The notes beneath the pieces were generated by a model. The model ran no database searches, was not told where the DNA came from, and saw only the letters and a program-made list of their open reading frames with translations. Position numbers and translations under genes: made by a program. From an uncultured Trueperaceae bacterium (GTDB lineage: Bacteria > Deinococcota > Deinococci > Deinococcales > Trueperaceae): a DNA stretch of 64,000 nucleotides. The DNA is taken from the NCBI GenBank assembly GCA_963799485.1, contig CAWCXJ010000009.1, positions 163,984 through 227,983 on the forward strand. The letters are read 5' to 3'. This document shows, piece after piece, positions 1 through 64,000 of the stretch; positions within the stretch are counted from its first letter, which is position 1; each line of letters starts with the position of its first letter.

Positions 1-1152
1 CCGGTAGCCGTCAGACGCAATCGAGATGATTTCCTGCTGAACCTCATCGTTCGGGTCGATCCACTGAGCGTTGTCCGTAAAGGTAAGAAAGCCGAAGCCG
101 CCCCCGACGTAGCCTTGTGCGTAAGGACCTTCCGGACGGGTAAGCCACTCGATGACGGCCCACGCCGCTTCGGGGTTGTCAGCCTGGCTCGAGACGTAAA
201 TTGTCGAGGGGATGAGTCCTATGGCCAGCTTGCCGCGTGGCTCTTCGTCGGGGACAGGGATGGGCGCGACACCAAAATTCAGGTCACCGAAGCCCATGCT
301 GTCCCACACCACGGGCATCCACGAGCCGTCCACGTAAAAAGCAGCTTGATCGAGGGCAAAAATCTGCCTCGAGGTCTCGCGGTCGGTGCTAGCGACGCCA
401 GGAATAAAGTATTCGCCGTCGTAGAGCGTTTTCAGCAGCTCCCAGGCGCGCAGACGAGCCGGATCGGCGTAAGAGAAATTTCCAGTTTGGAGATTGATTG
501 GGTTATAAGTTTCAGCAACCGAAGTAAAAGGAAGCCACCAGCGGTCAAACTGTGACGTAGAATCAAAAGAGGCAGAAAAGCAGGAGTTACCGCTCTGGGT
601 GACTTGCTCGCAGACCGCGAGAAGCTCGCTCCACGTTGTCGGAATCTGACTTTCTGGATCAACGCCTGCAGCTTCTAGAACGGTGCGGTTATAGTACATG
701 TAACCATGTCCGTAGATCGTTCTGTCACGGAGCGGAATCCCGTATACCGTTCCGTTCACCATATTATGTCCGTCGATAAACATGCCTTCTGGAAAACGGT
801 CGAACCACTCTTGCGGAATTTCTTGGTCACCTGCTGCTGGCGCAACCCAGTTGGCTTCTAAAAGATCGTTCAAGGGCAGTTGGTCGAAGCCGTCGATAAA
901 GAAAATATCCGGTGCTTCACCACTCTCGAAGCTAAGCGGCAGCGTTTGCTGAAAGGAATCGATAGACATCGTCTCGAAGTTCAGCTCCCACTCGGGGTAC
1001 TCCTCTTGAAACGCCTGCTCCAACTCCCTATAGAGTTCGTTCTGCTCAGCAGAAATTCCCAGCACGGTGATGGTCGTTTCCTGTGCTGCCGTAAAATTCA
1101 ACGCTGATAGGGCCAGCGCGGTTCCGAATCCTATCCAACTCTGTCTATACAT
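1..1152 (-). CDS. Carbohydrate ABC transporter substrate-binding protein, partial (3' end runs off the window; absent from ORF track)
   Basis: ATG at 1152 after GAGGAGG RBS. My translation MYRQSWIGFGTALALSALNFTAAQETTITVL...FQEEYPEWELNFE...SGEAPDIF...NGTVYGIP...MYYNRTVLEAAGVDP..IPTTWSEL shows a signal peptide and family-1 SBP motifs. Confidence 0.85.
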   Translation of the reverse strand, partial: MYRQSWIGFGTALALSALNFTAAQETTITVLGISAEQNELYRELEQAFQEEYPEWELNFETMSIDSFQQTLPLSFESGEAPDIFFIDGFDQLPLNDLLEANWVAPAAGDQEIPQEWFDRFPEGMFIDGHNMVNGTVYGIPLRDRTIYGHGYMYYNRTVLEAAGVDPESQIPTTWSELLAVCEQVTQSGNSCFSASFDSTSQFDRWWLPFTSVAETYNPINLQTGNFSYADPARLRAWELLKTLYDGEYFIPGVASTDRETSRQIFALDQAAFYVDGSWMPVVWDSMGFGDLNFGVAPIPVPDEEPRGKLAIGLIPSTIYVSSQADNPEAAWAVIEWLTRPEGPYAQGYVGGGFGFLTFTDNAQWIDPNDEVQQEIISIASDGYR

Positions 1153-1284
1153 CCTTATATCCTCCTCAGCTAAACCTTGATTTGAAAATGGGTGCCTCGT
1201 CTGACTCTGACTAAAGACCGCTAGCGCACAAAGTCCGGCTACGAACACCTCCGTCCCTCCAGGACTGTTTGCCTGTATACTTTT

Positions 1285-1308
1285 AATATATGTACTATAT
1301 CATATATT
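1285..1308. promoter_or_regulatory. Candidate operator: AT-rich inverted repeat AATATATG-N8-CATATATT between divergent sugar genes
   Basis: Perfect 8-bp arms in an AT-rich patch; a GntR regulator ends the adjacent operon. Confidence 0.4.
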
Positions 1309-1561
1309 TTATCTTGTGCAAGCGGTTGTCAGCCGAACTGTACATTGGTGTCTGAAGTGCAGACCCCAAGTTGTACGGGGGTCGCTGTGAAGTATTGGGC
1401 GTTCGTGCCTGTAGTTACTCGACCGAAAGAGCGCAAGATGCCGCCCGTTACGTCCGAGCCTACTTAACAGGGTTAAAGCTAGGGTGGCGAGCGGGACCAA
1501 CACGAGGCGTAGCTCTTGAGAGTACGTCGCGCTGTACAGGGGAACGAAAGGAAGAAAACAT

Positions 1562-2623
1562 ATGTCGCAAGGAGATACACAAGGAAACATCGTTTCAGTA
1601 GGCGTTGCCGGGCTCGGGCGTAGTGGCTGGAATATTCACGCGGAAGCTCTCAAAAAGCTGCCGCAGCACTTTCGCATTGTAGCTGCCATGGACGTCGACG
1701 CCGCGCGCCGTGCTGAAGCGGAAGCGACCTTCGGCTGCCGGAGCTACGACAGCTTCGAGGCGCTCGTTGCTGACGATGACCTCGAGCTAGTGGTCGTAGC
1801 GACTCCGAACCGACTGCACACCGAACACGCAATTGCAGCGATGCGCGCAGGTCGTCATGTAGTCGTCGAAAAGCCCTTTGCGCTTACGCCCGAAGACGCT
1901 GACCGAACGATTGCCGTGGCGAGTGAGGTAAGACGCGTCGTAGCTCCATTTCAAAACCGCCGCTACGAGCCACACTTCCAGAAAGTCCAAGAGGTGATCG
2001 ACTCGGGTATCCTCGGCAGGATCGTCGAAATCCGTATAGTCTGGCACTCGTTTACGCGCCGCTGGGACTGGCAAACCCTTAAGGAGTTCGGCGGTGGGCT
2101 TCTCAATAACAACGGGCCGCACCTGCTCGACCAGGCTCTCGAGCTCTTCGGTCCTGCCGAGCCGGATGTCACTGTGGACCTGCAAAATGCGCTCAGTAGC
2201 GGCGACGCCGAGGATCACGTCAAACTTATGCTGCGCGCACCGGACGCACCTACTATCGACATCGAGCTAACGGCCGTGTGCGCCTACCCGCAAGACCGCT
2301 GGCTAGTCATGGGCACGGCAGGAGGGTTGCGCGGGAGCACCACAAAGCTCGAATGGAAATGGGTCGATTGGAGCACCATGCCCGAGCGCCCTGTCGAGCG
2401 CGTACCAACCTCGGACCGAACCTATAACAGCGAAGCCCTGAGCTGGTCAGAAGATGCCTGGGAGGGCGTGGAGGACGGTTCCCGCGAACACCTGCGTTTT
2501 TATGAAGACCTGCACGCCACGCTGCAGAGCGGTGCGCCGCTGGTGATTACCCCCGAGAGTGTGCGCCGTCAGATGAAAATAATCCACACCTGCCGTGAAC
2601 TGGCCCCGCGAGCACTTGGTTGA
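1562..2623 (+). CDS. Gfo/Idh/MocA family NAD(P)-dependent oxidoreductase
   Basis: GLGRSG Rossmann motif, VVEKP, NRR, GGGLLNNNGPHLLDQ. Confidence 0.9.
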   Translation: MSQGDTQGNIVSVGVAGLGRSGWNIHAEALKKLPQHFRIVAAMDVDAARRAEAEATFGCRSYDSFEALVADDDLELVVVATPNRLHTEHAIAAMRAGRHVVVEKPFALTPEDADRTIAVASEVRRVVAPFQNRRYEPHFQKVQEVIDSGILGRIVEIRIVWHSFTRRWDWQTLKEFGGGLLNNNGPHLLDQALELFGPAEPDVTVDLQNALSSGDAEDHVKLMLRAPDAPTIDIELTAVCAYPQDRWLVMGTAGGLRGSTTKLEWKWVDWSTMPERPVERVPTSDRTYNSEALSWSEDAWEGVEDGSREHLRFYEDLHATLQSGAPLVITPESVRRQMKIIHTCRELAPRALG

Positions 2624-2678
2624 ATAACGTTGTTTAGCGAAAGCGAGTTAGAGCCTGAGGGTAACGAGGAGAACTGAC

Positions 2679-3830
2679 ATGGCGACGGAGCGAATTGGCA
2701 TCATTATGAACGGCGTCACCGGACGGATGGGGAAGAACCAGCACCTGCTGCGTTCGGTTAAAGCGATTATGGACGAGGGGGGCTTACCGTTGCCGAACGG
2801 CGACAGGCTCATGCCTGACCCCATCCTCGTCGGGCGAAACGCGGTGAAGATGGAAGCGCTGGCAAAGGAAGCTGGTCTCGAGCGCTGGAGTACGGACTTA
2901 GAAGCTTGCCTTAAGAGCTCCGAGGACACCCTCTACTTCGACGCTGTTTTGACGCAACACCGAGCTGAAAATATCAAAAAGGCTGTAGCAGCTGGGAAAC
3001 ACATCTACACCGAGAAACCGATTGCAGAAAGCCTCGAGGCAGCACTTGAGCTGGCCCGACTCGCAAAAGACGCAGGCGTCAAAAACGGCGCGGTTCACGA
3101 CAAACTCTATCTGCAAGGCTTACAAAAGCTCAAACGGCTGGTGGACGGCGGCTTTTTCGGGCGCATCTTGTCTGTTCGCGGCGAGTTCGGTTACTGGGTT
3201 TTTGAAGGCGACTGGCAAGCCGCGCAGCGCCCGAGCTGGAACTACCGCAAAGATGAGGGCGGCGGCGTTATCGTTGATATGCTCTGTCACTGGCGCTATG
3301 TTTTGGACAATATCTTTGCGCCGGTCAAGGCCGTAAGTTGCCTCGGCACAACGCATATTCCCAAACGCTGGGATGAGCAGGGTGAACCCTACGACGCGAC
3401 CGCCGACGACGCGGCTTACGCGGTGTTCGCGCTGGAAGGGGGCGTCGTCGCACAAATCAACTCGAGCTGGTGTACCCGCGTCTACCGTGACGAACTCGTC
3501 TCGTTTCAGGTTGACGGCACCCACGGCAGCGCCGTCGCAGGACTGCGCGAATGCAAAATCCAGCACCGCAGCATGACGCCCAGACCCGTGTGGAACCCCG
3601 ATATTCCCAGCCCCATCGACTTTTACGCCGACTGGAAAGACGTCCCGGACAATCAAGCGTTCGACAACGGGTTTAAGACGCAGTGGGAGGCGTTTTTACG
3701 GCATGTGGTCTTAGACACGCCGTATCGGTTTGACCTGCTCGAGGGTGCCAAAGGGGTGCAGCTGGCGGAACTAGGTTTGCAGAGCTGGAGAGAGCGCCGC
3801 TGGCTCGAGGTTCCTGAGTTGAGCCTTTAG
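2679..3830 (+). CDS. Gfo/Idh/MocA family oxidoreductase (type usually paired with DUF993)
   Basis: NGVTGRMG, YTEKP, RPSWNYR..GGG...DMLCHW; GAGGAG RBS. Confidence 0.9.
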   Translation: MATERIGIIMNGVTGRMGKNQHLLRSVKAIMDEGGLPLPNGDRLMPDPILVGRNAVKMEALAKEAGLERWSTDLEACLKSSEDTLYFDAVLTQHRAENIKKAVAAGKHIYTEKPIAESLEAALELARLAKDAGVKNGAVHDKLYLQGLQKLKRLVDGGFFGRILSVRGEFGYWVFEGDWQAAQRPSWNYRKDEGGGVIVDMLCHWRYVLDNIFAPVKAVSCLGTTHIPKRWDEQGEPYDATADDAAYAVFALEGGVVAQINSSWCTRVYRDELVSFQVDGTHGSAVAGLRECKIQHRSMTPRPVWNPDIPSPIDFYADWKDVPDNQAFDNGFKTQWEAFLRHVVLDTPYRFDLLEGAKGVQLAELGLQSWRERRWLEVPELSL

Positions 3831-3837
3831 GAGATAT

Positions 3838-5007
3838 ATGAACCTGACGATAGCTTTACCCGATAAAAGCGGCAAGCCGGGGCCCTACACGCTCGCGGCA
3901 CCCGTAACCTACGCCCCACCTGAGAAGCCGTTCGCGAGCCGTACGCTTTACGCCGCCGCGCACGTCGTCGCCGACCCCACGGCGGACAATAGCGAGGGCA
4001 ACCCTGCTGTTATCGACTGGGAGAAGACGTTAGCGTTTCGTCGTCACTTGTGGCGTTACGGGTTCGGCGTCGCCGAGGCGATGGACACCGCGCAGCGCGG
4101 TTTTGGGCTCGACTGGGCGGCGACCAAGGAGCTTATCCGGCGTTCTATCGCCGAGGCGCAAAAGGTGGGCGGGCTTATCGCTTGCGGTGCGGGGACAGAC
4201 CAATTAGGCGACGATTATGCCGGTTTGACTTTGAACGACGTTATTGCTGCCTACGAAGAACAAATCGACTACATCGAAGCGTGTGGCGGACGCATGATTT
4301 TGATGGCCTCGAGAGCGCTGGCAGCCGTTGCCCAAACGCCGGATGATTACCTCGAGGTTTACGGGCACTTGCTCGCCAAGGTTAAAGAACCCGTGATTTT
4401 GCACTGGCTCGGCGAGATGTTCGACCCGCAGCTTAAGGGGTATTGGGGTTCAGAAAACTGGCAAGAAGCAGGAGATGCGCTCCTAGAAATTATCCGTAAA
4501 AACCCTAAAAAAGTTGACGGTATGAAGATGAGCCTTTTGGACGCCGTAAAAGAAATCCACCTCCGCAGAAGGCTCCCTCAAGGCGTCAAGATGTATACCG
4601 GCGACGACTTCAACTACGACACACTGATTAAAGGCGACGAACAAGGCTTTAGTCACGGGCTTTTAGGTATTTTCGACCCGATTGCGCCTGCAGCGGCGGC
4701 GGCTATGGCGGCGCTCGAGTACGGCGACAGCAAAGCCTACGACCGCATCCTTGCACCCACGGTTTTGCTTTCTCGTCATATCTTTGAACCACCGACCTTT
4801 TACTACAAAACGGGCATCGTCTTTTTGGCGTATCTAAATGGTCAACAAGACCACTTCAAAATGGTAGGGGGACTCGAGGACAAACGCTCTCTGGGGCATC
4901 TGGTCGAGCTGTTCAAACTTGCAGATAAAGCCGGACTACTGAGTCGCCACGAGCTTGCAGTGGAGCGTATGAAAAGGGTACTCGAGACCCCAACGGTCGG
5001 TGCTTGA
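3838..5007 (+). CDS. DUF993 / dihydrodipicolinate-synthase-like TIM-barrel protein
   Basis: AAAHVVADP, AEAMDTAQRG, HWLGEMFDP, GMKMSLLD, YTGDDFNY, YKTGIVFLA motifs. Confidence 0.85.
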   Translation: MNLTIALPDKSGKPGPYTLAAPVTYAPPEKPFASRTLYAAAHVVADPTADNSEGNPAVIDWEKTLAFRRHLWRYGFGVAEAMDTAQRGFGLDWAATKELIRRSIAEAQKVGGLIACGAGTDQLGDDYAGLTLNDVIAAYEEQIDYIEACGGRMILMASRALAAVAQTPDDYLEVYGHLLAKVKEPVILHWLGEMFDPQLKGYWGSENWQEAGDALLEIIRKNPKKVDGMKMSLLDAVKEIHLRRRLPQGVKMYTGDDFNYDTLIKGDEQGFSHGLLGIFDPIAPAAAAAMAALEYGDSKAYDRILAPTVLLSRHIFEPPTFYYKTGIVFLAYLNGQQDHFKMVGGLEDKRSLGHLVELFKLADKAGLLSRHELAVERMKRVLETPTVGA

Positions 5008-5861
5008 TGGCAGCTTTTACGGACACCTCACGCCTGAGTTTGAATCAGTACACCACTTTTAACTGGAGCACAGAAGAAGCTATCGCGGGCTGCCGTAAAG
5101 CGGGGCTCGGGTGGATTGGGTTATGGCGCGATAAGGTCGAAGCACAGGGGCTAAACAACACCGTTAAACTTTTACGGGAACATGAGGTGAAGGTCTCGAG
5201 CCTGTGCCGTGGTGGTATGTTTCCTGCTGAGAGCGAAACTGAACGCCAAAAACGCATTAACGACAACTTAAGGGCTATCGACGAATGCGTGACCTTAGGA
5301 ACGGACACGCTGGTGCTGGTTTGCGGCGGCTTGCACACCAGAGACATCGCCGAGGCGCGGCAGCTGGTCTACGACGGTATCGCCGCAATTATCCCCTACG
5401 CTCAGGAGCGTGGTGTCAAGCTCGGGATTGAGCCCCTGCACCCGATGTACGCGGCTGACCGCAACGTCGTCGTGACCCTAAAGCAAGCCAACGACTTTGC
5501 CCTTTCTCTCAACGCAGCAGCAGGTGGGCAGACCGTCGGCGTTGTTATCGACGTATTCCATGTCTGGTGGGATCCGGACGTTTACAACGAAATCAGAAGG
5601 GCCTCTGGTCACACCTTCGGCTTTCATGTTTGCGATTGGATTACGCCCGTTCCCGATGTGCTTAAAGCGCGCGGCATGATGGGCGACGGCTGGATTGACA
5701 TCCGTCAGCTCCGAGAAGCCGTGGACACTGCAGGCTACCGTGGTCCTATCGAGTGCGAAATCTTCAACCAAGCTCTGTGGGATACGCCCGGTGACGAGGT
5801 CTTGAAACAGATAAAAACGCGCTACGTGAGCTACGTACGCGATATTCCGGGGGGGGCATGA
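5004..5861 (+). CDS. Sugar phosphate isomerase/epimerase (xylose-isomerase-like/AP endonuclease 2 TIM barrel)
   Basis: SLCRGG, IEPLHPMY, DVFHVWWD, FHVCDW, GDGWID, ECEIF; overlaps upstream stop. Confidence 0.88.
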   Translation: MMAAFTDTSRLSLNQYTTFNWSTEEAIAGCRKAGLGWIGLWRDKVEAQGLNNTVKLLREHEVKVSSLCRGGMFPAESETERQKRINDNLRAIDECVTLGTDTLVLVCGGLHTRDIAEARQLVYDGIAAIIPYAQERGVKLGIEPLHPMYAADRNVVVTLKQANDFALSLNAAAGGQTVGVVIDVFHVWWDPDVYNEIRRASGHTFGFHVCDWITPVPDVLKARGMMGDGWIDIRQLREAVDTAGYRGPIECEIFNQALWDTPGDEVLKQIKTRYVSYVRDIPGGA

Positions 5862-6514
5862 ACTACCGCAGCAAAACGGAGGTTGCCTACACTATACTCA
5901 AAGAAAAAATTTTGCAGGGGACACTCGCACCCGGAACTCGGCTCGTAATTGACGAACTGGCGCGTACGCTCTCGGTTAGCCACATCCCGGTTAGGGAAGC
6001 CATGCAGCAGCTGAGTGCAGAGGGTTTCATCGTCACTAAACCTTATTTAGGCTCTTATGTGAGCGAGATACATTCCGAATCGGTTAAGGAGATTTTTGAA
6101 CTCATTCAGGCGCTGGAACTCATCAGCGTCCGCAGTGCGGCATTGTGCGTCACGACCCGCGATATAGCCGAATTTACCAAACAGCTCGAACACATGGACA
6201 CCTTACTCGGCGACCCCGAGTCCTGGTCGCAGGCCAACATATCGCTGCACCTGTGGTTCTGCCAAAAGGGTAAGGTACCCCTTGTCGAGGACGCTCTCAG
6301 CCGTGCGTTCGTCCACTGGGACAGGCTGCGCCGCGTCTATTTCGCCAGCGTGTCCGCCAAGCACATTACACGCGCGCAGCGTGAACACTGGCTGATGCAT
6401 GACGCCTTGAGCGCCCAGGACACCGCAGAACTCGAGGCTGTGGTCCGCCAGCACAACGCTTCAGCCACCGCTGCTTATCTGGCTCACATCGATTCGGTAC
6501 TAAACTGTGACTGA
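5858..6514 (+). CDS. GntR family transcriptional regulator (FCD domain)
   Basis: N-terminal wHTH (ELARTLSVSHIPVREAMQQL), C-terminal FCD (EH...H); ATGA overlap. Confidence 0.9.
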   Translation: MNYRSKTEVAYTILKEKILQGTLAPGTRLVIDELARTLSVSHIPVREAMQQLSAEGFIVTKPYLGSYVSEIHSESVKEIFELIQALELISVRSAALCVTTRDIAEFTKQLEHMDTLLGDPESWSQANISLHLWFCQKGKVPLVEDALSRAFVHWDRLRRVYFASVSAKHITRAQREHWLMHDALSAQDTAELEAVVRQHNASATAAYLAHIDSVLNCD

Positions 6515-6726
6515 CTATCCCCGCTTATCTGTAGTTGCCTCAGTCGCAACTCTTACCGATATTCCCCGATTTCACGGAGAGGTAGTTAAGACACTTTAAC
6601 GAACTGTAGCCTTTCAAAGTCGTTTGGAGATAGGTAGCCCAAGGATGAGTGCCTTCGCTTAGAGTTGTAAAACCCTTTGAGATAGTCAAAGGTGCCGGGT
6701 TTAGCCTGCTGACGAGTTAGATAGCT

Positions 6727-7572
6727 TGGAATTGGCAGGGTTCAAACGGACACAAAAGTTTAACTCAAGCTGCCAACCTTGCCAAGCCTTGGGTTTCAAA
6801 ATCGTTGGGGCAGAGGTAGCCGAGACTACTATGGAGCCGCCAGCTGTTGTAGTACATCAGGATGAAATCGCCAACTGCCAACCTAGCTGCTTCACGGGTG
6901 GCAAAAGAGGATTGATAGACGAGTTCTTTTTTCAAGGTGGCGAAGAAGCTTTCGGTGTAGGCGTTGTCTAAACATACGCCTGTTCCCGTGAAACTAGGGC
7001 GCATTCCCCGATCTGCCGGTTCGCGCTGGTAAGCGTAACTCGTGTACTGCGAGCCCTTGTCGCTCAGGTGAAGGCTAAGAGCCTCTGAGCTTTGCTCTAA
7101 CCTGGTGATGGATCAGCTTAGAGATGTGGCGCTGTTTGGTTGCTATGCTTAGCGCCTGAAGCACGAGGTCGGTTTTCATGTGCTCAGCCTCATCGCGTAA
7201 CCAACAATGCGCTTCGAGTAGGCGTCCATCACGACCGCCATATAAAGCCAGCCTTCAGCTGTCTTCACGAAGGTGATATCCGAGTACCAGACTTGATTGT
7301 GGTGACCTCGGGCTTGGGGACGAGCAAGTTGGCGGTTGCCGGCAACGTCTCCGGCGTTTTGCGATGTTGGTACTTGCGCTTGGGTAAGGCGTAAATGCCT
7401 GCTCGCCGCATCAGCCTCTTGACTCGCTTCAGGAGCACTGTAGCCTTGTTCGGCAACCGGTTTTGCCGCGTCGAGCTTGAAGACCATGTCGTACTGCCTC
7501 TTGTTCATGACAACTCCCTCCCGGAGCATTCTGCTCCTTCGTTTGTTGTCCGCTGAACCCTACCTGAGTCCA
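6727..7572 (-). mobile_element. Internally deleted, frameshifted IS3-family element with both terminal IRs
   Basis: IRs TGGAATTGGCAGGGTTCAAACGGACA (from 6727) and revcomp TGGACTCAGGTAGGGTTCAGCGGACA (to 7572). Fragments WYSDITFV..GWLYMAVVMDAYSKRIVG and DNAYTESFFATLKKE..HSSLGY lie in different frames; only 846 bp. Confidence 0.85.
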
Positions 7573-7661
7573 TAAAACGCCGGTCGGATTTGAAGCCCAA
7601 TTTGGCTAGGCTGGCGGCTTAGACCAAAGTTCTTTTGTCTGTTTGACCCCCACTAATTCCA
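7573..7661 (+). mobile_element. 3' stub (right IR) of a second, related IS3 element in opposite orientation
   Basis: TGTCTGTTTGACCCCCACTAATTCCA (7636-7661) resembles the 6727 IR in reverse complement; preceded by ...RLAA* like the first element's transposase end. Confidence 0.6.
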
Positions 7662-7688
7662 CCGCCGCCTTTATCGAAGCCAACGACG

Positions 7689-8969
7689 TTAGCGGCAGGC
7701 CTCTCGGTAAGCATCCAAGCTATAACGCTTCTTGATAAAGTCGAAGTTAAGTGCGTTGGTCACCGTACAAAACCTCTGTGTTGAGACACCATATTCGGCT
7801 CCAAAAACGGCTTTATCAGCCTTCACAAAGGGCGTAAGGAGTTCACACTCGTTATACGTGAAGCACTCCTCGTTAACGGCAAAGTCAAAGTAAGGCTCGA
7901 GCTCCGCGACCTGCTCGAGATCGTTTTTTAGACCGACGGCGAGCCCACGCGCGTGCGCCTCAGCAGCCAAAAAGCGGTTGTAGACGAATTGATCGGCAGC
8001 AGTCAGTGGAAAACCGCTGTCGTTACTGTAACCGTCGACATTATCAGGTTCTACGCCGTCGCAGCCCTTTTGGGCTGCCAAGTCGAGGCGGGCGCGCATG
8101 ATTGGGCCAAGCACTGAAAGGTTCCGGACGTCGAGCCAGAGCTCGTCCCAGCCGTCCATCTTCTTGCCCTTGACGGTTGCGCTAAAGGTGGCGGCGTCAC
8201 TCCGCCACGGCTCGAAGCTGCCCGCACTAAAGTAACAGATTACGCGCTTGCCGCTCTTTTGAAGCGCCTGAATGGTGCTTACAGTGGTGTCAAAAAGGTC
8301 AATATCGTAGACATCGACCGGGAGAGTAAGATCGATTTTTCCTTGTAGCTGCCACTGCCAGCTGGTGCCGGGGTTGGGTTGCCAGCGTGTGGGTGAAGAG
8401 GTCGGCGTACCTGGGGTGGGTGAACTTGGGGGCGGCGTGGGCGCAACTGGCGCAGGAGCAGTCTCTAGAGCATTGTCCACGGTAAAGATATTTTGCACCT
8501 GAGTCTGTCTGCCGTCTTTGTATCTAAAGGTAGCGGTCAACGTATGGTTGCCGTCAACCAACCGAACGGTTCTAAAAGGCTTGGCCCGACGCAGCGTACC
8601 GCCCACTAGGTCAAATGGAGCTTGCTGGTCACGTTTGAGGAGTTCGCCGTCAAGGCGAAACCTCACCTCTTTAACTGTCTTAGGCGGTGCGGCAAAGATA
8701 TATACGTTCCCTGAAACCGCGAGGTTGCCGAGCACTTCGGGCTGCGCGCGGTCAGCGCGCTTACTCAGGCGGAGCAGTTCACTGTGCTGGACGCTAAGGC
8801 TGGAGGCAGTATTGAGGGCGTTGCAGCCTGCGAGCAGGAGGCCAAGTAAGGGGAGCAAGACTTTCCGTTGTAACCGGAGTATGTCAGTAGATGTAAAAAG
8901 TGAAGAGGGCACCGCAAAAGTCCTTTCCGGCAGCGAACTACCAAGCATGGAGAAGAGGGTTGAAAGCAC
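7689..8969 (-). CDS. GH114-like endo-alpha-1,4-galactosaminidase lipoprotein with Ig-like domain and Pro/Thr linker (true start probably downstream of 8969)
   Basis: Lipobox LLLAGC; WQWQLQG, YDIDLFD, ICYFSAGSFEPWRSD, KGCDGVEPDNVD, GLKND, AVNEEC. Confidence 0.85.
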   Translation of the reverse strand: MLSTLFSMLGSSLPERTFAVPSSLFTSTDILRLQRKVLLPLLGLLLAGCNALNTASSLSVQHSELLRLSKRADRAQPEVLGNLAVSGNVYIFAAPPKTVKEVRFRLDGELLKRDQQAPFDLVGGTLRRAKPFRTVRLVDGNHTLTATFRYKDGRQTQVQNIFTVDNALETAPAPVAPTPPPSSPTPGTPTSSPTRWQPNPGTSWQWQLQGKIDLTLPVDVYDIDLFDTTVSTIQALQKSGKRVICYFSAGSFEPWRSDAATFSATVKGKKMDGWDELWLDVRNLSVLGPIMRARLDLAAQKGCDGVEPDNVDGYSNDSGFPLTAADQFVYNRFLAAEAHARGLAVGLKNDLEQVAELEPYFDFAVNEECFTYNECELLTPFVKADKAVFGAEYGVSTQRFCTVTNALNFDFIKKRYSLDAYREACR

Positions 8970-9086
8970 TAGGTCGGTTTCGTCTTAAGGGCTTACGCCT
9001 TTAGAACAGCTTAGAAAAGATCGCTGGCGGGAGGTGTGAAAAAAGCTAAATCTGTACATGGCGTTGTTGCATGAATAGGCAAAAGC

Positions 9087-9203
9087 TGACCTGCCCCTTT
9101 AGAAGAAGTCTAGACGCGACGACAGTGCCAGCCCAAATCCAGGAGGCAAACGATGCCGAAGAAGGCCTACAAACCCACGGGGATTATTGGCAAGTTACGG
9201 TGA
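9087..9203 (+). mobile_element. Left-end stub of an IS3-family element
   Basis: TGACCTGCCCC IR-like start, AGGAGG RBS, then MPKKAYKPTGIIGKLR* resembling IS3 OrfA N-termini (MPKKRHKPEEIIGKLR). Confidence 0.6.
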
Positions 9204-9595
9204 GGGGACCCCTAAGCTTGGGCCATTACCGCCGCTTTAACTGTGCTGCTCTCATCCTCCGAGCTTAGCTGACGGCCTGTTTCGCAGAAGATTTAATGCG
9301 CCTGTGACGACGACCGAGACAGGGCTCGAGGGTCTTGCCCGCGTAACCTTCCCCTGTGAGGATTTCAGTCTGGATATTCCCGCGTCACCAGCGTTGCAGG
9401 CTGTGGCTGACGAGGTGACGCTCGAGCCCGACTTTACCGCTGCCGAGGATGCGTAGCAGCGAGGCGAATTCCGGGAACCAAATCAAACCCAAACGTTAGC
9501 GCGACCGTTTCTAAATGAGAAGACGCTAAGCTGCGCTTGTGAACGGTGCGAACAACGCTCTAGCGAACCCTGCAGACGGTGTTACAGTAGACGCC

Positions 9596-10279
9596 ATGCC
9601 GCTCGTGCTGGTTGTCGAGGATGAACTTACACTGGCGCAAACCCTCGAGCTGTACCTGCGCCGTGAGGACTTTCGGACGGAGCGGGCCGGGGACGGCGCA
9701 CGGGCTTTAGAACTCTTTCGCGTGGCGCGCCCCGACCTGGTGATTCTAGATCTCGGCTTGCCGGGGTTGGACGGGCTCGAGGTGCTTAAAACCGTGCGCG
9801 CCCAGTCCGCGACGCCGGTGATTATCCTGACGGCCCGTGACGAAGAGGTTGATGAACTGTTGGGCTTTGGCCTCGGCGCGGACGATTACCTCGTCAAACC
9901 CGTAGCTGCCCGCAAGCTGATGGCGCGCGTCAAGGCGGTGCTGCGCCGCGCTCAGGGTGCCGTAAACGGAGACGTACCCGCGCAGGTGCTGCGGGTGGGG
10001 GTGCTCGAGGTCGATACTTACGGGATGGTCGCCAAGGTCGAGGGCACTGCGCTCGAGCTGACGCCGACCGAATTCAAGCTGCTCCATCACCTCGCCCGGA
10101 CACCGGGGCGGGCCGTCTCCCGCACTGAACTTTACGAAACCGCGATGCCTGAAAGCGACGCCTTTGAGCGGGCGGTAGACATTCACATCACCAATTTGCG
10201 GCGCAAGCTGCGGCTCTCTGGCGCGGACGGACTTATCGAAACAGTACGCGGTCTCGGCTACCGGCTGGCGGAAACGTAA
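9596..10279 (+). CDS. OmpR/BaeR-family response regulator
   Basis: VVEDE, LDLGLPGLDG, GADDYLVKP, LTPTEF, ETVRGLGY; TACAGT 7 nt upstream suggests a leaderless start. Confidence 0.92.
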   Translation: MPLVLVVEDELTLAQTLELYLRREDFRTERAGDGARALELFRVARPDLVILDLGLPGLDGLEVLKTVRAQSATPVIILTARDEEVDELLGFGLGADDYLVKPVAARKLMARVKAVLRRAQGAVNGDVPAQVLRVGVLEVDTYGMVAKVEGTALELTPTEFKLLHHLARTPGRAVSRTELYETAMPESDAFERAVDIHITNLRRKLRLSGADGLIETVRGLGYRLAET

Positions 10280-10286
10280 ACCGGGC

Positions 10287-11492
10287 GTGAACCGCCTGGC
10301 AACTCGTCTGCTCTTGGCGCTCCTCGTGGTTGCGCTCCTGTCACTTTTGGCCGTACCCGTGGCGCAAAGTATCGCGGCGCGGCGCACCTTCGGAGGCTTA
10401 AATCCCGAGTTCCGGGGACGGGTCGAACGTTCCGCGACGGGGCCGCCACACCGTAACGGGGCACGGCCCCCATTAGCCGACGGGCGACCGGCGGACGAGG
10501 GCTTTTTGCGCGCAGAAAACACCCGGTTGTTCGAGCTTTTAAGTGACTACCGGGCAGCGCAGCGTCAGGCGGTCGCGGTCGGGGTGGGCGGCGCAGTTCT
10601 CGCGAGCGTTTTGCTGGCGCTGCTGCTCTCGCGAACCATCGCCCGGCCTATCGAAGCGGTCTCGAGCGCCGCCTCGCAACTTGCCGCCGGAGATCTGGCA
10701 GCGCGCGTAGACCTTGCACGGCTCTCGTACCCGGCTGATGAAACGCGTACGCTGGCGCTCGACTTTAACAAGATGGCCGAGGCGCTCTCGCGCTACGAAG
10801 GTGAACGTAAAGCGATGATTGCCGACATCGCGCACGAACTCCGCAACCCGTTGGCGACGTTACAACTCCGTGTCGACGCCCTCGCCGACGGGCTCGTGCA
10901 GTTTAACGACGACGAAGCCCTGCTGTTGCAGGGGCAGGTCGGGTTGCTGGCACGGCTTATCGGCGACCTGCGTACCCTTTCGCTGGCAGACGCCGACAAG
11001 CTTTCTTTGCACCGAAGTGAGTTTGACTTAAACGACCTCGCCGAAAAGGTCGTCCGTCAGGCACGCCCTAAAGCCGAGGGCGCGGGGTTGGGGTTCACCC
11101 CCACAAACGAACCGGCCTTGGTAGACGCCGACCCCGACCGCCTTACGCAAGTGCTGAACAACCTCCTCGACAACGCCTTTCGGGTGACGCCGCCGGGTGG
11201 GAGCGTCGCGGTGCAGCTTTTTAGCGCGCCGACCGAGGTCACACTCCGGGTACGCGACACCGGCCCCGGCATTCCTGAAGACGAACTCGAGACCGTCTTC
11301 GAGCGGTTCGTACAGGGTCGCCGCCGCGACACCAAGAGCAAAGGGGGCAGCGGGCTGGGGCTTGCGATTGTGCAGAGCCTCGTCAAGCTGCACGGGGGCC
11401 GTGTCCGGGCGGGGAACTGGTCTGACGAAGGCTCGAGCGGCGCACAGCTCGAGGTTAGTTTGCCCCTGATCGACAGCAAAACGAGCGCCTAA
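10287..11492 (+). CDS. BaeS-like sensor histidine kinase (2 TM, HAMP, HisKA, HATPase)
   Basis: IAHELRNPL H-box, NLLDNA N-box, DTGPGI, GSGLGL. Confidence 0.92.
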   Translation: MNRLATRLLLALLVVALLSLLAVPVAQSIAARRTFGGLNPEFRGRVERSATGPPHRNGARPPLADGRPADEGFLRAENTRLFELLSDYRAAQRQAVAVGVGGAVLASVLLALLLSRTIARPIEAVSSAASQLAAGDLAARVDLARLSYPADETRTLALDFNKMAEALSRYEGERKAMIADIAHELRNPLATLQLRVDALADGLVQFNDDEALLLQGQVGLLARLIGDLRTLSLADADKLSLHRSEFDLNDLAEKVVRQARPKAEGAGLGFTPTNEPALVDADPDRLTQVLNNLLDNAFRVTPPGGSVAVQLFSAPTEVTLRVRDTGPGIPEDELETVFERFVQGRRRDTKSKGGSGLGLAIVQSLVKLHGGRVRAGNWSDEGSSGAQLEVSLPLIDSKTSA

Positions 11493-11588
11493 GCGAAATC
11501 CAAATAAACTCCATACAGCACCTTTACTGCGCCCCGGCAAACTATCTTTAGGTCGCTGCACATGCGGCAGGGCCGGAAAGGGAAAAAT

Positions 11589-12437
11589 ATGAAAAGAGAA
11601 ATCATCGTTCTTACAGCCTCGAGCCTCCTCATTGGCAGTCTGGGTTTCGTCGGCGCGCAGGGTGCTCAAACCCAGAGTACCCAAAGCGGCGGGGCCGGGA
11701 CGCAAACGCAAAGCCCGGCCGCGAGCCAAACCCAAACGTCTCCGGCGCAGCGTCTTCGCGGTCTCGGGGGCAATTTCAAGCACGGTTTCGGTGATGGTGA
11801 TGATTTCGGCAGAGGTTTCGGGGGTTTGCCGTTCGGACGGAACCTCGCTCTGGGAACAACGCTCACGCTCGAGTTTTACGCCGGCGACCCGAGCACCGCG
11901 AGTGGCGGGGCGAGCACACCGACGCAGACCCTGAACTTCACCTACGGGCAAGACAGCGAGGCCGCTTTCGCGCAGAGCTTCGCCGAGGCGCGGGCAAACG
12001 CAGGCTACATGACTGTCAACGTGGGTGAGCAGACGCAAACGCTCGAGCTGCCGAGTTCAGATACATCGACCGACACCTCGAACACCGACACCGCGAACTC
12101 TGACCGAGGCGACCGGCACGGCGGCGTTTACGGCGCGCTGCCCCTACGCGGTTTGAACGAGGGCTCGAGCGTCACCGCGACGTTCTATGACGGCGACCCT
12201 TCAGGAAACGCCCAAACGCTGCAAACCCTGAACTTTACCTACGGGCAAGACAGCGAAGCGGGCTTTGCAAACGACTTCGCCAACGCTGCCCAGAACGCTG
12301 CGTATGTGACTATCACGACGAGCCCGCAAACGACCACGGTCAACTTGTCGAAAACCACGTCCGGACGTGGCGACAACATGCGCGGTGGTTTTGGCGACCG
12401 GGCCTATCACCGGGATGGGCCGGGAGGTCGCCGGTAA
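11589..12437 (+). CDS. Secreted hypothetical protein with a duplicated ~60-aa domain
   Basis: Signal peptide MKREIIVLTASSLLIGSLGFVGA; two copies of FY.GDPS...QTLNFTYGQDSEA.FA..FA.A..NA.Y.T. Confidence 0.75.
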   Translation: MKREIIVLTASSLLIGSLGFVGAQGAQTQSTQSGGAGTQTQSPAASQTQTSPAQRLRGLGGNFKHGFGDGDDFGRGFGGLPFGRNLALGTTLTLEFYAGDPSTASGGASTPTQTLNFTYGQDSEAAFAQSFAEARANAGYMTVNVGEQTQTLELPSSDTSTDTSNTDTANSDRGDRHGGVYGALPLRGLNEGSSVTATFYDGDPSGNAQTLQTLNFTYGQDSEAGFANDFANAAQNAAYVTITTSPQTTTVNLSKTTSGRGDNMRGGFGDRAYHRDGPGGRR

Positions 12438-12475
12438 AATTACCGTAAAATTACCCCGAAAGGCAGCAGCAGAGA

Positions 12476-12506
12476 ACCCTCGCAGCGGAGCTTGCGAGGG
12501 TCTTTT
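12476..12506 (+). terminator. Intrinsic terminator
   Basis: ACCCTCGCA...TGCGAGGGT hairpin followed by CTTTT. Confidence 0.6.
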
Positions 12507-12517
12507 GCAGAAGGCGT

Positions 12518-12853
12518 CCACGGTTCGCAGTACACCTCGCTGGCCTTCGGGCAACGGCTCGCGCAAGCTCACAGCTAGGGATCGATGGGGACGGTTGGAG
12601 ACGCGCTAGACAACGCTGTAGCTGAAAGCTTTTTTGCTACACTCCAGGTCGAACTACTTGACCGCCGGCATTGGCAGACCCGACCACAACTTACGATTGC
12701 CATCTTCGGTTACACCGAAATCTGCTTCACTCGCCAGCGGCTCCATAGGGCGCGCGGCTACCTGAGCCCAACCGAGTACGAGGAGGTGTATGCTCGCCAG
12801 CAGGCGGCCTGACCGCCAAGTCCTAACCCCTCCAAAAAATTGGGGCAACTCCA
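12518..12853 (+). mobile_element. 3' remnant of IS3-family element (integrase core end plus right IR)
   Basis: HGSQYTS.AF, GDALDNAVAESFFATL, GYLSPTEYE; ends ...GGGGCAACTCCA. Confidence 0.8.
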
Positions 12854-12934
12854 GACCTACAGCTGCAACAATCCGCTCTCGCAAAATCCAATGAACAACC
12901 CTTCATCTGTTCAGCTTACTTCGGCCCAGCTATA
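12854..12934 (-). mobile_element. Left-end remnant of an IS630-family element, cut by the IS3 remnant
   Basis: TATAGCTGG... terminus, then MKGCSLD(frameshift)LRERIVAAV, like IS630 N-termini (YSLDLRERVVAAV); abuts the IS3 IR. Confidence 0.6.
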
Positions 12935-13211
12935 GAGGCCCCCTCATTGCTATATTGCTACTGCAGCTGCAATCAACGTCCAAAGGGTGACAGACTGGCT
13001 CTGGCTCGCGGGTATCCCTGTTGCCCAAACGGGTATTTCCAGCTTTGCCCACCTTCAGGTCTAGGACTTCGCCAATAGCGTCCGCTCAGGGCATTACCCC
13101 GAGGCGGTCGCAGCGGTGACGCTACGGGTTGCAAATGGTGAGAGCTGGCAAGGGTAGGTAGCACTGCCGCTATCTTCAACCAACCTTCTATGGAGCTGAA
13201 CCTTTTATGCT

Positions 13212-14084
13212 CTAACCTTTAACCGCGCCCATAGTCAAGCCGGTGACGATGTAACGCTGAATAAGCAGGGTTAGCAAAATAACCGGCAAGGTGATGAGCA
13301 CAGCTGCGGCCCCCAAGCCGCCGAAGTCGATCTGACCATACGAGATGAAGTTAAACACAGCAACCGGAACCGGACGCGTATTGGGTCCAGAGAGAACCAG
13401 ACTGAATAAGAATTGGTTCCAGCTAAAGATAAACGCCAAGATACCCGAGGCGACGATGCCCGGGGTCGAAAGTGGCAGAATAATGCGCCAGAACGCGCCG
13501 ACACGACTCGAGCCGTCGATGAAAGCTGCCTCTTCAAGCTCGATAGGCACATCTTCAAAAAAAGAGATCATGATCCAGGTGATAAGCGGCATCCCGACAA
13601 TCAGGTGGGTAAGCGTCAAGGCGATATAGGTGTCGATCAGACCTAGCGCCCGGAACGCTAAATACCACGGCACCAGGTAGGTGATATACGGCGTAAGCCG
13701 CGCGATCAAGATCGCAAAGGCCAGGCCGTTTTGCTTAAACCGGGCAATCGAGTAGGCCGCAGGTAGGCCAATAACTAGACCCAGCAGGGTCGAAAGCGCG
13801 GCGATGACAAACGAGTTCCAGGTAAACGTAAGAAAATCGTTTTCTTGGAGGACGTTACGGTAGTTGTTGAGTGTAGGCCGAAAAAACCATACCGGCGTGG
13901 CGCTGGTATTGTCGAGCTGGTTGCGGAAACTCGTCAAGATCATCCAGTAAAACGGAAACAGCATGACGATAAGAACTGCGGCCATCAGCAAAAACACACC
14001 GATGCGGCCAAGTACTTTGTTTCGACTCGCGCGTGCTTGCAACTGAGCGGCACTCGGACGGGGTTGGTTTGCCACTTTACTCAT
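13212..14084 (-). CDS. Carbohydrate ABC transporter permease (MalG-like)
   Basis: EAA loop ELEEAAFIDG, FSWNQFLF, GLTMGAVKG end. Confidence 0.93.
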   Translation of the reverse strand: MSKVANQPRPSAAQLQARASRNKVLGRIGVFLLMAAVLIVMLFPFYWMILTSFRNQLDNTSATPVWFFRPTLNNYRNVLQENDFLTFTWNSFVIAALSTLLGLVIGLPAAYSIARFKQNGLAFAILIARLTPYITYLVPWYLAFRALGLIDTYIALTLTHLIVGMPLITWIMISFFEDVPIELEEAAFIDGSSRVGAFWRIILPLSTPGIVASGILAFIFSWNQFLFSLVLSGPNTRPVPVAVFNFISYGQIDFGGLGAAAVLITLPVILLTLLIQRYIVTGLTMGAVKG

Positions 14085-14950
14085 CTAGCCCTCCTCAGTA
14101 AGTTGAAAATAATCGAGACACCGAGCACCACAAACATTAAAAGAATAAGTAGTGTCGCCGCGTAGCCCGCCCGAAAAAACTCAAAGCCCGTTTTGAACGC
14201 GTAGACGTTCAGGGTCTCCGAGGCAATGCCCGGACCACCCTGGGTAATAACGTAGATGATATCGAACGTTTTGAGCGCGTCGATGCTCCGTAAAATCAGG
14301 GCTACGATTACCGCCGAGCGAATACTTGGAAGGGTGATGTGCCAAAAGTTCTGGACGCTGTTTGCCCCGTCGATACGCGCCGCCTCGTAGTATTCTTGTG
14401 AAACGCCCTGCAGGGCGGCGAGCAGAATAAGTGCTACGAAGGGTGTCCATTCCCAGACGTCGACGAGTACCAAAGATGGGATGACCAAACGGTTATCGGC
14501 TACCCAAAGCGAGCGCGGCAGTCCTAAGGCTTCTAAAAAGGCGTTAAGAACTCCGAGGTTGGGGTTAAACATCAGCGCCCAGATAAGTGCAATCGCAACC
14601 GGAGTTGCAACCATCGGCAGCAGAGTGATCGTTCTGACCAGACCTTTTCCGGGGAACTCCCGGTTGAAAAGTAGCGCGATAGCCAAACCCAGAACGAGCT
14701 GTAAGGGAACAGCGAGGAGCGTAAAGTAAAAGGTCAGTCTGAGACCGTTCCAGGTGCGCGCGTCGGAAAAAGCTTCACGAAAGTTTCCCAAGCCCACGAA
14801 GCTTGGCGACGTACCGATAAAGTAGTTGTACGCCGAGAGTACGATGTTAGCCGCAATAGGTGCGACGATCAGCAGCAGCATGGCTAAAAGTGCCGGTAGC
14901 GGAAAGATCCACTTCGCGTGCCGGTCGATAAAGTCAGCAGCACTTCTCAT
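14081..14950 (-). CDS. Carbohydrate ABC transporter permease (MalF-like)
   Basis: VDVWEWTPF, YEAARIDGA, TQGGPG. Confidence 0.93.
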   Translation of the reverse strand: MRSAADFIDRHAKWIFPLPALLAMLLLIVAPIAANIVLSAYNYFIGTSPSFVGLGNFREAFSDARTWNGLRLTFYFTLLAVPLQLVLGLAIALLFNREFPGKGLVRTITLLPMVATPVAIALIWALMFNPNLGVLNAFLEALGLPRSLWVADNRLVIPSLVLVDVWEWTPFVALILLAALQGVSQEYYEAARIDGANSVQNFWHITLPSIRSAVIVALILRSIDALKTFDIIYVITQGGPGIASETLNVYAFKTGFEFFRAGYAATLLILLMFVVLGVSIIFNLLRRAR

Positions 14951-15058
14951 AGTGTTTTCCCGGCCCAAAGGCTGGGAGGTCTCCTCTCAAAAAATAAGGC
15001 CGAACCCAAGGTGCAGAGTTCAGCCTGACTGATTAACGTAGTTGCGTAGCCTGCAGCG

Positions 15059-16336
15059 TTAGCGTGAAATAATCCCGTTAATGACCCCGTTGGCCTGCTC
15101 GAGCGCTGGTGCAACGTCTTGTCCTTGCAGCGCAGCGACGATGGCCTGTCCATACGCGTCGCGTACCTCGGAAACCTGAACGACAGGGGGATTCCAGTCG
15201 GGCTGCCCAATCTCGAATGAGAGCTGCGAAGCGTCGATCCAGCTCTGCGGCGCAGTCGCCTTAAATTCTTCGTTTTCCCAAGCCGACGGGCGCGCTGCCG
15301 GAACGCCACCAAGGAGCGCTCTAAGCTGGTTTTCTTTAGACAGTGCCCACTGCAAAAAGTACCAGGCGGCCTCTGGGTTTTGCGAGGCGTGATTGATCGA
15401 AAGTCCCCAAACTAAAACGGCGGGTACCCTTCCCGCCGGGCCTTCGGGTAACGGCGCGTAGAGGGTGTTCGTGCGCACCTCTTCAAGTGCCTGCTCGGGG
15501 TCTTCCATAATTGACCGGAAGACGTTGGCGTCAAACATCATCGCCGCCTGACCCTGGGCGTAGAGGCTGGTGACTTCGGGCCACGACATGTTGGTGACGC
15601 CCGCCGGACCGTAGTTGCGTAACAGATCGGCGTAGTAGGCGAGAGCCTCTTGGCTTGCTTCGCTGTCTAAAGCCGAGGTGCCGTCGTCGTTAAGCCACTT
15701 TCCCCCATAAGAGTAAAGAAAGTTGACGATCTGACTTGTGGCGTTAGCGCCGCTTCCGCGCATGGCAAACCCGGCTACGCCGCCCTCATTAAGCGTTTCG
15801 GCGTACTCGCGCAGCTGCTCGAGCGTCTCGGGTGGCCCTTCGAGACCCGCTGCCTGGAGCAGATCGTTGCGGTAAAAGAGCAAGCTCGATTCGATCTGCA
15901 AGGGCAGGCCGTACATCTGTTCGCCATCTAAAAACGTACTGGTGGCCCCTTCGAAAAAGTCGTCCATATCGAGGTCGGGGTTCGTCAAGCTGGGGTCGTT
16001 TAGAAAATCGTCGATGTAGCGCACCCAGCCTGCACCAAGATACTGCGCCCCGGTTTGACCCGGCTGAATCATGTAACCGTCTAGGGTGTCTGCGCCGCTG
16101 CTCGCCTCGAGCAGCGTGCGTTGCCGGAACTGATCTTCGGGAAAGCTCTCTAAGGTGACCTCGATTCCGGTCAGCTCTTCGAATTCGGGAATGAGGGGTT
16201 GAATAAAGTCGGTAAACGGATGCTGATTCATCAAAAAGCGGATCTGCGTACCCTCGAACTGACGCCAGTTGAATTCTTGCGCAAAGCCAACGCTAAGTAG
16301 TGAAGCTACGGCTAAACCAACCACGAGCTTTTTCAT
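15059..16336 (-). CDS. Carbohydrate ABC transporter substrate-binding protein
   Basis: Signal peptide; IPEFEELTGIEV, YGLP, FYRNDLL, EAAWYFLQW. Confidence 0.92.
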   Translation of the reverse strand: MKKLVVGLAVASLLSVGFAQEFNWRQFEGTQIRFLMNQHPFTDFIQPLIPEFEELTGIEVTLESFPEDQFRQRTLLEASSGADTLDGYMIQPGQTGAQYLGAGWVRYIDDFLNDPSLTNPDLDMDDFFEGATSTFLDGEQMYGLPLQIESSLLFYRNDLLQAAGLEGPPETLEQLREYAETLNEGGVAGFAMRGSGANATSQIVNFLYSYGGKWLNDDGTSALDSEASQEALAYYADLLRNYGPAGVTNMSWPEVTSLYAQGQAAMMFDANVFRSIMEDPEQALEEVRTNTLYAPLPEGPAGRVPAVLVWGLSINHASQNPEAAWYFLQWALSKENQLRALLGGVPAARPSAWENEEFKATAPQSWIDASQLSFEIGQPDWNPPVVQVSEVRDAYGQAIVAALQGQDVAPALEQANGVINGIISR

Positions 16337-16546
16337 AGTCTACCCTTCTGGCAGGACGTCTCAGCCCCACCCAAACGCCAAACTGTTCTGCTCTTTCAAG
16401 CTAAAATATACGTTAGACTCGTTTTGTTTTGCAAGGGGTAAAGATTATCTTTTTGACTTGACGTGAGGAGCCCCAAGAGCGCGCCTCATTCGAGTGTGCG
16501 GCGCGCTACGCTAGCGTTTACAATACCCGGCGTCTGTAGGTCGCGT

Positions 16547-17209
16547 TTACTCCTCGCTGCCCATAAACATGCTCAGGTAGTAGAGCAGATAAGCGACCGA
16601 CGCGGCGGCAGCCGCAACATAGGTCAGGGCGGCGGCGTTGAGCACGCTCCTCGAGCCCCCCTTGTCATTCGCCGTAACGAGACCTAAGCGCTCGAGCTGC
16701 AGCAGCGCCCTACGGCTCGCGTCGAACTCGACGGGAAGGGTTACAAGCTGAAAAAGGACAGCCGCACCGAAAAGCAAGATGCCGAGTTGAACCATGCCGG
16801 TTGCGCCCATGACGGCCCCCAAAATAACCAGCCACGGCCCGAAATTCGCGCCGATACCTGCCACCGGAACCAGGGTTGAGCGCCACACCAGCGGTTTGTA
16901 AGCTTGTGCATGCTGGAGCGCGTGCCCGACCTCGTGCGCGGCGACGGCGACGCCCGCCACACCCGTGCCTTGATAGTTGGCTTCGGAGAGGCGCACCACC
17001 CGCGCCCGTGGGTCGTAGTGGTCGGAGAGGTTACCCGGTACGGCCTCGACCTGCACTTCGCTTAGGTTGTTCGCGTCCAGGATGGCGCGAGCGGTTTCTG
17101 CTCCGGTCAGTCCGGCGGTTGAGGGGACATTCTGCCACCGGGCGTAGGTGCGGCGAAGGTAAAGCTGAACGAGCAGAGTTGCGGCTAAGGTGACGATAAA
17201 AAGTAACAC
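16547..17209 (-). CDS. Membrane zinc metallopeptidase (YugP / Zn_peptidase_2 family)
   Basis: LSDHYDP, AAHEVGHALQ (HExxH), TLPVEFDASRRA, AAALTYVAA; AAGGAG RBS. Confidence 0.9.
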   Translation of the reverse strand: MLLFIVTLAATLLVQLYLRRTYARWQNVPSTAGLTGAETARAILDANNLSEVQVEAVPGNLSDHYDPRARVVRLSEANYQGTGVAGVAVAAHEVGHALQHAQAYKPLVWRSTLVPVAGIGANFGPWLVILGAVMGATGMVQLGILLFGAAVLFQLVTLPVEFDASRRALLQLERLGLVTANDKGGSRSVLNAAALTYVAAAAASVAYLLYYLSMFMGSEE

Positions 17210-17218
17210 GGTTCTCCT

Positions 17219-17443
17219 TTATTCGAAAAAATCTTGCAAGCTCGGGCGTTTGCGTTTATACGTTCCTTTTCGTTCGTAGTTCACGCCCGCGTCGTCGGGG
17301 ATGTGAAGCTGCCCCAGCAGCTTGTCGAGTTCCCCGCGGTCGAGCCACACCCCACGGCACTTGGGGCACACGTCGATGAGCACCTCGTCGCGCACGACCT
17401 CGTGCATCGCGCTGCCGTCTTTCGGGCATTTGAGTAAAGACAT
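17219..17443 (-). CDS. zf-TFIIB-type zinc-ribbon protein
   Basis: CPKD...IDVCPKCRGVWLDRGELDKL, basic tail ending LQDFFE; GGAGAGG RBS. Confidence 0.85.
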   Translation of the reverse strand: MSLLKCPKDGSAMHEVVRDEVLIDVCPKCRGVWLDRGELDKLLGQLHIPDDAGVNYERKGTYKRKRPSLQDFFE

Positions 17444-17456
17444 CACCTCTCCTTTT

Positions 17457-18419
17457 CTAGTCGCTTCCGTGGCGCTCACTCCGACCCGTCGGTGGCAGCA
17501 GCGCCTCTTGCCGCGACCGAAACAGCGACAGCCCGATGCTGAGCGCTAAAATCCCCATCACCACGCCGAGCGAAACGGCGGTCGGAATCTTGAATACGTC
17601 CAAAAGCAGCATCTTGACCCCGATAAAGACCAAGATGAAAGAAAGCCCCGTTTTAAGATAGACAAAGCGGTGAACGACGCCCGCGAGCAGAAAGTACATG
17701 CTCCGGAGGCCCAAAATCGCCAGCACATTCGAGGTAAAGACGATAAACGGGTCGGTAGTGATGGCAAAAATCGCCGGAATCGAATCGACGGCGAACACCA
17801 GGTCGGTGAACTCGATAAAGACGAGGACTAAGAAGAGCGGCGTCGCCATCCGCACGCCGTTTTGGACGGTAAAAAACTTCTGTCCGTCGTAATCGTCGCT
17901 GACCCGGAACACGCGCCGCGCCAGACGAACTGCGGGGTTTTTATTGAGGTCGGTTTCGGCGTCGTGACGTTGAAAGAGCATCCGCACGCCGGTCAGAAGG
18001 AGAAGCCCACCGAACACGTATAAAATCCACCCAAACTGTTCAATCAGCGCCACGCCTAAGAAGATCATCACGCCGCGCATGACGAGTGCGCCAATCACAC
18101 CCCAGAACAAAACCCGGTGCTGATAGACGGGCGGGGTAGCGAAAAACGAAAAGACCAGCACGAAGACGAAGATGTTGTCTACAGCCAAGGATTTTTCGAT
18201 GAGGTAGCCGGTTAAAAACTCGAGCCCCTTGTCCGGCCCCTGCCAACTGTAGACGAGCGCCGCAAACGCGAGCGAGAGCGCGACCCAGACGCTACTCCAG
18301 ATTGCCGCTTCTCTAACGCTGACGGTATGAGCTTTGCGGTGAAAAACGCCCAAGTCGAGGGCAAGCATCCCGAGTACAAAGCCGATAAACGCAAACCAAA
18401 CCCAAAGGGGTAAGTCCAT
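17457..18419 (-). CDS. terC: TerC/Alx family membrane protein (Mn homeostasis)
   Basis: GYLIEKSLAVDNIFVF, DLVFAVDSIPAI, AILGLRSMYF; downstream of a yybP-ykoY riboswitch. Confidence 0.92.
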   Translation of the reverse strand: MDLPLWVWFAFIGFVLGMLALDLGVFHRKAHTVSVREAAIWSSVWVALSLAFAALVYSWQGPDKGLEFLTGYLIEKSLAVDNIFVFVLVFSFFATPPVYQHRVLFWGVIGALVMRGVMIFLGVALIEQFGWILYVFGGLLLLTGVRMLFQRHDAETDLNKNPAVRLARRVFRVSDDYDGQKFFTVQNGVRMATPLFLVLVFIEFTDLVFAVDSIPAIFAITTDPFIVFTSNVLAILGLRSMYFLLAGVVHRFVYLKTGLSFILVFIGVKMLLLDVFKIPTAVSLGVVMGILALSIGLSLFRSRQEALLPPTGRSERHGSD

Positions 18420-18431
18420 CTGGACTCCTCT

Positions 18432-18535
18432 TCAGGTCTTGCCTTATCTGCGAGCGACCGGGAAACCTCTATGGTTTGGTTTCCGTAATGACGGCGGCTC
18501 GCTCCCATTTTGGGTGGGCGGCTACTCCCCTGTAC
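18432..18535 (-). ncRNA. yybP-ykoY (Mn2+) riboswitch
   Basis: Minus strand CAGGGGAGTAGC...CGTCATTACGG...GGCAAGACCTG directly ahead of the terC RBS. Confidence 0.88.
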
Positions 18536-18690
18536 CCAGATAGGATAGCCGAAACGGAGTAAAAATTCATGAGAGGGGCTCGCGGCCTTTAGTCCCGGAA
18601 AATGGCAAAGCGCTATCACTCTTTGAAACCTCACAGCTCTCTTGTGCTGAGGCCGCTAAACCTATGCTTCTGAACAGGGTAGAAAGGAAC

Positions 18691-19551
18691 ATGTCCCTCT
18701 TCGCTTTCAGTTTGATTCTTCTATCTGCATTTTGTCACGCCACCTGGAACCTGCTGGCTAAAGGTGTACCGAGCGGCGCACCGTTCGTCTGGCTTTTCGA
18801 CATCGTTTCACTCGTTGTCTACGCCCCTTTTGCACTGTGGCTTGTAGCGACCCGACCGACCCAAAGCTGGCTGCAACTTCTGGTCATTGTGGGCAGCTCG
18901 CTCCTTCATATCGGCTATTTTTTGAGCTTGCAGCGTGGCTACCGCGTCGGTGACCTGTCGCTCGTTTATCCACTGGCAAGGGGGACGGGGCCGCTGTTTT
19001 CAGTTGTCGCCGCTGTTATTTTGCTGGGCGAACGGCCTACGGGCTGGGCACTCACCGGAGGTTCGCTTATCGTCTTTAGCGTTTTTATCTTTGCAGGAGG
19101 AACGTCCCTGTTGAAGAGGAATGCAAATACTGTTCAGGTGCTGCGGTTCGGCTTGCTTACAGGCGTCTTTATCGCTTCGTACACGCTGCTCGACAAGTTT
19201 GGCGTGGCTACGCTCGCCACTGCTCCGCTGCTCTATAACTGGCTAGGCAATGCCGGACGCGCCGCGCTGCTTACGCCTTTAGCTCTTAGGCGTTGGTCAG
19301 AAACAAAAATGCTATGGCAAATGCATAGGCGGGCGGTGCTGGGTGTCGCTGTTTTGAGTCCGCTCGCCTACATCTTGGTGCTGTCGGCGCTGGTGTTTAC
19401 GCCCGTCAGCTACGTTGCACCGGCGCGCGAGATGAGCATCTTGCTGGCGGCTGTTTTAGGCGCGAGCGTACTTAAAGAGGGAGAGGTCAAACGGCGGCTG
19501 GTGGCGGCGTCGCTTATGGCGGTCGGGGTGGTGCTGCTGGCGTTGGGGTAA
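18691..19551 (+). CDS. EamA/DMT family transporter
   Basis: HATWNLLAK, GDLSLVYPLARGTGP, SYVAPAREMS; ~10 TM. Confidence 0.9.
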   Translation: MSLFAFSLILLSAFCHATWNLLAKGVPSGAPFVWLFDIVSLVVYAPFALWLVATRPTQSWLQLLVIVGSSLLHIGYFLSLQRGYRVGDLSLVYPLARGTGPLFSVVAAVILLGERPTGWALTGGSLIVFSVFIFAGGTSLLKRNANTVQVLRFGLLTGVFIASYTLLDKFGVATLATAPLLYNWLGNAGRAALLTPLALRRWSETKMLWQMHRRAVLGVAVLSPLAYILVLSALVFTPVSYVAPAREMSILLAAVLGASVLKEGEVKRRLVAASLMAVGVVLLALG

Positions 19552-19654
19552 GGCGACTGCCAAGCAAGTTTGTCTGAATACATCTTGGAAACTTGACGCC
19601 ACCCGCGATACACGCCACAATAGAGCTTCAGCGGTCTGTTTACGAACGCCGCGA

Positions 19655-19773
19655 CCTCATCTCGAGCAACCGAGGGAACTGGCCCCAAGACGTTGCAGCA
19701 ACCAGCTTTCATCTAGGCGGGTGCTCTTTCCAGCCGGTACACGGGTCACGATGACGCAACCGGAAAGATGAGA
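19655..19773 (+). ncRNA. SAM-I (S-box) riboswitch
   Basis: CTCATC.CGAG...GAGGGAACTGGCCC.AAGAC...GCAACC...GGTGC..TTCC...GAAAGATGAG, upstream of metF-metH. Confidence 0.92.
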
Positions 19774-19817
19774 AGAGCTTACCCTCTTCTACTGCGTCCT
19801 TTAGAGGAGGGCCTATC

Positions 19818-20612
19818 ATGCACACCGTGACCTCACACACCCCGCGTATTTCCGTCGAACTCGTGCCGCGTAATCAAGAGGCACTTGCGGACGACTTAGC
19901 TATATTAGGCGAGTACTTTCCCTTTATCGATACCGTAAACATTCCCGATTTAACGCGTTTTAGCCTCCGCAGCCACGAGGCGTGCAAGGTGGCGCAAACC
20001 CGTGTTCGCCGCGCGATTCCGCACTTACGGGCGGTAGGTACGAACCTCAAAAACCTGAACCCATTGCTGACTTACCTAGACGAAAACGAACTGCATGAAG
20101 TTTTGGTCGTGAGCGGTGATTTGCCCGCCGATATGAGTCAGCCGAGCTATCCGACCTCGAGCCTTGGGCTCATCCGGGCTATCAAGTCGGCGCTCCCGCA
20201 CGCCCAAGTTTACGGCGCTCTAGACCCCTACCGGCAGAGCTTGCTTAAAGAACGCGATTATGCGTTGGAGAAATTAGAAGCCGGTGCCAGCGGCCTTTTT
20301 ACGCAACCCTTTTTTGACACCCGGTTGATGCAGGTCTACTTAGAGTTGCTGCCGGATGTCAACCTCTACTGGGGCGCGACCACCATCACGACCAAGCGTT
20401 CACTCGGTTACTGGCAAAACCGTAACCACGCGGTTTTTCCGGCGGATTTTGAGCCGACGCTTACCTGGAGCCGCACCTTTGCGCGCGAGGCGTTGGAGTT
20501 TGCCCAGAAAACTCGGACAAACCTCTACTTTATGCCGATTAAAACCGGTTTACACGCCTTCTTAGAGGGTATCCTGACAGAAGACGTGTGCCGTCCGGCG
20601 GTGAGAATATGA
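19818..20612 (+). CDS. metF: Methylenetetrahydrofolate reductase family protein
   Basis: [37 protein letters not shown]; between SAM-I and metH. Confidence 0.8.
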
Positions 20613-23600
20613 ACCTCAAAGAAAAAGCCTCAGCTCAGCTTTTACGGGACGCGCTGAAAAAGCGCGTGTTAGTCCTCGACGGCGCGATGGGCACGATGAT
20701 TCAGCGCCACCCGCTCTCGGAAGCGGATTTTCGCGGAAAGCGGTTTGCCGACCATCCGTCACCGCTTCAGGGCGCCAACGACCTCTTGACGCTGACACAA
20801 CCGCAGCTTATCGAGGAGATTCACCGTGAATACTTCGCAGCCGGGGCCGATATCGTTGAGACCAATACCTTTAGCTCGACCACCGTGGGGATGGCGGAAT
20901 ACGGCGTAGACGACGCGATTTACGAGCTGAACTTGGAGGCCGCTCGCCTTGCCCGTAGCGCCGCCGACGCTTTTGCGACGCCCGAAAAACCCCGCTTTGT
21001 CGCCGGAGCCGTCGGCCCGACAAACCGCACCGCGAGCATGTCACCGGACGTCAATAATCCGGCCTTCCGTGCGATAGATTTTGACGCGCTCGTGGTGTCG
21101 TACAGCGAGCAGATACGCGGGCTACTCGAGGGCGGCGTAGACACCCTGCTGATTGAAACGGTCTTCGACACCCTCAACTGTAAAGCTGCGTTGTTCGCTG
21201 CCGAGTCGGTGTTTGACGAAGTAGGTTTCAAGGTACCGCTGATGGTTTCGGGCACCATCACCGACGCCTCGGGGCGGACGCTTTCCGGTCAGACGCTCGC
21301 CGCATTTCTGATTTCGGTGTCGCACGTGGATTTGCTCTCGGTCGGGCTCAACTGTGCGCTCGGGCCTGCCGAACTGCGGGCGTACGTCGAAGAGCTTTCC
21401 GGCATCACTCACTTTTATACGAGCGCATACCCAAATGCGGGGTTGCCGAACGCGTTTGGGGGTTACGACGAGACGCCGGAATCTATGCTTTCGGTAATGG
21501 AAAGCTGGTTGGGGGGCGGCTGGGTCAATATCATCGGGGGTTGCTGCGGCACCACACCCGAACACATCAAGGTCTTCGCCAAAGCTGCCGCGAAAACCGC
21601 GCCGCGCGTCCCGCCTGAAGTGCCTGCGTACCCGAAGTTTTCTGGCCTCGAGCCCCTCATCATCCGGCCTGAAACGAACTTCGTGAATGTTGGCGAACGC
21701 ACCAACGTTACGGGCTCGAAAAAGTTTTTACGGCTCATCAAAGAAGAACGCTTTGACGACGCTCTAGCGGTCGCCCGTGACCAGGTCGAAGGCGGCGCGC
21801 AAATCATTGATATCAACATGGACGAGGCGATGTTGGACGCCGACGCCTCGATGACGACATTTTTGAACCTCGTCGCCGCCGAGCCCGACATCGCCCGCGT
21901 GCCGATTATGCTCGACTCGTCGAAGTTTACGGTCTTAGAGTCCGGCCTCAAACGGGTACAGGGCAAAGCCATCGTCAACTCGATTTCACTGAAAGAGGGC
22001 GAAGCGGCGTTCCGGCAGCACGCGCAGCTCGTCCGGCGGTACGGCGCGGCGGCGATCGTGATGGCCTTTGACGAATCCGGGCAGGCCGACACGTATGAGC
22101 GGCGTACCCAGATTTGCAAACGGGCGTACCGTATTCTGGTAGATGAGGTCGGGTTTGCGCCCGAAGACATCATCTTCGACCCGAACATCTTTCCGGTAGC
22201 GACCGGCATCGATGAGCACAACAACTACGCGCTGGACTTTTTTGCGGCGACGCGCTGGATTAAAGACAACCTGCCGGGGGCGCTCGTGTCGGGCGGCGTA
22301 TCGAACGTGTCGTTTTCGTTCCGTGGGAACAATCCGGTGCGCGAGGCGATGCACGCGGTGTTTTTGTACCACGCGCGGCAGGCCGGGATGGATATGGGCA
22401 TCGTCAACCCGGCGATGTTGGAAATCTACGAAGACATCCCGAAAGATTTGTTGGAGCACGTCGAAGATGTGATTTTGAACCGCCGTGACGACGCGACCGA
22501 AAGACTGCTGGCCTTTGCCGAAAACGTCAAATCGGGCGGCAAAAAGAGCGTCAGAGACGAGGCGTGGCGCGGTGAAGGGGTAGAGAAGAGGCTCGAGCAC
22601 GCCCTCGTTCGGGGCATCACCGACTACATCGAGGCCGACACCGAAGAAGCGCGGCAAACGCTGCAGAGTCCGCTTTCGGTCATCGAAGGCCCGCTGATGG
22701 ACGGGATGAACGTCGTCGGCGACCTGTTCGGCAGCGGCAAGATGTTTCTGCCGCAAGTCGTTAAATCCGCAAGGGTGATGAAGCGGGCGGTAGCGTATTT
22801 GGAGCCGTACCTTGAGGCTGAAAAGTTAGCGTCGGGCACGTCGGAGCGTAAAAGCGCCGGGAAAATCTTGTTGGCTACCGTAAAAGGCGACGTTCACGAC
22901 ATCGGCAAAAACATCGTCGGGGTCGTCTTGGCGTGTAACGGCTTTGAGATTTTGGACCTCGGGGTGATGGTGCCGACAGAAAAGATTTTAGACACCGCCG
23001 AACGTGAAAAGGTTGACGTCATCGGTCTGTCGGGTCTGATTACGCCGTCACTTGACGAGATGGTCTATGTAGCGAAAGAGCTCGAGCGCCGCAACCTGCG
23101 CACGCCCCTACTCATCGGCGGGGCGACGACGAGCCGGGTGCATACCGCCGTAAAAATCGCGCCGCAGTACGGCGGCCTGGCGGTTCACGTGCTGGACGCC
23201 TCGAGGAGTGTCGGGATTGCGGCGCGGGCCGTGAGCGACCGGGACAGGCCGGGGCTCGAGACCGAAACCCGCACCCTGTACGATGAGGTGCGCCAAAACT
23301 TTGCCGGTAGGCAGGTTTCAAAGCAGCTCGTCAGCTTGAGCGAAGCACGTAAAAATGCACCGGTTTTAGAGTTCGGTGCAGTTACCAAACCGAGCTTTTT
23401 AGGCAGGCAAGTGCTAAACGATTATCCGCTCGAGGAACTCGTTGCCAAAATCGACTGGACACCGTTTTTTCTGACCTGGGAACTTTCCGGGCGCTATCCG
23501 AACATCTTGCAAGACGAAGTGGTCGGCGAGGTTGCGACGAAGCTGTTTGAAGACGCTCAGGAACTTTTAGCGCGTAGTGTCGCCGAAAAACGGTTTACGG

Positions 23601-24334
23601 CGCGGGCGACGTTCGGCTTCTTTCCGGCGGCGCGGGTGGGGGACGACCTCGAGCTCTACACCGACGACGCCCGTCAGACGCTTAAAGCGCAGCTTCACAC
23701 GTTACGGCAGCAAACCGCCAAACGCGCCGGTCAACCCAACTACGCGTTAGCCGATTTTGTTGCCGCCAAGGACTCTGGCGTTCAAGATTACGTCGGCGGG
23801 TTTGCGGTCTCCATTCACGGCGCCGACGAGTTTGCCCGTGAGTTTGAAGCCGTACACGACGACTACAACGCGATTTTGGTCAAAGCTTTAGCCGACCGTC
23901 TCGCCGAAGCGTTTGCCGAACGGCTCCACGAACGGGTACGCCAAGAGTTCTGGGGCTACGCGCCGGACGAGAGATTCACAAACGATGAGCTGATCCGTGA
24001 ACGCTATCAGGGGATTCGCCCCGCACCCGGTTATCCGGCTTCTCCCGACCACACCGAGAAACGCACGCTTTTCGATTTGCTGGACGCCGAACAAACGGCG
24101 GGCATCACCCTTACCGAAAGTTACGCGATGTACCCCGGTGCAGCGGTCTCGGGCTTTTACTTTGCCCACCCTGAAGCGCGTTACTTCGGGGTCGGTAAAC
24201 TCGCTAAAGACCAGTTGCAAGATTACGCCGCCCGTAAAGGGATGACTTTAGGGGCGGCTGAACGCTGGCTCGCGCCGAACCTCAGCTACGACCCTGATGT
24301 AGAAAAACAAACAGCACTCGAGTTTGTCAAATGA
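20609..24334 (+). CDS. metH: Cobalamin-dependent methionine synthase
   Basis: [38 protein letters not shown]12-binding motif, [11 protein letters not shown] overlap with metF. Confidence 0.97.
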
Positions 24335-24346
24335 TGTTTAATCCGT

Positions 24347-25378
24347 TCAGTTTTGTTGTGGGCGTAAAGGGGTGGCACTTTCAGACACATCTACTCCAAC
24401 GAAATCGAAATAGTGCCTCGCCAAATTATAATCTTGAGTGTTGATCTTTATGTCGCAGTATGCGCGTAAGTTGCCTGATTCGGCAGGGTTAAGTTGCCAG
24501 TCCTTACCCTTTTCTGCAAATCCCAGGTTTGCGTAGGGTTTCGCATACGCTTCTCCTGTTTGCCAACACACTTCACCTCTATCTACCTGTGCCTGTGTTA
24601 GCAGCAACCTCCACTCGTTTTCGCTGGAGAATGATGGGTGTTTCATCAATGAGCTAAAGCAAGCATACCGTTCAACCAGCCTCGAGTGAAGCTCCTGAGA
24701 GTTAGAAACACCACCTAATTTCAGCGAAGACATGTCTTCAAAAACAAGTTCTGCTAAATTCTCTAAGCTGTCGTAAATTACGGGTGCAAGCAAGGCTTCA
24801 GCAGGAATAGCTTTGTTTTTACCCCTTTTGCTTTTTCGATTGTTGCAGTCAAGTAAAGTGGCATTAGATAAGAGGTCAACTCTGAACCCTATTGAGACGC
24901 CATGACGCACGGCATACTTCTGCCACTGACTTACGTCGTCACCTTCAGTCGATAAACTGACCACATAAGCGTTGCCTCGGTGGATGGCATAAGCTTCTTC
25001 AAAACCTTTACTGAAAGGTCTTGCAAGGAAGTTTACGGCGGGCTCTATAAGTCCATATCTCGACCGATCGGCAATTTTGAGCTTTTCGAGAGCCTTTCTT
25101 AATGCGTATGCTCCATGTTTAATCTCACTCAGATCATTTAGGAAGTAGGCATCTGTTGCTCGAAGCGTCCTTTTATCCATAATGCTAAAGGCTGCCGACA
25201 ATGATGTGTAATGATAAAGATATTTGAGTTTGTTTAACGGAAGTTTCTTTTGAACAGGCCATAAAATTGAATCTATAGCTCCATCTAATTTGTGCTGGTC
25301 AAGCTTCATACAAAAATTATCCTCATAACTAATCTCCAAATCTCGACCTAGCTCATTGAGCCTATCTACTATAGTCAT
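24347..25378 (-). CDS. DUF2971-like protein (low GC)
   Basis: LYHYTS, LRAT...LND..E, VVSLS...DD.SQW.KYA, GVSIGF, K...F..E.EWR pattern; visibly AT-richer than flanks. Confidence 0.7.
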   Translation of the reverse strand: MTIVDRLNELGRDLEISYEDNFCMKLDQHKLDGAIDSILWPVQKKLPLNKLKYLYHYTSLSAAFSIMDKRTLRATDAYFLNDLSEIKHGAYALRKALEKLKIADRSRYGLIEPAVNFLARPFSKGFEEAYAIHRGNAYVVSLSTEGDDVSQWQKYAVRHGVSIGFRVDLLSNATLLDCNNRKSKRGKNKAIPAEALLAPVIYDSLENLAELVFEDMSSLKLGGVSNSQELHSRLVERYACFSSLMKHPSFSSENEWRLLLTQAQVDRGEVCWQTGEAYAKPYANLGFAEKGKDWQLNPAESGNLRAYCDIKINTQDYNLARHYFDFVGVDVSESATPLRPQQN

Positions 25379-26638
25379 TGCTTCACCTCATCTTGGGTAC
25401 GACCTTGAGTTGTTGCTCGAGGCGGCCCGTTAGTAGCAGGCAACCGGAATACCGCAATCAGCGCCGAAAGCCCGAGAAACGCCCCCGTTAGCACAAAGAC
25501 GATACGGTACTCGAACGCCGTAAACCCGACCTGCTGCATCAGCACGACCACCGCCGCCCCCAAAAGCGGCGCAACCGTCCGCGACGCCGAAACAATCGCA
25601 TTATCAAGGCCGTAAACCGACCCTTCCTGACCGGGCCGGGTATAACGCGACAAGAGCGCCGCCACCGACGGCGTAAGCCCGCCTACCGCGATCCCTGTCA
25701 AGGCTTGCAAGACAATAAGCTGCCACACCTGCGTGACGAAGCTCTGCGGCGCGTATAAGAGCGCCGCCGCGACGGCACAGACAATTAAAATAGGCCGGTG
25801 TCCGATACGGTCGCCGAGCCGCCCGATATAGACCGCGCTGAGCGTCCCCGTCGCCGCTGCAATCCCGACAATCAGCCCGATGGTGGTGTTCACGCCCCGG
25901 CTTGAGAGCGGCAACGTCGCTACAAAAAGGGGCAGAATCGGCGTGAGCATATTGCGGCCCAACCAGTTGAGAAAACTCAGCGTGTAGAGCGTCCCAACCT
26001 GCGGCGTGCGGAGAATACGCTGCCAGCTCACCAGCATCTTCTCACGGGGCCCTGCTTTTTTTGAAGGCCGGACGAACGTCTCTTTAACTCCGAGCGTTAC
26101 CATCAGCCCGGACGCTGCGAGTAGCACAGCCGTAACGAGAAACGTCGCCCGAAACCCGAAGGTGTCTGCCAACACGCCGCCGATAAAGGGGCCGACCGCT
26201 ACGCCGCTCCCAAGTCCGAGTTGTAGCAAACCCATCGCGTAACCTACACGGTCACGCGGAACCGACGAGGCGACCAGCGCGTTACCTGCCGAGACGGTGC
26301 CGGTCAAAAACCCCTGCAACGCCCGGAGCAAAACAAGTACCTCGGCGTTCGGGACAAAGGCCATCAGCGCCAGCGTAATCGCGCCGCTGTACGCCGCCCG
26401 CTCGACCATCGGTTTGCGTCCGTAACGATCAGAGACCGAGCCCCAGATAGGGGAGGCGATGGTCATGGTGAGTGCTTGCGCGGAAAAAACGAGCGCCGCC
26501 AAGAGCGTCAAGCTCATGCCGGTCGCCGAGCCTAGCGATTCGACGTAACGCGGTAGAAAACGGAAAAATTATTGAAAACCCGACCGACGACATCAGCTGC
26601 GCGAAAATCATGATGTAAAGGGTGCGCTGCCACGGCAT
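25375..26638 (-). pseudogene. MFS transporter (MdtG/DHA1-like) with a +1 frameshift near its 5' end
   Basis: MPWQRTLYIMIFAQLMSSVGFSIIFPF continues as LPRYVESLG...SPIWGSVSDRYGRKPM in the next frame; one extra base in the A4 run at 26557-26560. Could be a sequencing error. Confidence 0.75.
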
Positions 26639-26747
26639 TAGGAGAGCATAACGCGGGACGCCGAAGCTCGTGTAACCTGCTTGGAATACAAGCCTGGCGT
26701 CATACGGAAAACGTCGTTAGGAGCCGGAGCAAGCCTAGACTCGGAAT

Positions 26748-27773
26748 ATGACCCGTACCAACATTTCCGTTCCGTTGTCGGTGCTCGAGCTGTCCCCCGT
26801 CGCTGCGGGCATGACGAGTTCAGAAGCGCTGCGAAATACTCTGGATTTGGCACGTCACGCCGAACGTTTAGACTTTCACCGCTTCTGGTTGGCTGAACAC
26901 CACAATATGCCCGGAATTGCCAGTGCTGTTCCTGACATCTTAGTTGGACAAATTGCCAGTGTCACAAAAAACCTGCGCGTCGGTTCAGGTGGCGTGATGT
27001 TGCCGAACCATTCGGCGCTTCACGTTGCCGAGACATTCAAGACGCTCGAGGCCCTTTATCCCGGTCGTATCGATTTGGGTATCGGTCGCGCCCCCGGCTC
27101 CGACGGCCTAACGGCGCTCGCCCTCCGCCGCAGCCGTGAGACCTTAAACGCCGACGACTTCGACGAGCAACTTGGTGAGTTGTTCTCTTTCGGTCATGGT
27201 GAGTTCCCCGCAGGTCATCCGTTTAGCCGGATTCAGGCCGTACCGACCGATGTACCACTACCGCCTGTTTACCTACTAGGCTCTTCAGATTACAGCGCCC
27301 GTTTAGCTGGACAACTTGGTCTCGGTTTTGCCTTTGCCTATCATTTCAGCCCGCACGCCCTGCTGCCTGCGCTGAACGCTTACCGGAGCAACTTTGCCCC
27401 CGGCGCACTGCAAAAACCACACGCCATCGTAACGGTCTCGGTTTTTTGTGCGCCAACGGACGAAGAGGCGCAGTTTTTGGCCGGGCCGATGCAGCTGACA
27501 TTTCTCAAACTCCGCAGCGGTGAACCCATCCGTTTGCCTTCGCCGGAGGACGCGCGAGCCTACCCCTACACGCCACAAGAACGGGCCGTTTTAGAAGCCA
27601 TCAGCGCCATGCAAATCGTCGGCAGCCCCGATACGGTACGCGCACAGCTGGGTGAGCTGCTCGAGAAAACCCAGGCCGATGAACTGATGCTCACTACGAT
27701 GATGCACAGCCACAGTGACCGGCTGCGTTCGTTTGAACTGGTTGCGGACGCCTTGCGCGGGGTTGCTGTTTGA
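26748..27773 (+). CDS. LLM-class flavin-dependent oxidoreductase (luciferase-like, YhbW type)
   Basis: FWLAEHHN, GSGGVMLPNH, GRIDLGIGRAPG, LLGSS. Confidence 0.92.
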   Translation: MTRTNISVPLSVLELSPVAAGMTSSEALRNTLDLARHAERLDFHRFWLAEHHNMPGIASAVPDILVGQIASVTKNLRVGSGGVMLPNHSALHVAETFKTLEALYPGRIDLGIGRAPGSDGLTALALRRSRETLNADDFDEQLGELFSFGHGEFPAGHPFSRIQAVPTDVPLPPVYLLGSSDYSARLAGQLGLGFAFAYHFSPHALLPALNAYRSNFAPGALQKPHAIVTVSVFCAPTDEEAQFLAGPMQLTFLKLRSGEPIRLPSPEDARAYPYTPQERAVLEAISAMQIVGSPDTVRAQLGELLEKTQADELMLTTMMHSHSDRLRSFELVADALRGVAV

Positions 27774-27823
27774 AGTGGCGCGAACGGTATTGGAGAAGCG
27801 AGGCAGCAGACCTAAAAGCACGG

Positions 27824-27856
27824 ATTCCCCCGAAGCTGATCCGTCGGGGGAATTTT
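27824..27856 (+). terminator. Intrinsic terminator between LLM gene and convergent tRNA-Asn
   Basis: ATTCCCCCGA...TCGGGGGAAT plus TTT. Confidence 0.65.
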
Positions 27857-27876
27857 ACGTGCAAAGCTTGGATTTG

Positions 27877-27951
27877 TGGCTCCGCGGGTAGGGCTCGAAC
27901 CTACGACCGATCGATTAACAGTCGATTGCTCTACCACTGAGCTACCGCGGA
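27877..27951 (-). tRNA. tRNA-Asn(GTT)
   Basis: Cloverleaf TCCGCGG-TAGCTCAGTGGTAGAGC-AATCGACT GTT AATCGAT...GTTCGAG..CCGCGGAGCCA. Confidence 0.97.
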
Positions 27952-28175
27952 ATACGCGCCCACGTAACGTTCAAGCAGGCGAACGCCAGTTTAACAAGTT
28001 GTGCATGTGCTTGGCAAGTGTCGGCGTCCTCTAAGGGTGTACGAAATGTTACATGGGCGCTTTCTTTGGCGCACCGAAAGGAGGCTGCGGGAGAAGGCCG
28101 CACGGGTCGCTTCTCCCGTATTCTTACTCTAAAAAGTCTCCCTCTAAAACCGACGCCAGCCAACGCTGTCTTTGT

Positions 28176-30101
28176 TTAGATATCCTCGAGATACGTGTAG
28201 CCGACCAACTCGGCGCTGTACTTTTCCAGCAGCGCTTCAGCGTCCGGGCGTGAGAGCGTACCGTTTTGGATCGCCTCCTCCGCCTCTTCGACAAGCCAGC
28301 CCCGGAGTTGCGGCGCTTCATAACCCATATTTTCGATGACGCGCCGCGCCTTTTGCCCGTTGACGATCCGCTCTGTGACAAACCCCTCCGGCGTCAGGCG
28401 GATGTGTGCTTCGTTCACCCGGCCGAAGAGGTTGTGCGAGTTCGCCAGCACATCTTGGTATGCGCCCGCTAGAAAGACACCCAGATAATATGGTTCATTT
28501 GCTCTGAGTTCATGCAGCGGCAGCGTCGCTTTGACGTCGCGGAGGTCGATAAACTTTTCGATCTTGCCGTCCGAATCGCACGAGATGTCGACTAACGTGG
28601 CGTCGCGGGTCGGTTGTTCGTTGAGCCGGTGTAGCGGCGCAACCGGGAAGAGTGCGCCGATGGCCCAGTGGTCGGGCAAGCTCTGAAAAAGGCTGAAGTT
28701 GCAGATGTATTTGTCGGCCAAGAGTTTCGGCAGGTCTTCGATGTCGTCGGGAACATAGTCCAGATCACGGACGATACGCCCGATTTTGCTCAGGATTTGG
28801 TAGTACAGCGTTTCGAGGTGCGCGCGCTCCAAAATGCTCAGGTAGCCCAGGTCGAACAGGCTGTGCATCGTATCTTTGTTGCCCACCGCGTCGTAAAAGA
28901 CTTCGCGGTAGTTTTTGAGCGTCACGGTTTGCAGCAGTTCGCGCATATCGCCGACAAGGGTGTGTGCGCCCTCCGGCAAGTCCGGTAACGTAACCGCCTC
29001 ATGGGTTGGGCCGACCACATCGATGACCGGCAACACCAAAACGGCGTGATGCGCGGTCAGGGCGCGCCCCGATTCGGACACGACGATAGGATGCGGCACC
29101 CCGGCTTCCTGACAGGTTTCTAAAATCGTGTAGATGACCGTATCGGCGTACTCCTGCAGGCCGTAATTTGCCGAAGCGTGAAAACTCGTGCGGGAACCGT
29201 CGTAATCGACGGCCAGGCCGCCGCCGACGTTTAGATATTCGATCTCGACGCCGAGTTCGCGGAACTGGGCGTAGGTTTGCGCCGCCTCACGCACCGCCGC
29301 CCGGACTTTACGGATGTCGGTGACTTGCGACCCGACGTGACAGTGCACCATCTTAAGCGTGTCCAACATCCCCAGCTCACGGAGTTTTTCGGTGGCGCTG
29401 ATCATTTCGCCGGTGCTGAGGCCGAACTTGGCAGAGTCGCCGCCCGAGTCCTCCCACTTGCCCGAACCCCGCGCGTGCAGCTTAAAGCGCAGGCCGAGCG
29501 CCGGACGGATGCCCATCTCGCGGCTGACTTTGAGAACGCGCTCCAACTCCGTGTACTTCTCTAAGGTGATCACCACATTTTTGTTGAGCCGCCGCCCCCA
29601 CAGCGCCAACCGGATAAAGTCCTCGTCCTTAAAGCCGTTGCAGCAGAGGAGCGCCTCGGGGTGAATGTCCTGCACCAGACAGAGCGCCAGCTCCGCCTTG
29701 CTGCCCGCCTCGACGCCCGTGCGGTAGCGTGCGCCCGCCTCGGCAATGGTTTCCAGCACGACCCGGCGCTGATTGACCTTGACCGGAAACACGCCCTGAT
29801 AGTGATTTTTGTAACCGAACTTTTCCGTCGCGTCCGCAAACGCCCGGTTGAGCTGCGCCAGCCGGTCTTCTAGAATCTGCGGAAACCGTAAAATCAGGGG
29901 CAGCGCCTGACCTGCGTCCTTAAACTCGCGGATCATTCCGGTCAGGGGCGCTTTCATCCCGGCGAGCGTAGCGTTGAGCTCGCCGCGTGCGCCGACCTCG
30001 AAATAGCCGCCGCTCCAGTTCGGGACGCCGTAAAGCTCAGCCGCGTCGGAGGCTTTGAGGGGTTTTTCGGTGATGCGTTCTTTTGTCGTAGTGCGGTTCA
30101 T
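28176..30101 (-). CDS. speA: Biosynthetic arginine decarboxylase
   Basis: PVKVNQ, EAGSKAEL, HVGSQ, GGGLAVDYDG, ESGRA, SCDSDG; ATG 30101 with GGAGG RBS. Confidence 0.96.
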   Translation of the reverse strand: MNRTTTKERITEKPLKASDAAELYGVPNWSGGYFEVGARGELNATLAGMKAPLTGMIREFKDAGQALPLILRFPQILEDRLAQLNRAFADATEKFGYKNHYQGVFPVKVNQRRVVLETIAEAGARYRTGVEAGSKAELALCLVQDIHPEALLCCNGFKDEDFIRLALWGRRLNKNVVITLEKYTELERVLKVSREMGIRPALGLRFKLHARGSGKWEDSGGDSAKFGLSTGEMISATEKLRELGMLDTLKMVHCHVGSQVTDIRKVRAAVREAAQTYAQFRELGVEIEYLNVGGGLAVDYDGSRTSFHASANYGLQEYADTVIYTILETCQEAGVPHPIVVSESGRALTAHHAVLVLPVIDVVGPTHEAVTLPDLPEGAHTLVGDMRELLQTVTLKNYREVFYDAVGNKDTMHSLFDLGYLSILERAHLETLYYQILSKIGRIVRDLDYVPDDIEDLPKLLADKYICNFSLFQSLPDHWAIGALFPVAPLHRLNEQPTRDATLVDISCDSDGKIEKFIDLRDVKATLPLHELRANEPYYLGVFLAGAYQDVLANSHNLFGRVNEAHIRLTPEGFVTERIVNGQKARRVIENMGYEAPQLRGWLVEEAEEAIQNGTLSRPDAEALLEKYSAELVGYTYLEDI

Positions 30102-30523
30102 CTCAACCTCCAGCGCGCCGGGGGGCCGCTTCTGGCGGCCACGCAAACATGTGAGAATAGCACGTGTCCGGCGCTTTTCTCGTGTAGTGAGACGGGTTTG
30201 TCCATTCGGGTTTGGGGTGCAGTTTAGACGACTTACCACGCCTTAGGCAGATAAAGCGCGACGTAAAGCGTCAAGACGGCGAGGATAGTTGGGGACGGCG
30301 TGCGGCTGGCAGGGTTCAGGTAGCAAAAGCCGACTATGACTGCGCGCTCGGTTTCACCGGGCGTGTTTGGGACGATAAGCGACACGCCTAGATAGCGAGC
30401 AAACAGCACCGTAAAAAGCACCGTAAAAAGCGCGAGTATAGCGTAGTTTAGGGCTCGAGCTGCACGCCAAACGCGTAAAACCTCGCACTGCACCAGCATC
30501 ACACCATTTGACAAAAGCTGTTT

Positions 30524-30739
30524 CTAGGCTGCGTTCAGGCTGTAGCTGTTCGGCTGCGCTTCACCTAGCAGTACCGATAGATAGACCGCCCGTCTGCGCC
30601 TCAACTGCCGTAACGTCGTGCTTAGCGTAACATCATCCGAGTTGGCTCTCGCACTCTCGGCGCGTTCGATGTCGTTTTCCAGCCTTACGATATGGGCGAT
30701 GAGCGCTTGTTCGTCGTGGACTTGTGTCGTGTGTTGCAC
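30524..30739 (-). CDS. Small hypothetical helical protein
   Basis: GTG start with AAGGAG RBS; coiled-coil-like 71 aa. Confidence 0.55.
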   Translation of the reverse strand: MQHTTQVHDEQALIAHIVRLENDIERAESARANSDDVTLSTTLRQLRRRRAVYLSVLLGEAQPNSYSLNAA

Positions 30740-30995
30740 CGTTTCTCCTTAAAGCTTAGCTAACACCACTTTAAGCAGCCGGGTCTGACAAAATTCTGAT
30801 TTTCAGGTTCGAAACGTGGCGCGTCCACCCGAACAAACCCGAAAGTGAACTTTTCAGTACCAATCAAGTACCGTAACCCAGGCACCGTAATTGCACCGCT
30901 GTACCGGGTTCGGCAGTTGTCCGGCAACAGCCTCCGGTCGTATCCGGCGACTGTCTAGGCGATTGTCTAAACGAACGGCAGCCACAAAACGGAAC

Positions 30996-31703
30996 TCAGA
31001 ACGAGGACTCGAGCAGTGCCCGCGCCCGCGCCTGTTCGTTGCGGTCGGCGGCAGTTTCTGCGGGCATCTTCAGGGCCGCCTCGAGCTGCTGCCGCGCCGC
31101 CGCCGGGTCGCCTAAAGTCAGGAGCGCCTCACCGTACTCGAGGTAATGCAAAACGGTCGGACGCACCGCAAGCGCCTGCTCGAAAAGTCCACGCGTCTTG
31201 TCGCTGCGCCCACCAAAGACCCACGGCACGTTGAGGTGCCACAAGGCGAGGGCGTGCAGCGCACCGTCATGTTCCGGATTGCGCTCCAAGATAAAGTCGA
31301 TCTCTTCTTTCATCAGCGTCGCGATGTTGAGCGATTCCAAAACGCCCCGGTACTGCGCCAGACGACCCCACGCCCGCACCAGCGCCATGTGCGCCTCCAA
31401 GTCGTCGGGAACGAGTTCGACAGCCTCTTTTGCCGCTGTAACCGCCGCCTCGTAAAGCGCTTCGGCGGTGTCGCCTTCGGTCTGTCCGGCGGCGTAGACC
31501 TTGGCGTTGGCGAGTTTATAGAGCGCTACACCGTCGCCGGTGGCGTCGAACACGCGCTGATAAATGCCTGCTGCGCCCGCGTAGTCACCGGTGTCGAAAA
31601 GGGTGTCGCCGTCCCCTAAGTCTTGGGCCGCGCCCAGACTCAAAAAACAAAAAACAAGTAGTAGCCACAGATAGTGCAGCGTGCGGGCCGACCTGTTGGT
31701 CAT
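30996..31703 (-). CDS. Secreted TPR-like protein
   Basis: GAGGAGG RBS, signal peptide, helical repeats, WHLNVPWVFGG. Confidence 0.75.
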   Translation of the reverse strand: MTNRSARTLHYLWLLLVFCFLSLGAAQDLGDGDTLFDTGDYAGAAGIYQRVFDATGDGVALYKLANAKVYAAGQTEGDTAEALYEAAVTAAKEAVELVPDDLEAHMALVRAWGRLAQYRGVLESLNIATLMKEEIDFILERNPEHDGALHALALWHLNVPWVFGGRSDKTRGLFEQALAVRPTVLHYLEYGEALLTLGDPAAARQQLEAALKMPAETAADRNEQARARALLESSF

Positions 31704-31752
31704 CAGAAGCCTCCTCGGTTTGGCCCAGCATGTCACACCCGCGCCCGGATTT

Positions 31753-31848
31753 CTACAGACCTGCACCTACAGACCTGCACCTACAGACCTGCACCTACAG
31801 ACCTGCACCTACAGACCTGCACCTACAGACCTGCACCTACAGACCTGC
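31753..31848. repeat. Tandem repeat (CTACAGACCTGCAC) x6 plus 12 nt
   Basis: Identical 14-bp units; the last partial unit is the sirtuin's final codons and stop. Confidence 0.95.
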
Positions 31849-32703
31849 CAAGTGCCCGGCAAGCTCCGGCAGCACCGTACCCAAACGCCCACCGAGTTTA
31901 AGCGCCGCGTCGGGGTCGCCGCGCGTTTCGCCGTCGTTGATAATCACGACCGGTTTGCCCTCCTTGACGGCTTGCACGACGAAGCGGTAACCCGAAAAAA
32001 CCGTTAGCGACGTTCCGACTGCTAGCAGCGCGTCGGCCTCCGCCAGCAGTTCGTAGGCGCGCAGCACCCGGCGTTTCGGAACGTTTTCGCCAAAAAACAC
32101 CACGTCGGGTTTGAGGATGCCGCTACAAAGACGGCACGGCGGGACATTGAAGGTGGCCTCGAGACTCCCTGAAACCTCCGCGTCCCCGTCGGGGGCAAGC
32201 TCGAGGGGGCTTAGCACCAGTTCAGGGTTCAGCTCACGGAGTTTTCCCTGTAGCCCCCGGCGTGAACTCACCGCGCCGCAGTCCAGACACCGCACCGCCG
32301 CCAGAGAGCCGTGCAGCTCCAAGACCCGTTTGCTCCCCGCCGCCTGATGCAGCCCGTCGACGTTTTGAGTGACGAGGCCGGTTACTTTTTTGCTAGCCTC
32401 GAGCCGAGCGAGCGCCCCGTGCGCCGCGTTGGGCCGAGCGTCGGCGACCCGCTGCCAACCCACAAAACTCCGCGCCCAGTAACGCCGCCGCGCCGCCTCG
32501 GAACCCACAAACTGCTGAAAGCGCATCGGGTTACGCGGGGTCTTACGGCTCTCCGGCCCCCGGTAGTCGGGGATGCCCGACTCGGTGCTGAGCCCTGCGC
32601 CGCCCAGGATAAAGAGCCGTTTTCCAGCCAAGAGCGTTGCAGCGTCGGCAACCGACCCGGTGGCAGTTGTACTGTCAGGGCTTAAAACACTCGTATTACT
32701 CAT
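31837..32703 (-). CDS. NAD-dependent protein deacylase (Sir2 family, class II/SIRT4-like)
   Basis: GAGLSTESGIPDYRG, TQNVDGLH, ELHG, two CxxC, APDGD, LKPDVVFFGE, GTSL. Confidence 0.92.
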   Translation of the reverse strand: MSNTSVLSPDSTTATGSVADAATLLAGKRLFILGGAGLSTESGIPDYRGPESRKTPRNPMRFQQFVGSEAARRRYWARSFVGWQRVADARPNAAHGALARLEASKKVTGLVTQNVDGLHQAAGSKRVLELHGSLAAVRCLDCGAVSSRRGLQGKLRELNPELVLSPLELAPDGDAEVSGSLEATFNVPPCRLCSGILKPDVVFFGENVPKRRVLRAYELLAEADALLAVGTSLTVFSGYRFVVQAVKEGKPVVIINDGETRGDPDAALKLGGRLGTVLPELAGHLAGL

Positions 32704-32765
32704 AACTTCCAGCGTAAAGCTCCCTGACGTTCGGGACAAGCGTCCGGTACACCATCGGCTTCGGT

Positions 32766-33716
32766 TTACGCTCTCGTCAACTCATCGATTTCGGCTAGTT
32801 CGTCTTCGGCGAGCTTCCACCCCGCCGCTTGTGCGTTCGCTTCGATCTGCGCGGGTTTGGTTGCCCCGGCGATGACGCTGGTAACGACCGGCTTGCTTAA
32901 AAGCCAGCTGAAGGCCAGCTCGAGCAGTGTCCGGTCTCTCGCCTCGGCAAACGCCCGCAGCTTTTCGACGGTTTCCAGGTTCGCTTGGTTGAAATACTTG
33001 TCGTCTTCGCCGCGCCCGCTCAGCCGTGAGTCCCCGGGGGCCGCTTCACCCGCGTGGTATTTGCCGGTCAAAAGCCCGTTCGCCAGCGGAAAATACGGCA
33101 GCAGCCCGAGGTTGTGCTTTTCAAGGGTCGGTAAAAGCGTCTGCTCCAGCTCGCGTACCAAGAGGCTGTATTCGTCCTGGCTCGAGACGAACCCCGGCAC
33201 TCCTAACCGTTTCGCCTCACTCTGCGCCTCGTCAATCCCGTCAGCCGAGTAGTTCGACAGGCCGATGTAGCGCACCATGCCGCGCCGGGTGAGCTCCGAA
33301 AGGGCCTCGAGGGTTTCTTCCATCGGCGTATTCGGGTCGGGCTGGTGAATCTGGTAGAGGTCTAGGTAGTCGGTGCGGAGCCGCCGTAAACTCCCCTCTA
33401 CTGCTTTCAAGATGTAGCTGCGCGACGCGCCCTGCCCGGGATTATCTGGCGTGCCGTCGTCGCTCATTTTCATGCCGAACTTGCTGGCGAGGATGATGCG
33501 CTGCCGCTCGGAACCCAAAATCGTCCCGAGCTGAGACTCGCTGCCGCCGCGCCCGCCGTAGATGTCGGCGGTGTCGAAAAGGGTCACGCCTGCGCCGAGC
33601 GCTGCGTGAACGACGGCTTTGGTTTGTGACAGTTCCAAGCGCCCGCCAAAATTGTTGCAGCCCAAACCGACTACTGAAACCTCGAGGTCGCTGTTACCAA
33701 GTGTTCGCGTTTCCAT
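32766..33716 (-). CDS. Aldo/keto reductase
   Basis: GLGCNNFG, FDTADIYG, SLRRLRTDYLDLYQIH, IGLSN, YFPLANGLLTGK. Confidence 0.93.
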   Translation of the reverse strand: METRTLGNSDLEVSVVGLGCNNFGGRLELSQTKAVVHAALGAGVTLFDTADIYGGRGGSESQLGTILGSERQRIILASKFGMKMSDDGTPDNPGQGASRSYILKAVEGSLRRLRTDYLDLYQIHQPDPNTPMEETLEALSELTRRGMVRYIGLSNYSADGIDEAQSEAKRLGVPGFVSSQDEYSLLVRELEQTLLPTLEKHNLGLLPYFPLANGLLTGKYHAGEAAPGDSRLSGRGEDDKYFNQANLETVEKLRAFAEARDRTLLELAFSWLLSKPVVTSVIAGATKPAQIEANAQAAGWKLAEDELAEIDELTRA

Positions 33717-33835
33717 AATTTTCCTTTCTTCGCTACCGCTTCTCATCATGCGTGCTGTACCTAAATATCTACGGGCATCTCGCTTACAATACCTTTACGC
33801 TGCACCGCACAGGTTGCACCGAAAGGAGAAGTTTC

Positions 33836-34624
33836 TTGGAATGGTTTGCTTGGCTTGCCGACCCGCAGGCGTGGATTGCGCTTTTGACGCTACTCGCTCT
33901 AGAGATTGTTTTGGGCATCGACAACATCGTCTTCATCTCGATTTTAGCGGGAAAACTGCCGCAGGCTCAGCAGCAGCGGGCGGTTTATACCGGTTTACTG
34001 CTAGCAATGGTCACGCGGGTTTTGCTGCTCTTTTCGGTATCGTGGCTGGTCGGCTTGACCGCGCCACTTCTTACGGTTTTGGGTTTGGCGCTTTCCGGGC
34101 GCGACCTGATTTTGCTGGCGGGCGGGCTTTTTTTAATCTATAAGGCCGTCGGCGAGATTCACGACAAGCTCGAGGGTGAAGAGGGCCACGAAAGCGCTAA
34201 AGTTGCGGCTTCATTTGCCGCCGTAATCGGTCAGATTTTAATCCTCGACATCGTGTTTTCGCTCGATTCGGTGATTACCGCCGTCGGCATGGCAGACGAT
34301 ATTGCGATTATGGTGATTGCGGTTATCGTGGCAATTCTTATCATGCTCGTCGCCGCGAATGCTATTGTCAGGTTTGTCGAAAGCCATCCGACTGTGAAGA
34401 TGCTGGCGTTGTCGTTTCTCATTCTTATCGGCGTTTCGCTCGTCGCCGAAGGGCTGGGTCAGCATATTCCAAAAGGCTACATCTACTTTTCGATGGCGTT
34501 TGCGGTGATGGTCGAGTTTCTCAACATCCGCGCCAAGGGCAGTCAGCCGGTGACGTTCAAGCAGACCTACACCCCCGAAACGCCGCACGTCACGGTAAAC
34601 AAGACTGCTGACGAGACGAAGTGA
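33836..34624 (+). CDS. TerC family membrane protein (second paralogue)
   Basis: LEIVLGIDNIVFISI, DIVFSLDSVITAVG, HPTVKMLAL; TTG start after AAGGAG. Confidence 0.9.
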   Translation: MEWFAWLADPQAWIALLTLLALEIVLGIDNIVFISILAGKLPQAQQQRAVYTGLLLAMVTRVLLLFSVSWLVGLTAPLLTVLGLALSGRDLILLAGGLFLIYKAVGEIHDKLEGEEGHESAKVAASFAAVIGQILILDIVFSLDSVITAVGMADDIAIMVIAVIVAILIMLVAANAIVRFVESHPTVKMLALSFLILIGVSLVAEGLGQHIPKGYIYFSMAFAVMVEFLNIRAKGSQPVTFKQTYTPETPHVTVNKTADETK

Positions 34625-34648
34625 GCGCCCATAAGTGAGTACCCGTAA

Positions 34649-35623
34649 GTGAGTACCCAGGCAAATGACCTGACCGACGCCGTAAATACTCAGGTCACTA
34701 CGACCTCGAGCGCCCTCGGCGGGTTGTATAAAAGCTTTTTGCAGCTTTTGCCCGGTATTTTGGTCGGACTGGTCGTGTTCGTGCTGTTCGTTTTTCTCTC
34801 GGGGCTCGTGCGCCGCCTGATTTTGCGGGCAACCCGCGGAACGGGCTTTGGTAAAGCGGTCAGCCGTCTGGCGCGGCTCGGGGTGCTGCTCGGTGGGCTC
34901 CTCTTGGGCATGGCGATTGCCTTTCCGACGGTCAACGGCAGCAGCCTCCTGAGCGCGTTAGGCGTCAGCGGCGTCGCTATCGGTTTTGCCTTCCGGGATA
35001 TTTTGCAAAACTACTTCGCCGGGATTTTGCTCTTGTGGCGCGAACCGTTTCGTGTGGGTGACCAGATTGTGACCAGCAACAACTTTGAAGGCACGGTCGA
35101 AAGTATCGAAACCCGCGCGACCTTTATCCGCACCTACGACGGGCGGCGCGTGGTGATTCCGAACTCGAACTTGTTTATCGATTCGGTGACGGTCAATACG
35201 GCGTTCGAGGTGCGGCGGCTCGAGTACGACTTAGGTATCGGTTACGGCGACGACCTGGACAAAGCGCAAGACCTGGCGCTGGACGTGCTCAAGACCACCG
35301 AAGGGGTGCTCCAAGACCCGGCTCCGGACGTGCTGATCGTGGCGTTCGGGGACTCGAGCATCGCCCTGCGGGTGCGCTGGTGGGCGCGTTCAAAACGGGC
35401 CGACACCCTGATCGCGCAAGACAAGGTGCTCCGCGCCATCAAACGGGTTTACGGCGAAAACGGGATCGACTTGCCGTACCCGACCCAGCAGATTTTGTTT
35501 CACGACCAGACCGAAGAGACCGACGGCGACCGTACAAAGCAGCGCGAAGGCTGGCCGGCTGGGTCGGAAGCTCCACGTTCTCGCCAGGCACTGCTGAATA
35601 AATCAGGGAGCAAAGATGCGTAA
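34649..35623 (+). CDS. mscS: Small-conductance mechanosensitive channel family protein
   Basis: GVAIGFAFRDILQNYFAG, PFRVGD, IPNS, IDLPYP. Confidence 0.88.
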   Translation: MSTQANDLTDAVNTQVTTTSSALGGLYKSFLQLLPGILVGLVVFVLFVFLSGLVRRLILRATRGTGFGKAVSRLARLGVLLGGLLLGMAIAFPTVNGSSLLSALGVSGVAIGFAFRDILQNYFAGILLLWREPFRVGDQIVTSNNFEGTVESIETRATFIRTYDGRRVVIPNSNLFIDSVTVNTAFEVRRLEYDLGIGYGDDLDKAQDLALDVLKTTEGVLQDPAPDVLIVAFGDSSIALRVRWWARSKRADTLIAQDKVLRAIKRVYGENGIDLPYPTQQILFHDQTEETDGDRTKQREGWPAGSEAPRSRQALLNKSGSKDA

Positions 35624-36962
35624 GTGGTTTAGCAGAACCTTCGATTCACTGCGTGCAAGCTACTGGTTTGTTCCGTCGCTGATGACTTTTGGCGCGATAG
35701 TGCTGGCGCTCGTTATGGTTCGAATCGACCAGAACCTGAGCTTCGAGGCACTTCGCAGCCTGGGGTTCATCTATTTCAACCAGCCCGACGGGGCGCGGGC
35801 GCTCGTTTCAACCGTGGCCAGCGCGATGATTACGGTTGCCGGGACGACCTTTTCGATCACGCTGGCGGTATTGTCGCTCACCTCCGGACAGTTCGGCCCG
35901 CGCCTGCTGGCCAACTTTATGCGCGACCTGGGCAATCAAATCGTCCTCGGTACGTTTGTGGCGACCTACGTCTACTGTTTGCTGGTTTTACGCACGATCC
36001 ACAGTGATAACGACACGATTGCCGCGTTTGTGCCAAACCTGTCGATTATCCTGGCAATCCTTCTGGCGCTTGTAAACGTCGGCGTATTTATCTATTTTAT
36101 TCACCACACCGCCGAGTCGATTCAAGCCTCGACCATTACCGCGCGGATTGCCGGTGACCTCGAGGCCATGATCAAGCGTCTTTACCCTGCGGCTCCCCCC
36201 GAAGCCGAAGCCGCCCCGCCGACCCTGACACCGCGCGAACTCGACCCGCACACGGCGCAAGCCGTCGGTATTGTTCGGCACCGGAGCGGCTACCTGCAAA
36301 ACATGGACGAAGACGGCCTGCTGAACTTTGCAACTGAACATAACGTCACGGTGCAGTGCTTGCTGATCGTCGGTACATTTGTGCTCAGCGACCAGCCTGT
36401 CGCGCTCGTCTGGCCCAAAGATGCGCTTGATGACGAACAGTGCGACGACATCTCGAACTACTTTACGCTCGGGCCACGCCGCACCCCTGCCCATGACCTC
36501 GACTTCTTGTTCGACCAGCTTTCTGAAATGGCCTTGCGCGCGCTCTCACCGGGTGTCAACGACGCGGTAACGGCGATGCGCTGCGCCGACCGTATCGCGC
36601 AGGGGCTGCTGCTGCTGGTTTCGCGGAGGCCGCCCGCCTCACACCGTTTCGATGAGGAGGGGGGCATGAGGCTCATTTTGCCGCAACTCGACCTCGGCAA
36701 CCTCGTCGAAGACACGCTGGGCGAATTTCGCCGGTTCAGCGCCGACAACATGCTCGTGTCGATGCACCTGCTCGACACTATCGGGACACTTTTAGTCAGT
36801 ACCGACAATACCGACCTGCGCCGCTCGCTGCTCAGCGAGGCGGCGCTTATTCGTGAGGGAACGAAAAAGGTTTTGCTCGAGGCCGACTTTGCCCGCCTCG
36901 AGCGGCGTTACGAAGAGGTCGTGAACGCGTCGGGCCCGGTGTTTTTGCGTCCGGCCCGGTAG
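35616..36962 (+). CDS. DUF2254 family membrane protein
   Basis: SYWFVPSL, QFGPRLL.NF, ALSPGVND..TA. Confidence 0.8.
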   Translation: MRKWFSRTFDSLRASYWFVPSLMTFGAIVLALVMVRIDQNLSFEALRSLGFIYFNQPDGARALVSTVASAMITVAGTTFSITLAVLSLTSGQFGPRLLANFMRDLGNQIVLGTFVATYVYCLLVLRTIHSDNDTIAAFVPNLSIILAILLALVNVGVFIYFIHHTAESIQASTITARIAGDLEAMIKRLYPAAPPEAEAAPPTLTPRELDPHTAQAVGIVRHRSGYLQNMDEDGLLNFATEHNVTVQCLLIVGTFVLSDQPVALVWPKDALDDEQCDDISNYFTLGPRRTPAHDLDFLFDQLSEMALRALSPGVNDAVTAMRCADRIAQGLLLLVSRRPPASHRFDEEGGMRLILPQLDLGNLVEDTLGEFRRFSADNMLVSMHLLDTIGTLLVSTDNTDLRRSLLSEAALIREGTKKVLLEADFARLERRYEEVVNASGPVFLRPAR

Positions 36963-36973
36963 TCACGCCGGGT

Positions 36974-37246
36974 TTACGGTCTAAAAAGGAAAATAGCTTC
37001 TTCTAGTGGGATCAGGGTTACCTGGCCCTCTAACCAGACGCTGTCGCCAACTTTGAGCACCCGAAAGTCGCCGTGTGGCAGGTCGATGATGAGTTCACCG
37101 CCCAACACTAAAAGCCACAATCTCACTGGCGCGAGCACCAGCGGCGTGGTTAGCGCCTGTACCGACAATCCATGTGCGAGTACACTTTTTGCCCGGCCCG
37201 ATTCGGCTCTGGCGAGGTTTAGGAGGTTGAGCGGTTCGGAGTTCAC
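36974..37246 (-). CDS. Small cupin-like hypothetical protein
   Basis: LVLGGELIIDLPHGDFRVLKVGD beta pattern; follows topA. Confidence 0.55.
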   Translation of the reverse strand: MNSEPLNLLNLARAESGRAKSVLAHGLSVQALTTPLVLAPVRLWLLVLGGELIIDLPHGDFRVLKVGDSVWLEGQVTLIPLEEAIFLFRP

Positions 37247-37284
37247 CTGACCCCATTTACGCCGTGACGTTTACGCCGTGACAT

Positions 37285-40221
37285 CTACGCTGCAACAGGT
37301 TCTTCTTTGCGTGCCCGCCCGAACGCCATCCGCAGTTTGAACATACCGCGTTTGTGCGCCGCCTTGACTGCCTCTTCAGACATACCTACGCTGTCGGCAA
37401 CGGTGGCAATGTCCTGGGCGCTCTCGCCGCGCATCCCCTCGAGCCTGACCACCACCTCGGCAACGTCGGCGTCCAAGTCACCTAAAAAGGGCTCGAGTTG
37501 ACGCGGCGTGGCTTTGGGGCCGGCGGGTTTTTTGGCGGTTTTGCCGGCAGCTTTCTGCGTTGCCTTTTTCGTTTTAGCCGCAGCCTTTTTCTTGCCTGCT
37601 GCTTTCTTCGCCCCGGTTTTCTTCGTCGGATGGGTGCGCTCACGTTCAGCCAAGAGTTCTAGCGCTTCCGCAAGCGTCACCGTACCGGGTTCTTGCGTCG
37701 TCAACGAGGCGTTCGTCTTCTGATGCTTGACATACGGCCCGTAACGCCCATCGCGCAGGTCAACGTCTTCGCCGGTTTCGGGATGTTGGCCCAAAACCCT
37801 GAGCGGTTTGTTCTTGAACTCTTTTTTCGAGATAAGCTCTAAGGCTCGCGGCAAGGCGACGCTGAGCACGTCGTCTTCTTTCGGCAGCGACGCAAAGGTG
37901 CTGCCGTGTTTGACATACGGCCCGAAGCGGCCGATGGCAGCCTGTACGTCCTTGCCGGTGTCCGGGTGCTGACCCAAGGTGCGCGGCAAAGACAGGAGTC
38001 CGGCGGCAAGCTCGTGGGTGACGGCGCTCGGCTCGAGCCCACGCGGCAGCGACGTGCGTTTGGGTTTGCCCTTGCGCTGCGTTCTCGCTTCGCTCGGGCC
38101 TTGCTCGTCGTCGCCGAGTTGCACGTACGGCCCGTAGGGGCCGGACTTGAGAATCATCACCTCACCGGTTTCAGGAAACGCGCCGATGACGTTGTCAGCC
38201 GCGTTGCCTTCTTTAAGGGCTTTCTCGAGGTATTCGCGGGTGACTTCATCAGGGGCGAGATCGGCGGGGAGCGAGGTCGTCACCGTTTCGCCGTCTATCA
38301 CACCCTCGGTATACGGCCCGAAACGCCCCACCCGCACCAGATAATCGCCCCACTTGGGAAAGCTCAAGGTCGAGATGGCTTTGGCGTCTACCTCTGCCAA
38401 ACTCAGCCGGGTACGCGCCTCGAGTCCCTCGCTACCACGGTAAAAGCGCTCCAAGTACGGTTCAGCCTCGAGGCCACCCGCTGCGATGTCGTCCAATACG
38501 TCTTCCATCTGCGCCGTAAAACCCGTGTCTACGAGTTGAGCGAACTGTTTTTCCAACAGGTTGTTCGTGGCAAACGCCGTAAACGTCGGGACGAGCTGCG
38601 AGCCGTTTTTACGGGCGTACCCCCGGTTGATAACCGTATCGATGATGCTCGCATAGGTACTCGGACGACCGATGCCTTCTTGCTCTAAGAGCTTGACCAG
38701 AGACGCTTCGGTAAACCGTGCGGGCGGTTTTGTCTCGTGGCCCAACGCGTCTAGCTTCTGACACCCGAGCGGGTCGCGTTCACTCAGTTCCGGTAACGGC
38801 TGCTCCTGGTCGTCTAGCGCGGCGTCCGGGTCGTCGGAACCCTCGACGTAGGCGCGGAAAAATCCGGCAAAGACGGTGGTGCGGCCCGACGCCCGAAACT
38901 CGGCCTGCTCTTTGCCCTGACCCACATGAATCCGGGCGGTCACAAATCTGAGGATAGCGTCCGCCATCTGCGTCGCCACGGTGCGTTTCCAGATGAGGTC
39001 GTACAGGCGGCCTTGGGGTCCGGAGAGCCCATGCTCACTCTGCGTTTTCATCTCGCGGCCCGCTGGACGAATCGCCTCGTGCGCCTCCTGTGCGTTTTTG
39101 GCCTTTTTGCTGTACGAGCGTGGGCTCGGGCTCAGGTAGTCCTTGCCGTAACGGGTCTGCACGGCCTTCCTTGCACCTTCGACAGCTTCGGTTGCCAGAT
39201 TGGTCGAATCGGTACGCATGTAGGTGATGTAACCGTTTTCGTACAACCCCTGGGCGAGGCGCATCGTTTCTTTAGCCGACAACCCGAGTTTGCGGCTCGC
39301 TTCTTGTTGCAGCGTCGAGGTGGTAAACGGCGCGGCCGGGGAGCGTTTGCCGGTGCGCTCCTCAACTTTGTGAACCTGCCACGCTTGACTCTTGAGGCGA
39401 GTCGCCAAGCTTTTGGCGTCGTTTTGCGCCAGTAGCAAGATGTCTTTTCCGGCGGTGAGGCCGTCTCTGAGTTTGCCGGTGTCGTCGTCGAAATCGCGAC
39501 CGGTGGCGAGCCGGACACCGCCCAGGTGCGTCATCACGGCGTCGAAAGCGTGTTGGGCTTTCTCGAGCCTGGCCTTCAAATCCCAGTAACTTGCCGGCAC
39601 AAACGCAATCCGTTCACGTTCGCGCATGACCATCAGCCGGACGGCGACGCTCTGCACCCGCCCCGCCGAGAGTTTCGGCGCGACTTTTTTCCATAGCAGC
39701 GGTGAGAGGGTGTAGCCGACCAGACGGTCTAACACGCGCCGCGTCTCCTGCGCGTCTACAAGGTGTTGGTCAATCGCCCTGGTCTCTTCCAACGCCCGCA
39801 TGATGGCAGCTTCGGTAATCTCGTGGAATACCATCCGGTGAACCGGCACTTTGGGGTTCAAGACCTCGACCAGGTGCCAGCCAATCGACTCGCCCTCGCG
39901 GTCTTCGTCGGTGGCGATATAGAGTTCATCGGCGTCTCTAAGCGCGGCTTTCAACTCACTGACGACTTTCTTCTTCTTCGCCGGGACGATATAGATGGGC
40001 TCGAAGCGGTCGTTGATGCCTAACCGCGCCCACGCCTGGTCTTTGTAGCTGCTCGGGATTTCGGCGGCGGAAGCGGGCAGGTCGCGCACGTGCCCCATCG
40101 ACGCCTCGACGCGGTACGACGACCCCAAAAAGCGCCGGATGGTCTTCGCCTTCGTCGGCGACTCGACGATAACGAGTCTGCGCGACCCGCCGCTAGCGCT
40201 TTTTTTCTGTGCCTGACTCAC
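37285..40221 (-). CDS. topA: DNA topoisomerase I with Toprim_C-type repeats, Lys/Ala-rich linker and C-terminal sigma4-like HTH
   Basis: IVESPTKA, ATDEDREGE, SAGRVQS, ITYMRTDS, AHEAIRP, GRPSTYA; GRFGPY repeats. Confidence 0.97.
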   Translation of the reverse strand: MSQAQKKSASGGSRRLVIVESPTKAKTIRRFLGSSYRVEASMGHVRDLPASAAEIPSSYKDQAWARLGINDRFEPIYIVPAKKKKVVSELKAALRDADELYIATDEDREGESIGWHLVEVLNPKVPVHRMVFHEITEAAIMRALEETRAIDQHLVDAQETRRVLDRLVGYTLSPLLWKKVAPKLSAGRVQSVAVRLMVMRERERIAFVPASYWDLKARLEKAQHAFDAVMTHLGGVRLATGRDFDDDTGKLRDGLTAGKDILLLAQNDAKSLATRLKSQAWQVHKVEERTGKRSPAAPFTTSTLQQEASRKLGLSAKETMRLAQGLYENGYITYMRTDSTNLATEAVEGARKAVQTRYGKDYLSPSPRSYSKKAKNAQEAHEAIRPAGREMKTQSEHGLSGPQGRLYDLIWKRTVATQMADAILRFVTARIHVGQGKEQAEFRASGRTTVFAGFFRAYVEGSDDPDAALDDQEQPLPELSERDPLGCQKLDALGHETKPPARFTEASLVKLLEQEGIGRPSTYASIIDTVINRGYARKNGSQLVPTFTAFATNNLLEKQFAQLVDTGFTAQMEDVLDDIAAGGLEAEPYLERFYRGSEGLEARTRLSLAEVDAKAISTLSFPKWGDYLVRVGRFGPYTEGVIDGETVTTSLPADLAPDEVTREYLEKALKEGNAADNVIGAFPETGEVMILKSGPYGPYVQLGDDEQGPSEARTQRKGKPKRTSLPRGLEPSAVTHELAAGLLSLPRTLGQHPDTGKDVQAAIGRFGPYVKHGSTFASLPKEDDVLSVALPRALELISKKEFKNKPLRVLGQHPETGEDVDLRDGRYGPYVKHQKTNASLTTQEPGTVTLAEALELLAERERTHPTKKTGAKKAAGKKKAAAKTKKATQKAAGKTAKKPAGPKATPRQLEPFLGDLDADVAEVVVRLEGMRGESAQDIATVADSVGMSEEAVKAAHKRGMFKLRMAFGRARKEEPVAA

Positions 40222-40397
40222 CTTGCCTCCAAAATCTTGCGCGCCTAGTAAATGCCTAGTAAATAAGGCACGCTAAGCACGCCATTATATAGAGTGCCCA
40301 GCGGTTGTCAATGAGGTGCTATACACACGGTAGAGCTAGCGCCGTAAAATCCGGATGCGTTTACGGTACGTTAGCGGCGAAGGTTTACAACTTGAAT

Positions 40398-40988
40398 CTA
40401 TAACCGGCGACGGTTACTGATGGCGCGTCCTAAGGTTACTTCGTCGGCGTACTCGAGGTCGCCCCCGACCGGTAGCCCGTAAGCTATACGTGAAGTCGGA
40501 ACTTTCATCTCGCCAAGCAGCCGTGCTAGATACATCGCCGTCGCTTCACCCTCGACGGTCGTCGCGGTCGCCAGAATCACCTCTTCGACGTCTTTCAGCC
40601 GTGTCAGCAGCGGCTGTATGGTGAGTTGATCCGGCCCTACCCCGTTCATCGGCGAGAGCGAGCCGTGCAGCACGTGATAGAGCCCGCCGTATTCACCGGA
40701 ACGCTCGATCGCCAACAGGTCGGCGGGTTCTTCGACCACGCAAATCAGGTTCTGTTCGCGCTGCACGTCGGTACAAACGGCGCAACGCTCACTGTCGGTG
40801 ATGTTAAAACAAACTTCGCATTGCCGCAAACTGCCTTTGGCGTTCAGCAGCGCTTCAGCGAGGCCGCGCACCTCGTCGTCGGGCCGGTTGAAGAGGTGAA
40901 ACGCAAGCCGCTGCGCGCTTTTCGGGCCGATACCGGGAAGTCGTCCTAGCTCACGGATGAGCTGGGTCAAAGCGGGAGGGTATTTCAA
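40398..40988 (-). CDS. recR: Recombination mediator RecR
   Basis: LPGIGPKSAQRLAF, C4 zinc finger, YHVLHG, VEGEATA, GGDLEYAD. Confidence 0.97.
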   Translation of the reverse strand: MKYPPALTQLIRELGRLPGIGPKSAQRLAFHLFNRPDDEVRGLAEALLNAKGSLRQCEVCFNITDSERCAVCTDVQREQNLICVVEEPADLLAIERSGEYGGLYHVLHGSLSPMNGVGPDQLTIQPLLTRLKDVEEVILATATTVEGEATAMYLARLLGEMKVPTSRIAYGLPVGGDLEYADEVTLGRAISNRRRL

Positions 40989-40991
40989 GTG

Positions 40992-41303
40992 CTAGAACAT
41001 CCCCCCTAAACCGCCCATGCCGCCCATCGCTGAACCCATCTCGGTCTCTTGCAGCTCTTTGGCCTTGCGCTGCGCGTCGTTCACAGCCGCCATTACGAGG
41101 TCTTCAAGGAGCTCGACGTCTTCGGGGTCAACGGTGCCGGGGTCGATCTTTACGGCGGTAATCGAACCGTCGCCGGAAGCGGTCGCCGTCACCAAACCGC
41201 CGCCTGCGCTGCCCGTGACCGACAAGTTCGCCAGTCGCTCCTGCGCTTCCTGCATCTTTTTTTGCGCCTTTTGCGCCTCTTTCATCAGCTTTTGCATGTT
41301 CAT
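40992..41303 (-). CDS. ybaB: YbaB/EbfC nucleoid-associated protein
   Basis: LMKEAQK, GSAGGGLV, DVELLEDLV.AAVNDA; dnaX-ybaB-recR synteny. Confidence 0.95.
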   Translation of the reverse strand: MNMQKLMKEAQKAQKKMQEAQERLANLSVTGSAGGGLVTATASGDGSITAVKIDPGTVDPEDVELLEDLVMAAVNDAQRKAKELQETEMGSAMGGMGGLGGMF

Positions 41304-41339
41304 AAGGGCTCCTTTTTCGCCGTCGTGGTTTTGGCAAAC

Positions 41340-43465
41340 CTAATCAGTGTCGGCGTCTAGTCCTACTTCCAAGTCTACCGTTTCAGGCGTGGCGTCGGCG
41401 TTGTCTGCTTCCGGGGCGGCGGGCGTTTCGGCGCTCTGCCAGCTAGTTACGTGGCCCGGAAACAGCTCGGTCAGGAGGATGAAGCGGGGGTCGGTCGCTA
41501 TGGGCCCGCTCAGCGGTTTTACGGTTTGTGCCGGCGCTCCCTGCGTCTGACGCGTCTCCGGCTGGTTGAAACCGGCTACGTTGTCGTCAGGGTAGCTCTC
41601 CCGCGAGTTTTGCGGCGCTCCGGGGAGGATAGGGTCGTCGCCCCAAAAGTCGGGTGGCAGTTCGTCGGCAAAAGGCTCGGGCGGCAGCGGCGCGGTTTCG
41701 GTGGGCGTCGGTGGAGATGCCGGAACTGTTCCGTCGGCCCGGATGCCGGGAGGAGGCTCGAGCGGTGGCTGAACCGGGCTGGGTTCTGTAACAACAGGTT
41801 CTGTAACAGCAGGTTCTGTGACAGCAGGTTTTACAACAACAGGTTTTACGGCGACAGGTTCTGCGTAGTCGGCTTTTACGGCGGGTTGGGCGCTTCTAGG
41901 TTGTTCGGTACGTCGCTCGGTGGGCGGCTCGGTTTGGCGTGCAGTCGGAGCGGCCCCTGGGCGCTCCGCTACGACTTTTTTGTGACACGTTCCCCCGGCC
42001 CCTCGAGGTGCAGCGTATACCCGTCGCCCAACACGTCTCTGACTAGCGTGACGAGTTCGTCCTGCCGGGTTTTAAGCTGGGTAAAGTGAAACTTGTGCGT
42101 GTCGGCAAACCGTAAAAAGATATCTGAACCCTCGATGTCGGCCTTGGCAGGCAACATAAACGCCTTGAGCTGCGTTCCGGCGCGGCTCTGCACGGTGTGC
42201 CACGAGGCTTTGGGGCGCTCAGGCTTGGCAGCTGGCGTAGATGGCGGCATGGGTTGCGCGGGTGTCGATGACGCCTCTAGGTGGGGCGGACGAACCGGCG
42301 CGGCGCGGCCCGTGGGGTTGAAGTCGGGCAGGTCGTTGGCTGTTGGGGCGGGGCGGGACGTAGGCTGCGCGGGTTGCGGTTGCACGCTCTGAGTCGTTTC
42401 GGAAGCTGATGAATCAGCAACCGGACGAGGGGCGTTTTGCGACAAGGCGTTGACGGCTTTGATGAGGGCGACCTCGAGCGAAAACAGGTCGTCGTAGCGG
42501 ACAAAGCGTTCCATCTCGTCGTCAAGCGCGTGGATCACCCGGAGCAGGTCGTCTTCGCCGAGCGTCAATGAAAACCCTTCGTCGAGCCCGACCTGGGTGT
42601 AGAGCGCGGCCCGCAGCTCCAAAGTCAGACGTTCAGCCAGACTGCGCGGCGCAAACCCGTCACGGTACAAGGCGCTCGCCTCACCGAACATGGCGCTTAG
42701 ATCGCGTTCGGCGAGCGACCGGGCGAGGGTTTGCATCCGGGTTTGTGGCGGCAGACCGAGGGCGCGTTCGGTGTCGTTTAAGGTGATGGTTGCGCCACTC
42801 GCCAGAAGGCGCTCCAGCAACGATTCTGCGTCCCGCATCGCACCGTCGGCGGCGCGGGCGACGAGGGTCAAAGCTCCCGGTTCGGCCTCGACTTTGGCTT
42901 CTTGCGTCAAATGCCCCAGCTTGCTCTCGATTTCAGCCTCAGAAAGCCGGCGAAAGCGGAAGTGCTGCGTCCGTGAAAGGATGGTCGGCGGCAACTTTTC
43001 CGGTTCGGTCGTGGCTAACACAAACACGAGACCTTCGGGGGGTTCCTCGAGCGTCTTTAGCAGCGCGTTCGACGCCGATTTGGATAACATATGCGCTTCG
43101 TCTAGCACCCACACCCGCCGCCCGCCGCGCACCGAAGACAGGTAGACCTTTTCGCGTAAATCGCGGATGTCTTCGACCGAGTTGTTGCTGGCAGCGTCGA
43201 GTTCAATGACGTCCGGGTGGCTTCCCTTTCGTACTAAAAGGCACGACTCGCATTCGCCGCACGGTTTCTCGCCTTGTTCGCAGTTGACCGCCATCGCCAA
43301 AAGCCGCGCCGTCGTGGTTTTCCCGACGCCGCGCGGCCCCGAAAACAGATACGCGTGACCGATGCGACCTTTGGAAAGCGCCGCTTGCAAGGGTGCTTTG
43401 ACGTGTTCCTGACCGATGACCTGGGCAAAAGTAATCGGCCTTGCACGCTGGTAAATCGCCGCCAT
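41340..43465 (-). CDS. dnaX: DNA polymerase III gamma/tau: 498-aa zero-frame product (stop 41969) and predicted ~708-aa -1 frameshift product (stop 41340)
   Basis: FSGPRGVGKTT, DAASN, DEAHML, LLKTLEEPP; A_AAA_AAG at 41975-41981 with the -1 frame open to 41340. Confidence 0.92.
41946..41996 (-). promoter_or_regulatory. Programmed -1 ribosomal frameshift signal in dnaX
   Basis: GGGGGA internal SD-like, 9 nt, A AAA AAG, 6 nt (TCGTAG), stem CGGAGCG/CGCTCCG. Confidence 0.85.
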
Positions 43466-43650
43466 CGGTTTATGCTATCACTCGAGCCGGGCTTTTTTGA
43501 ATTTGTGAGAGGGGGCCTGGGCTCCCCGCTCAACTGCTTCAAGCACGTACCGGCCCGTTCTCAAACGTATAGCTTAGCCCTGCGCTTTCCGGCGCGGAAG
43601 CGTAGGGTTAGTGGAGGAAAGCCACCAGGAGCATATTTAGGAGCATATTT

Positions 43651-44598
43651 ATGACAGCTATAGGATTATTCGTTTTGGGCGGCGGCATTTTGGTCGCAAT
43701 TTACGGTGCGCTCGCAAAACAAGCTTGGATCAGAAACGGTGCGATAGGCGTAGCGCTGCTCGGTCTGCTCGCGGCGAGCTTTGCGGTTGTACCCGCAGGT
43801 CAGACCGGGGTCGTGTTTAACGTTTTCGGCGGTGTTCAGGAGCGTGAACTCGGCGAGGGCTTTCACGTTGTCCTGCCGCTCTTGCAACAAGTGACACTCT
43901 TGTCAACCCGTGACCAGGCTATTGCATTTAACCGCAACGAGGACGACGACATCCCGGCACTCTCGAGAGAAGGCTTGCAGATTACCACCGACGCGACCAT
44001 CCGTTTTCGCATCGACCCGGCTCAGGCCGACGCCATCTTTCAAACGCTCGGCACCGACTACGAAAACACCTTGATCCGCCCGCAGGTGCGCTCGGTCATC
44101 CGCGACCGGATCGCGCAGTACAACGCCGCCGAGGTCATCAGCACGCAGCGGACCGAACTCCAGCAGGGTATCAAAACTACGCTCGCGCAAGAACTCGGCA
44201 AAGGCAATATTATTCTTATCGACGTGCTGCTACGTGATATCCGTATTCCCGAATCGATCAGTCAGGCCATCGAAGAGAAACAACGGGCCGAGCAGCAGGT
44301 GCAGGTCGAGGAGAACCGCAAACGCCAGTCTCTCATCGCCGCCGAGCGGCGCGTCATCGAGGCCGAAGGCGAACGTGACGCCACGATTGCCCGGGCCGAA
44401 GGTGCGGCGCAAGAACTCGAGCTTCGCGGCCGGGCCATACAAAACAACCCCGGTATTATTCAGCTCGAGGTCGCTCAAAAACTCGCGCCCGGGGTGCAGA
44501 CGATTATGCTGCCCAGCGAAGGCAACTTTTTGCTCGATGTGAGGGGGATGCTGGAACCGAACAGTCAAACGCAAGGGGGTCAAACACAGGCAAGATAA
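43651..44598 (+). CDS. SPFH/prohibitin (band 7) family protein
   Basis: VVPAGQTGVVFN, GEGFH, RSVIRD, IRIPESISQAIEEKQ.AEQ coiled coil. Confidence 0.9.
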   Translation: MTAIGLFVLGGGILVAIYGALAKQAWIRNGAIGVALLGLLAASFAVVPAGQTGVVFNVFGGVQERELGEGFHVVLPLLQQVTLLSTRDQAIAFNRNEDDDIPALSREGLQITTDATIRFRIDPAQADAIFQTLGTDYENTLIRPQVRSVIRDRIAQYNAAEVISTQRTELQQGIKTTLAQELGKGNIILIDVLLRDIRIPESISQAIEEKQRAEQQVQVEENRKRQSLIAAERRVIEAEGERDATIARAEGAAQELELRGRAIQNNPGIIQLEVAQKLAPGVQTIMLPSEGNFLLDVRGMLEPNSQTQGGQTQAR

Positions 44599-44639
44599 CG
44601 GGTTTCAGACACATCTTTTTATGACCGTAGTGCTCAGCC

Positions 44640-44870
44640 GTGACATTTTCCCAGCCAAACAGGTATTCACCGAGATTATTCTGGTCGCTGTGGGCCTCGT
44701 CGGGTACTGAGGTAACCCGGCAACACCTACTCTACTTTCCCGTCACCCTGACCTCGGTCGGTTACGGCAACGTCACGCCGACTAAATTTTACGCGCAGTC
44801 TTTTTCGGTGTTCGAGGCGGTTGTCGGGGGGTGTTTACGGCGGTGCTGTTCTTGCGGCTCGTCGGAATGA
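44640..44870 (+). pseudogene. Fragment of a potassium-channel pore domain gene
   Basis: LLYFPVTLTSVGYGNVTP (TxGYG filter-like) ...FEAVVG, with no intact N- or C-terminus. Confidence 0.6.
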
Positions 44871-44913
44871 GCAGTTCGGAGAAGAAATAAAAGGCGACAC
44901 CGAGTTGCGGGTC

Positions 44914-45237
44914 TTACGAAAAAAGCTGCGTCCCGACGTAAGCGACGACGGCCCAGATACCTACGCCGAGTAAGACGACGTGCGTAGCAGCTAGCCCACT
45001 GCGCACCATCACCAGCATCAAGACCAAGATCAGGCTGGTCAGCGCGACCCCCGAAAGTGCGCCCGTTAAAAACACCGAAATATTTTCACTGTTCTCTTTG
45101 TCGATCATCAGGGTAATCAGGGATAAAAAGGTAATCACGGGTAGCACCGCCATGTAACCGCCTAAAGCGGGATAACGTTTGGCGACCAGATTGACTGCGG
45201 CGATAAAAAAAGCTGAGAGTAAAATTTTTGCGATCAT
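44914..45237 (-). CDS. Small membrane protein (DUF3147-like)
   Basis: AKRYPALGGYMAVLP; 4 TM. Confidence 0.6.
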   Translation of the reverse strand: MIAKILLSAFFIAAVNLVAKRYPALGGYMAVLPVITFLSLITLMIDKENSENISVFLTGALSGVALTSLILVLMLVMVRSGLAATHVVLLGVGIWAVVAYVGTQLFS

Positions 45238-45320
45238 AACTCGGCTACCTGACCAACCTTTCCCAATCCGACCGGGCAGTCACCGCCGCACCTGAGCGCC
45301 CGAACGTCCAGCGCCTGAAT

Positions 45321-45950
45321 TCAGTACCCGGCTGCATGTAAAACCAGCCGAACCGCAATAGCCCACATGATGACGCCGCCCAAGCCGTCGACGATTCGCA
45401 GGCTGCCGGGAGCGCTTAAAAACCCGCTGAACCTGGCGGCACCAAAGGTCAACGTAAAAAACCAGAAGATAGAGGCAAAGGTCGCGCCGACGGTGAAAAA
45501 GACCCTGAGCGAGCTTTCGTACCGGGCGGCGTTGCCGCCGATAACGAGCACCGTGTCCAGATAGGTGCTGGGGTTGAGAAAACTCACTGCCAGGATGCCC
45601 GTGACGACGGCGCGTCGCCCGAGTTTGACCTGTGGTGTGAAAGAAAAGAGAGGTGCAAGGCGAAACGCCGCCTTAAACGACCGCCAGCCGTAGGCCAGTA
45701 AAAAAACAGCACCCGCCCAGGCTGCGAGCTGCCCTAGCAGCGGCACGCTTGCAAAAAGACGCCCCGCGCCGCTTGCGCCCAGGCTGATAAGCGCAACGTC
45801 GATCAGGCTGGTCAAGAGCGCGATCATCAAGATAAACTGCCGCTTCAGGCTCTGCTGCAAAACAAAGGCGTTTTGTGGCCCAATCCCGACGATAAGCCCC
45901 AGCCCGAGTAAAAAGCCCTCGCTCAGCGGGATAAGAAGGTGGGGATTCAT
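45321..45950 (-). CDS. LysE/ArgO family amino acid exporter
   Basis: GLIVGIGPQNAFVL, LNPSTYLDT. Confidence 0.9.
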   Translation of the reverse strand: MNPHLLIPLSEGFLLGLGLIVGIGPQNAFVLQQSLKRQFILMIALLTSLIDVALISLGASGAGRLFASVPLLGQLAAWAGAVFLLAYGWRSFKAAFRLAPLFSFTPQVKLGRRAVVTGILAVSFLNPSTYLDTVLVIGGNAARYESSLRVFFTVGATFASIFWFFTLTFGAARFSGFLSAPGSLRIVDGLGGVIMWAIAVRLVLHAAGY

Positions 45951-46213
45951 GGGCCCAATATAGAAAAACAGGCGTGAACAGGGCGTGAACCGACGGCCCT
46001 GCCCACCTCACGCTTTTCGCAAGCTGTCCACTGCAGGATCAACTGTTTGTAACAAGTAGCATCTGGTCGGCAACGCTCTAAGTTCAAGCTTTGTTGACCA
46101 GCACACACCTTCTGACGATAGCCTGTGCCCCTCAAGGGTATACTTGGTGCAACCCTCCCGTGGAAATGCTATTACAGGCCGTTCGTAACGAGGTTCGACA
46201 TGGGGTTACAGCA

Positions 46214-48268
46214 TCAAGGGTTTAGCAGGTGCTCCGCGCTGCTCAGGGGTTCCGGCACCAGTAGTTCCGGCAGATGAAGCCACTCGGCTAAGCGTGAAGG
46301 CACCTCGGTCAAGCTGAGAGGATTTTTACGGCTCTGGGCTTGTTGACTCGGCTCGAGCCCTGCAAGCAGCTTCCGGGCGTGTTCTCTAAGCCAGTATTCG
46401 CTGCCGGGATGCGCTTGGGCCAAACTGAGCAGTTCGGCGGCCTGGGTGACGCGCGCCTCTTTTAGCCACAGCTCAGCCAGGTAGACGAGGGTTTCTAAAA
46501 CCTTTGGCAGTTCCCCTCGAGACCAGGCTGTACGCAAGCTTTCCCCAAACAGAGTGTAGGCCGCAGCCTTATCATCTTGCGCCGCCGCCAACCTGCCAAG
46601 CGTATTTTTTAGGGCGCTGCTGTCTCTGGACTGTCCCCCGTTAGCCTGCATCATCTTCTGGGCTTCGCGGCAGTGTTCGAGCGATTCTCCAAACGCCCCC
46701 AGCTCGTAAAGTGTCCGCGCCAGCATCACCAGAAAATCGCTGATGCGCGACTGAACCCCAAGTGCCCGCGCCTGCGCCAAGCCCTCGGTAAAATAGCCTT
46801 TTGCGTCGTCCAACCGGTTTTGGTACAGGCTGATTTCTCCAAACTGCAGTGGGAGGTGAAGCCGGTCGACACGGTTGCCGCTCAGTCGGTAGCACTCTAA
46901 AGCTTCCTGGGCGTAGGCTCGAGCCTCCTGGTAATTGCCCAGCGACCTTTCGACAATCGCCGTGTTGTTCAGCAAATTGCCCTGCAAGGTGGGTTGCTGT
47001 TGGCCCTTCGGAAAACTGACGGCTCGCCGGTGGTAACGCTGCGCTTTTTTGTAGGCTCCGGTCTTGTTGGCAGTGCAGCCCAGCGCGTTGAGCGCGAGCA
47101 CCGTGATGGTACTGTCGGCAGCGGCTTCTGCCAGCACCAGACCCCGTTCGGCGAGCCGTTCAGCCTCGGCGTAGTGGCCCAGCTGATAGCTGTGCCAGCT
47201 TTCCTCGGTCAGCACAGCGGCCAGCGCGTGACGCTCCCTCGGGTCACTTCCGTCTAAAACGGCAGCCGCCGAACGAAAGAACCCCTGCGCCTCTTGAAAC
47301 CTTGCGCGTCTGGCGAGGTAGTTCGACAGTGCAAAGGTAGCGTGCCGGATATGCTCAGCCTCAACCCGCCGAACTGCCCACTGCCAGGCGGCCCGAACGT
47401 TCTCCCGGTCTCCGTCAAGTGCGCCAAAGGCAACTTGGCTCTCAGCACCCCGTAGCACGCGCCTTTGGTCGGCTAAAAACCTCATAAAGTAGTCTCCGTG
47501 CCGCGCCTCGGTCTGCGCGTATTCGCCGGGCTCCTCAGCGAGTTTTTCCCGGCTGTACTCATAAACCAGCATGTGCCGGTGATACCTGCCCGCATCAGAG
47601 ACTTTGAGTAGCGATTTATCCGCCAAGGCTGCCAGGATAGGCAGCGACGCGCCTGCGACCTCCGCAGCGGCGTTCCGGTTGAACCCACCGACAAAAACCG
47701 AAAGCTTTTTTAGCACCGTTTGTTCCTCGGGGTTTAAGAGCCGCCATGAATGCTCGAACACCGCCCGCAGACTCCGGTGCCTTGCGACCTTGCTGCGGCT
47801 GCTCTCCAGAAAATCGCTGCTCTTGGCAAGCTCGTCGGCGATCTCGATCAGCGGCATGAGGCGCACCCAGCCAGCTGCCAGCTCGAGCCCGCTTAAAAAA
47901 GGTCCCCGGTAGTGTTCCAGCGCGTCGCGCCACCTCATCTCGCGGATGGCTTCGGCAAAGGCGTGCGTGTCTGTTTCGACACACCAGCACAGCCGCCCGC
48001 GCTCGATGATGAGACCGCTTGGAACGTTACGGTTTAAATCCAGTGCGCGCACCCGCCGGAGCAGTTGGCGCAAGTTGTCCTTGGCTTGTTTGTCTGAACG
48101 CTCCGACCAGAACAGGTAATGCAGCTGCTCACGACTTACCCAGTCCCGATGATGTGCCAAATACGCCAGCAGCTGATAGCGCTGGTCTGCTAGAAAAGAG
48201 ATAGAGGTTGGGCCAAGCTGCACCTGAACGCTGCCCAAAAGGTTGACCTGCAACATACTTCTCATCAT
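46214..48268 (-). CDS. AfsR/SARP-type wHTH + TPR regulator apparently lacking its central BTAD/ATPase portion
   Basis: N-terminal LLAYLA..WVSREQL..LFW..NLRQLL; HRSLRAVFEHSWRLL..LSVFVGGF; TPRs; no Walker A visible. Confidence 0.7.
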   Translation of the reverse strand: MMRSMLQVNLLGSVQVQLGPTSISFLADQRYQLLAYLAHHRDWVSREQLHYLFWSERSDKQAKDNLRQLLRRVRALDLNRNVPSGLIIERGRLCWCVETDTHAFAEAIREMRWRDALEHYRGPFLSGLELAAGWVRLMPLIEIADELAKSSDFLESSRSKVARHRSLRAVFEHSWRLLNPEEQTVLKKLSVFVGGFNRNAAAEVAGASLPILAALADKSLLKVSDAGRYHRHMLVYEYSREKLAEEPGEYAQTEARHGDYFMRFLADQRRVLRGAESQVAFGALDGDRENVRAAWQWAVRRVEAEHIRHATFALSNYLARRARFQEAQGFFRSAAAVLDGSDPRERHALAAVLTEESWHSYQLGHYAEAERLAERGLVLAEAAADSTITVLALNALGCTANKTGAYKKAQRYHRRAVSFPKGQQQPTLQGNLLNNTAIVERSLGNYQEARAYAQEALECYRLSGNRVDRLHLPLQFGEISLYQNRLDDAKGYFTEGLAQARALGVQSRISDFLVMLARTLYELGAFGESLEHCREAQKMMQANGGQSRDSSALKNTLGRLAAAQDDKAAAYTLFGESLRTAWSRGELPKVLETLVYLAELWLKEARVTQAAELLSLAQAHPGSEYWLREHARKLLAGLEPSQQAQSRKNPLSLTEVPSRLAEWLHLPELLVPEPLSSAEHLLNP

Positions 48269-48456
48269 TTTAGCCGAAAAGTTCGACCGGTGTGCCCGCT
48301 CGACTTCGTTCGTCCATTCCGTCCTCCGCGTAATAGACGCGGTTTTTGGCGTAAATACGGCAAGGGCATCCTACAGCGTTTTCACCTGACCTGCCGTCGT
48401 GATCTGCGCCGAGGTTGAGCTCGAGCCGCTGTGCAGCGCTCGCTATAATCACGGTT

Positions 48457-48966
48457 ATGTCTTCGCCCGGTCATAAAGCTATCACCATCCGGCACACCGA
48501 ACCGAGTGATTTTAGGGCGCTCTACAAAATCTTTACGCAGCCCGGCGTTATCCGGGGCACGGTGCAACTGCCCTACCCGTCCGCTGAGAGTTGGCGTAAA
48601 AAGCTGGAAAATCCGCCGCCCGACCTTTATAGCCTGGTCGCTTGCGCTGAAGGCGAAGTTGTCGGGAACCTGGGGTTAAGCGTGACCTCGAGACCGAGGC
48701 GGCGGCACGTCGGCGCGCTCGGGATGGCGGTGCATGACGACTGGCAGGGCAGAGGTGTCGGGTCGGCGTTGATGGAGGCGGCAATAGAACTCTCTGAAAA
48801 TTGGCTCAACCTGACCCGGCTCGAGCTCACGGTCTACACCGATAACCTCCCGGTGCTAAAACTTTATGAAAAGTTCGGCTTTGTCCGTGAAGGTACGCTC
48901 CAAAGGTACGCTTTTCGGGAGGGCGTGTTTGTTGACGCTTATGCGATGGCGAGGGTGCGAGCTTAA
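48457..48966 (+). CDS. GNAT acetyltransferase (YhhY-like)
   Basis: RRRHVG.LGMAVHDDWQGRGVG, WLNLTRLELTV, LYEKFGF; TATAAT 7 nt before ATG. Confidence 0.9.
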   Translation: MSSPGHKAITIRHTEPSDFRALYKIFTQPGVIRGTVQLPYPSAESWRKKLENPPPDLYSLVACAEGEVVGNLGLSVTSRPRRRHVGALGMAVHDDWQGRGVGSALMEAAIELSENWLNLTRLELTVYTDNLPVLKLYEKFGFVREGTLQRYAFREGVFVDAYAMARVRA

Positions 48967-49360
48967 CCTAATTTGAGAACCCTAAGGTCGGTCAGGACAA
49001 AATCTTCCCCGACAAAAGCCAGCACCTCAGCGCGGTCTTTCGCCAGCGCGTACGTCATCACATCACCGTAGTTGAGCCCTGCCCGGTGTCCCTGTCCTTT
49101 ACCGTAGCGAAGGTAAGCTTTACGGGCTAGCTCGGTCTGTCCGACGCTTAAGGACACGACCTCGACGTTCAAAGCCAGCATTTATCTAAAACATCGAAAG
49201 CGTCTATACTCGTACGACCTGCGGTAACAGCTTGCGCCTCGATAAGTGAAGCGACCGACAAGAGACGCGCCTCCTGACGCAGCAGCTGAGCGACACTTCT
49301 TTCCCAGCCCGGCTCCTCGAAAAAGACGTGCAACAAGACGCTCGTGTCGATGACCAGCAG
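48963..49360 (-). pseudogene. vapC: VapC (PIN) toxin, frameshifted and without a clear start codon
   Basis: LVIDTSVLLHVFFEEPG in one frame; RYGKGQGHRAGLNYGD..YALAK...GEDF..TD in another; break near 49182. Confidence 0.8.
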
Positions 49361-49600
49361 GGCGTACCGAGTTCATCCTCCAGCTCGGCCTTGTCAGGCA
49401 CTTTCCCGCTATGCTCAGGTAGAACATGGGGATGAACGTTTTGCCTGATCGAGGCAATGACCGTTTCTGCCTCACGCTTTCCCGACAGTTTGGTTTGGTA
49501 AACCTCGAGTGCGTGTACTGCTTCGGGTTTACCTTCTCCTGTAAGGCGTGTGATCTGCTCGGGCAAAACCGCCACACGTTCACTCTTGAGGTTTTTTAAT
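49358..49600 (-). pseudogene. vapB: VapB-like antitoxin, degraded
   Basis: NLKSERVAVL...RLTGEGKPEAV..AL pattern directly upstream of vapC; start and stop damaged. Confidence 0.6.
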
Positions 49601-49769
49601 GGTAGAAGCGTAGCATGGTTTCTACCATCTGATATTTCTGTCTGCAACCGGGCCGGTTTGCTGTGCGCCCGCTAGAAACCTCTTTTGCGAGCCGTCAGGT
49701 AAAAAGAGGGCTCGAGTCCTTAACCCTCATTTCACCGTGCCTGCCGAGTTGTACTTGATAGAGTAGGCT

Positions 49770-50702
49770 GTGTTTTCCGAACCTGCTCCACACCGTCTGG
49801 GTGTAGCTTTAGGCGGCGGCACCGCGCGGGCGTTCGCGCATGTCGGCATTCTTAAAGTCTTGAGCGAGGCCGGACTTTCACCGGAAGTTCTTTCCGGCAC
49901 GAGTTTCGGGTCGCTGATTGCCGCACACTACGCGCTTTACGAGGACGCGGACAAGCTCTGGCGGTGGGCCGAGACGTTTCCGGCAAACGAGGTGTGGCAG
50001 CACGGGCTCGACTTTGGGCTGCACCGGGCGGCGCTGGTCGAGGGGGGCCGGATCGAGGGGTGGCTCGAGCGCACCGTATTTTACGGCGCAACCTTTGCCG
50101 ACCTCAAGCTGCCGCTGCACATCACCTGTACAGACGTTCGCACCGGCGAGCTCGTCGTGCTAAACCGTGAGTCCTATAGCGGGTCTTTGGCCGGGGCGGT
50201 CAGGGCAAGTTGCGCGCTACCGGGGATTACCAGGGCTTTTGAGTTGGGAGGCCGTTTGCTGATAGACGGTGGCTTTGTCTCACCGGTGCCGGTGACGCCG
50301 CTTTTAGGTCAAGCTCAGTTCACGCTCGGCGTTCATACCGGCGTCGCAGTGGAGGGGGCGCGGCCTATCGCACGCTTTCGCAAGTTTCACGCCTCACCCT
50401 TCGGGCAGCGGTGGCACCGCCGTTTTCTAGGCGCGCCCGAACACGCCTACGGAACGCTACTGCGTGGTCTGGCGCGGGCAGGTGCGTCTTATACCAAAGA
50501 CCCGTTGGGGGAACTGCTCACCCTCCCGGACGCACTTTTGCTCCGCGTCGACCCGCCGCTCGCGTGGTGGGACTTACACCGCGCCGCTGCAGGTGCAGAA
50601 GCCGGAGCACGGGCGATGCGTTACGCTTTACCCGAGGTGCAGGCCCGCCTGGAGACGAACGAACCAGCTGAGGGGCAGCGGGTTGCCGAAGGAGTCTTAT
50701 GA
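49770..50702 (+). CDS. Patatin-like phospholipase
   Basis: LGGGTARAFAHVG, GTSFG (GxSxG), IDGG. Confidence 0.9.
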   Translation: MFSEPAPHRLGVALGGGTARAFAHVGILKVLSEAGLSPEVLSGTSFGSLIAAHYALYEDADKLWRWAETFPANEVWQHGLDFGLHRAALVEGGRIEGWLERTVFYGATFADLKLPLHITCTDVRTGELVVLNRESYSGSLAGAVRASCALPGITRAFELGGRLLIDGGFVSPVPVTPLLGQAQFTLGVHTGVAVEGARPIARFRKFHASPFGQRWHRRFLGAPEHAYGTLLRGLARAGASYTKDPLGELLTLPDALLLRVDPPLAWWDLHRAAAGAEAGARAMRYALPEVQARLETNEPAEGQRVAEGVL

Positions 50703-51970
50703 GGTATGTTTTTCGTGCGTTGGGGCGGGAGCCGTGGGCGCAGGCGCTGGACAGGCTGAGCGGGGCCACGCTGGGCCGTAACGCTGCCGAGGTCGAGGAC
50801 GCTTACGCCGAGCTTTACGCCGCGCTGAGCGAGGCCGGACACGCCGACTTGTACGAAGCGGCGGCGGCGGGTTTGCTTTACGGCGAGTCGGTGCTGGCGC
50901 AGGCTGCCTTGTCACCGCCTGAAGGTCTGTTGGTCGGGGCGCGGCGCGACCTCTCGAGTCTCCTCAACTTGCTCCGCCGCGACTGGCACGGTGAAGTTGC
51001 CGACATCGTAGGGGACACGGCAGGTAACGCCGTAAGTGCGCGCGCAAGTGGCAGTCGTACAAGTGACACTGCAAGCGACACTGTGGACACTGTGCCGCCG
51101 CTCGAGCAGCTGAGCGTAAAAAAAGACCGGAAAGTCCAGACCCTTGCCCAAACCCTCTGCACCGCCGACGCCGAGTCCGTACTGAGGGCGCTACTCGGGG
51201 CGTACCGCAAGGACGGTAGCGGCGACCTGGCCCGGTTTCCGGCGTTTCGCTGGTCGGGCGGCGCGCTTCACGGCGTCTTGCACCCGGCCTGGGCCGAGGC
51301 GCGTCGGCTGGTTGGTTTGGAGAGGCAACTCGAGCGCCTCTACGCCAACACCGAGGCGTTTCTCTGTGGGCGCGGCGGACAACACGCACTCCTTTACGGC
51401 CCGCGCGGGAGCGGTAAATCTACGGTGCTGCGAAGTCTGGGGGGGCGCTACGCCGAGGCGGGCTTGCGGTTTGTCGAGGTTGTCCCTGAAAGTCTAACCG
51501 AACTGCCGACGATTTTAGAAACGCTGCGCGGGCGACCGCATTTTTACCTGCTCTTCGTCGATGACCTGTCGTTCGAGGCCGGGAGCCGCGCCTACGGACC
51601 GCTTAAATCGCTCTTGGAGGGGTCACTCGGCGGGCGGCCCGCAAACGTCCTCGTTTACGCCACGAGTAACCGCCGCCACCTCGTCACGGAGCGTTTTTCC
51701 GACCGGCCCGACCCCTCAAATGACGATGTTCACGCGTGGGACACGCAGCACGAACGTTTGGCGCTGGCCGACCGTTTCGGTCTCGTTTTGACCTTTCCGG
51801 ACGCGACGCAGCGCCGCTATCTGGAAATCGTCCGGGGGCTTGCGGCGCGTGACGCAGTAGCAGATAGCGATTTAGACACCAAAGCCGTGCGCTTTGCCGA
51901 GTGGGGCAACGGCTATTCGGGACGCACGGCGCAGCAGTTTGTGGAGGCGTTAAAGAGCGGCTTGACCTGA
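50699..51970 (+). CDS. DUF815 family AAA+ ATP-binding protein
   Basis: NTEAF, GPRGSGKS, FVDDLSFE, YATSNRRHL, LADRFG, SGRTA.QF. Confidence 0.88.
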   Translation: MRYVFRALGREPWAQALDRLSGATLGRNAAEVEDAYAELYAALSEAGHADLYEAAAAGLLYGESVLAQAALSPPEGLLVGARRDLSSLLNLLRRDWHGEVADIVGDTAGNAVSARASGSRTSDTASDTVDTVPPLEQLSVKKDRKVQTLAQTLCTADAESVLRALLGAYRKDGSGDLARFPAFRWSGGALHGVLHPAWAEARRLVGLERQLERLYANTEAFLCGRGGQHALLYGPRGSGKSTVLRSLGGRYAEAGLRFVEVVPESLTELPTILETLRGRPHFYLLFVDDLSFEAGSRAYGPLKSLLEGSLGGRPANVLVYATSNRRHLVTERFSDRPDPSNDDVHAWDTQHERLALADRFGLVLTFPDATQRRYLEIVRGLAARDAVADSDLDTKAVRFAEWGNGYSGRTAQQFVEALKSGLT

Positions 51971-52300
51971 CCAATCGGCGTTCCACGTTTCAGCGTGCGG
52001 CATCCCGCTCGTTTTCGCGGCTTCAAATAAAGGCTGAGTGTAGTAGGGAACACGAAGGTCAGGCTCGGCCCCGGTCGGGTTGCGGGCGCGTCCGTCCGGG
52101 AGAAACTCGCGGGGCAGGCCGACGCTACCGGGATTGACAAAAGTCACGCCTCGGTACCGCCTGAGCAGTTAGGCGTGCGTGTGTCCGCCGAACATGAGCG
52201 GGGCGCGTTCGGTTAAAAGTTCGCTCAGCGTTTCGTCCGGCGTAGCGGCGACGATTTCGTCGTCGTAGCTTTTCAGGGAGCCGTAAAAACAGAGATGGCC
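51950..52300 (-). pseudogene. Truncated calcineurin-like metallophosphoesterase
   Basis: GGHTHA*LLRRYRGVTFVNPGSVGLP with in-frame TAA at 52169-52171; 5' half missing. Confidence 0.7.
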
Positions 52301-52361
52301 CAAGTCTCGTGCAGCGAGCGTAGCAAGGGAGTATGGGAGCCTGTGCGGGATACAATTTCCT

Positions 52362-52973
52362 ATGATGTTTCCACTCGAGCGTCCTGCACGCCTTGCGGTT
52401 TTCGCGTCGGGACGCGGTTCGAACCTGCGCTCGCTGACTGCAGCGTTTCCGCCTGCCGACCCGCTCGCGTCGGTTGAACTGGTGCTGAGCAACAAACGCA
52501 GCGCAGGCGCACTTTCGCTTGCTGAGGCGTGCAGGATTTCGGCCTACGCCCTGCCCTTTGGAGCAGACCGCCAACGCTTTGAAAAGGGAGCCGATACACT
52601 ACTGCGAGAGTTTGAAATTGATCTCATCTGTCTGGCAGGGTTTATGCGGGTGTTGTCGCCGGAGTTTACGGCGCGCTGGGCGGGGCGGCTCCTCAACATT
52701 CATCCGTCTTTGCTCCCGGCGTTTCCGGGGCTCCACGCGCAGCGGCAGGCACTCGCGGCCGGGGTGCAAGAGTCGGGTTGTACGGTGCATTTCGTCGATG
52801 CGGGCGTCGATACGGGCGCGGCTATCGTGCAGCGGCGGGTGCCGGTTCTGGCGGGTGACACCGAAGAGACGCTGGCACAGCGTATTTTGGCGGAGGAGCA
52901 TCGGGCGTACCCGGAGGCGGTGCGGCGCGTGCTGACGGGGCAGGCAAGAGCTTACGAAAGGGTCTCGAGATGA
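52362..52973 (+). CDS. purN: Phosphoribosylglycinamide formyltransferase
   Basis: SGRGSNL, LAGFMRVL, NIHPSLLP, GCTVHFV...DTG. Confidence 0.96.
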   Translation: MMFPLERPARLAVFASGRGSNLRSLTAAFPPADPLASVELVLSNKRSAGALSLAEACRISAYALPFGADRQRFEKGADTLLREFEIDLICLAGFMRVLSPEFTARWAGRLLNIHPSLLPAFPGLHAQRQALAAGVQESGCTVHFVDAGVDTGAAIVQRRVPVLAGDTEETLAQRILAEEHRAYPEAVRRVLTGQARAYERVSR

Positions 52974-52983
52974 AAGTAGCGGC

Positions 52984-54270
52984 ATGAAGGTGATGGTCGT
53001 CGGCAGTGGTGGGCGCGAACATGCGCTCGTCTGGAAACTTTCGGAGTCGGCGCGGGTGACGGAGCTTCTAGCGGTTCCCGGCAACGCAGGCATTGCGGAG
53101 CTGGCACGCTGTTTAGACACCGAGCCGACGCCGGACGCGCTTTTAGAGGCCGCTGAACGCGAAAACGTAGATTTTACGGTAATCGGGCCGGAAGTGCCGC
53201 TGGTGGCGGGCGTCGTTGACGTATTTGGGGCGGCGGGGCGGCGTATCTTCGGGCCGAACCGGGCGGCGGCGCGGCTCGAGGGCTCCAAAGCATTCTCCAA
53301 AGCGTTTATGGCGCGGCACGGTATTCCGACGGCGGCCTACCGGAGTTTTACGGCGCTTGACGAGGCGCGTTTATACCTCGAGACCTACTACCCCGACACC
53401 CAAGATTATCCGGTTGTGGTTAAAGATTCGGCGCTCGCAGCGGGTAAAGGCGTGACAATCGCACATACACACGCGGAAGCGGTCGGGGCGTTGGAGGCCG
53501 TTCTAGCGGGCGGTGGTGAAGTTGTGCTCGAGGCGTTTTTAAGCGGGCAAGAGGTGAGTTTGCTGCTCCTGACCGACGGTAGCACGGTGCGGCTGTTGCC
53601 GCTGGCTCAAGACTACAAACAAGCGTTCGACGGTGACGTAGGGCCGATGACCGGCGGCATGGGCGCGGTGGCCCCGGTACCGCTCCTGAGTGACGCGCAG
53701 CTGCGTGCGGTGACGGAAACTATCGTTACGCCGACGCTTGCCGGGCTCCGCGCCGAAGGTGTGCGCTACCGTGGCGTACTCTTTATCGGGTTGATGGTGA
53801 CAGAAGCGGGTGTGGAGGTTCTAGAGTACAACGTCCGTTTCGGTGATCCCGAGACGCAGGCCGTGCTGCCGCTCCTGGAAAGCGATCTGCTCGAGCTTCT
53901 GGAGGCCACCGCTGCCGGACGCCTCGCTGAGGTGACGCCGAGGTGGTCGGGCGCGGCCTCGGCGTGCGTGGTGCTGGCGTCGCCGGGCTACCCGGGGGGG
54001 TATCCGAACGGGTTGCCGCTGGCGTTGCCGGACACACTTCCGCCGAACACGCGGGTGTTTCATGCGGGGACGGCATTGGCGAAGAACGGGTCAGGGGAGA
54101 GCGGGCTGGTCTCGAGCGGAGGCCGCGTTCTAAACGTCGTGGCGTGGGCCGAAACGCTCGCCGAGGCGGTTGCCGCCGCCTACCGGGGCGTCGCAGCCGT
54201 AGATTTTCCCAACGCGCATCTGCGGCGCGATATCGGCGGACGTCTGGAAAACCGCAGCGCCGCGGAGTAA
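52984..54270 (+). CDS. purD: Phosphoribosylamine-glycine ligase
   Basis: GSGGREHAL, LEGSK, LAAGKGV, TGGMGA, EYNVRFGDPETQ, GGRVL. Confidence 0.97.
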   Translation: MKVMVVGSGGREHALVWKLSESARVTELLAVPGNAGIAELARCLDTEPTPDALLEAAERENVDFTVIGPEVPLVAGVVDVFGAAGRRIFGPNRAAARLEGSKAFSKAFMARHGIPTAAYRSFTALDEARLYLETYYPDTQDYPVVVKDSALAAGKGVTIAHTHAEAVGALEAVLAGGGEVVLEAFLSGQEVSLLLLTDGSTVRLLPLAQDYKQAFDGDVGPMTGGMGAVAPVPLLSDAQLRAVTETIVTPTLAGLRAEGVRYRGVLFIGLMVTEAGVEVLEYNVRFGDPETQAVLPLLESDLLELLEATAAGRLAEVTPRWSGAASACVVLASPGYPGGYPNGLPLALPDTLPPNTRVFHAGTALAKNGSGESGLVSSGGRVLNVVAWAETLAEAVAAAYRGVAAVDFPNAHLRRDIGGRLENRSAAE

Positions 54271-54333
54271 TCTGCAAAGACCTACCTGTGCAAAGTAGCG
54301 GGGTTCGGGGCAATCCGGCAGGTAGACTGGCCC

Positions 54334-55038
54334 ATGTTCAGGTTTCTCTTTTACGCTTTGGCTGCAATCGCGCTGTCCGCCTGTGCGCCTGCTCCGGCGG
54401 CGCGTATCAGCGTCACGCAGCTTAGTGAAGCCCCGACGTACTATCCACACTCGACGGGCGCAGTCTGGTCTTACCTGCCTGAAGGCGAGGCGCAAGACGC
54501 GCCCGTTTTAGTTCAGCAAGTCGAAGGCCCGACGCTCATCGACGGGCAAACACTGACGGTGTGGCGGACGACCGGGCGCGGCCTCGAGACCCGCACCTAC
54601 CGCGATTACCGGGAGGACGGGGTATTTATCCCCCGCGAAACCGGTCCCGGTTACGTCACCACCATTACCCCGGCAATCCGGGAGTGGCCCAGAGAGCGGA
54701 CGCTCCGGGTCGGCTCGAGCTGGGGCGGCGAGGCGGTCGCTACGGTCAACTTTACCGACGCCGGTAAAAGTGAAGAGGTGAGGCTCGAGTACCGCTTTGA
54801 GATCGTCGATGCGCGCCCGGTGACGACGCCTGCGGGGTCTTTTGAGGTGTTTGTCGTCTCGTTTGAAAGCCGCTCGTACAATCCGGCAGGGGAGGCGCAA
54901 GAGGTTTTACGGCAAGAACTCTGGTTTACGCCCTTTGTCGGCGAGGTCAAAACCGACGCCGGACTCTTTTTGCTCTCGAGCAACCTTTTACCGGACGGAG
55001 CTACGTCACCTGAAAACCCCGGCGGCGTCCCCGAATAG
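54334..55038 (+). CDS. Beta-rich hypothetical lipoprotein
   Basis: Lipobox LSAC; YYP..G..WSY, VTTPAGSFE, WFTPFVGEVK. Confidence 0.75.
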   Translation: MFRFLFYALAAIALSACAPAPAARISVTQLSEAPTYYPHSTGAVWSYLPEGEAQDAPVLVQQVEGPTLIDGQTLTVWRTTGRGLETRTYRDYREDGVFIPRETGPGYVTTITPAIREWPRERTLRVGSSWGGEAVATVNFTDAGKSEEVRLEYRFEIVDARPVTTPAGSFEVFVVSFESRSYNPAGEAQEVLRQELWFTPFVGEVKTDAGLFLLSSNLLPDGATSPENPGGVPE

Positions 55039-55093
55039 ACCTTCGGTCGGCCTGAGGTTATCGGGCAGTAGTAAGGTGCTAGGGTTTTTATCC

Positions 55094-55123
55094 AAAAAAG
55101 GCGACCCGAAAAGTCGCCTTTTT
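55094..55123. terminator. Bidirectional intrinsic terminator
   Basis: AAAAAAGGCGAC-ccgaaaa-GTCGCCTTTTT between convergent genes. Confidence 0.85.
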
Positions 55124-55220
55124 CGGTTCATCATCCCTTATAACCTTCGCCTGGTGGCACGTTCCCTTCATTCAAACTCGGCTGGTTGTTCGACTTCAAG
55201 CTTCTTCTCGCTGAAACATT

Positions 55221-56063
55221 TCAGTAGATTTCCGGTACAAACGTCTGCTCATCGACCGGCGGTCTGACATACGAGGTGTTTTCTTGCCGCTCCGGAAGTT
55301 CTATCGGTTCGGGCGTCAGGTCTTCGTAGGGAATTACACTGAGGAGGTGACTGATACAGTTGAGCCGGGCGCGTTTTTTATCGTCGGCGTCTACGACCAG
55401 CCACGGCGCTTGTTTGATGTCGGTATAGTTAAACATCGTGTCTTTGGCCTTGGAGTATTCGACCCACTTGCTCCGCGCTTCTAAATCCATCGGCGAGAGT
55501 TTCCAGCGCTTGCTGGGGTCTTCCAAGCGGTCTTGAAAACGCCGCTCCTGCTCGTCGGGAGAGACTGAAAACCAGTATTTGATTAAAACGATACCCGAAC
55601 GCACCAGCATCCGTTCAAACTCGGGGCACGAGCGCATAAATTCCTGGTATTCGGCTTCGGTACAAAAGCCCATCACCCGTTCGACGCCCGCGCGGTTGTA
55701 CCAGCTCCGGTCAAATAACACCATCTCGCCGCCTGCCGGAAGCTGGGCGATGTAGCGCTGAAAGTACCACTGCGTCTTTTCCCGCTCCGTCGGCGTGCCG
55801 AGAGCAACCACGCGGCAGATGCGCGGGTTCAAGCTTTCGGTAATCCGCTTGATGACGCCGCCCTTACCGGCTGCGTCCCGCCCTTCAAAAATTACGACGA
55901 CCTTGAGTCCCCGTTCCCGAATCCATTCCTGCAGTTTGACCAGCTCGAGCTGTAACCGCTCGAGTTCGGCCTCATAGGTCTTTTTTGCGAGCTTTTTGGG
56001 CTTTGCATCCGAGTTTGCCTGACTCGAGCCGTTTTCTTCAGCTTTGGATTTTTTTGTCGCCAC
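55221..56063 (-). CDS. ppk2: Polyphosphate kinase 2
   Basis: FEGRDAAGKGG, QWYFQRY, FDRSWYNRAGVE, WKLSPMD. Confidence 0.95.
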   Translation of the reverse strand: MATKKSKAEENGSSQANSDAKPKKLAKKTYEAELERLQLELVKLQEWIRERGLKVVVIFEGRDAAGKGGVIKRITESLNPRICRVVALGTPTEREKTQWYFQRYIAQLPAGGEMVLFDRSWYNRAGVERVMGFCTEAEYQEFMRSCPEFERMLVRSGIVLIKYWFSVSPDEQERRFQDRLEDPSKRWKLSPMDLEARSKWVEYSKAKDTMFNYTDIKQAPWLVVDADDKKRARLNCISHLLSVIPYEDLTPEPIELPERQENTSYVRPPVDEQTFVPEIY

Positions 56064-56282
56064 CTTGTCCTCCTGTTAGCTTCTTGTCCGGCTGCCTGCT
56101 TGGTTTCGGCGTGCCCGGGTGGTTCTCGAGCGGACTTTAGCCTGTGCGCGACCCACGCGTATATGAATATCGCTTTTGCCCCGGTGTCCACCTCGACTCT
56201 AGAGTAAACCGCAAGACTGCGCCGTAGTGCCTTACCAAATCAGCACAACCGCTGAAGGTGATAGCTTTTTAGGCGCAGTAAA

Positions 56283-56309
56283 CTTGACAATACTGCACTC
56301 AAGTTTCAT
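56283..56309 (+). promoter_or_regulatory. clpB promoter overlapped by a HAIR-like (HspR) operator
   Basis: CTTGACA-N7-ACTCAAG vs consensus CTTGAGT-N7-ACTCAAG; includes TTGACA, with CATAAT downstream. Confidence 0.75.
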
Positions 56310-56321
56310 AATAGAGACACT

Positions 56322-58901
56322 ATGGACGCCGAACGTTTTACCGAATCAACCCTACAAGCCGTGCAAAATGCCCAAGGAATCGCCCGTACGCGCGGGCATC
56401 AAACCGTCGTGCCCGCCCACCTCGCCACTGCCCTGCTAGCTGACGCGAACAGTCCTTCAGCAAGGGTTCTGGAACGTGCCGGGGGCAATTTACAGGCTGT
56501 GCAGAGTAGCCTCAACGCCGTCTTGGACGGTTTACCGAAAGTCTCCGGCAGCGACGGTCAATACCTGAGCCCAAACTTAGCCAAAGCCTTCGACGAAGCC
56601 GAACGCGTCGCTAAAGCCTGGAACGACAGTTTTGTCGCCGCCGACGCGCTGCTCGTCGCGCTCCGCCGCACCGCCGGCAGAGAACTCGGCAGTTTGCCTG
56701 AAGGGAAAGCGCTCGAGGCCGCCGCACAAGAAATCAGAGGGGGAAGAACCGTGGACAGCAAATCCGCCGAAACGACCTTTGAAGCGCTGGAAAAATACGG
56801 CATCGACCTGACCGAACGCGCCCGCACCGGGGCGCTCGACCCCGTGATTGGGCGTGACGAAGAGATTCGCCGCGCCGTGCAGATTCTTTTACGGCGTACC
56901 AAAAATAACCCGGTCCTAATTGGTGAACCGGGTGTCGGCAAGACCGCCATCGCCGAAGGGCTCGCGCAACGTATCGTCAACAAAGACATCCCCGAAGGCT
57001 TGCAAGGAAAACGGGTCATCGCCCTCGATATGGGTTCGCTCTTGGCGGGCGCGAAGTTTCGCGGTGAGTTTGAAGAGCGCTTAAAGGCCGTCATCAACGA
57101 AACTGTGCAGTCAAAGGGTGAGGTCATCTTGTTTATGGACGAGCTGCACACCATCGTCGGGGCCGGCAAGGCCGAAGGTGCGGTGGACGCCGGAAACATG
57201 CTCAAACCGCCCCTCGCCAGGGGCGAACTCCGGATGATCGGCGCGACCACCTTGAGCGAATACCGCGCCATCGAAAAAGACGCTGCGTTGGAGCGCCGTT
57301 TTCAACCTATCGTCGTGACAGAACCGAGCGTTGAAGACACCATCTCGATTTTACGCGGCATCAAGGAAAAGTATCAGGTGCACCACAACGTCACCATCAC
57401 CGACTCGGCGATTATCGCGGCGGCCACCTTGTCTAACCGCTACATCGCCGACCGGCAACTCCCGGACAAAGCGATTGACCTCATAGACGAAGCCGCGAGC
57501 CGAATTCGCGTGCAGCTCGACAGTATGCCTGAAGAGATCGATACCTTGCGGCGGCGCAAGTTGCAGCTCGAGATCGAACAAGAAGCCCTGCGGCTCGAGA
57601 ACGACACCGAGGCCGCCAACCGCCTTTTACGGATTGAAGAAGAGTTACGCGGGTTAGAAGAGCGCATCAACCAGACCACCTCGGACTGGCAAGCCGAAAA
57701 GAAAATCCGCGACGACTACAGCGCCGCGCAAAACGAACTCGACGAGGTGCGCACGCAGATGGAGGCGGCGCAGCGCGAATACGATCTGAATAAAGCGGCT
57801 GAGTTGCAGTACGGACGGTTGCCGAAGCTCGAAGCAACTTTACGCGAGCTGGAGGCGCAACTTGCCGACGCCAAATACGTCCGCTTAGACGTAGACGCCG
57901 ACGAGATTGCCGAAGTGGTGAGCCGCTGGACGAACATTCCGCTCTCGAGGCTCTTGGAGGGCGAACGCGAAAAACTCTTGCGTCTGGAACACGAACTTCA
58001 CGAGCGCGTCATCGGGCAAGATGAAGCGGTGACTGCCGTTGCCGACGCCATCCGCCGGGCCAGGGCCGGGTTGTCCGACCCGAACCGGCCGATTGGCTCC
58101 TTCATCTTTTTAGGGCCGACCGGGGTAGGGAAGACCGAGACCGCCAAAGCCCTGGCTGAACTCCTGTTCGACACCGAAGACAACCTCATTCGCCTCGACA
58201 TGTCCGAATACATGGAGCGGCACGCGACCGCGCGGCTTATCGGCGCGCCTCCGGGATATATCGGTTACGACGAAGGCGGACAGCTCACCGAAGCGGTGCG
58301 CCGCCGCCCCTACAGTGTCCTGCTGTTTGACGAGATTGAAAAGGCGCACCCGGACGTGTTCAATACGCTGCTGCAACTCTTAGACGACGGTCGTTTGACC
58401 GATTCGCAGGGGCGCACGGTGGACTTTCGCAACACGGTCGTGATTATGACCTCGAACATCGGGTCGCCGCAGATTTTGGAGGCCAGCCGCAGCGGAGCCG
58501 ATTACGAAAGCGTCAAAGAGACGGTGTTTAATCTCCTCCAAACTCACTTTCGCCCGGAGTTTTTGAACCGGGTCGACGACGCCATCGTCTTTCACGCCCT
58601 TGACCGCAGCGAAGTCGGGGCCATTGCTGAAATCCAGCTCGGTCGCCTGCGTGAACGCCTCGCTGAGCGGCACATCACCCTGACGCTCTCTGAGGGTGCC
58701 AAAGAACAACTCGCCCGCGTCGGCTATGATCCGGTTTTCGGTGCGCGGCCCCTAAAACGGGCGATTCAGCAACTCATCGAAACACCGCTTTCGCGTAAAC
58801 TTATCGGCGGGGAGATTGAAGACGGGGATGATGTGAGGCTCGAGGCCGGTGCGGGCGGGTTTACGTTTGAGAAACAGCAGCACGCGGAAGTTTTGAACTA
58901 A
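56322..58901 (+). CDS. clpB: ATP-dependent disaggregase ClpB
   Basis: [21 protein letters not shown], long M-domain (AAELQYG), [16 protein letters not shown]. Confidence 0.97.
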
Positions 58902-58917
58902 CGCACATCTGAACGAC

Positions 58918-58946
58918 AAAAGGCCAGCCTCGGCGCTGGCCTTTTT
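58918..58946. terminator. Bidirectional intrinsic terminator (clpB/pgi)
   Basis: AAAAGGCCAGC-ctcggc-GCTGGCCTTTTT. Confidence 0.85.
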
Positions 58947-58961
58947 ACGGCGTTTCCTATC

Positions 58962-60602
58962 CTAGCGAAGCTTTTTGTACGTGTTAATCAGCCCATTGGT
59001 ACTGCTGTCGTGACCCCTGACCTCCTCATCTCCCTCGAGTTCCGGTAAAATCTGCTTCGCCAAGACCTTACCGAGTTCAACCCCCATCTGGTCGAACGAA
59101 TTGATGTTCCAAATGACGCCCTGCGTAAAAATCTTGTGTTCATAAAGCGCAATCAGCATTCCGAGCGTTTTCGGGTCAAGCTCCTCATATAAAAAGCTGT
59201 TCGTCGGACGGTTGCCGGGAAACGTCTTCGACGCTGCCAATAAGTCGGGGTCAACGCCGCCCGCGTCCTGCCCAACCTCGGCTTTGGCCTCTTCAAAGGT
59301 GCGGCCTTTCATCAACGCTTCGGTCTGGGCGAAAAAGTTGGATAACAAAATCTCGTGGTGCTTACCGACCGGGTTGTGCGTTTTGGCAGCAGCTAAAAAG
59401 TCGCAGGGGATGAGCTTGGTGCCCTGGTGGATGAGCTGGTAAAACGCGTGCTGACCGTTGGTACCGGGTTGTCCCCAAATCACGGGGCCGGTGCTGAAGG
59501 GAACCGGCTCGCCCTCACGGGTGGTGCTTTTACCGTTCGATTCCATGTCGCCCTGCTGAAAATACGAGGGGAAATACTCCAAATAGTAGTCGTACGGCAA
59601 GATTGCATGACTTTGTGCGTCGAAAAAGTCGTTGTACCACACACCCAGAACGCCCATGATGACCGGAATGTTTTCAGAAAGTGGCGCGTTCAAAAAGTGT
59701 TCGTCGGCTACGCGCGCACCTGCTAACAGCGCCTCGAAGTTGTCCATCCCGACATAAAGCGCAATAGAAAGCCCGATGGCGCTCCAGAGCGAGTAGCGCC
59801 CGCCGACCCAATCGGAAAACTCGAACATGTTCTCCGCGTCGATACCGAACGCCTTGACCGCTTCTTCGTTCGTAGACATGGCGACAAAATGTTTGGCGAC
59901 GGCGCTGTCGTCTTTTGCGGCGCTGAGCAGCCAGTCCCTTGCCGTAGCCGCATTGGTCATCGTCTCCTGAGTCGTAAACGTTTTGGACGCCACTAAAAAG
60001 AGGGTCGTTTCAGGCTTCAGGTGTTTTAGGGTCTCAGAAATATCGCTGCCGTCAACGTTTGAGACGTAGTGAACGCTGAGGCGCGGGTGCCCGTAAGGAA
60101 TCAGCGCGTGCGTGACCATCTTTGGCCCCAAATCGGAGCCGCCGATCCCGATATTGACGATATCGGTAATTTCTTCGCCGGTGTAGCCCTGCCACGACCC
60201 GCTTCGCACGGCTTCAGTAAAGGTTCGCATCTTGCCCAAAGTTTCGCTTACGCCAGGCATCACGTCTTCGCCGTCTACATAGATAGGCTTGTCCGGGCGG
60301 TTGCGCAGCGCAGTGTGCAGCACCGCGCGGTCTTCGGTCGCGTTGATCTTCTCACCGGAGAACATCGCGTCGCGCAGTTCAGGAACCCCGGCAGCTTGGG
60401 CGAGTGCCAGAAGTTTGTCCAGCGTCTCCCGCGTGACCCGGTTTTTGGAGTAGTCGAACAGAAGCGTCTCGAGGCGGAGCGAGAAGCTCTCAAAGCGTGT
60501 GGCGTCCCCCTCGAAGAGTTCGCGCATGTGAACGTCCTGCATCTCTTTTTGATGGTCTTGTAGCGCGTTCCAAGCTGCGGCGGTAGCGGCGTTTTGAGTC
60601 AT
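58962..60602 (-). CDS. pgi: Glucose-6-phosphate isomerase
   Basis: [53 protein letters not shown]. Confidence 0.97.
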
Positions 60603-60669
60603 CCTGCCTCCTTGAGTTGCTGCATCATAAAGCATTTTACCCGTGTGTCAGGCGGTGCTACCATGAAGT

Positions 60670-61554
60670 GTGAATCAAGCTACGACGTCCGCCCGTCCCC
60701 AACCTACGCTCAAAACGTACCTGAGTTTTGTCAAGTTCGAGCACACGCTCTTTGCCCTGCCTTTCGCTTACGGCGGGATGCTCTTGGCAGCTGGCAGCTG
60801 GCCGGGGTGGGGCGTATTTTTTTGGATTACGGTGGCGATGGTCGGGGCGCGCACGGCGAGCATGGCGCTTAACCGGGTGATTGACGCCGAACTCGACGCT
60901 CGCAACCCACGCACGGCGAGTCGGGAAATCCCTCGAGGCGTTTTGAAAAGACGCAACGGGGTGGCTTTGGCCCTGGCGGGTTTTACGCTGCTCGGCTTGG
61001 CAGGCTGGGCGCTCAATCCGCTGACGCTGGCGCTTTTGCCGGTTGCGGTCATCTTTTTAACGCTTTATCCGTACCTCAAACGCTTTACCTGGCTGTGTCA
61101 CTTGTGGCTGGGTGTAACCATTGGGGCGGCGGCGGCGGGGGGCTGGATTGCAGTGACAGGTTCTTTTGCCCTGGCGACTTGGACGCTCTGGGCGGGGGTC
61201 GCTTGCTGGATTGCTGGATTTGACGTGATTTACGGCATTTTAGATTACGACCACGACGTTCAAAACGGGGTTCACAGCGTTCCGGCAGACTTTGGGTTGG
61301 AGCGGGCGCTCGAGGTCGCTGCCGCCCTCCACCTCCTGGCGTGGGGCTTTTTAGCGTTGACGCTGCCGCTCTCAGGGTCGCACTGGCCTTTTGCGCTCGG
61401 CCTCGGTGTCGTTGCTGCCGTGTTGCTCTGGAGTCAAAGGGTTGCGCGGTCGACAGATTTAGGCGACGCGCTGCGGTCGTTTAACGGCAACCTTTATGTT
61501 AGCGGCGTGATGCTTCTCGCTGTCGTTCTGGATATTGCGCTCTACCCGCGTTGA
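60670..61554 (+). CDS. mqnP: UbiA-family polyprenyltransferase, MqnP-like (futalosine pathway)
   Basis: VKFEHTLFALPFA, NRVIDAELDARNPRT..REIP, YPYLKRF, GFDVIY...D. Confidence 0.8.
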   Translation: MNQATTSARPQPTLKTYLSFVKFEHTLFALPFAYGGMLLAAGSWPGWGVFFWITVAMVGARTASMALNRVIDAELDARNPRTASREIPRGVLKRRNGVALALAGFTLLGLAGWALNPLTLALLPVAVIFLTLYPYLKRFTWLCHLWLGVTIGAAAAGGWIAVTGSFALATWTLWAGVACWIAGFDVIYGILDYDHDVQNGVHSVPADFGLERALEVAAALHLLAWGFLALTLPLSGSHWPFALGLGVVAAVLLWSQRVARSTDLGDALRSFNGNLYVSGVMLLAVVLDIALYPR

Positions 61555-61580
61555 CAAGCCCCTGAGTTCTTGGGTATCAT
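61551..61580 (+). promoter_or_regulatory. Sigma70-type promoter for the tRNA operon
   Basis: TTGACA-18 nt-TATCAT. Confidence 0.7.
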
Positions 61581-61612
61581 ACCGCTTGCCCTTCGGGGTA
61601 GGTAATGACTGT

Positions 61613-61688
61613 GGAGCCGTAGTGTAGGGGTCAGCATATCTGCCTGTCACGCAGAAGGTCGCGGGTTCAAATCCCGTCGGCTCCGCCA
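61613..61688 (+). tRNA. tRNA-Asp(GTC)
   Basis: GGAGCCG...TCTGCCT GTC ACGCAGA...GGTTCAAATCC..CGGCTCCGCCA. Confidence 0.96.
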
Positions 61689-61693
61689 ACAAG

Positions 61694-61732
61694 TTACTGG
61701 TATCATCGGTAATTTACCGATGATACCAGTAA
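61694..61732. repeat. Perfect 19-bp inverted repeat with 1-nt centre in the tRNA spacer
   Basis: TTACTGGTATCATCGGTAA-T-TTACCGATGATACCAGTAA. Confidence 0.9.
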
Positions 61733-61739
61733 TCCCCAC

Positions 61740-61815
61740 GGCCAGATAGCTCAGCCGGTAGAGCACACGACTGAAAATCGTGGTGTCGGCGGTTCAAGCC
61801 CGCCTCTGGCCACCA
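61740..61815 (+). tRNA. tRNA-Phe(GAA)
   Basis: GGCCAGA-TAGCTCAG..GGTAGAGC-ACACGACT GAA AATCGTG...GGTTCAAG..TCTGGCCACCA. Confidence 0.96.
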
Positions 61816-61925
61816 ACCCGACTAGCACGTACTTTCTGGCGAGAGATGCGTGTTTTTTCATGAAGAAAAAAAGACCCACTCTTGTGCTCTAGTTTTCGAC
61901 ACAACCCGCTAGAAACGGGTGCAAG

Positions 61926-62720
61926 GTGTTGCTTAAAGAAGCGATTGAAGATTTTTTTGCGGAGCAGCAATACAAAGGCAACCGTCCGGCAACCCTAACG
62001 TTTTACCGCGAGAACTTTAACCACTTTCTTAAAGACACCCGAATTACTGAACTCGCCGAACTTGACGAACAGGTTATTCGCACGTGGCTAGTCTCACACC
62101 GTACCCTTAGCCCGAACACGTTAAGCACGTATGACCGCGCTATCAGGTGTCTTGTCAACTGGCTTTACAGCCGGGGCTACCTCGAGGTGAACCCGATGAA
62201 GCGGATGCCCAAACCACGGGCGAAACGGCTCGAGGTCGTCACCTTCACCGCTGCTGAGATAAAAGCCATTCTCAAAGAAGCGGGGAGTCGGCAAACGCCG
62301 CTAAGGGACAAGGCGATGATTATGCTCTTGGTTGATACCGGGTTAAGAGTCGGGGAACTGTGTAACCTCGAGTTGCGCGATGTTCAGTGGAGTGAAAACT
62401 ATCTGACCGTAGACGGTAAAACCGGGCAAAGGCAACTACCCTTTGGGCGCAAGGTCAAACAGGGACTTAAAGTCTACATTGATCAAGAGCGCAAAGCCGC
62501 CAATAGCCGGGTTTACCATGTTTTTTTGAACCGTGAGGGGTTGCCGCTCAGGAGTAGTAGCGCAACACAAAGGCTTGCCAAGCTCGCAACGTATGTAGGG
62601 GTCAACACCTCTAAAACCGGCGCACATATCTTTCGGCATACTTTCGCGGTTGAATACGTCCGGGGTGGTGGCGACGCTTTTACCTTACAGCGGCTTTTAG
62701 GCCACACTACCCTCGAGATG
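61926..62720 (+). pseudogene. Tyrosine recombinase/integrase truncated by IS3 just before the catalytic Tyr
   Basis: DTGLRVGEL, HIFRHTFA, LLGHTTLEM then IS sequence; located ~110 bp downstream of tRNA-Phe. Confidence 0.85.
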
Positions 62721-62788
62721 AGAAGTGGACCCCTGAAAGCGGACAGACCCCTTAGTTGAAAGCACTAAGCTTTCAGAAGGGGGAAGAG

Positions 62789-63148
62789 ATGAAAAAGCAG
62801 AGACGAAACCACTCAGCTGCATTCAAAGCCAAGGTTGCACTAGAGGCAGTCAAAGAGGAGAAAACACTCGCTGAGTTGTCGCAACAGTTTGGGGTTCACG
62901 TTCAGCAAATCTCGGCCTGGAAACGGCAGCTGCTCGAGCAAGCAAGCGATGTGTTCGAGAGCGGTAGCGACAAAAAGCGTAACTTCGAGGCCGAGGTCAA
63001 AGAGTTGCACGCCAAGATCGGCGAGCTAACGATGGAACGAGATTTTTTGTCCAACAAGTCAGGTCGTCGAGCCGCACCGAACGTAAAGCGATGGTCAATC
63101 CTAAGACGCAGTTGTCGGTGGTCAAGCAGTGTCGTTTACTTGGTGTGA
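62789..63148 (+). CDS. IS3 transposase OrfA
   Basis: AFKAKVALEA...TLAELSQQFGVH..QI..WK, ELHAKIGELTMERDFL. Confidence 0.88.
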   Translation: MKKQRRNHSAAFKAKVALEAVKEEKTLAELSQQFGVHVQQISAWKRQLLEQASDVFESGSDKKRNFEAEVKELHAKIGELTMERDFLSNKSGRRAAPNVKRWSILRRSCRWSSSVVYLV

Positions 63149-63963
63149 GCCGTTCGTCGGTGTACGACCAGGGAGCGGTCGTGTCAGACGAGGAGCTCTC
63201 ACTCATGCGTCAGCTTGACGAAATCCACCTTGCCCGACCCTTCCTGGGAAGCCGTCGGCTGGTTGACGAACTCAAAGACCGTGGTCTTACAGTCAACCGC
63301 AAACGGGTTCAGCGCTTGATGCCGATCGTGGGCATTACCGCCGGTTATCCCAAGCCGAGAACGTCCAAAGCCGCCAAGGGACACGACGTCTACCCCTACC
63401 TCCGACGCGGCCTCGATTTTGAGCGAGCCAACCAGGTATGGGTCGCCGATATTACCTACTTGCCTATGGCTGGAGGTTTCTGCTACCTCGTTGCGGTCAT
63501 GGACTTGTACAGCCGCAAGATTCTCAGCTGGCAACTGTCGAACACGCTCGACCCACGCTTTTGCGTCACTGCCCTTGAAGAAGCGCTGCAACGCTACGGT
63601 TCACCTGAAATCTTCAATACCGACCAAGGTGCTCAGTTCACATCTCAAGTATTCACCAGGTTACTCGACCGGCATGGCGTCCAAATCAGCATGGACGGCA
63701 AAGGTAGGTGGATTGATAACGTCTTTATCGAACGCTTCTGGCGCAGTCTCAAGTACGAAGAGGTTTATCTTTTCGCCTATGGCGACCTGGCTGAAGCCCG
63801 AACTGGCCTAGATCGCCACATGCGCTACTACAACGGCAAACGGCGTCACAGCAGCTTGGGCAAGCAAACGCCTGATGAGGTGTACTATCAAGCGACGAGC
63901 AACCCTGCACGATCTGCTCTAAAGGTTCCAGGTCAGGCGTTGACGCCTGAACCTTGCTCGTGA
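63091..63963 (+). CDS. IS3 transposase OrfB (DDE)
   Basis: WVADITY, NTDQGAQF, DNVFIERFWRSLKYE, HSSLG..TP. Confidence 0.92.
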   Translation: MVNPKTQLSVVKQCRLLGVSRSSVYDQGAVVSDEELSLMRQLDEIHLARPFLGSRRLVDELKDRGLTVNRKRVQRLMPIVGITAGYPKPRTSKAAKGHDVYPYLRRGLDFERANQVWVADITYLPMAGGFCYLVAVMDLYSRKILSWQLSNTLDPRFCVTALEEALQRYGSPEIFNTDQGAQFTSQVFTRLLDRHGVQISMDGKGRWIDNVFIERFWRSLKYEEVYLFAYGDLAEARTGLDRHMRYYNGKRRHSSLGKQTPDEVYYQATSNPARSALKVPGQALTPEPCS

Positions 63964-64000
63964 ATAAAGTTAGGAACTAATCGGGTGCTGTCCGGCGGAT

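Follow-up and report, generated by a model that had tools for sequence, protein, structure and literature searches.

We found that the last ~70 residues of the DNA topoisomerase I (TopA) encoded in a 64,000-nucleotide stretch of DNA from an uncultured Trueperaceae bacterium (hereafter the window) form a domain that derives from the region 4 of group-1/2 sigma factors. This sigma-4-like tail is not peculiar to the genome in question; it is an old, conserved TopA appendage across nearly the whole phylum Deinococcota.

The topA coding sequence lies on the minus strand of the window (37285..40221, with the TAG stop codon at 37285-37287), as do all of the features described below, and the open reading frame list and its translation give a product of 978 aa. 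The protein exceeds the 456.4-bit cut-off of the topA_bact model TIGR01051 (759.7 bits, E 3.3e-228). It begins with a Toprim domain (39817..40176; residues 16-135; PF01751, E 6.5e-21), followed by the type IA topoisomerase catalytic core (38452..39774; residues 150-590; PF01131, E 6.1e-117), and contains the sequences ATDEDREGE and GYITYMRTDS, which we take to be the acidic Toprim motif and the catalytic tyrosine motif of TopA, respectively. Four Topo_C_Rpt repeats come next (37642..38364; approximately residues 620-860; PF13368, E 2e-56, in four stretches); they stand in tandem, are free of cysteines and have the G-R-F/Y-G-P-Y core of the mycobacterial type. The neighbors of topA are dnaX, recR, and genes for a DUF2254 membrane protein and an MscS channel.

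An earlier note on this DNA had placed a sigma70 region-4-like segment behind GRFGPY repeats and a Lys/Ala-rich linker, and this order is what we see: four G[RP][FY]GPY motifs lie at residues 632, 694, 764 and 825, and a linker of 39 aa with 14 Lys and 11 Ala (37519..37635; residues 863-901) leads into the tail. The 49-aa string singled out at 37330-37476 is exact, corresponding to residues 916-964. While the sigma-4-like core thus stood, the domain proved larger than was marked, since a region-4.1-like helix begins at about 37506 and the end lies at about 37303. Sequence profiles, Pfam matches of orthologues, an AlphaFold2 (AF2) model, and searches with Foldseek and VIA-align together delimit the domain to 37303..37518 (TopA residues 902-973, or tail residues 5-76). 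Pfam matched neither Sigma70_r2, the domain with which sigma factors hold the beta-prime clamp helices and recognize the -10 element, nor Sigma70_r3 in the 978-aa protein, the remainder of which is TopA.

The likeness to sigma-70 region 4 exceeds chance at the level of the family only, not of the single sequence. Alone, the tail matched the Pfam Sigma70_r4 family (PF04545) with 17.5 bits (E 0.0031), below the cut-off of 24.1 bits and over model positions 24-49 only, compared to 69.3 bits for region 4 of the genome's own sigma A, used as a control. Among the orthologous TopA tails, however, 24 of 28 matched PF04545 at E<=1 (best 1.8e-8) and 6 of 26 were above the cut-off. A profile built from the 28 orthologous tails found RpoS region 4 among PDB sequences (E 4.4e-6), with sigma factors accounting for 54 of the 60 PDB chains among the matches listed, aligned over profile positions 10-67. 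When the same profile was compared exhaustively with 1.84 billion representatives, pieces of TopA ranked first and sigma factors next. The 25 families that most of the 28 tails matched did not include GerE.

Two observations point to a group-1/2 sigma factor as the source of the domain. The tail aligns with region 4 of RpoS and of Thermus-type sigma A without gaps, even through the long loop, and among the sigma loci of the same genome the tail profile matched sigma-A-type proteins only, with no ECF sigma factor. To region 4 of the resident sigma A, the tail has ~19% identity by manual count, and the tail profile scores it at only 15 bits.

The predicted structure agrees with this origin. The AF2 model of the tail has a pLDDT of 85.4, which is low at the start, on the linker side, and falls below 50 at residues 78-81, in the short, unstructured and weakly conserved C-terminal end EPVAA (37288..37302). 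By DSSP of this model there are four helices: helix 1, which is region-4.1-like (37477..37506; tail residues 9-18); helix 2 (37438..37470; residues 21-31), after which comes a loop as long as in group-1/2 sigma factors; helix 3 (37387..37410; residues 41-48), the first helix of the former helix-turn-helix; and helix 4 (37303..37377; residues 52-76), whose acidic N-terminal half is the counterpart of the sigma recognition helix and whose C-terminal half consists of a basic motif that is nearly invariant, HKRGMFKLRMAFGRARK. The model thus has the predicted fold of sigma domain 4, with two region-4.1 helices and a helix-turn-helix, as the earlier note had expected. Sigma domain 4 was the top structural match in two independent searches. 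In Foldseek against the PDB, sigma region 4 filled the top rows (best E 7.7e-3, with an rmsd of 2.0 across 58 columns), with no match at E<=0.001, and in VIA-align the SigR region 4 reached a Z of 9.5 (rmsd 2.1, 65 aligned); of the 14 chains at Z>=8, 13 were sigma domain 4. LuxR-type regulators, whose LuxR/GerE fold is related to that of sigma-4, ranked lower among the fold matches (Z of at most 7.5 vs 9.5 for sigma).

Could a small helical tail resemble sigma region 4 by chance? The sub-cut-off Pfam score of this tail and the Foldseek E-values of 0.008 or weaker would fit such a reading, and small helical domains often attain a Z of 7-8 fortuitously. Set against the profile match to PDB sequences, the orthologues that pass the curated Pfam cut-off, the near-exclusive presence of sigma domain 4 at Z>=8, and the rank of sigma factors behind TopA itself in the exhaustive search, we consider chance scarcely credible. 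The tail is genuinely homologous to sigma70 region 4, as was first proposed from the sequence.

The phylum-wide distribution was surveyed with the tail profile, which detected the domain in 156 of 301 genomes at E<=1e-5, in line with the conservation in relatives predicted by the earlier note. TopA ends in the sigma-4-like domain in Trueperaceae, Meiothermus and Calidithermus, and in all 80 public loci the tail is at the extreme C-terminal end of a TopA-size frame. Divergent forms are found in Deinococcus (41 of 41 genomes) and in Thermus (29 of 32). Thermus tails are ~14 residues shorter around the end of helix 2, the loop and helix 3, and are predicted to fold with one helix fewer, as a three-helix module that has no helix-turn-helix. 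In Deinococcus the FKLRM..G.ARK motif is replaced and the basic last helix is kept. By itself, the Deinococcus tail profile matched no sigma factor among PDB sequences, only a designed repeat protein; its link to sigma-4 comes solely from the profile-profile match to Truepera-type tails (97.3%, E 1.7e-11), which covers helices 1-3 only. In many Meiothermus-like genomes, some Trueperaceae and two Deinococcus genomes, the tail is present two or three times in tandem.

No fusion of TopA to sigma-4 was found outside Deinococcota, either in a library that carries no taxonomy or in a scan of a genome collection with one narrow peptide pattern. Among the 150 hits listed in the exhaustive search, 48 proteins (29 + 19) were scanned; nine had TopA domains, and the 19 long proteins, examined on their own, were without exception of the sigma type. 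Current annotation largely misses the domain: three sets of TopA proteins record PF04545 in 1 of 42, 0 of 13 and 0 of 94 members. The literature search likewise turned up no description of a sigma-like or helix-turn-helix tail on TopA, consistent with the earlier impression of an undescribed architecture. The main text of one survey of TopA C-terminal motifs (PMC9369019) has none of the terms "sigma", "helix-turn-helix", "Deinococc" and "Thermus"; its supplements might list such architectures.

What has been kept and what has been lost in the tail offer clues to function. In sigma-32, the -35 element is contacted by L253, E265, R266 and R268 (PMC10216364). The tail positions matching these four residues are variable, with a mean entropy of 2.25 bits, and mostly Glu, Asp or Ala; in 100 tails the counterparts of E265, R266 and R268 are E/D/A, E/D/A and K/A/E, respectively. 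Judged from the aligned sequences, the -35-reading residues of sigma have been lost, and the replacement that the earlier note had spotted in one tail extends to the family. It is therefore very improbable that the tail still recognizes particular DNA sequences as a helix-turn-helix and directs TopA to -35-like or other sites. The sigma-4 fold of the Trueperaceae tails, with its helix-turn-helix, would suit this role, but the counterparts of R266 and R268 do not, nor does a recognition helix that starts acidic (mean charge -1.5 over residues 52-58 in 100 tails), and one helix is absent from Thermus tails.

In contrast to these positions, helix 1 has been retained, and so has helix 4 in its C-terminal half. 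The sigma-32 residues that contact the flap tip, A221, L225, W244, L245, L278 and E283, correspond to T8, L12, G32, M33, L66 and G71 of the tail, and these six positions have a mean entropy of 0.57 bits vs 1.62 bits for the domain (permutation p 0.002). L12, in the conserved xDLEPFL motif of helix 1, is invariant in 100 of 100 tails, and both L12 and L66 are retained in all divergent forms. The flap-tip segment on the polymerase side is kept as well: in 29 related RpoB sequences it is almost fully conserved, and one of its positions is near-invariant. Several of the six are core hydrophobic or glycine positions, so their conservation could reflect folding alone.

We infer, with confidence only just short of even, that the sigma-4-like tail docks TopA on RNA polymerase. 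In this model, the domain would no longer read DNA through its helix-turn-helix, and TopA would be anchored to RNA polymerase by the other native surface of sigma-4, the hydrophobic groove for the beta-flap tip helix. The docking site would lie upstream on the polymerase, at its RNA-exit side, where negative supercoils and R-loops arise from transcription, and the flexible Lys-rich linker could give the catalytic part of TopA access to the DNA in the wake of the polymerase. Helix 4, through its basic end, may also touch nucleic acid or an acidic patch. The premise that other TopA proteins contact the polymerase, on which the earlier note had drawn, agrees with PMC10969213, according to which the TopA enzymes of E. 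coli and M. smegmatis bind RNA polymerase through their C-terminal domains. For the stronger version of the proposal, that TopA takes the seat of sigma region 4 on the beta-flap tip helix and rides the upstream, RNA-exit face throughout Deinococcota, our support is tentative and falls somewhat below even.

Several observations count against docking, beginning with the folding-relevant core and glycine sites among the six flap-equivalent positions. The tail is without the short extra C-terminal helix of primary sigma factors, a helix that also touches the flap. A single flap tip per polymerase gives no need for two or three tandem tail copies, which disfavors simple 1:1 docking, and the Deinococcus form, with its FKLRM..G.ARK motif replaced, is also difficult to accommodate. 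Furthermore, NusA occupies the flap tip during elongation, and sigma region 4 takes it at initiation, such that TopA would face competition. Co-folded with the genome's own beta-flap (RpoB residues 722-874), the tail scored 0.00 in both runs, made without controls, which speaks neither for nor against docking. Co-variation of tail and flap could not be read from the 29 aligned RpoB sequences because their flap-tip segment hardly varies.

The charge of the tail brings in another possible role, as a non-specific nucleic-acid-binding module in which the basic C-terminal helix, beside the Lys-rich linker, clamps DNA or RNA and the sigma-4 body is a mere scaffold. Such a clamp would raise affinity or processivity, as do other C-terminal repeats and lysine tails of TopA. 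Over residues 59-75 the mean charge is +6.6 in 100 tails (range +5 to +8), the motif is nearly invariant, and the Lys/Ala linker directly precedes the domain. The tandem copies that are awkward for docking are typical of the DNA-binding repeats of TopA tails, for which tandem DNA/RNA-binding domains are described in PMC9369019, and the basic last helix persists in Deinococcus despite its different motif. The remainder of the domain is acidic, however, with a mean charge of -4.9 over residues 9-51, and a plain basic helix needs neither the conserved helix 1, with its invariant L12 and PFL motif, nor the exact FKLRM..G motif. Non-specific charge is, in addition, already provided by the Lys-rich linker. 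We consider the clamp unlikely, while giving it serious weight.

Conservation in helix 4 raises a further alternative. All of the last 17 residues of this helix are conserved irrespective of face, as fits a helix buried in an interface, and the tail could be a decoy or docking site for a protein that recognizes sigma region 4 (anti-sigma-like or activator-like), or could fold back to regulate TopA. There is precedent for mimicry of this kind in PhyR, whose sigma-like domain (3t0y_C, Z 6.9 in VIA-align) is among the structural matches, and the sigma-4 complexes in the match lists often include small regulators, such as WhiB1, WhiB3, WhiB7, phage G1 ORF67, RsdA and RslA. On the other hand, no candidate partner was identified, and dnaX, recR and the DUF2254 and MscS genes next to topA are uninformative. 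We regard this explanation as improbable.

Whichever role applies, a sigma-derived domain has become fixed on TopA across a phylum whose members include radiation-resistant Deinococcus radiodurans and the genus Thermus, which has supplied many solved structures of RNA polymerase. For only a handful of species is it known how TopA is recruited to the negatively supercoiled DNA in the wake of the polymerase, and each of them has its own C-terminal device (PMC10969213). Docking on the polymerase, if true, would be a third, independently evolved coupling of TopA to transcription, and competition with sigma and possibly NusA for the flap would tie supercoil removal to the switch from initiation to elongation. 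A domain that binds the flap tip would offer both a structurally tractable model of TopA-polymerase coupling and a naturally occurring example, in a protein that is not a sigma factor, of sigma-domain mimicry. If the domain binds nucleic acid instead, a promoter-reading domain would have been re-used as a non-specific clamp.

The closest relative of the tail is sigma-70 region 4 itself (PF04545; RpoS and Thermus-type sigma A), with which it shares homologous sequence, the same four-helix layout, the long group-1/2 loop, and conservation at the positions of the sigma-32 beta-flap-tip contacts. Unlike a sigma factor, it terminates a topoisomerase and comes without a sigma-2 or sigma-3 domain. 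Its -35-reading positions are acidic or variable, and in place of the far C-terminal segment of sigma its last helix extends as the basic FKLRM..G.ARK.

Among topoisomerases, the TopA proteins of E. coli, with zinc ribbons, and of mycobacteria, with Topo_C_Rpt repeats and a basic tail, likewise have an accessory C-terminal region beyond the catalytic core, which according to PMC10969213 couples relaxation to transcription. Truepera TopA resembles the mycobacterial protein in its Topo_C_Rpt repeats and Lys-rich stretch, and differs from both in the sigma-derived fold and origin of its tail. Binding to RNA polymerase, if real, would occur through the beta-flap and not through the sites that serve E. 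coli and mycobacteria. Capture of a foreign domain at the C-terminus has a parallel in the SWIB-domain TopA of Chlamydia trachomatis, where the domain is of a protein-interaction/chromatin type as described in PMC12445093. The captured domain and the phylum are different in our case; the model for the "DNA topoisomerase I/SWI domain fusion protein" (NF004966) matches Truepera TopA over catalytic residues 14-582 only, with 489 bits vs a cut-off of 868.

PhyR is likewise an instance of a sigma-derived domain that is found outside a sigma factor and does not read promoters. It mimics an ECF sigma factor with sigma-2-like and sigma-4-like parts and binds an anti-sigma factor, and the title of 3t0y reads "anti-anti-sigma domain bound to the anti-sigma factor NepR". 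Unlike PhyR, the TopA tail is a lone domain, and of the group-1/2 sigma-4 type.

We identified the 978-codon ORF at 37285..40221 on the minus strand as topA, encoding topoisomerase I (TIGR01051, 759.7 bits against a cut-off of 456.4). The protein carries Pfam Toprim and Topoisom_bac matches, four Toprim_C_rpt stretches with GRFGPY-type motifs at residues 632, 694, 764 and 825, a linker at residues 863-901 (14 Lys and 11 Ala among 39 residues), and a C-terminal tail encoded by the 3´ end of the ORF. The 49-residue string that an earlier note had aligned by eye with sigma-70 region 4 is residues 916-964, mapping exactly to 37330-37476. The gene order dnaX (41969-43465), recR (40398-40988, directly upstream of topA) and topA on the minus strand forms one DNA-metabolism cluster; a 212-codon ORF on the plus strand (41451-42089) has no family match, and a DUF2254 membrane protein and an MscS-type channel are encoded on the plus strand beyond the cluster. 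The gene neighborhood of topA in the window gave no clue bearing on the tail. Just past the topA stop codon, the 13-base unit TTTACGCCGTGAC is present in two head-to-tail copies (37257-37282), with a third, degenerate copy overlapping the stop; these repeats lie between topA and a 90-codon ORF without a family match.

Taken alone, the window tail matches only the second half of PF04545, at 17.5 bits (E 0.0031) and below the 24.1 cut-off, and an NCBIfam search with the window TopA gave seven weak sigma-family matches (E 0.0019-0.08). Of 41 related genomes, 28 have a TopA-size frame ending in such a tail; 24 of the 28 aligned tails match PF04545 at E≤1 (best 1.8e-8), and 6 of 26 orthologous tails pass the Pfam cut-off. 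Searched against PDB sequences, the profile of the 28 tails ranked RpoS region 4 first (E 4.4e-6), and 54 of 60 among the matches listed were sigma factors. The alignments cover profile positions 10-67, a span that comprises regions 4.1 and 4.2 and is gapless to RpoS and Thermus-type sigma A. Among 1.84 billion representatives there were 378 matches at E≤1e-3. The 29 of these that were scanned included 9 TopA pieces and 16 sigma-type proteins with PF04545, and a further 19 long matches all carried PF04545 and none TopA. The search also returned ten metagenomic proteins of 600-1700 aa (P0007, P0009, P0014, P0016, P0019, P0023, P0026, P0045, P0052, P0072) with five to ten sigma-70 region-4-like repeats in tandem, in some cases alongside an N-terminal sigma-2 domain and TPR repeats; another large repeat protein, P0121, has a DnaA C-terminal helix-turn-helix. 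A 371-aa predicted protein, P0030, combines two Toprim_C_rpt repeats and the tail with CbiG_C and a fragment of a tetrapyrrole methylase, probably through chimeric gene calling or misassembly.

Structure prediction, proposed in the earlier note as a check, points to a sigma domain 4 fold. The AF2 model (pLDDT 85.4, pTM 0.72) has four helices, at tail residues 9-18, 21-31, 41-48 and 52-76. Among the Foldseek matches listed, all were sigma region 4 except two KorA entries (best E 7.7e-3). An independent VIA-align search of 48,161 chains found SigR region 4 (Z 9.5, rmsd 2.1, 65 aligned), with sigma domain 4 accounting for 13 of the 14 chains at Z≥8, scores of a magnitude that chance alone can give for small helical domains. 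The case for homology holds because the fold matches agree with the sequence profiles. The profiles settle that the likeness is real at the family level; the earlier claim is thus borne out through the family, in profiles and predicted fold, whereas the window sequence by itself is unconvincing.

Both the identity of the domain and its conservation across Deinococcota are solid; the earlier note had called for a taxonomic survey of the fusion. A single narrow peptide pattern picked out public contigs encoding the tail, with the names Truepera, Trueperaceae, Deinococcota, Deinococcales, Thermaceae, Calidithermus and Meiothermus. Each of the 80 loci kept has the tail within 0-39 residues of a TopA stop codon; five frames are short owing to frameshifts or masked stretches, and in these the TopA sequence carries on upstream. 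At E≤1e-5, the tail profile matched 156 of 301 genomes, a tally that includes one genome flagged unpublished (G258), on which nothing here depends: 85 of 102 in the window's family, 14 of 14 and, weakly, 10 of 10 in two further groups (f3 and f5), 32 of 62 Thermaceae, and 14 of 112 Deinococcaceae, these only weakly. The weak matches are divergent versions of the same module, again closing TopA. A Deinococcus form was found in 41 of 41 genomes, in proteins named TopA in many species, including D. radiodurans, and a Thermus form in 29 of 32.

In a profile-profile comparison, the Deinococcus form matches the 28-tail profile over helices 1-3 (97.3%, E 1.7e-11); its last helix is different and very conserved. 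Across 12 species (L191-L202), the last 23 residues are almost identical and the preceding linker is variable, and constraint here looks stronger than on Truepera-type tails. The Thermus form is ~14 residues shorter, with a predicted three-helix fold (pLDDT 79.6) that lacks the helix-turn-helix. In Truepera and Deinococcus the tail comes after cysteine-free Topo_C_Rpt repeats, and in Thermus (loci L155, L160) and a Thermaceae MAG (L108) it comes after zinc ribbons. Since two repeat types share one tail, the tail predates their split or moved between them. Two or three tandem tails, each with its own Lys-rich spacer, occur in several independent lineages: one or two Trueperaceae genera, many Meiothermus-like genomes and two Deinococcus genomes (G111, G306). 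Other genomes with tandem copies include G176, G255, G248, G160, G064, G090, G097 and G199. Locus L029 has two copies, and L014/L061 and L075 have three; conserved motifs are kept in all copies read (L014, L029).

Helices 2 and 3 are separated by a loop whose length is typical of group-1/2 sigmas. Among this genome's twelve sigma-4-bearing loci and two from relatives, the 28-tail profile matched no ECF sigma, and the only matches were to proteins of sigma-A type (28, 27 and 15 bits). By manual count, the tail is only ~19% identical to region 4 of this genome's sigma A, so the capture is old.

In sigma factors, region 4 has two native jobs, reading the -35 element and seating on the beta-flap tip helix. 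Contacts described for the sigma-32 open complex include L253, E265, R266 and R268 with the -35 element, and A221, L225, W244, L245, L278 and E283 with the flap (PMC10216364). Transferred through a HMMER alignment, the former correspond to tail residues 41, 53, 54 and 56, which across 100 distinct tails have a mean entropy of 2.25 bits, with Glu, Asp or Ala at 53 and 54; the replacement of -35-reading residues noticed earlier is thus borne out. The flap contacts correspond to residues 8, 12, 32, 33, 66 and 71, with a mean entropy of 0.57 bits versus 1.62 for the whole domain, a conservation equalled by 0.2% of random six-position sets. The domain body is acidic (mean charge -4.9 over residues 9-51), as is the start of the "recognition" helix (-1.5). 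Together, entropy, charge and the loss of the helix in Thermus argue against classical helix-turn-helix DNA reading. Helix 4 ends in a 17-residue stretch that is basic (+6.6) and nearly invariant, and the main rival explanation, a non-specific nucleic-acid clamp, invokes this basic helix beside the Lys-rich linker; we consider it rather unlikely. The pattern shows that helix 1 and the end of helix 4 are under selection, the two elements that in sigma line the flap-binding groove. Because of this, and because the TopA of E. coli and that of M. smegmatis contact RNA polymerase through their C-terminal regions, according to passages of a 2024 review (PMC10969213), our preferred but tentative reading is that the tail may be a docking module for RNA polymerase. 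However, a number of the flap-equivalent positions belong to the core or are glycines, the extra C-terminal segment of sigma is missing, the terminal motif is replaced in Deinococcus, and tandem copies are hard to square with a single flap tip per polymerase. Sigma and NusA also compete for the same flap site, which counts against docking. That the tail instead engages a different protein partner or serves to regulate TopA itself, as a form of sigma mimicry, seems improbable.

The earlier note did not recognize this architecture as described, and our full-text literature search likewise found nothing relevant on a sigma-like TopA tail. The terms "sigma", "helix-turn-helix", "Deinococc" and "Thermus" are absent from the main text of a survey of TopA C-terminal motifs (PMC9369019), as is "sigma" from the portions consulted of the 2024 review (PMC10969213). 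Precomputed annotation places PF04545 on 1 of 42, 0 of 13 and 0 of 94 tail-carrying TopA proteins in three sets. The Thermus and Deinococcus carriers make the function of the tail directly testable. Although the tail is homologous to region 4, TopA has no sigma-2 or sigma-3 domain and therefore is not a sigma factor. As a TopA accessory, the tail instead belongs with zinc ribbons, Topo_C_Rpt repeats, lysine tails and the chlamydial SWIB domain.

Follow-up and report, generated by a model that had tools for sequence, protein, structure and literature searches.

In Escherichia coli, the slippery heptamer A_AAA_AAG of dnaX is flanked by an SD-like element upstream and by a stem-loop on its 3' side (PMC3711429), and a single tRNA-Lys(UUU) is what makes this heptamer shift-prone in that organism (PMC5009743). 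There, tau is the zero-frame product, and the -1 shift stops translation one codon further on to give the short gamma (PMC5009743). In Thermus thermophilus, tau is encoded by a single zero-frame ORF and gamma results from slippage on a run of nine A (PMC3711429, PMC5009743). In Caulobacter crescentus, a short and a long DnaX also derive from one gene, gamma being released by proteolysis of tau, a post-translational route without recoding (PMC5009743). A reversed arrangement, in which dnaX is spread over two ORFs and the second lies in the -1 frame of the DNA, was reported by Antonov et al. 2013 (NAR 41:6514, PMC3711429) for 17 genes of 12 genera, with examples from Chlorobi, from a dataset that includes six genomes of five Deinococcus-Thermus species, and was taken up by Atkins et al. 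2016 (NAR 44:7007, PMC5009743). Transcriptional realignment was the mechanism assigned to twelve of these 17 genes, in which the poly-A run measures 7-10 (PMC3711429), a Chlorobium phaeobacteroides candidate is said to possess E. coli-like stimulators (PMC5009743), and the kind as a whole is described, in the part of the review available to us, as predicted or unpublished (PMC5009743).

We examined a dnaX locus from an uncultured Trueperaceae bacterium, located in a stretch of 64,000 nucleotides that is hereafter called the window. A preliminary description of this DNA had proposed that dnaX operates here with a reversed logic; such an arrangement is indeed seen at this locus, but it is not new as a kind, reversed dnaX genes having already been published (PMC3711429, PMC5009743). 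For Truepera, we found no published report of a reversed dnaX, the published list of the species that hold the 17 genes being known to us only in part. The analysis below makes it highly probable that this gene ends in a cassette for programmed -1 ribosomal frameshifting, one of the E. coli type whose outcome is reversed.

The dnaX locus and its two reading frames

The features on which the analysis bears are the following, in the coordinates of the window.

41969..43465, minus strand: zero-frame CDS of dnaX, 498-aa short ('gamma-like') product (ORF list)
41991..41996, minus strand: GGGGGA, SD-like, possible 5' stimulator, 9 nt upstream of the heptamer (sequence)
41975..41981, minus strand: slippery heptamer A_AAA_AAG in the X_XXY_YYZ register, proposed -1 shift site (sequence)
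41969..41971, minus strand: zero-frame stop TAG, which terminates the short product one codon past the heptamer (sequence)
41946..41968, minus strand: 3' hairpin CGGAGCG / CGCTCCG with a 9-nt loop, proposed frameshift stimulator (fold, covariation)
41340..41975, minus strand: -1 frame ORF, tau-specific tail, 211 codons and the stop TAG at 41342-41340 (translation)
41782..41862, minus strand: 15-nt tandem repeat, 4.3-5.4 copies (Tandem Repeats Finder)
41643..41663, minus strand: motif E-L-P-P-D-F-W, kept in many relatives (alignment of 13 tails)
41430..41513, minus strand: C-terminal motif region ..DPRFILLTELFPGHVTSWQ.., by which tau is predicted to bind Pol III alpha
40992..41303, minus strand: ybaB (103 aa), the next gene, which begins 36 nt past the tail stop (ORF list)
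40398..40988: recR, after ybaB

The zero-frame product contains the AAA+ clamp-loader domains followed by a globular DnaX_C domain, with Pfam matches to PF13177, PF22608 and PF20964, the last (DnaX_C) covering residues 410-492. It matches NCBIfam NF011524 with 716.7 bits for a cut-off of 601, covering profile positions 1-500 of 647. In the E. coli gamma, domains IV and V are wholly absent; the short product of Truepera, unlike it, retains the globular DnaX_C and lacks the tail alone, and is consequently not a gamma of the E. coli type. The preliminary description had called the default product gamma. In Thermus, to judge by where the A9 run lies in a Thermus-like relative, gamma too would lack the tail alone.

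The zero frame of dnaX ends with ...GTC ACA AAA AAG TCG TAG, and the end of this frame, the heptamer, the SD-like element and the stem, all on the minus strand, match the preliminary description. The sizes that it gave, 498 aa for the short product and 497 + 211 = 708 aa for the long one with TKKVVAER at the junction, likewise follow directly from the sequence. The -1 frame runs from GTC at 41975 to TAG (243 codons, 42071..41340, when counted between stops), and the translation and the ORF list bear out an open frame of 211 codons that fills the gap before ybaB and holds the two motifs ascribed to it, DELPPDFWGDD and DPRFILLTELFPGHV. Along the tail, a Pro-rich linker is followed by these two short conserved motifs and then by an acidic end, the 15-nt tandem repeat encoding the (P-A/V-V-T/K-E/K) repeats of the linker. 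The loci of six relatives likewise have ybaB downstream of the tail, though not immediately next to it in each of them.

The spacer between GGGGGA and the heptamer is ACGTGTCAC. The GGGGGA element would form a duplex of -8.6 kcal/mol with the 3' end of the genome's own 16S rRNA, at a 9-nt spacing, and overlaps the codons of a conserved Gly-Pro-Gly-Glu that it also encodes. In a raw count, a putative SD-like site of -6 kcal/mol or below lies within 22 nt in 31 of 34 cassettes (defined below). UUU was the sole tRNA-Lys found among the 43 tRNAs of this genome (census on a 15-contig draft). The sequence AAAAAAG occurs 1196 times genome-wide, and ORFs of at least 200 codons contain 56 copies in the register A_AAA_AAG. 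Five in-register heptamers outside dnaX that lie 2-12 codons before an ORF stop open -1 frames of just 5-33 codons; by itself the heptamer does not go beyond chance, and its frequency is uninformative.

The hairpin begins right after the zero-frame stop, 6 nt past the heptamer, its arms (CGGAGCG at 41968-41962 and CGCTCCG at 41952-41946) forming a stem of 7 bp. A 42-nt fold yielded -21 kcal/mol with a z-score of -3.6, and against mononucleotide shuffles of 48-nt stretches the z-scores of the cassettes ranged from +1.2 to -4.5 and were mostly unremarkable (-0.4 for the window). Support for the hairpin comes from its position and from covariation. In all 29 cassettes tested a hairpin of differing sequence starts 0-1 nt after the stop, and in the hairpin alignment 86.2% of cells are paired, as compared with 39-44% when the partners are slid. 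The covariation score of 0.246 exceeds the shuffled mean of 0.133 and was reached by none of 500 shuffles, five of the seven pairs showing compensatory changes on both sides.

These elements place the locus close to E. coli dnaX, with which it shares A_AAA_AAG, the 3' stem-loop and, as a possible stimulator, an SD-like element upstream (PMC3711429), the single tRNA-Lys(UUU) (PMC5009743) and, as predicted here, two products with a common N-terminus. The polarity differs, because in Truepera it is the shift that would lead to the long form, translation in the zero frame ending early. Although the cassette would work in an E. coli-like manner, its sequence is a member of no Rfam family: cmscan of positions 41850-42100 against 4227 families gave no match at E ≤ 10. 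As in the set of Antonov et al., the zero-frame stop directly follows the shift site and the long form lies in the -1 frame; the downstream ORF corresponds to the tau-specific C-terminal part, as judged from in-frame orthologues, NF011524, the Taq tau-c match and the predicted interface. Relative to what is available of the published set (PMC3711429), the Truepera case stands apart in that a covarying hairpin accompanies the classic A_AAA_AAG site across one Deinococcota family and in that the tail carries an alpha-binding-like motif.

The cassette in Trueperaceae and in the order

At the locus level, the cassette, counted as an A6G, A7 or A8 run, a zero-frame stop, a hairpin and a tail in the -1 frame, was found in 34 of the 40 classified Trueperaceae genomes, from 16 genera, and the exact pattern is present in 13 of 121 Trueperaceae genomes. 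The alignment of dnaX loci that the preliminary description had proposed as a check on the heptamer, the stem and the -1 ORF thus returned the same layout in most of the family, and the recurrence of this whole layout excludes chance and assembly error as its origin. The heptamer stands in register, as A_AAA_AAG or A_AAA_AAA, at the junctions of the 34 cassettes. A zero-frame stop follows the A run in all 34, at the same place in the relatives and as TAG, TAA or TGA; in most it comes 3 nt past the A6G or A7 site, and in four g34 genomes 6 nt past the run (A8, or A7 then TAG). The run is limited to A6 in the window and in 17 other cassettes, and many other members of the family have A7 or A8. 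The offset between the dnaX and tail frames was identical in the six relatives compared by tblastn. The cassette appears to be ancestral to Trueperaceae.

The layout is missing from five Trueperaceae and from all 18 genomes inspected in four other families of the order. In these cassette-less relatives the tail and its motif are in frame within one dnaX ORF of 515-796 aa, and the C-terminal tail motif was located in frame at the end of a single-ORF DnaX in eight relatives. The NF011524 profile is covered from 1 to 644 of its 647 positions by a Deinococcus-like single ORF, against 1-500 for the zero frame of the window. These comparisons identify the tail as the orthologue of the C-terminal part that the single-ORF DnaX of the relatives carries in frame. 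The in-frame Trueperaceae have no A run at all, rather than a run one base longer. An in-frame A8 or A9 run occurs at the aligned position in 14 of the 18 genomes of the other families, the Thermus-like one included. This aligned site is a Lys-Lys pair right after the last strand of DnaX_C. An equivalence between the LFPG motif of the tail and the end of Pfam DnaX_C was considered and rejected, since in relatives this domain ends near the Lys-Lys site.

T. thermophilus, which belongs to the same bacterial order as Truepera, has its recoding site at the aligned position; by the position of the site, its short form would end there and its long form would add a tail with the related motif ..LARRLGGRLLWV... 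The Truepera gene departs from it by an A6 run, offset frames, a hairpin after the run and a long form that needs the shift, and the window offers neither the run of about 8-9 A or more nor the zero-frame tau of Thermus-type slippage.

The tail shares 47-76% identity with its counterparts in relatives of the genus and 36-44% with those of other genera. Used as a single query for related loci, the tail protein recovered two Truepera MAG loci only, and the tail alone matched no Pfam or NCBIfam family. Its dN/dS ratios, 0.20-0.44 in nine pairs, indicate a coding sequence under purifying selection. In the window, no ATG, GTG or TTG precedes residue 203 of the tail in its own frame, a position past both motifs, and in relatives the first canonical start is scattered from residue 2 to residue 203; none of the junctions inspected has a canonical start codon adjoining the zero-frame stop. 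In several relatives, the -1 frame is closed by a stop 3-19 codons upstream of the heptamer, which would restrict entry into the tail to the shift site.

Proposed frameshifting and its alternatives

We propose that ribosomes remaining in frame would read AAG TCG TAG and release the 498-aa short DnaX, with its clamp-loader ATPase and DnaX_C. Other ribosomes, paused by the hairpin, would slip back by one base on the two lysine codons of A_AAA_AAG; the single tRNA-Lys(UUU) would probably assist them, and the SD-like GGGGGA further upstream might do so as well. Having shifted, they would translate 211 further codons into a tau-like DnaX of about 708 aa with the junction ...TKK-VVAER..., the added tail being a predicted disordered linker with the terminal motif DPRFxLLxELFPGxVxxW. 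The claim of the preliminary description, that the short form arises by default and the tau-like form only via -1 frameshifting, is supported by the comparison across the family. We infer that ribosomes rather than RNA polymerase are the shifting machine.

The same long protein would be obtained if RNA polymerase added one A to the run, that is, by transcriptional slippage with the roles of Thermus reversed. This has precedent in the A9 run of Thermus dnaX (PMC3711429, PMC5009743) and in the mechanism that Antonov et al. preferred for poly-A reversed dnaX genes (PMC3711429), and the in-frame A8/A9 runs at the aligned site in the other families point the same way, as do the many Trueperaceae with A7 or A8, in which one added A would give the same protein. 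We nevertheless hold slippage to be improbable, given that productive slippage is placed at runs of about 8-9 A or longer (PMC3711429, PMC5009743) and that the window is among the 18 cassettes with just A6. Furthermore, the register between run and stop is constant, 3 nt mostly and 6 nt in the four g34 genomes, which slippage does not need, and the conserved covarying hairpin sits downstream of the run; being still untranscribed while the polymerase is on the run, this hairpin fits a ribosomal mechanism and not slippage. Ribosomal frameshifting also has to be set against a gene without any recoding, in which the 498-aa DnaX alone would be made and the tail would be either a separate gene, expressed by internal initiation or reinitiation, or an untranslated remnant. 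Public gene calls are of this kind: the tail is matched by 33 ORFs of 117-308 aa that stand alone, of which one is annotated as 'hypothetical protein' and the others are nameless, and no protein of 371-2000 aa carrying the tail was found in the sets searched. This explanation is nonetheless very unlikely in view of the late and scattered start codons of the tail frame, the lack of a canonical start beside the stop in the junctions inspected and the occurrence of the tail as the in-frame C-terminus of DnaX in relatives; moreover, the low dN/dS is that of the entire tail, with the stretch before any start codon included, which argues that the whole frame is translated.

There is almost nothing to recommend a homopolymer error in assembly or sequencing, a recent pseudogenisation or phase variation at the A run. 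Homopolymers do invite errors and this genome is a draft of 15 contigs, but 34 genomes from 16 genera, each assembled independently, show the out-of-frame layout, the tail is subject to purifying selection, and the in-frame Trueperaceae lack the run instead of carrying one that is longer by a base. Among the sequencing runs searched, no RNA run contained the locus and no run contained more than 0.11 of the sampled words; the four runs with small shares gave contigs of relatives only, three of which cross the heptamer without an indel. That all 34 cassette assemblies are in the out-of-frame state argues against phase variation.

Three layouts occupy one aligned site within a single order: that of Thermus-type slippage, that of the reversed frameshift, and a plain gene of one ORF. 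They make the interchange of recoding mechanisms, which has been argued in reviews (PMC5009743), directly testable. We can envisage, as a wider reading whose steps taken jointly we regard as evenly balanced between true and false, that the Lys-Lys site after DnaX_C is an ancient recoding hotspot that switched both mechanism and polarity. The Thermus-like family and three others would have kept the in-frame A8/A9 run, with the long form by default and the short one via slippage. At the base of Trueperaceae, an out-of-frame A_AAA_AAG/A with a hairpin would have arisen, a step that would have made an essential replisome subunit reliant on ribosomal frameshifting, and reversion to a plain single ORF would have followed at least three times. 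If true, the order would represent a natural series in which a change of about one base swaps the isoform that needs recoding, and the supply of tau would possibly be tuned through translation. With a cultured Truepera strain, a reversed dnaX could be put to experiment for what is, going by the published texts as far as available to us, the first time.

Tail motifs and the alpha subunit of Pol III

The conserved C-terminal motif of the tail has the consensus DPRFxLLxELFPGxVxxW, and the F and G of its LFPG are at least 90% conserved among 36 sequences, eight of which are in-frame relatives. The preliminary description had proposed a profile search of the tail against tau C-termini, and a profile of this motif, which included one Thermus-like row, found its best PDB match in a C-terminal construct of Taq tau (4iqj_M, residues 130-161, with a weak E of 0.037). 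Against the same PDB sequences, E. coli tau was unmatched at E ≤ 10; the likeness to the E. coli C-terminal peptide consequently rests on published function.

Prediction of a complex between the tail and residues 850-1277 of DnaE gave a score of 0.67, with 0.00 for the best control; among 157 solved complexes, 116 attain the mark used for such predictions, as do 2 of 215 mismatched pairs. The predicted interface joins tail residues 156-183, exactly on the motif, to the C-terminal domain of alpha, at DnaE residues 1181-1223, 1249 and 1063-1075. Three runs share at least 41% of contacts, with a partner pLDDT of 44-47 that makes the partner fold uncertain, and the prediction may succeed through memory of the solved Taq alpha-tau-c complex. 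On this model, taken with the PDB match, attachment of the Pol III alpha subunit (DnaE) to the clamp loader is the most likely role of the tail motif.

If the tail does tether alpha, the efficiency of frameshifting would set the ratio of tau to the gamma-like form. Were the long form the sole alpha-binding DnaX, replication in Trueperaceae would rely on a high-frequency translational 'error', and the hairpin and slippery site would fix the ratio of tau to the short product. As the tail is represented by nameless or 'hypothetical' ORFs and no fused DnaX in public sets, the coupler between polymerase and clamp loader is, on paper, missing from these organisms.

The ELPPDFW motif was detected by a regular expression in 17 of 29 tails. 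It lies outside the predicted interface with alpha and also occurs in the in-frame g32 relatives, as LPPDFW or LPPSFW.

Layout and conservation of the dnaX locus

In the window, dnaX ends in its zero frame with GTC ACA AAA AAG TCG TAG, and an ORF in the -1 frame, hereafter the tail, continues past this stop. The SD-like element, slippery heptamer, stem and open -1 frame claimed in a preliminary description were all found in the sequence where it had placed them:

43465..41969, minus strand: dnaX zero-frame CDS, 498 aa (ORF list)
41996-41991, minus strand: GGGGGA, SD-like, 9 nt 5' of the heptamer
41981-41975, minus strand: slippery heptamer A_AAA_AAG in the X_XXY_YYZ register
41971-41969, minus strand: zero-frame stop TAG
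41968-41962 and 41952-41946, minus strand: stem arms CGGAGCG and CGCTCCG, immediately 3' of the stop and 6 nt past the heptamer
42071 to TAG at 41342-41340, minus strand: open -1 frame, 211 residues counted from the heptamer (translation)
40992..41303: ybaB, 36 nt beyond the end of the tail and followed by recR (ORF list)

Pfam assigns to the 498-aa product the clamp-loader ATPase domains and, at residues 410-492, DnaX_C (PF20964; 27.1 bits for a cut-off of 26.2). The 647-position DnaX model of NCBIfam, NF011524, matches it above cut-off over positions 1-500 only, so that this protein is a DnaX without the final part of the family profile; Deinococcus-like single-ORF DnaX covers positions 1-644.

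A search of 41 related genomes retrieved the tail in four of five congeners, at 47-76% identity, and in two other Trueperaceae genera. The -1 offset between the dnaX and tail frames is identical in six loci (tblastn), and in 6/6 the A run lies 10 nt ahead of a stop, be it TAG, TAA or TGA. Of the 121 Trueperaceae genomes searched, 13 contain the exact pattern AAAAAAG-NNN-stop-CGGAGC; one further match, away from dnaX, was discarded as chance. The follow-up set comprised 28 family genomes with a dnaX match and without the exact pattern, 27 of which were retrieved; G114 was excluded (contig ending 350 nt past the match), and G004, whose contig ends, stands outside the classified set. Locus-level classification covered 40 of the 121 genomes. 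Comparison of these loci, on which the preliminary description had made its reading depend, supports it: heptamer-type run, hairpin and -1 ORF, together with the zero-frame stop referred to as the cassette, are conserved in 34 of the 40, representing 16 genera. The run is A6G, A7 or A8, the stop follows 3 nt later (6 nt in four), the hairpin is GC-rich, and the tail measures 91-333 codons, contig permitting. Five genomes (genera g32, g9 and g6) possess one long in-frame dnaX ORF, and a single one, G047, was assigned to neither layout. Judged from these sequences, the window carries a real, family-wide reversed dnaX cassette, the zero frame giving the short form and a predicted -1 frameshift the long, tau-like one.

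The tail and its predicted contact with DnaE

In several relatives, the -1 frame is shut by stops 3-19 codons 5' of the heptamer, and the tail frame of the window has no ATG, GTG or TTG ahead of residue 203. The first canonical start varies from residue 2 to 203 among relatives, and lies downstream of both conserved motifs in the window and in one relative (G005). Furthermore, dN/dS across the tail ranges from 0.20 to 0.44 in nine pairs. On this comparative evidence, the tail is coding sequence with the heptamer as its predicted sole entry. Within the genome, AAAAAAG is found at 1196 sites, 56 of which are in the A_AAA_AAG register inside ORFs of at least 200 codons; at five other in-register sites, located 2-12 codons ahead of an ORF stop, the -1 frame extends for 5-33 codons, compared with 211 at dnaX. 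The heptamer itself exceeds the expectation of a mononucleotide model about 7-fold (1196 vs 160), and A_AAA_AAG is by raw counts its rarest register within long ORFs (56 vs 227 and 74).

Searched alone, the tail matched no Pfam or NCBIfam family. It is a Pro-rich, acidic, low-complexity linker with two conserved islands, one of which is listed here with the linker repeat:

41782-41862, minus strand: 15-nt tandem repeat, 4.3-5.4 copies, 83-85% matches, encoding P-A/V-V-T/K-E linker repeats
41643-41663, minus strand: (D/E)(D/E)LPPDFW(D/E), an acidic-aromatic peptide (tail alignment)

The ELPPDFW motif is also present in g32 relatives with an in-frame dnaX. The other island is the C-terminal motif DPRFxxLxxLFPG(R/K/H)VxxW, whose F and G show conservation of 90% or more across 36 sequences. 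Linker length is highly variable among relatives (tails of 91-333 codons). In public protein sets, the tail is represented by 33 separate ORFs of 117-308 aa, one termed 'hypothetical protein' and the others nameless; a fused protein of 371-2000 aa with the tail was not found in these sets, which is weak evidence.

The C-terminal motif stands in frame at the end of the single long DnaX in the five in-frame Trueperaceae, and likewise in 18 of 18 inspected genomes from four other families of the order. These single-ORF proteins measure 515-796 aa, and open dnaX frames in the four families are mostly 600-860 aa. The tau-like character first proposed for the tail agrees with a profile search of the motif (one Thermus-like row included) against PDB sequences, the best match being residues 130-161 of the Thermus aquaticus tau C-terminal construct, tau-c (4iqj_M), at a weak E of 0.037. 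We further predicted a complex between residues 850-1277 of the genome's own DnaE (Pol III alpha, 1277 aa) and tail residues 98-212, with an alignment for each chain. Its score of 0.67 (best of three controls, 0.00) is a mark that 116 of the 157 solved complexes attain, as do 2 of the 215 mismatched pairs; across three runs, contacts agreed at 41% or more and the pLDDT of the partner did not fall below 44. The interface predicted with confidence comprises tail residues 156-183, which coincide exactly with the C-terminal motif, and DnaE residues 1181-1223, 1249 and 1063-1075. Since a like complex is already solved, the prediction shows a contact that resembles the tau-alpha interface and does not prove binding; a DnaE-binding function of the frameshift-dependent tail is plausible on this model. 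ELPPDFW lies outside the predicted interface, and its partner could possibly be the helicase, SSB, the clamp or something else.

Many Trueperaceae DnaE (P0006, P0013, P0015, P0017 and others) reach ~1650-1720 aa with the intein/LAGLIDADG-type domains PF14528 and PF14890; the 1277-aa DnaE of the window's genome has no intein domains, and the replicative-polymerase intein is thus patchy among relatives.

Hairpin and mechanism of recoding

The hairpin folds in 29 of 29 cassettes, its first paired base 0 or 1 nt past the stop, with differing arms (CGGAGCG/CGCTCCG, CGGAGTG/CACTCCG, CGGGGCG/CGCCCCG, GGGACGC/GCGTCCC or GCCCGG/CCGGGC). In a MAFFT alignment of the 29, 86.2% of the cells of the 7-bp stem are paired, compared with 39-44% after sliding the 3' partners, several unpaired cells being misaligned rows with a hairpin of other length; both sides change in five of seven pairs, and 0 of 500 shuffles match the covariation score. 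For the window, a stretch of 42 nt has a folding energy of -21 kcal/mol (z -3.6); because 48-nt stretches give unremarkable z-scores against mononucleotide shuffles for many rows, the case for the hairpin rests on position and covariation rather than on stability. A candidate SD-like site of -6 kcal/mol or better occurs in 31 of 34 cassettes, an uncontrolled count at a site that overlaps conserved Gly-Pro-Gly-Glu/Asp codons.

How the frames are joined admits several readings. An assembly error was rejected, given the out-of-frame layout in 34 Trueperaceae genomes and the dN/dS of the tail, and so was phase variation at the A run, all 34 cassette assemblies being out of frame. A separate tail gene was dismissed in view of the scattered starts, which in the window fall behind both motifs. 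On the other hand, RNA polymerase may add one A and yield an identical long protein, a reading most applicable to A7/A8 cassettes.

We nevertheless favour ribosomal -1 frameshifting, as the sequences argue for it in several respects: the shift-prone register of the heptamer is maintained; the covarying hairpin lies at the classic downstream distance, where it could act on a ribosome but would be useless to an RNA polymerase on the A run, being then still untranscribed; the A run is limited to six in the window and in half of the cassettes; and tRNA-Lys(UUU) is the sole tRNA-Lys found among the 43 tRNAs of the genome (a 99.99%-complete draft), a condition tied to high A_AAA_AAG shiftiness in E. 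coli in the account of PMC5009743.

Relation to Thermus, earlier reports and variant loci

A Thermus-like relative, whose best match in the PDB is Taq tau-c, encodes the Lys-Lys of ..FSLEKKSPL.. with an in-frame A9, and in the DnaX_C-region alignment the window's TKKS-stop shares columns with this EKKS and with GKKN/SKKN of two other families. At the aligned site, 14 of 18 inspected genomes outside Trueperaceae carry A8 or A9 in frame, which together with the shared columns makes the recoding site positionally homologous across the order. In T. thermophilus, gamma arises from transcriptional slippage at a run of nine A's, according to the dnaX passages of PMC3711429 and PMC5009743; Trueperaceae have, as these alignments read, a reversed and putatively ribosomal version of this order-wide site. 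The single-ORF dnaX of the Deinococcus-like genomes is consistent with the single 786-aa ORF that a 2024 paper gives for D. radiodurans DnaX (PMC11219805).

Reversed dnaX as a kind is already known, as an experimentally untested prediction, from the relevant passages of two papers: Antonov et al. (PMC3711429) report 17 genes in 12 genera, 12 of these genes with poly-A runs, and attribute them to transcriptional realignment, and Atkins et al. (PMC5009743) mention an unpublished candidate in Chlorobium phaeobacteroides, with stimulators like those of E. coli. The literature searched, which did not include the list of species behind the 2013 cluster, yielded no report of a dnaX frameshift in Truepera or Trueperaceae. 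The Trueperaceae cassette offers an unusually clear evolutionary setting for reversed dnaX. A quick maximum-likelihood tree built on the N-terminal part of DnaX (58 rows, rooted at the midpoint solely for display) recovers Trueperaceae as a single group (SH-aLRT 98), all of whose deep branches carry the cassette and within which three in-frame lineages are nested. This is the gene's own tree, and it tentatively points to a single origin followed by three or more reversions.

Some loci depart from the common layout. In L050 (G047, genus g34), the in-frame dnaX stops at ~548 aa, its last residues being ...GPGLFDDA, and has no recognisable cassette or LFPG tail, unlike three other g34 genomes with an A7/A8 cassette; its tail may be degenerate or shortened. 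In L040, L054 and L056 (g34), A8, or A7 then TAG, stands two codons before the zero-frame stop (..AAAAAAAATAGCGTGA..), a spacing that places the shift site differently with respect to the hairpin. Finally, L042 (G049, g36) has its A7-stop-hairpin near locus positions 1263-1333 behind a long in-frame linker, with a zero frame of ~585 aa and a -1 frame of only 91 remaining codons; it seems that either the site of the shift has changed its place within the gene or the linker has grown upstream of it.
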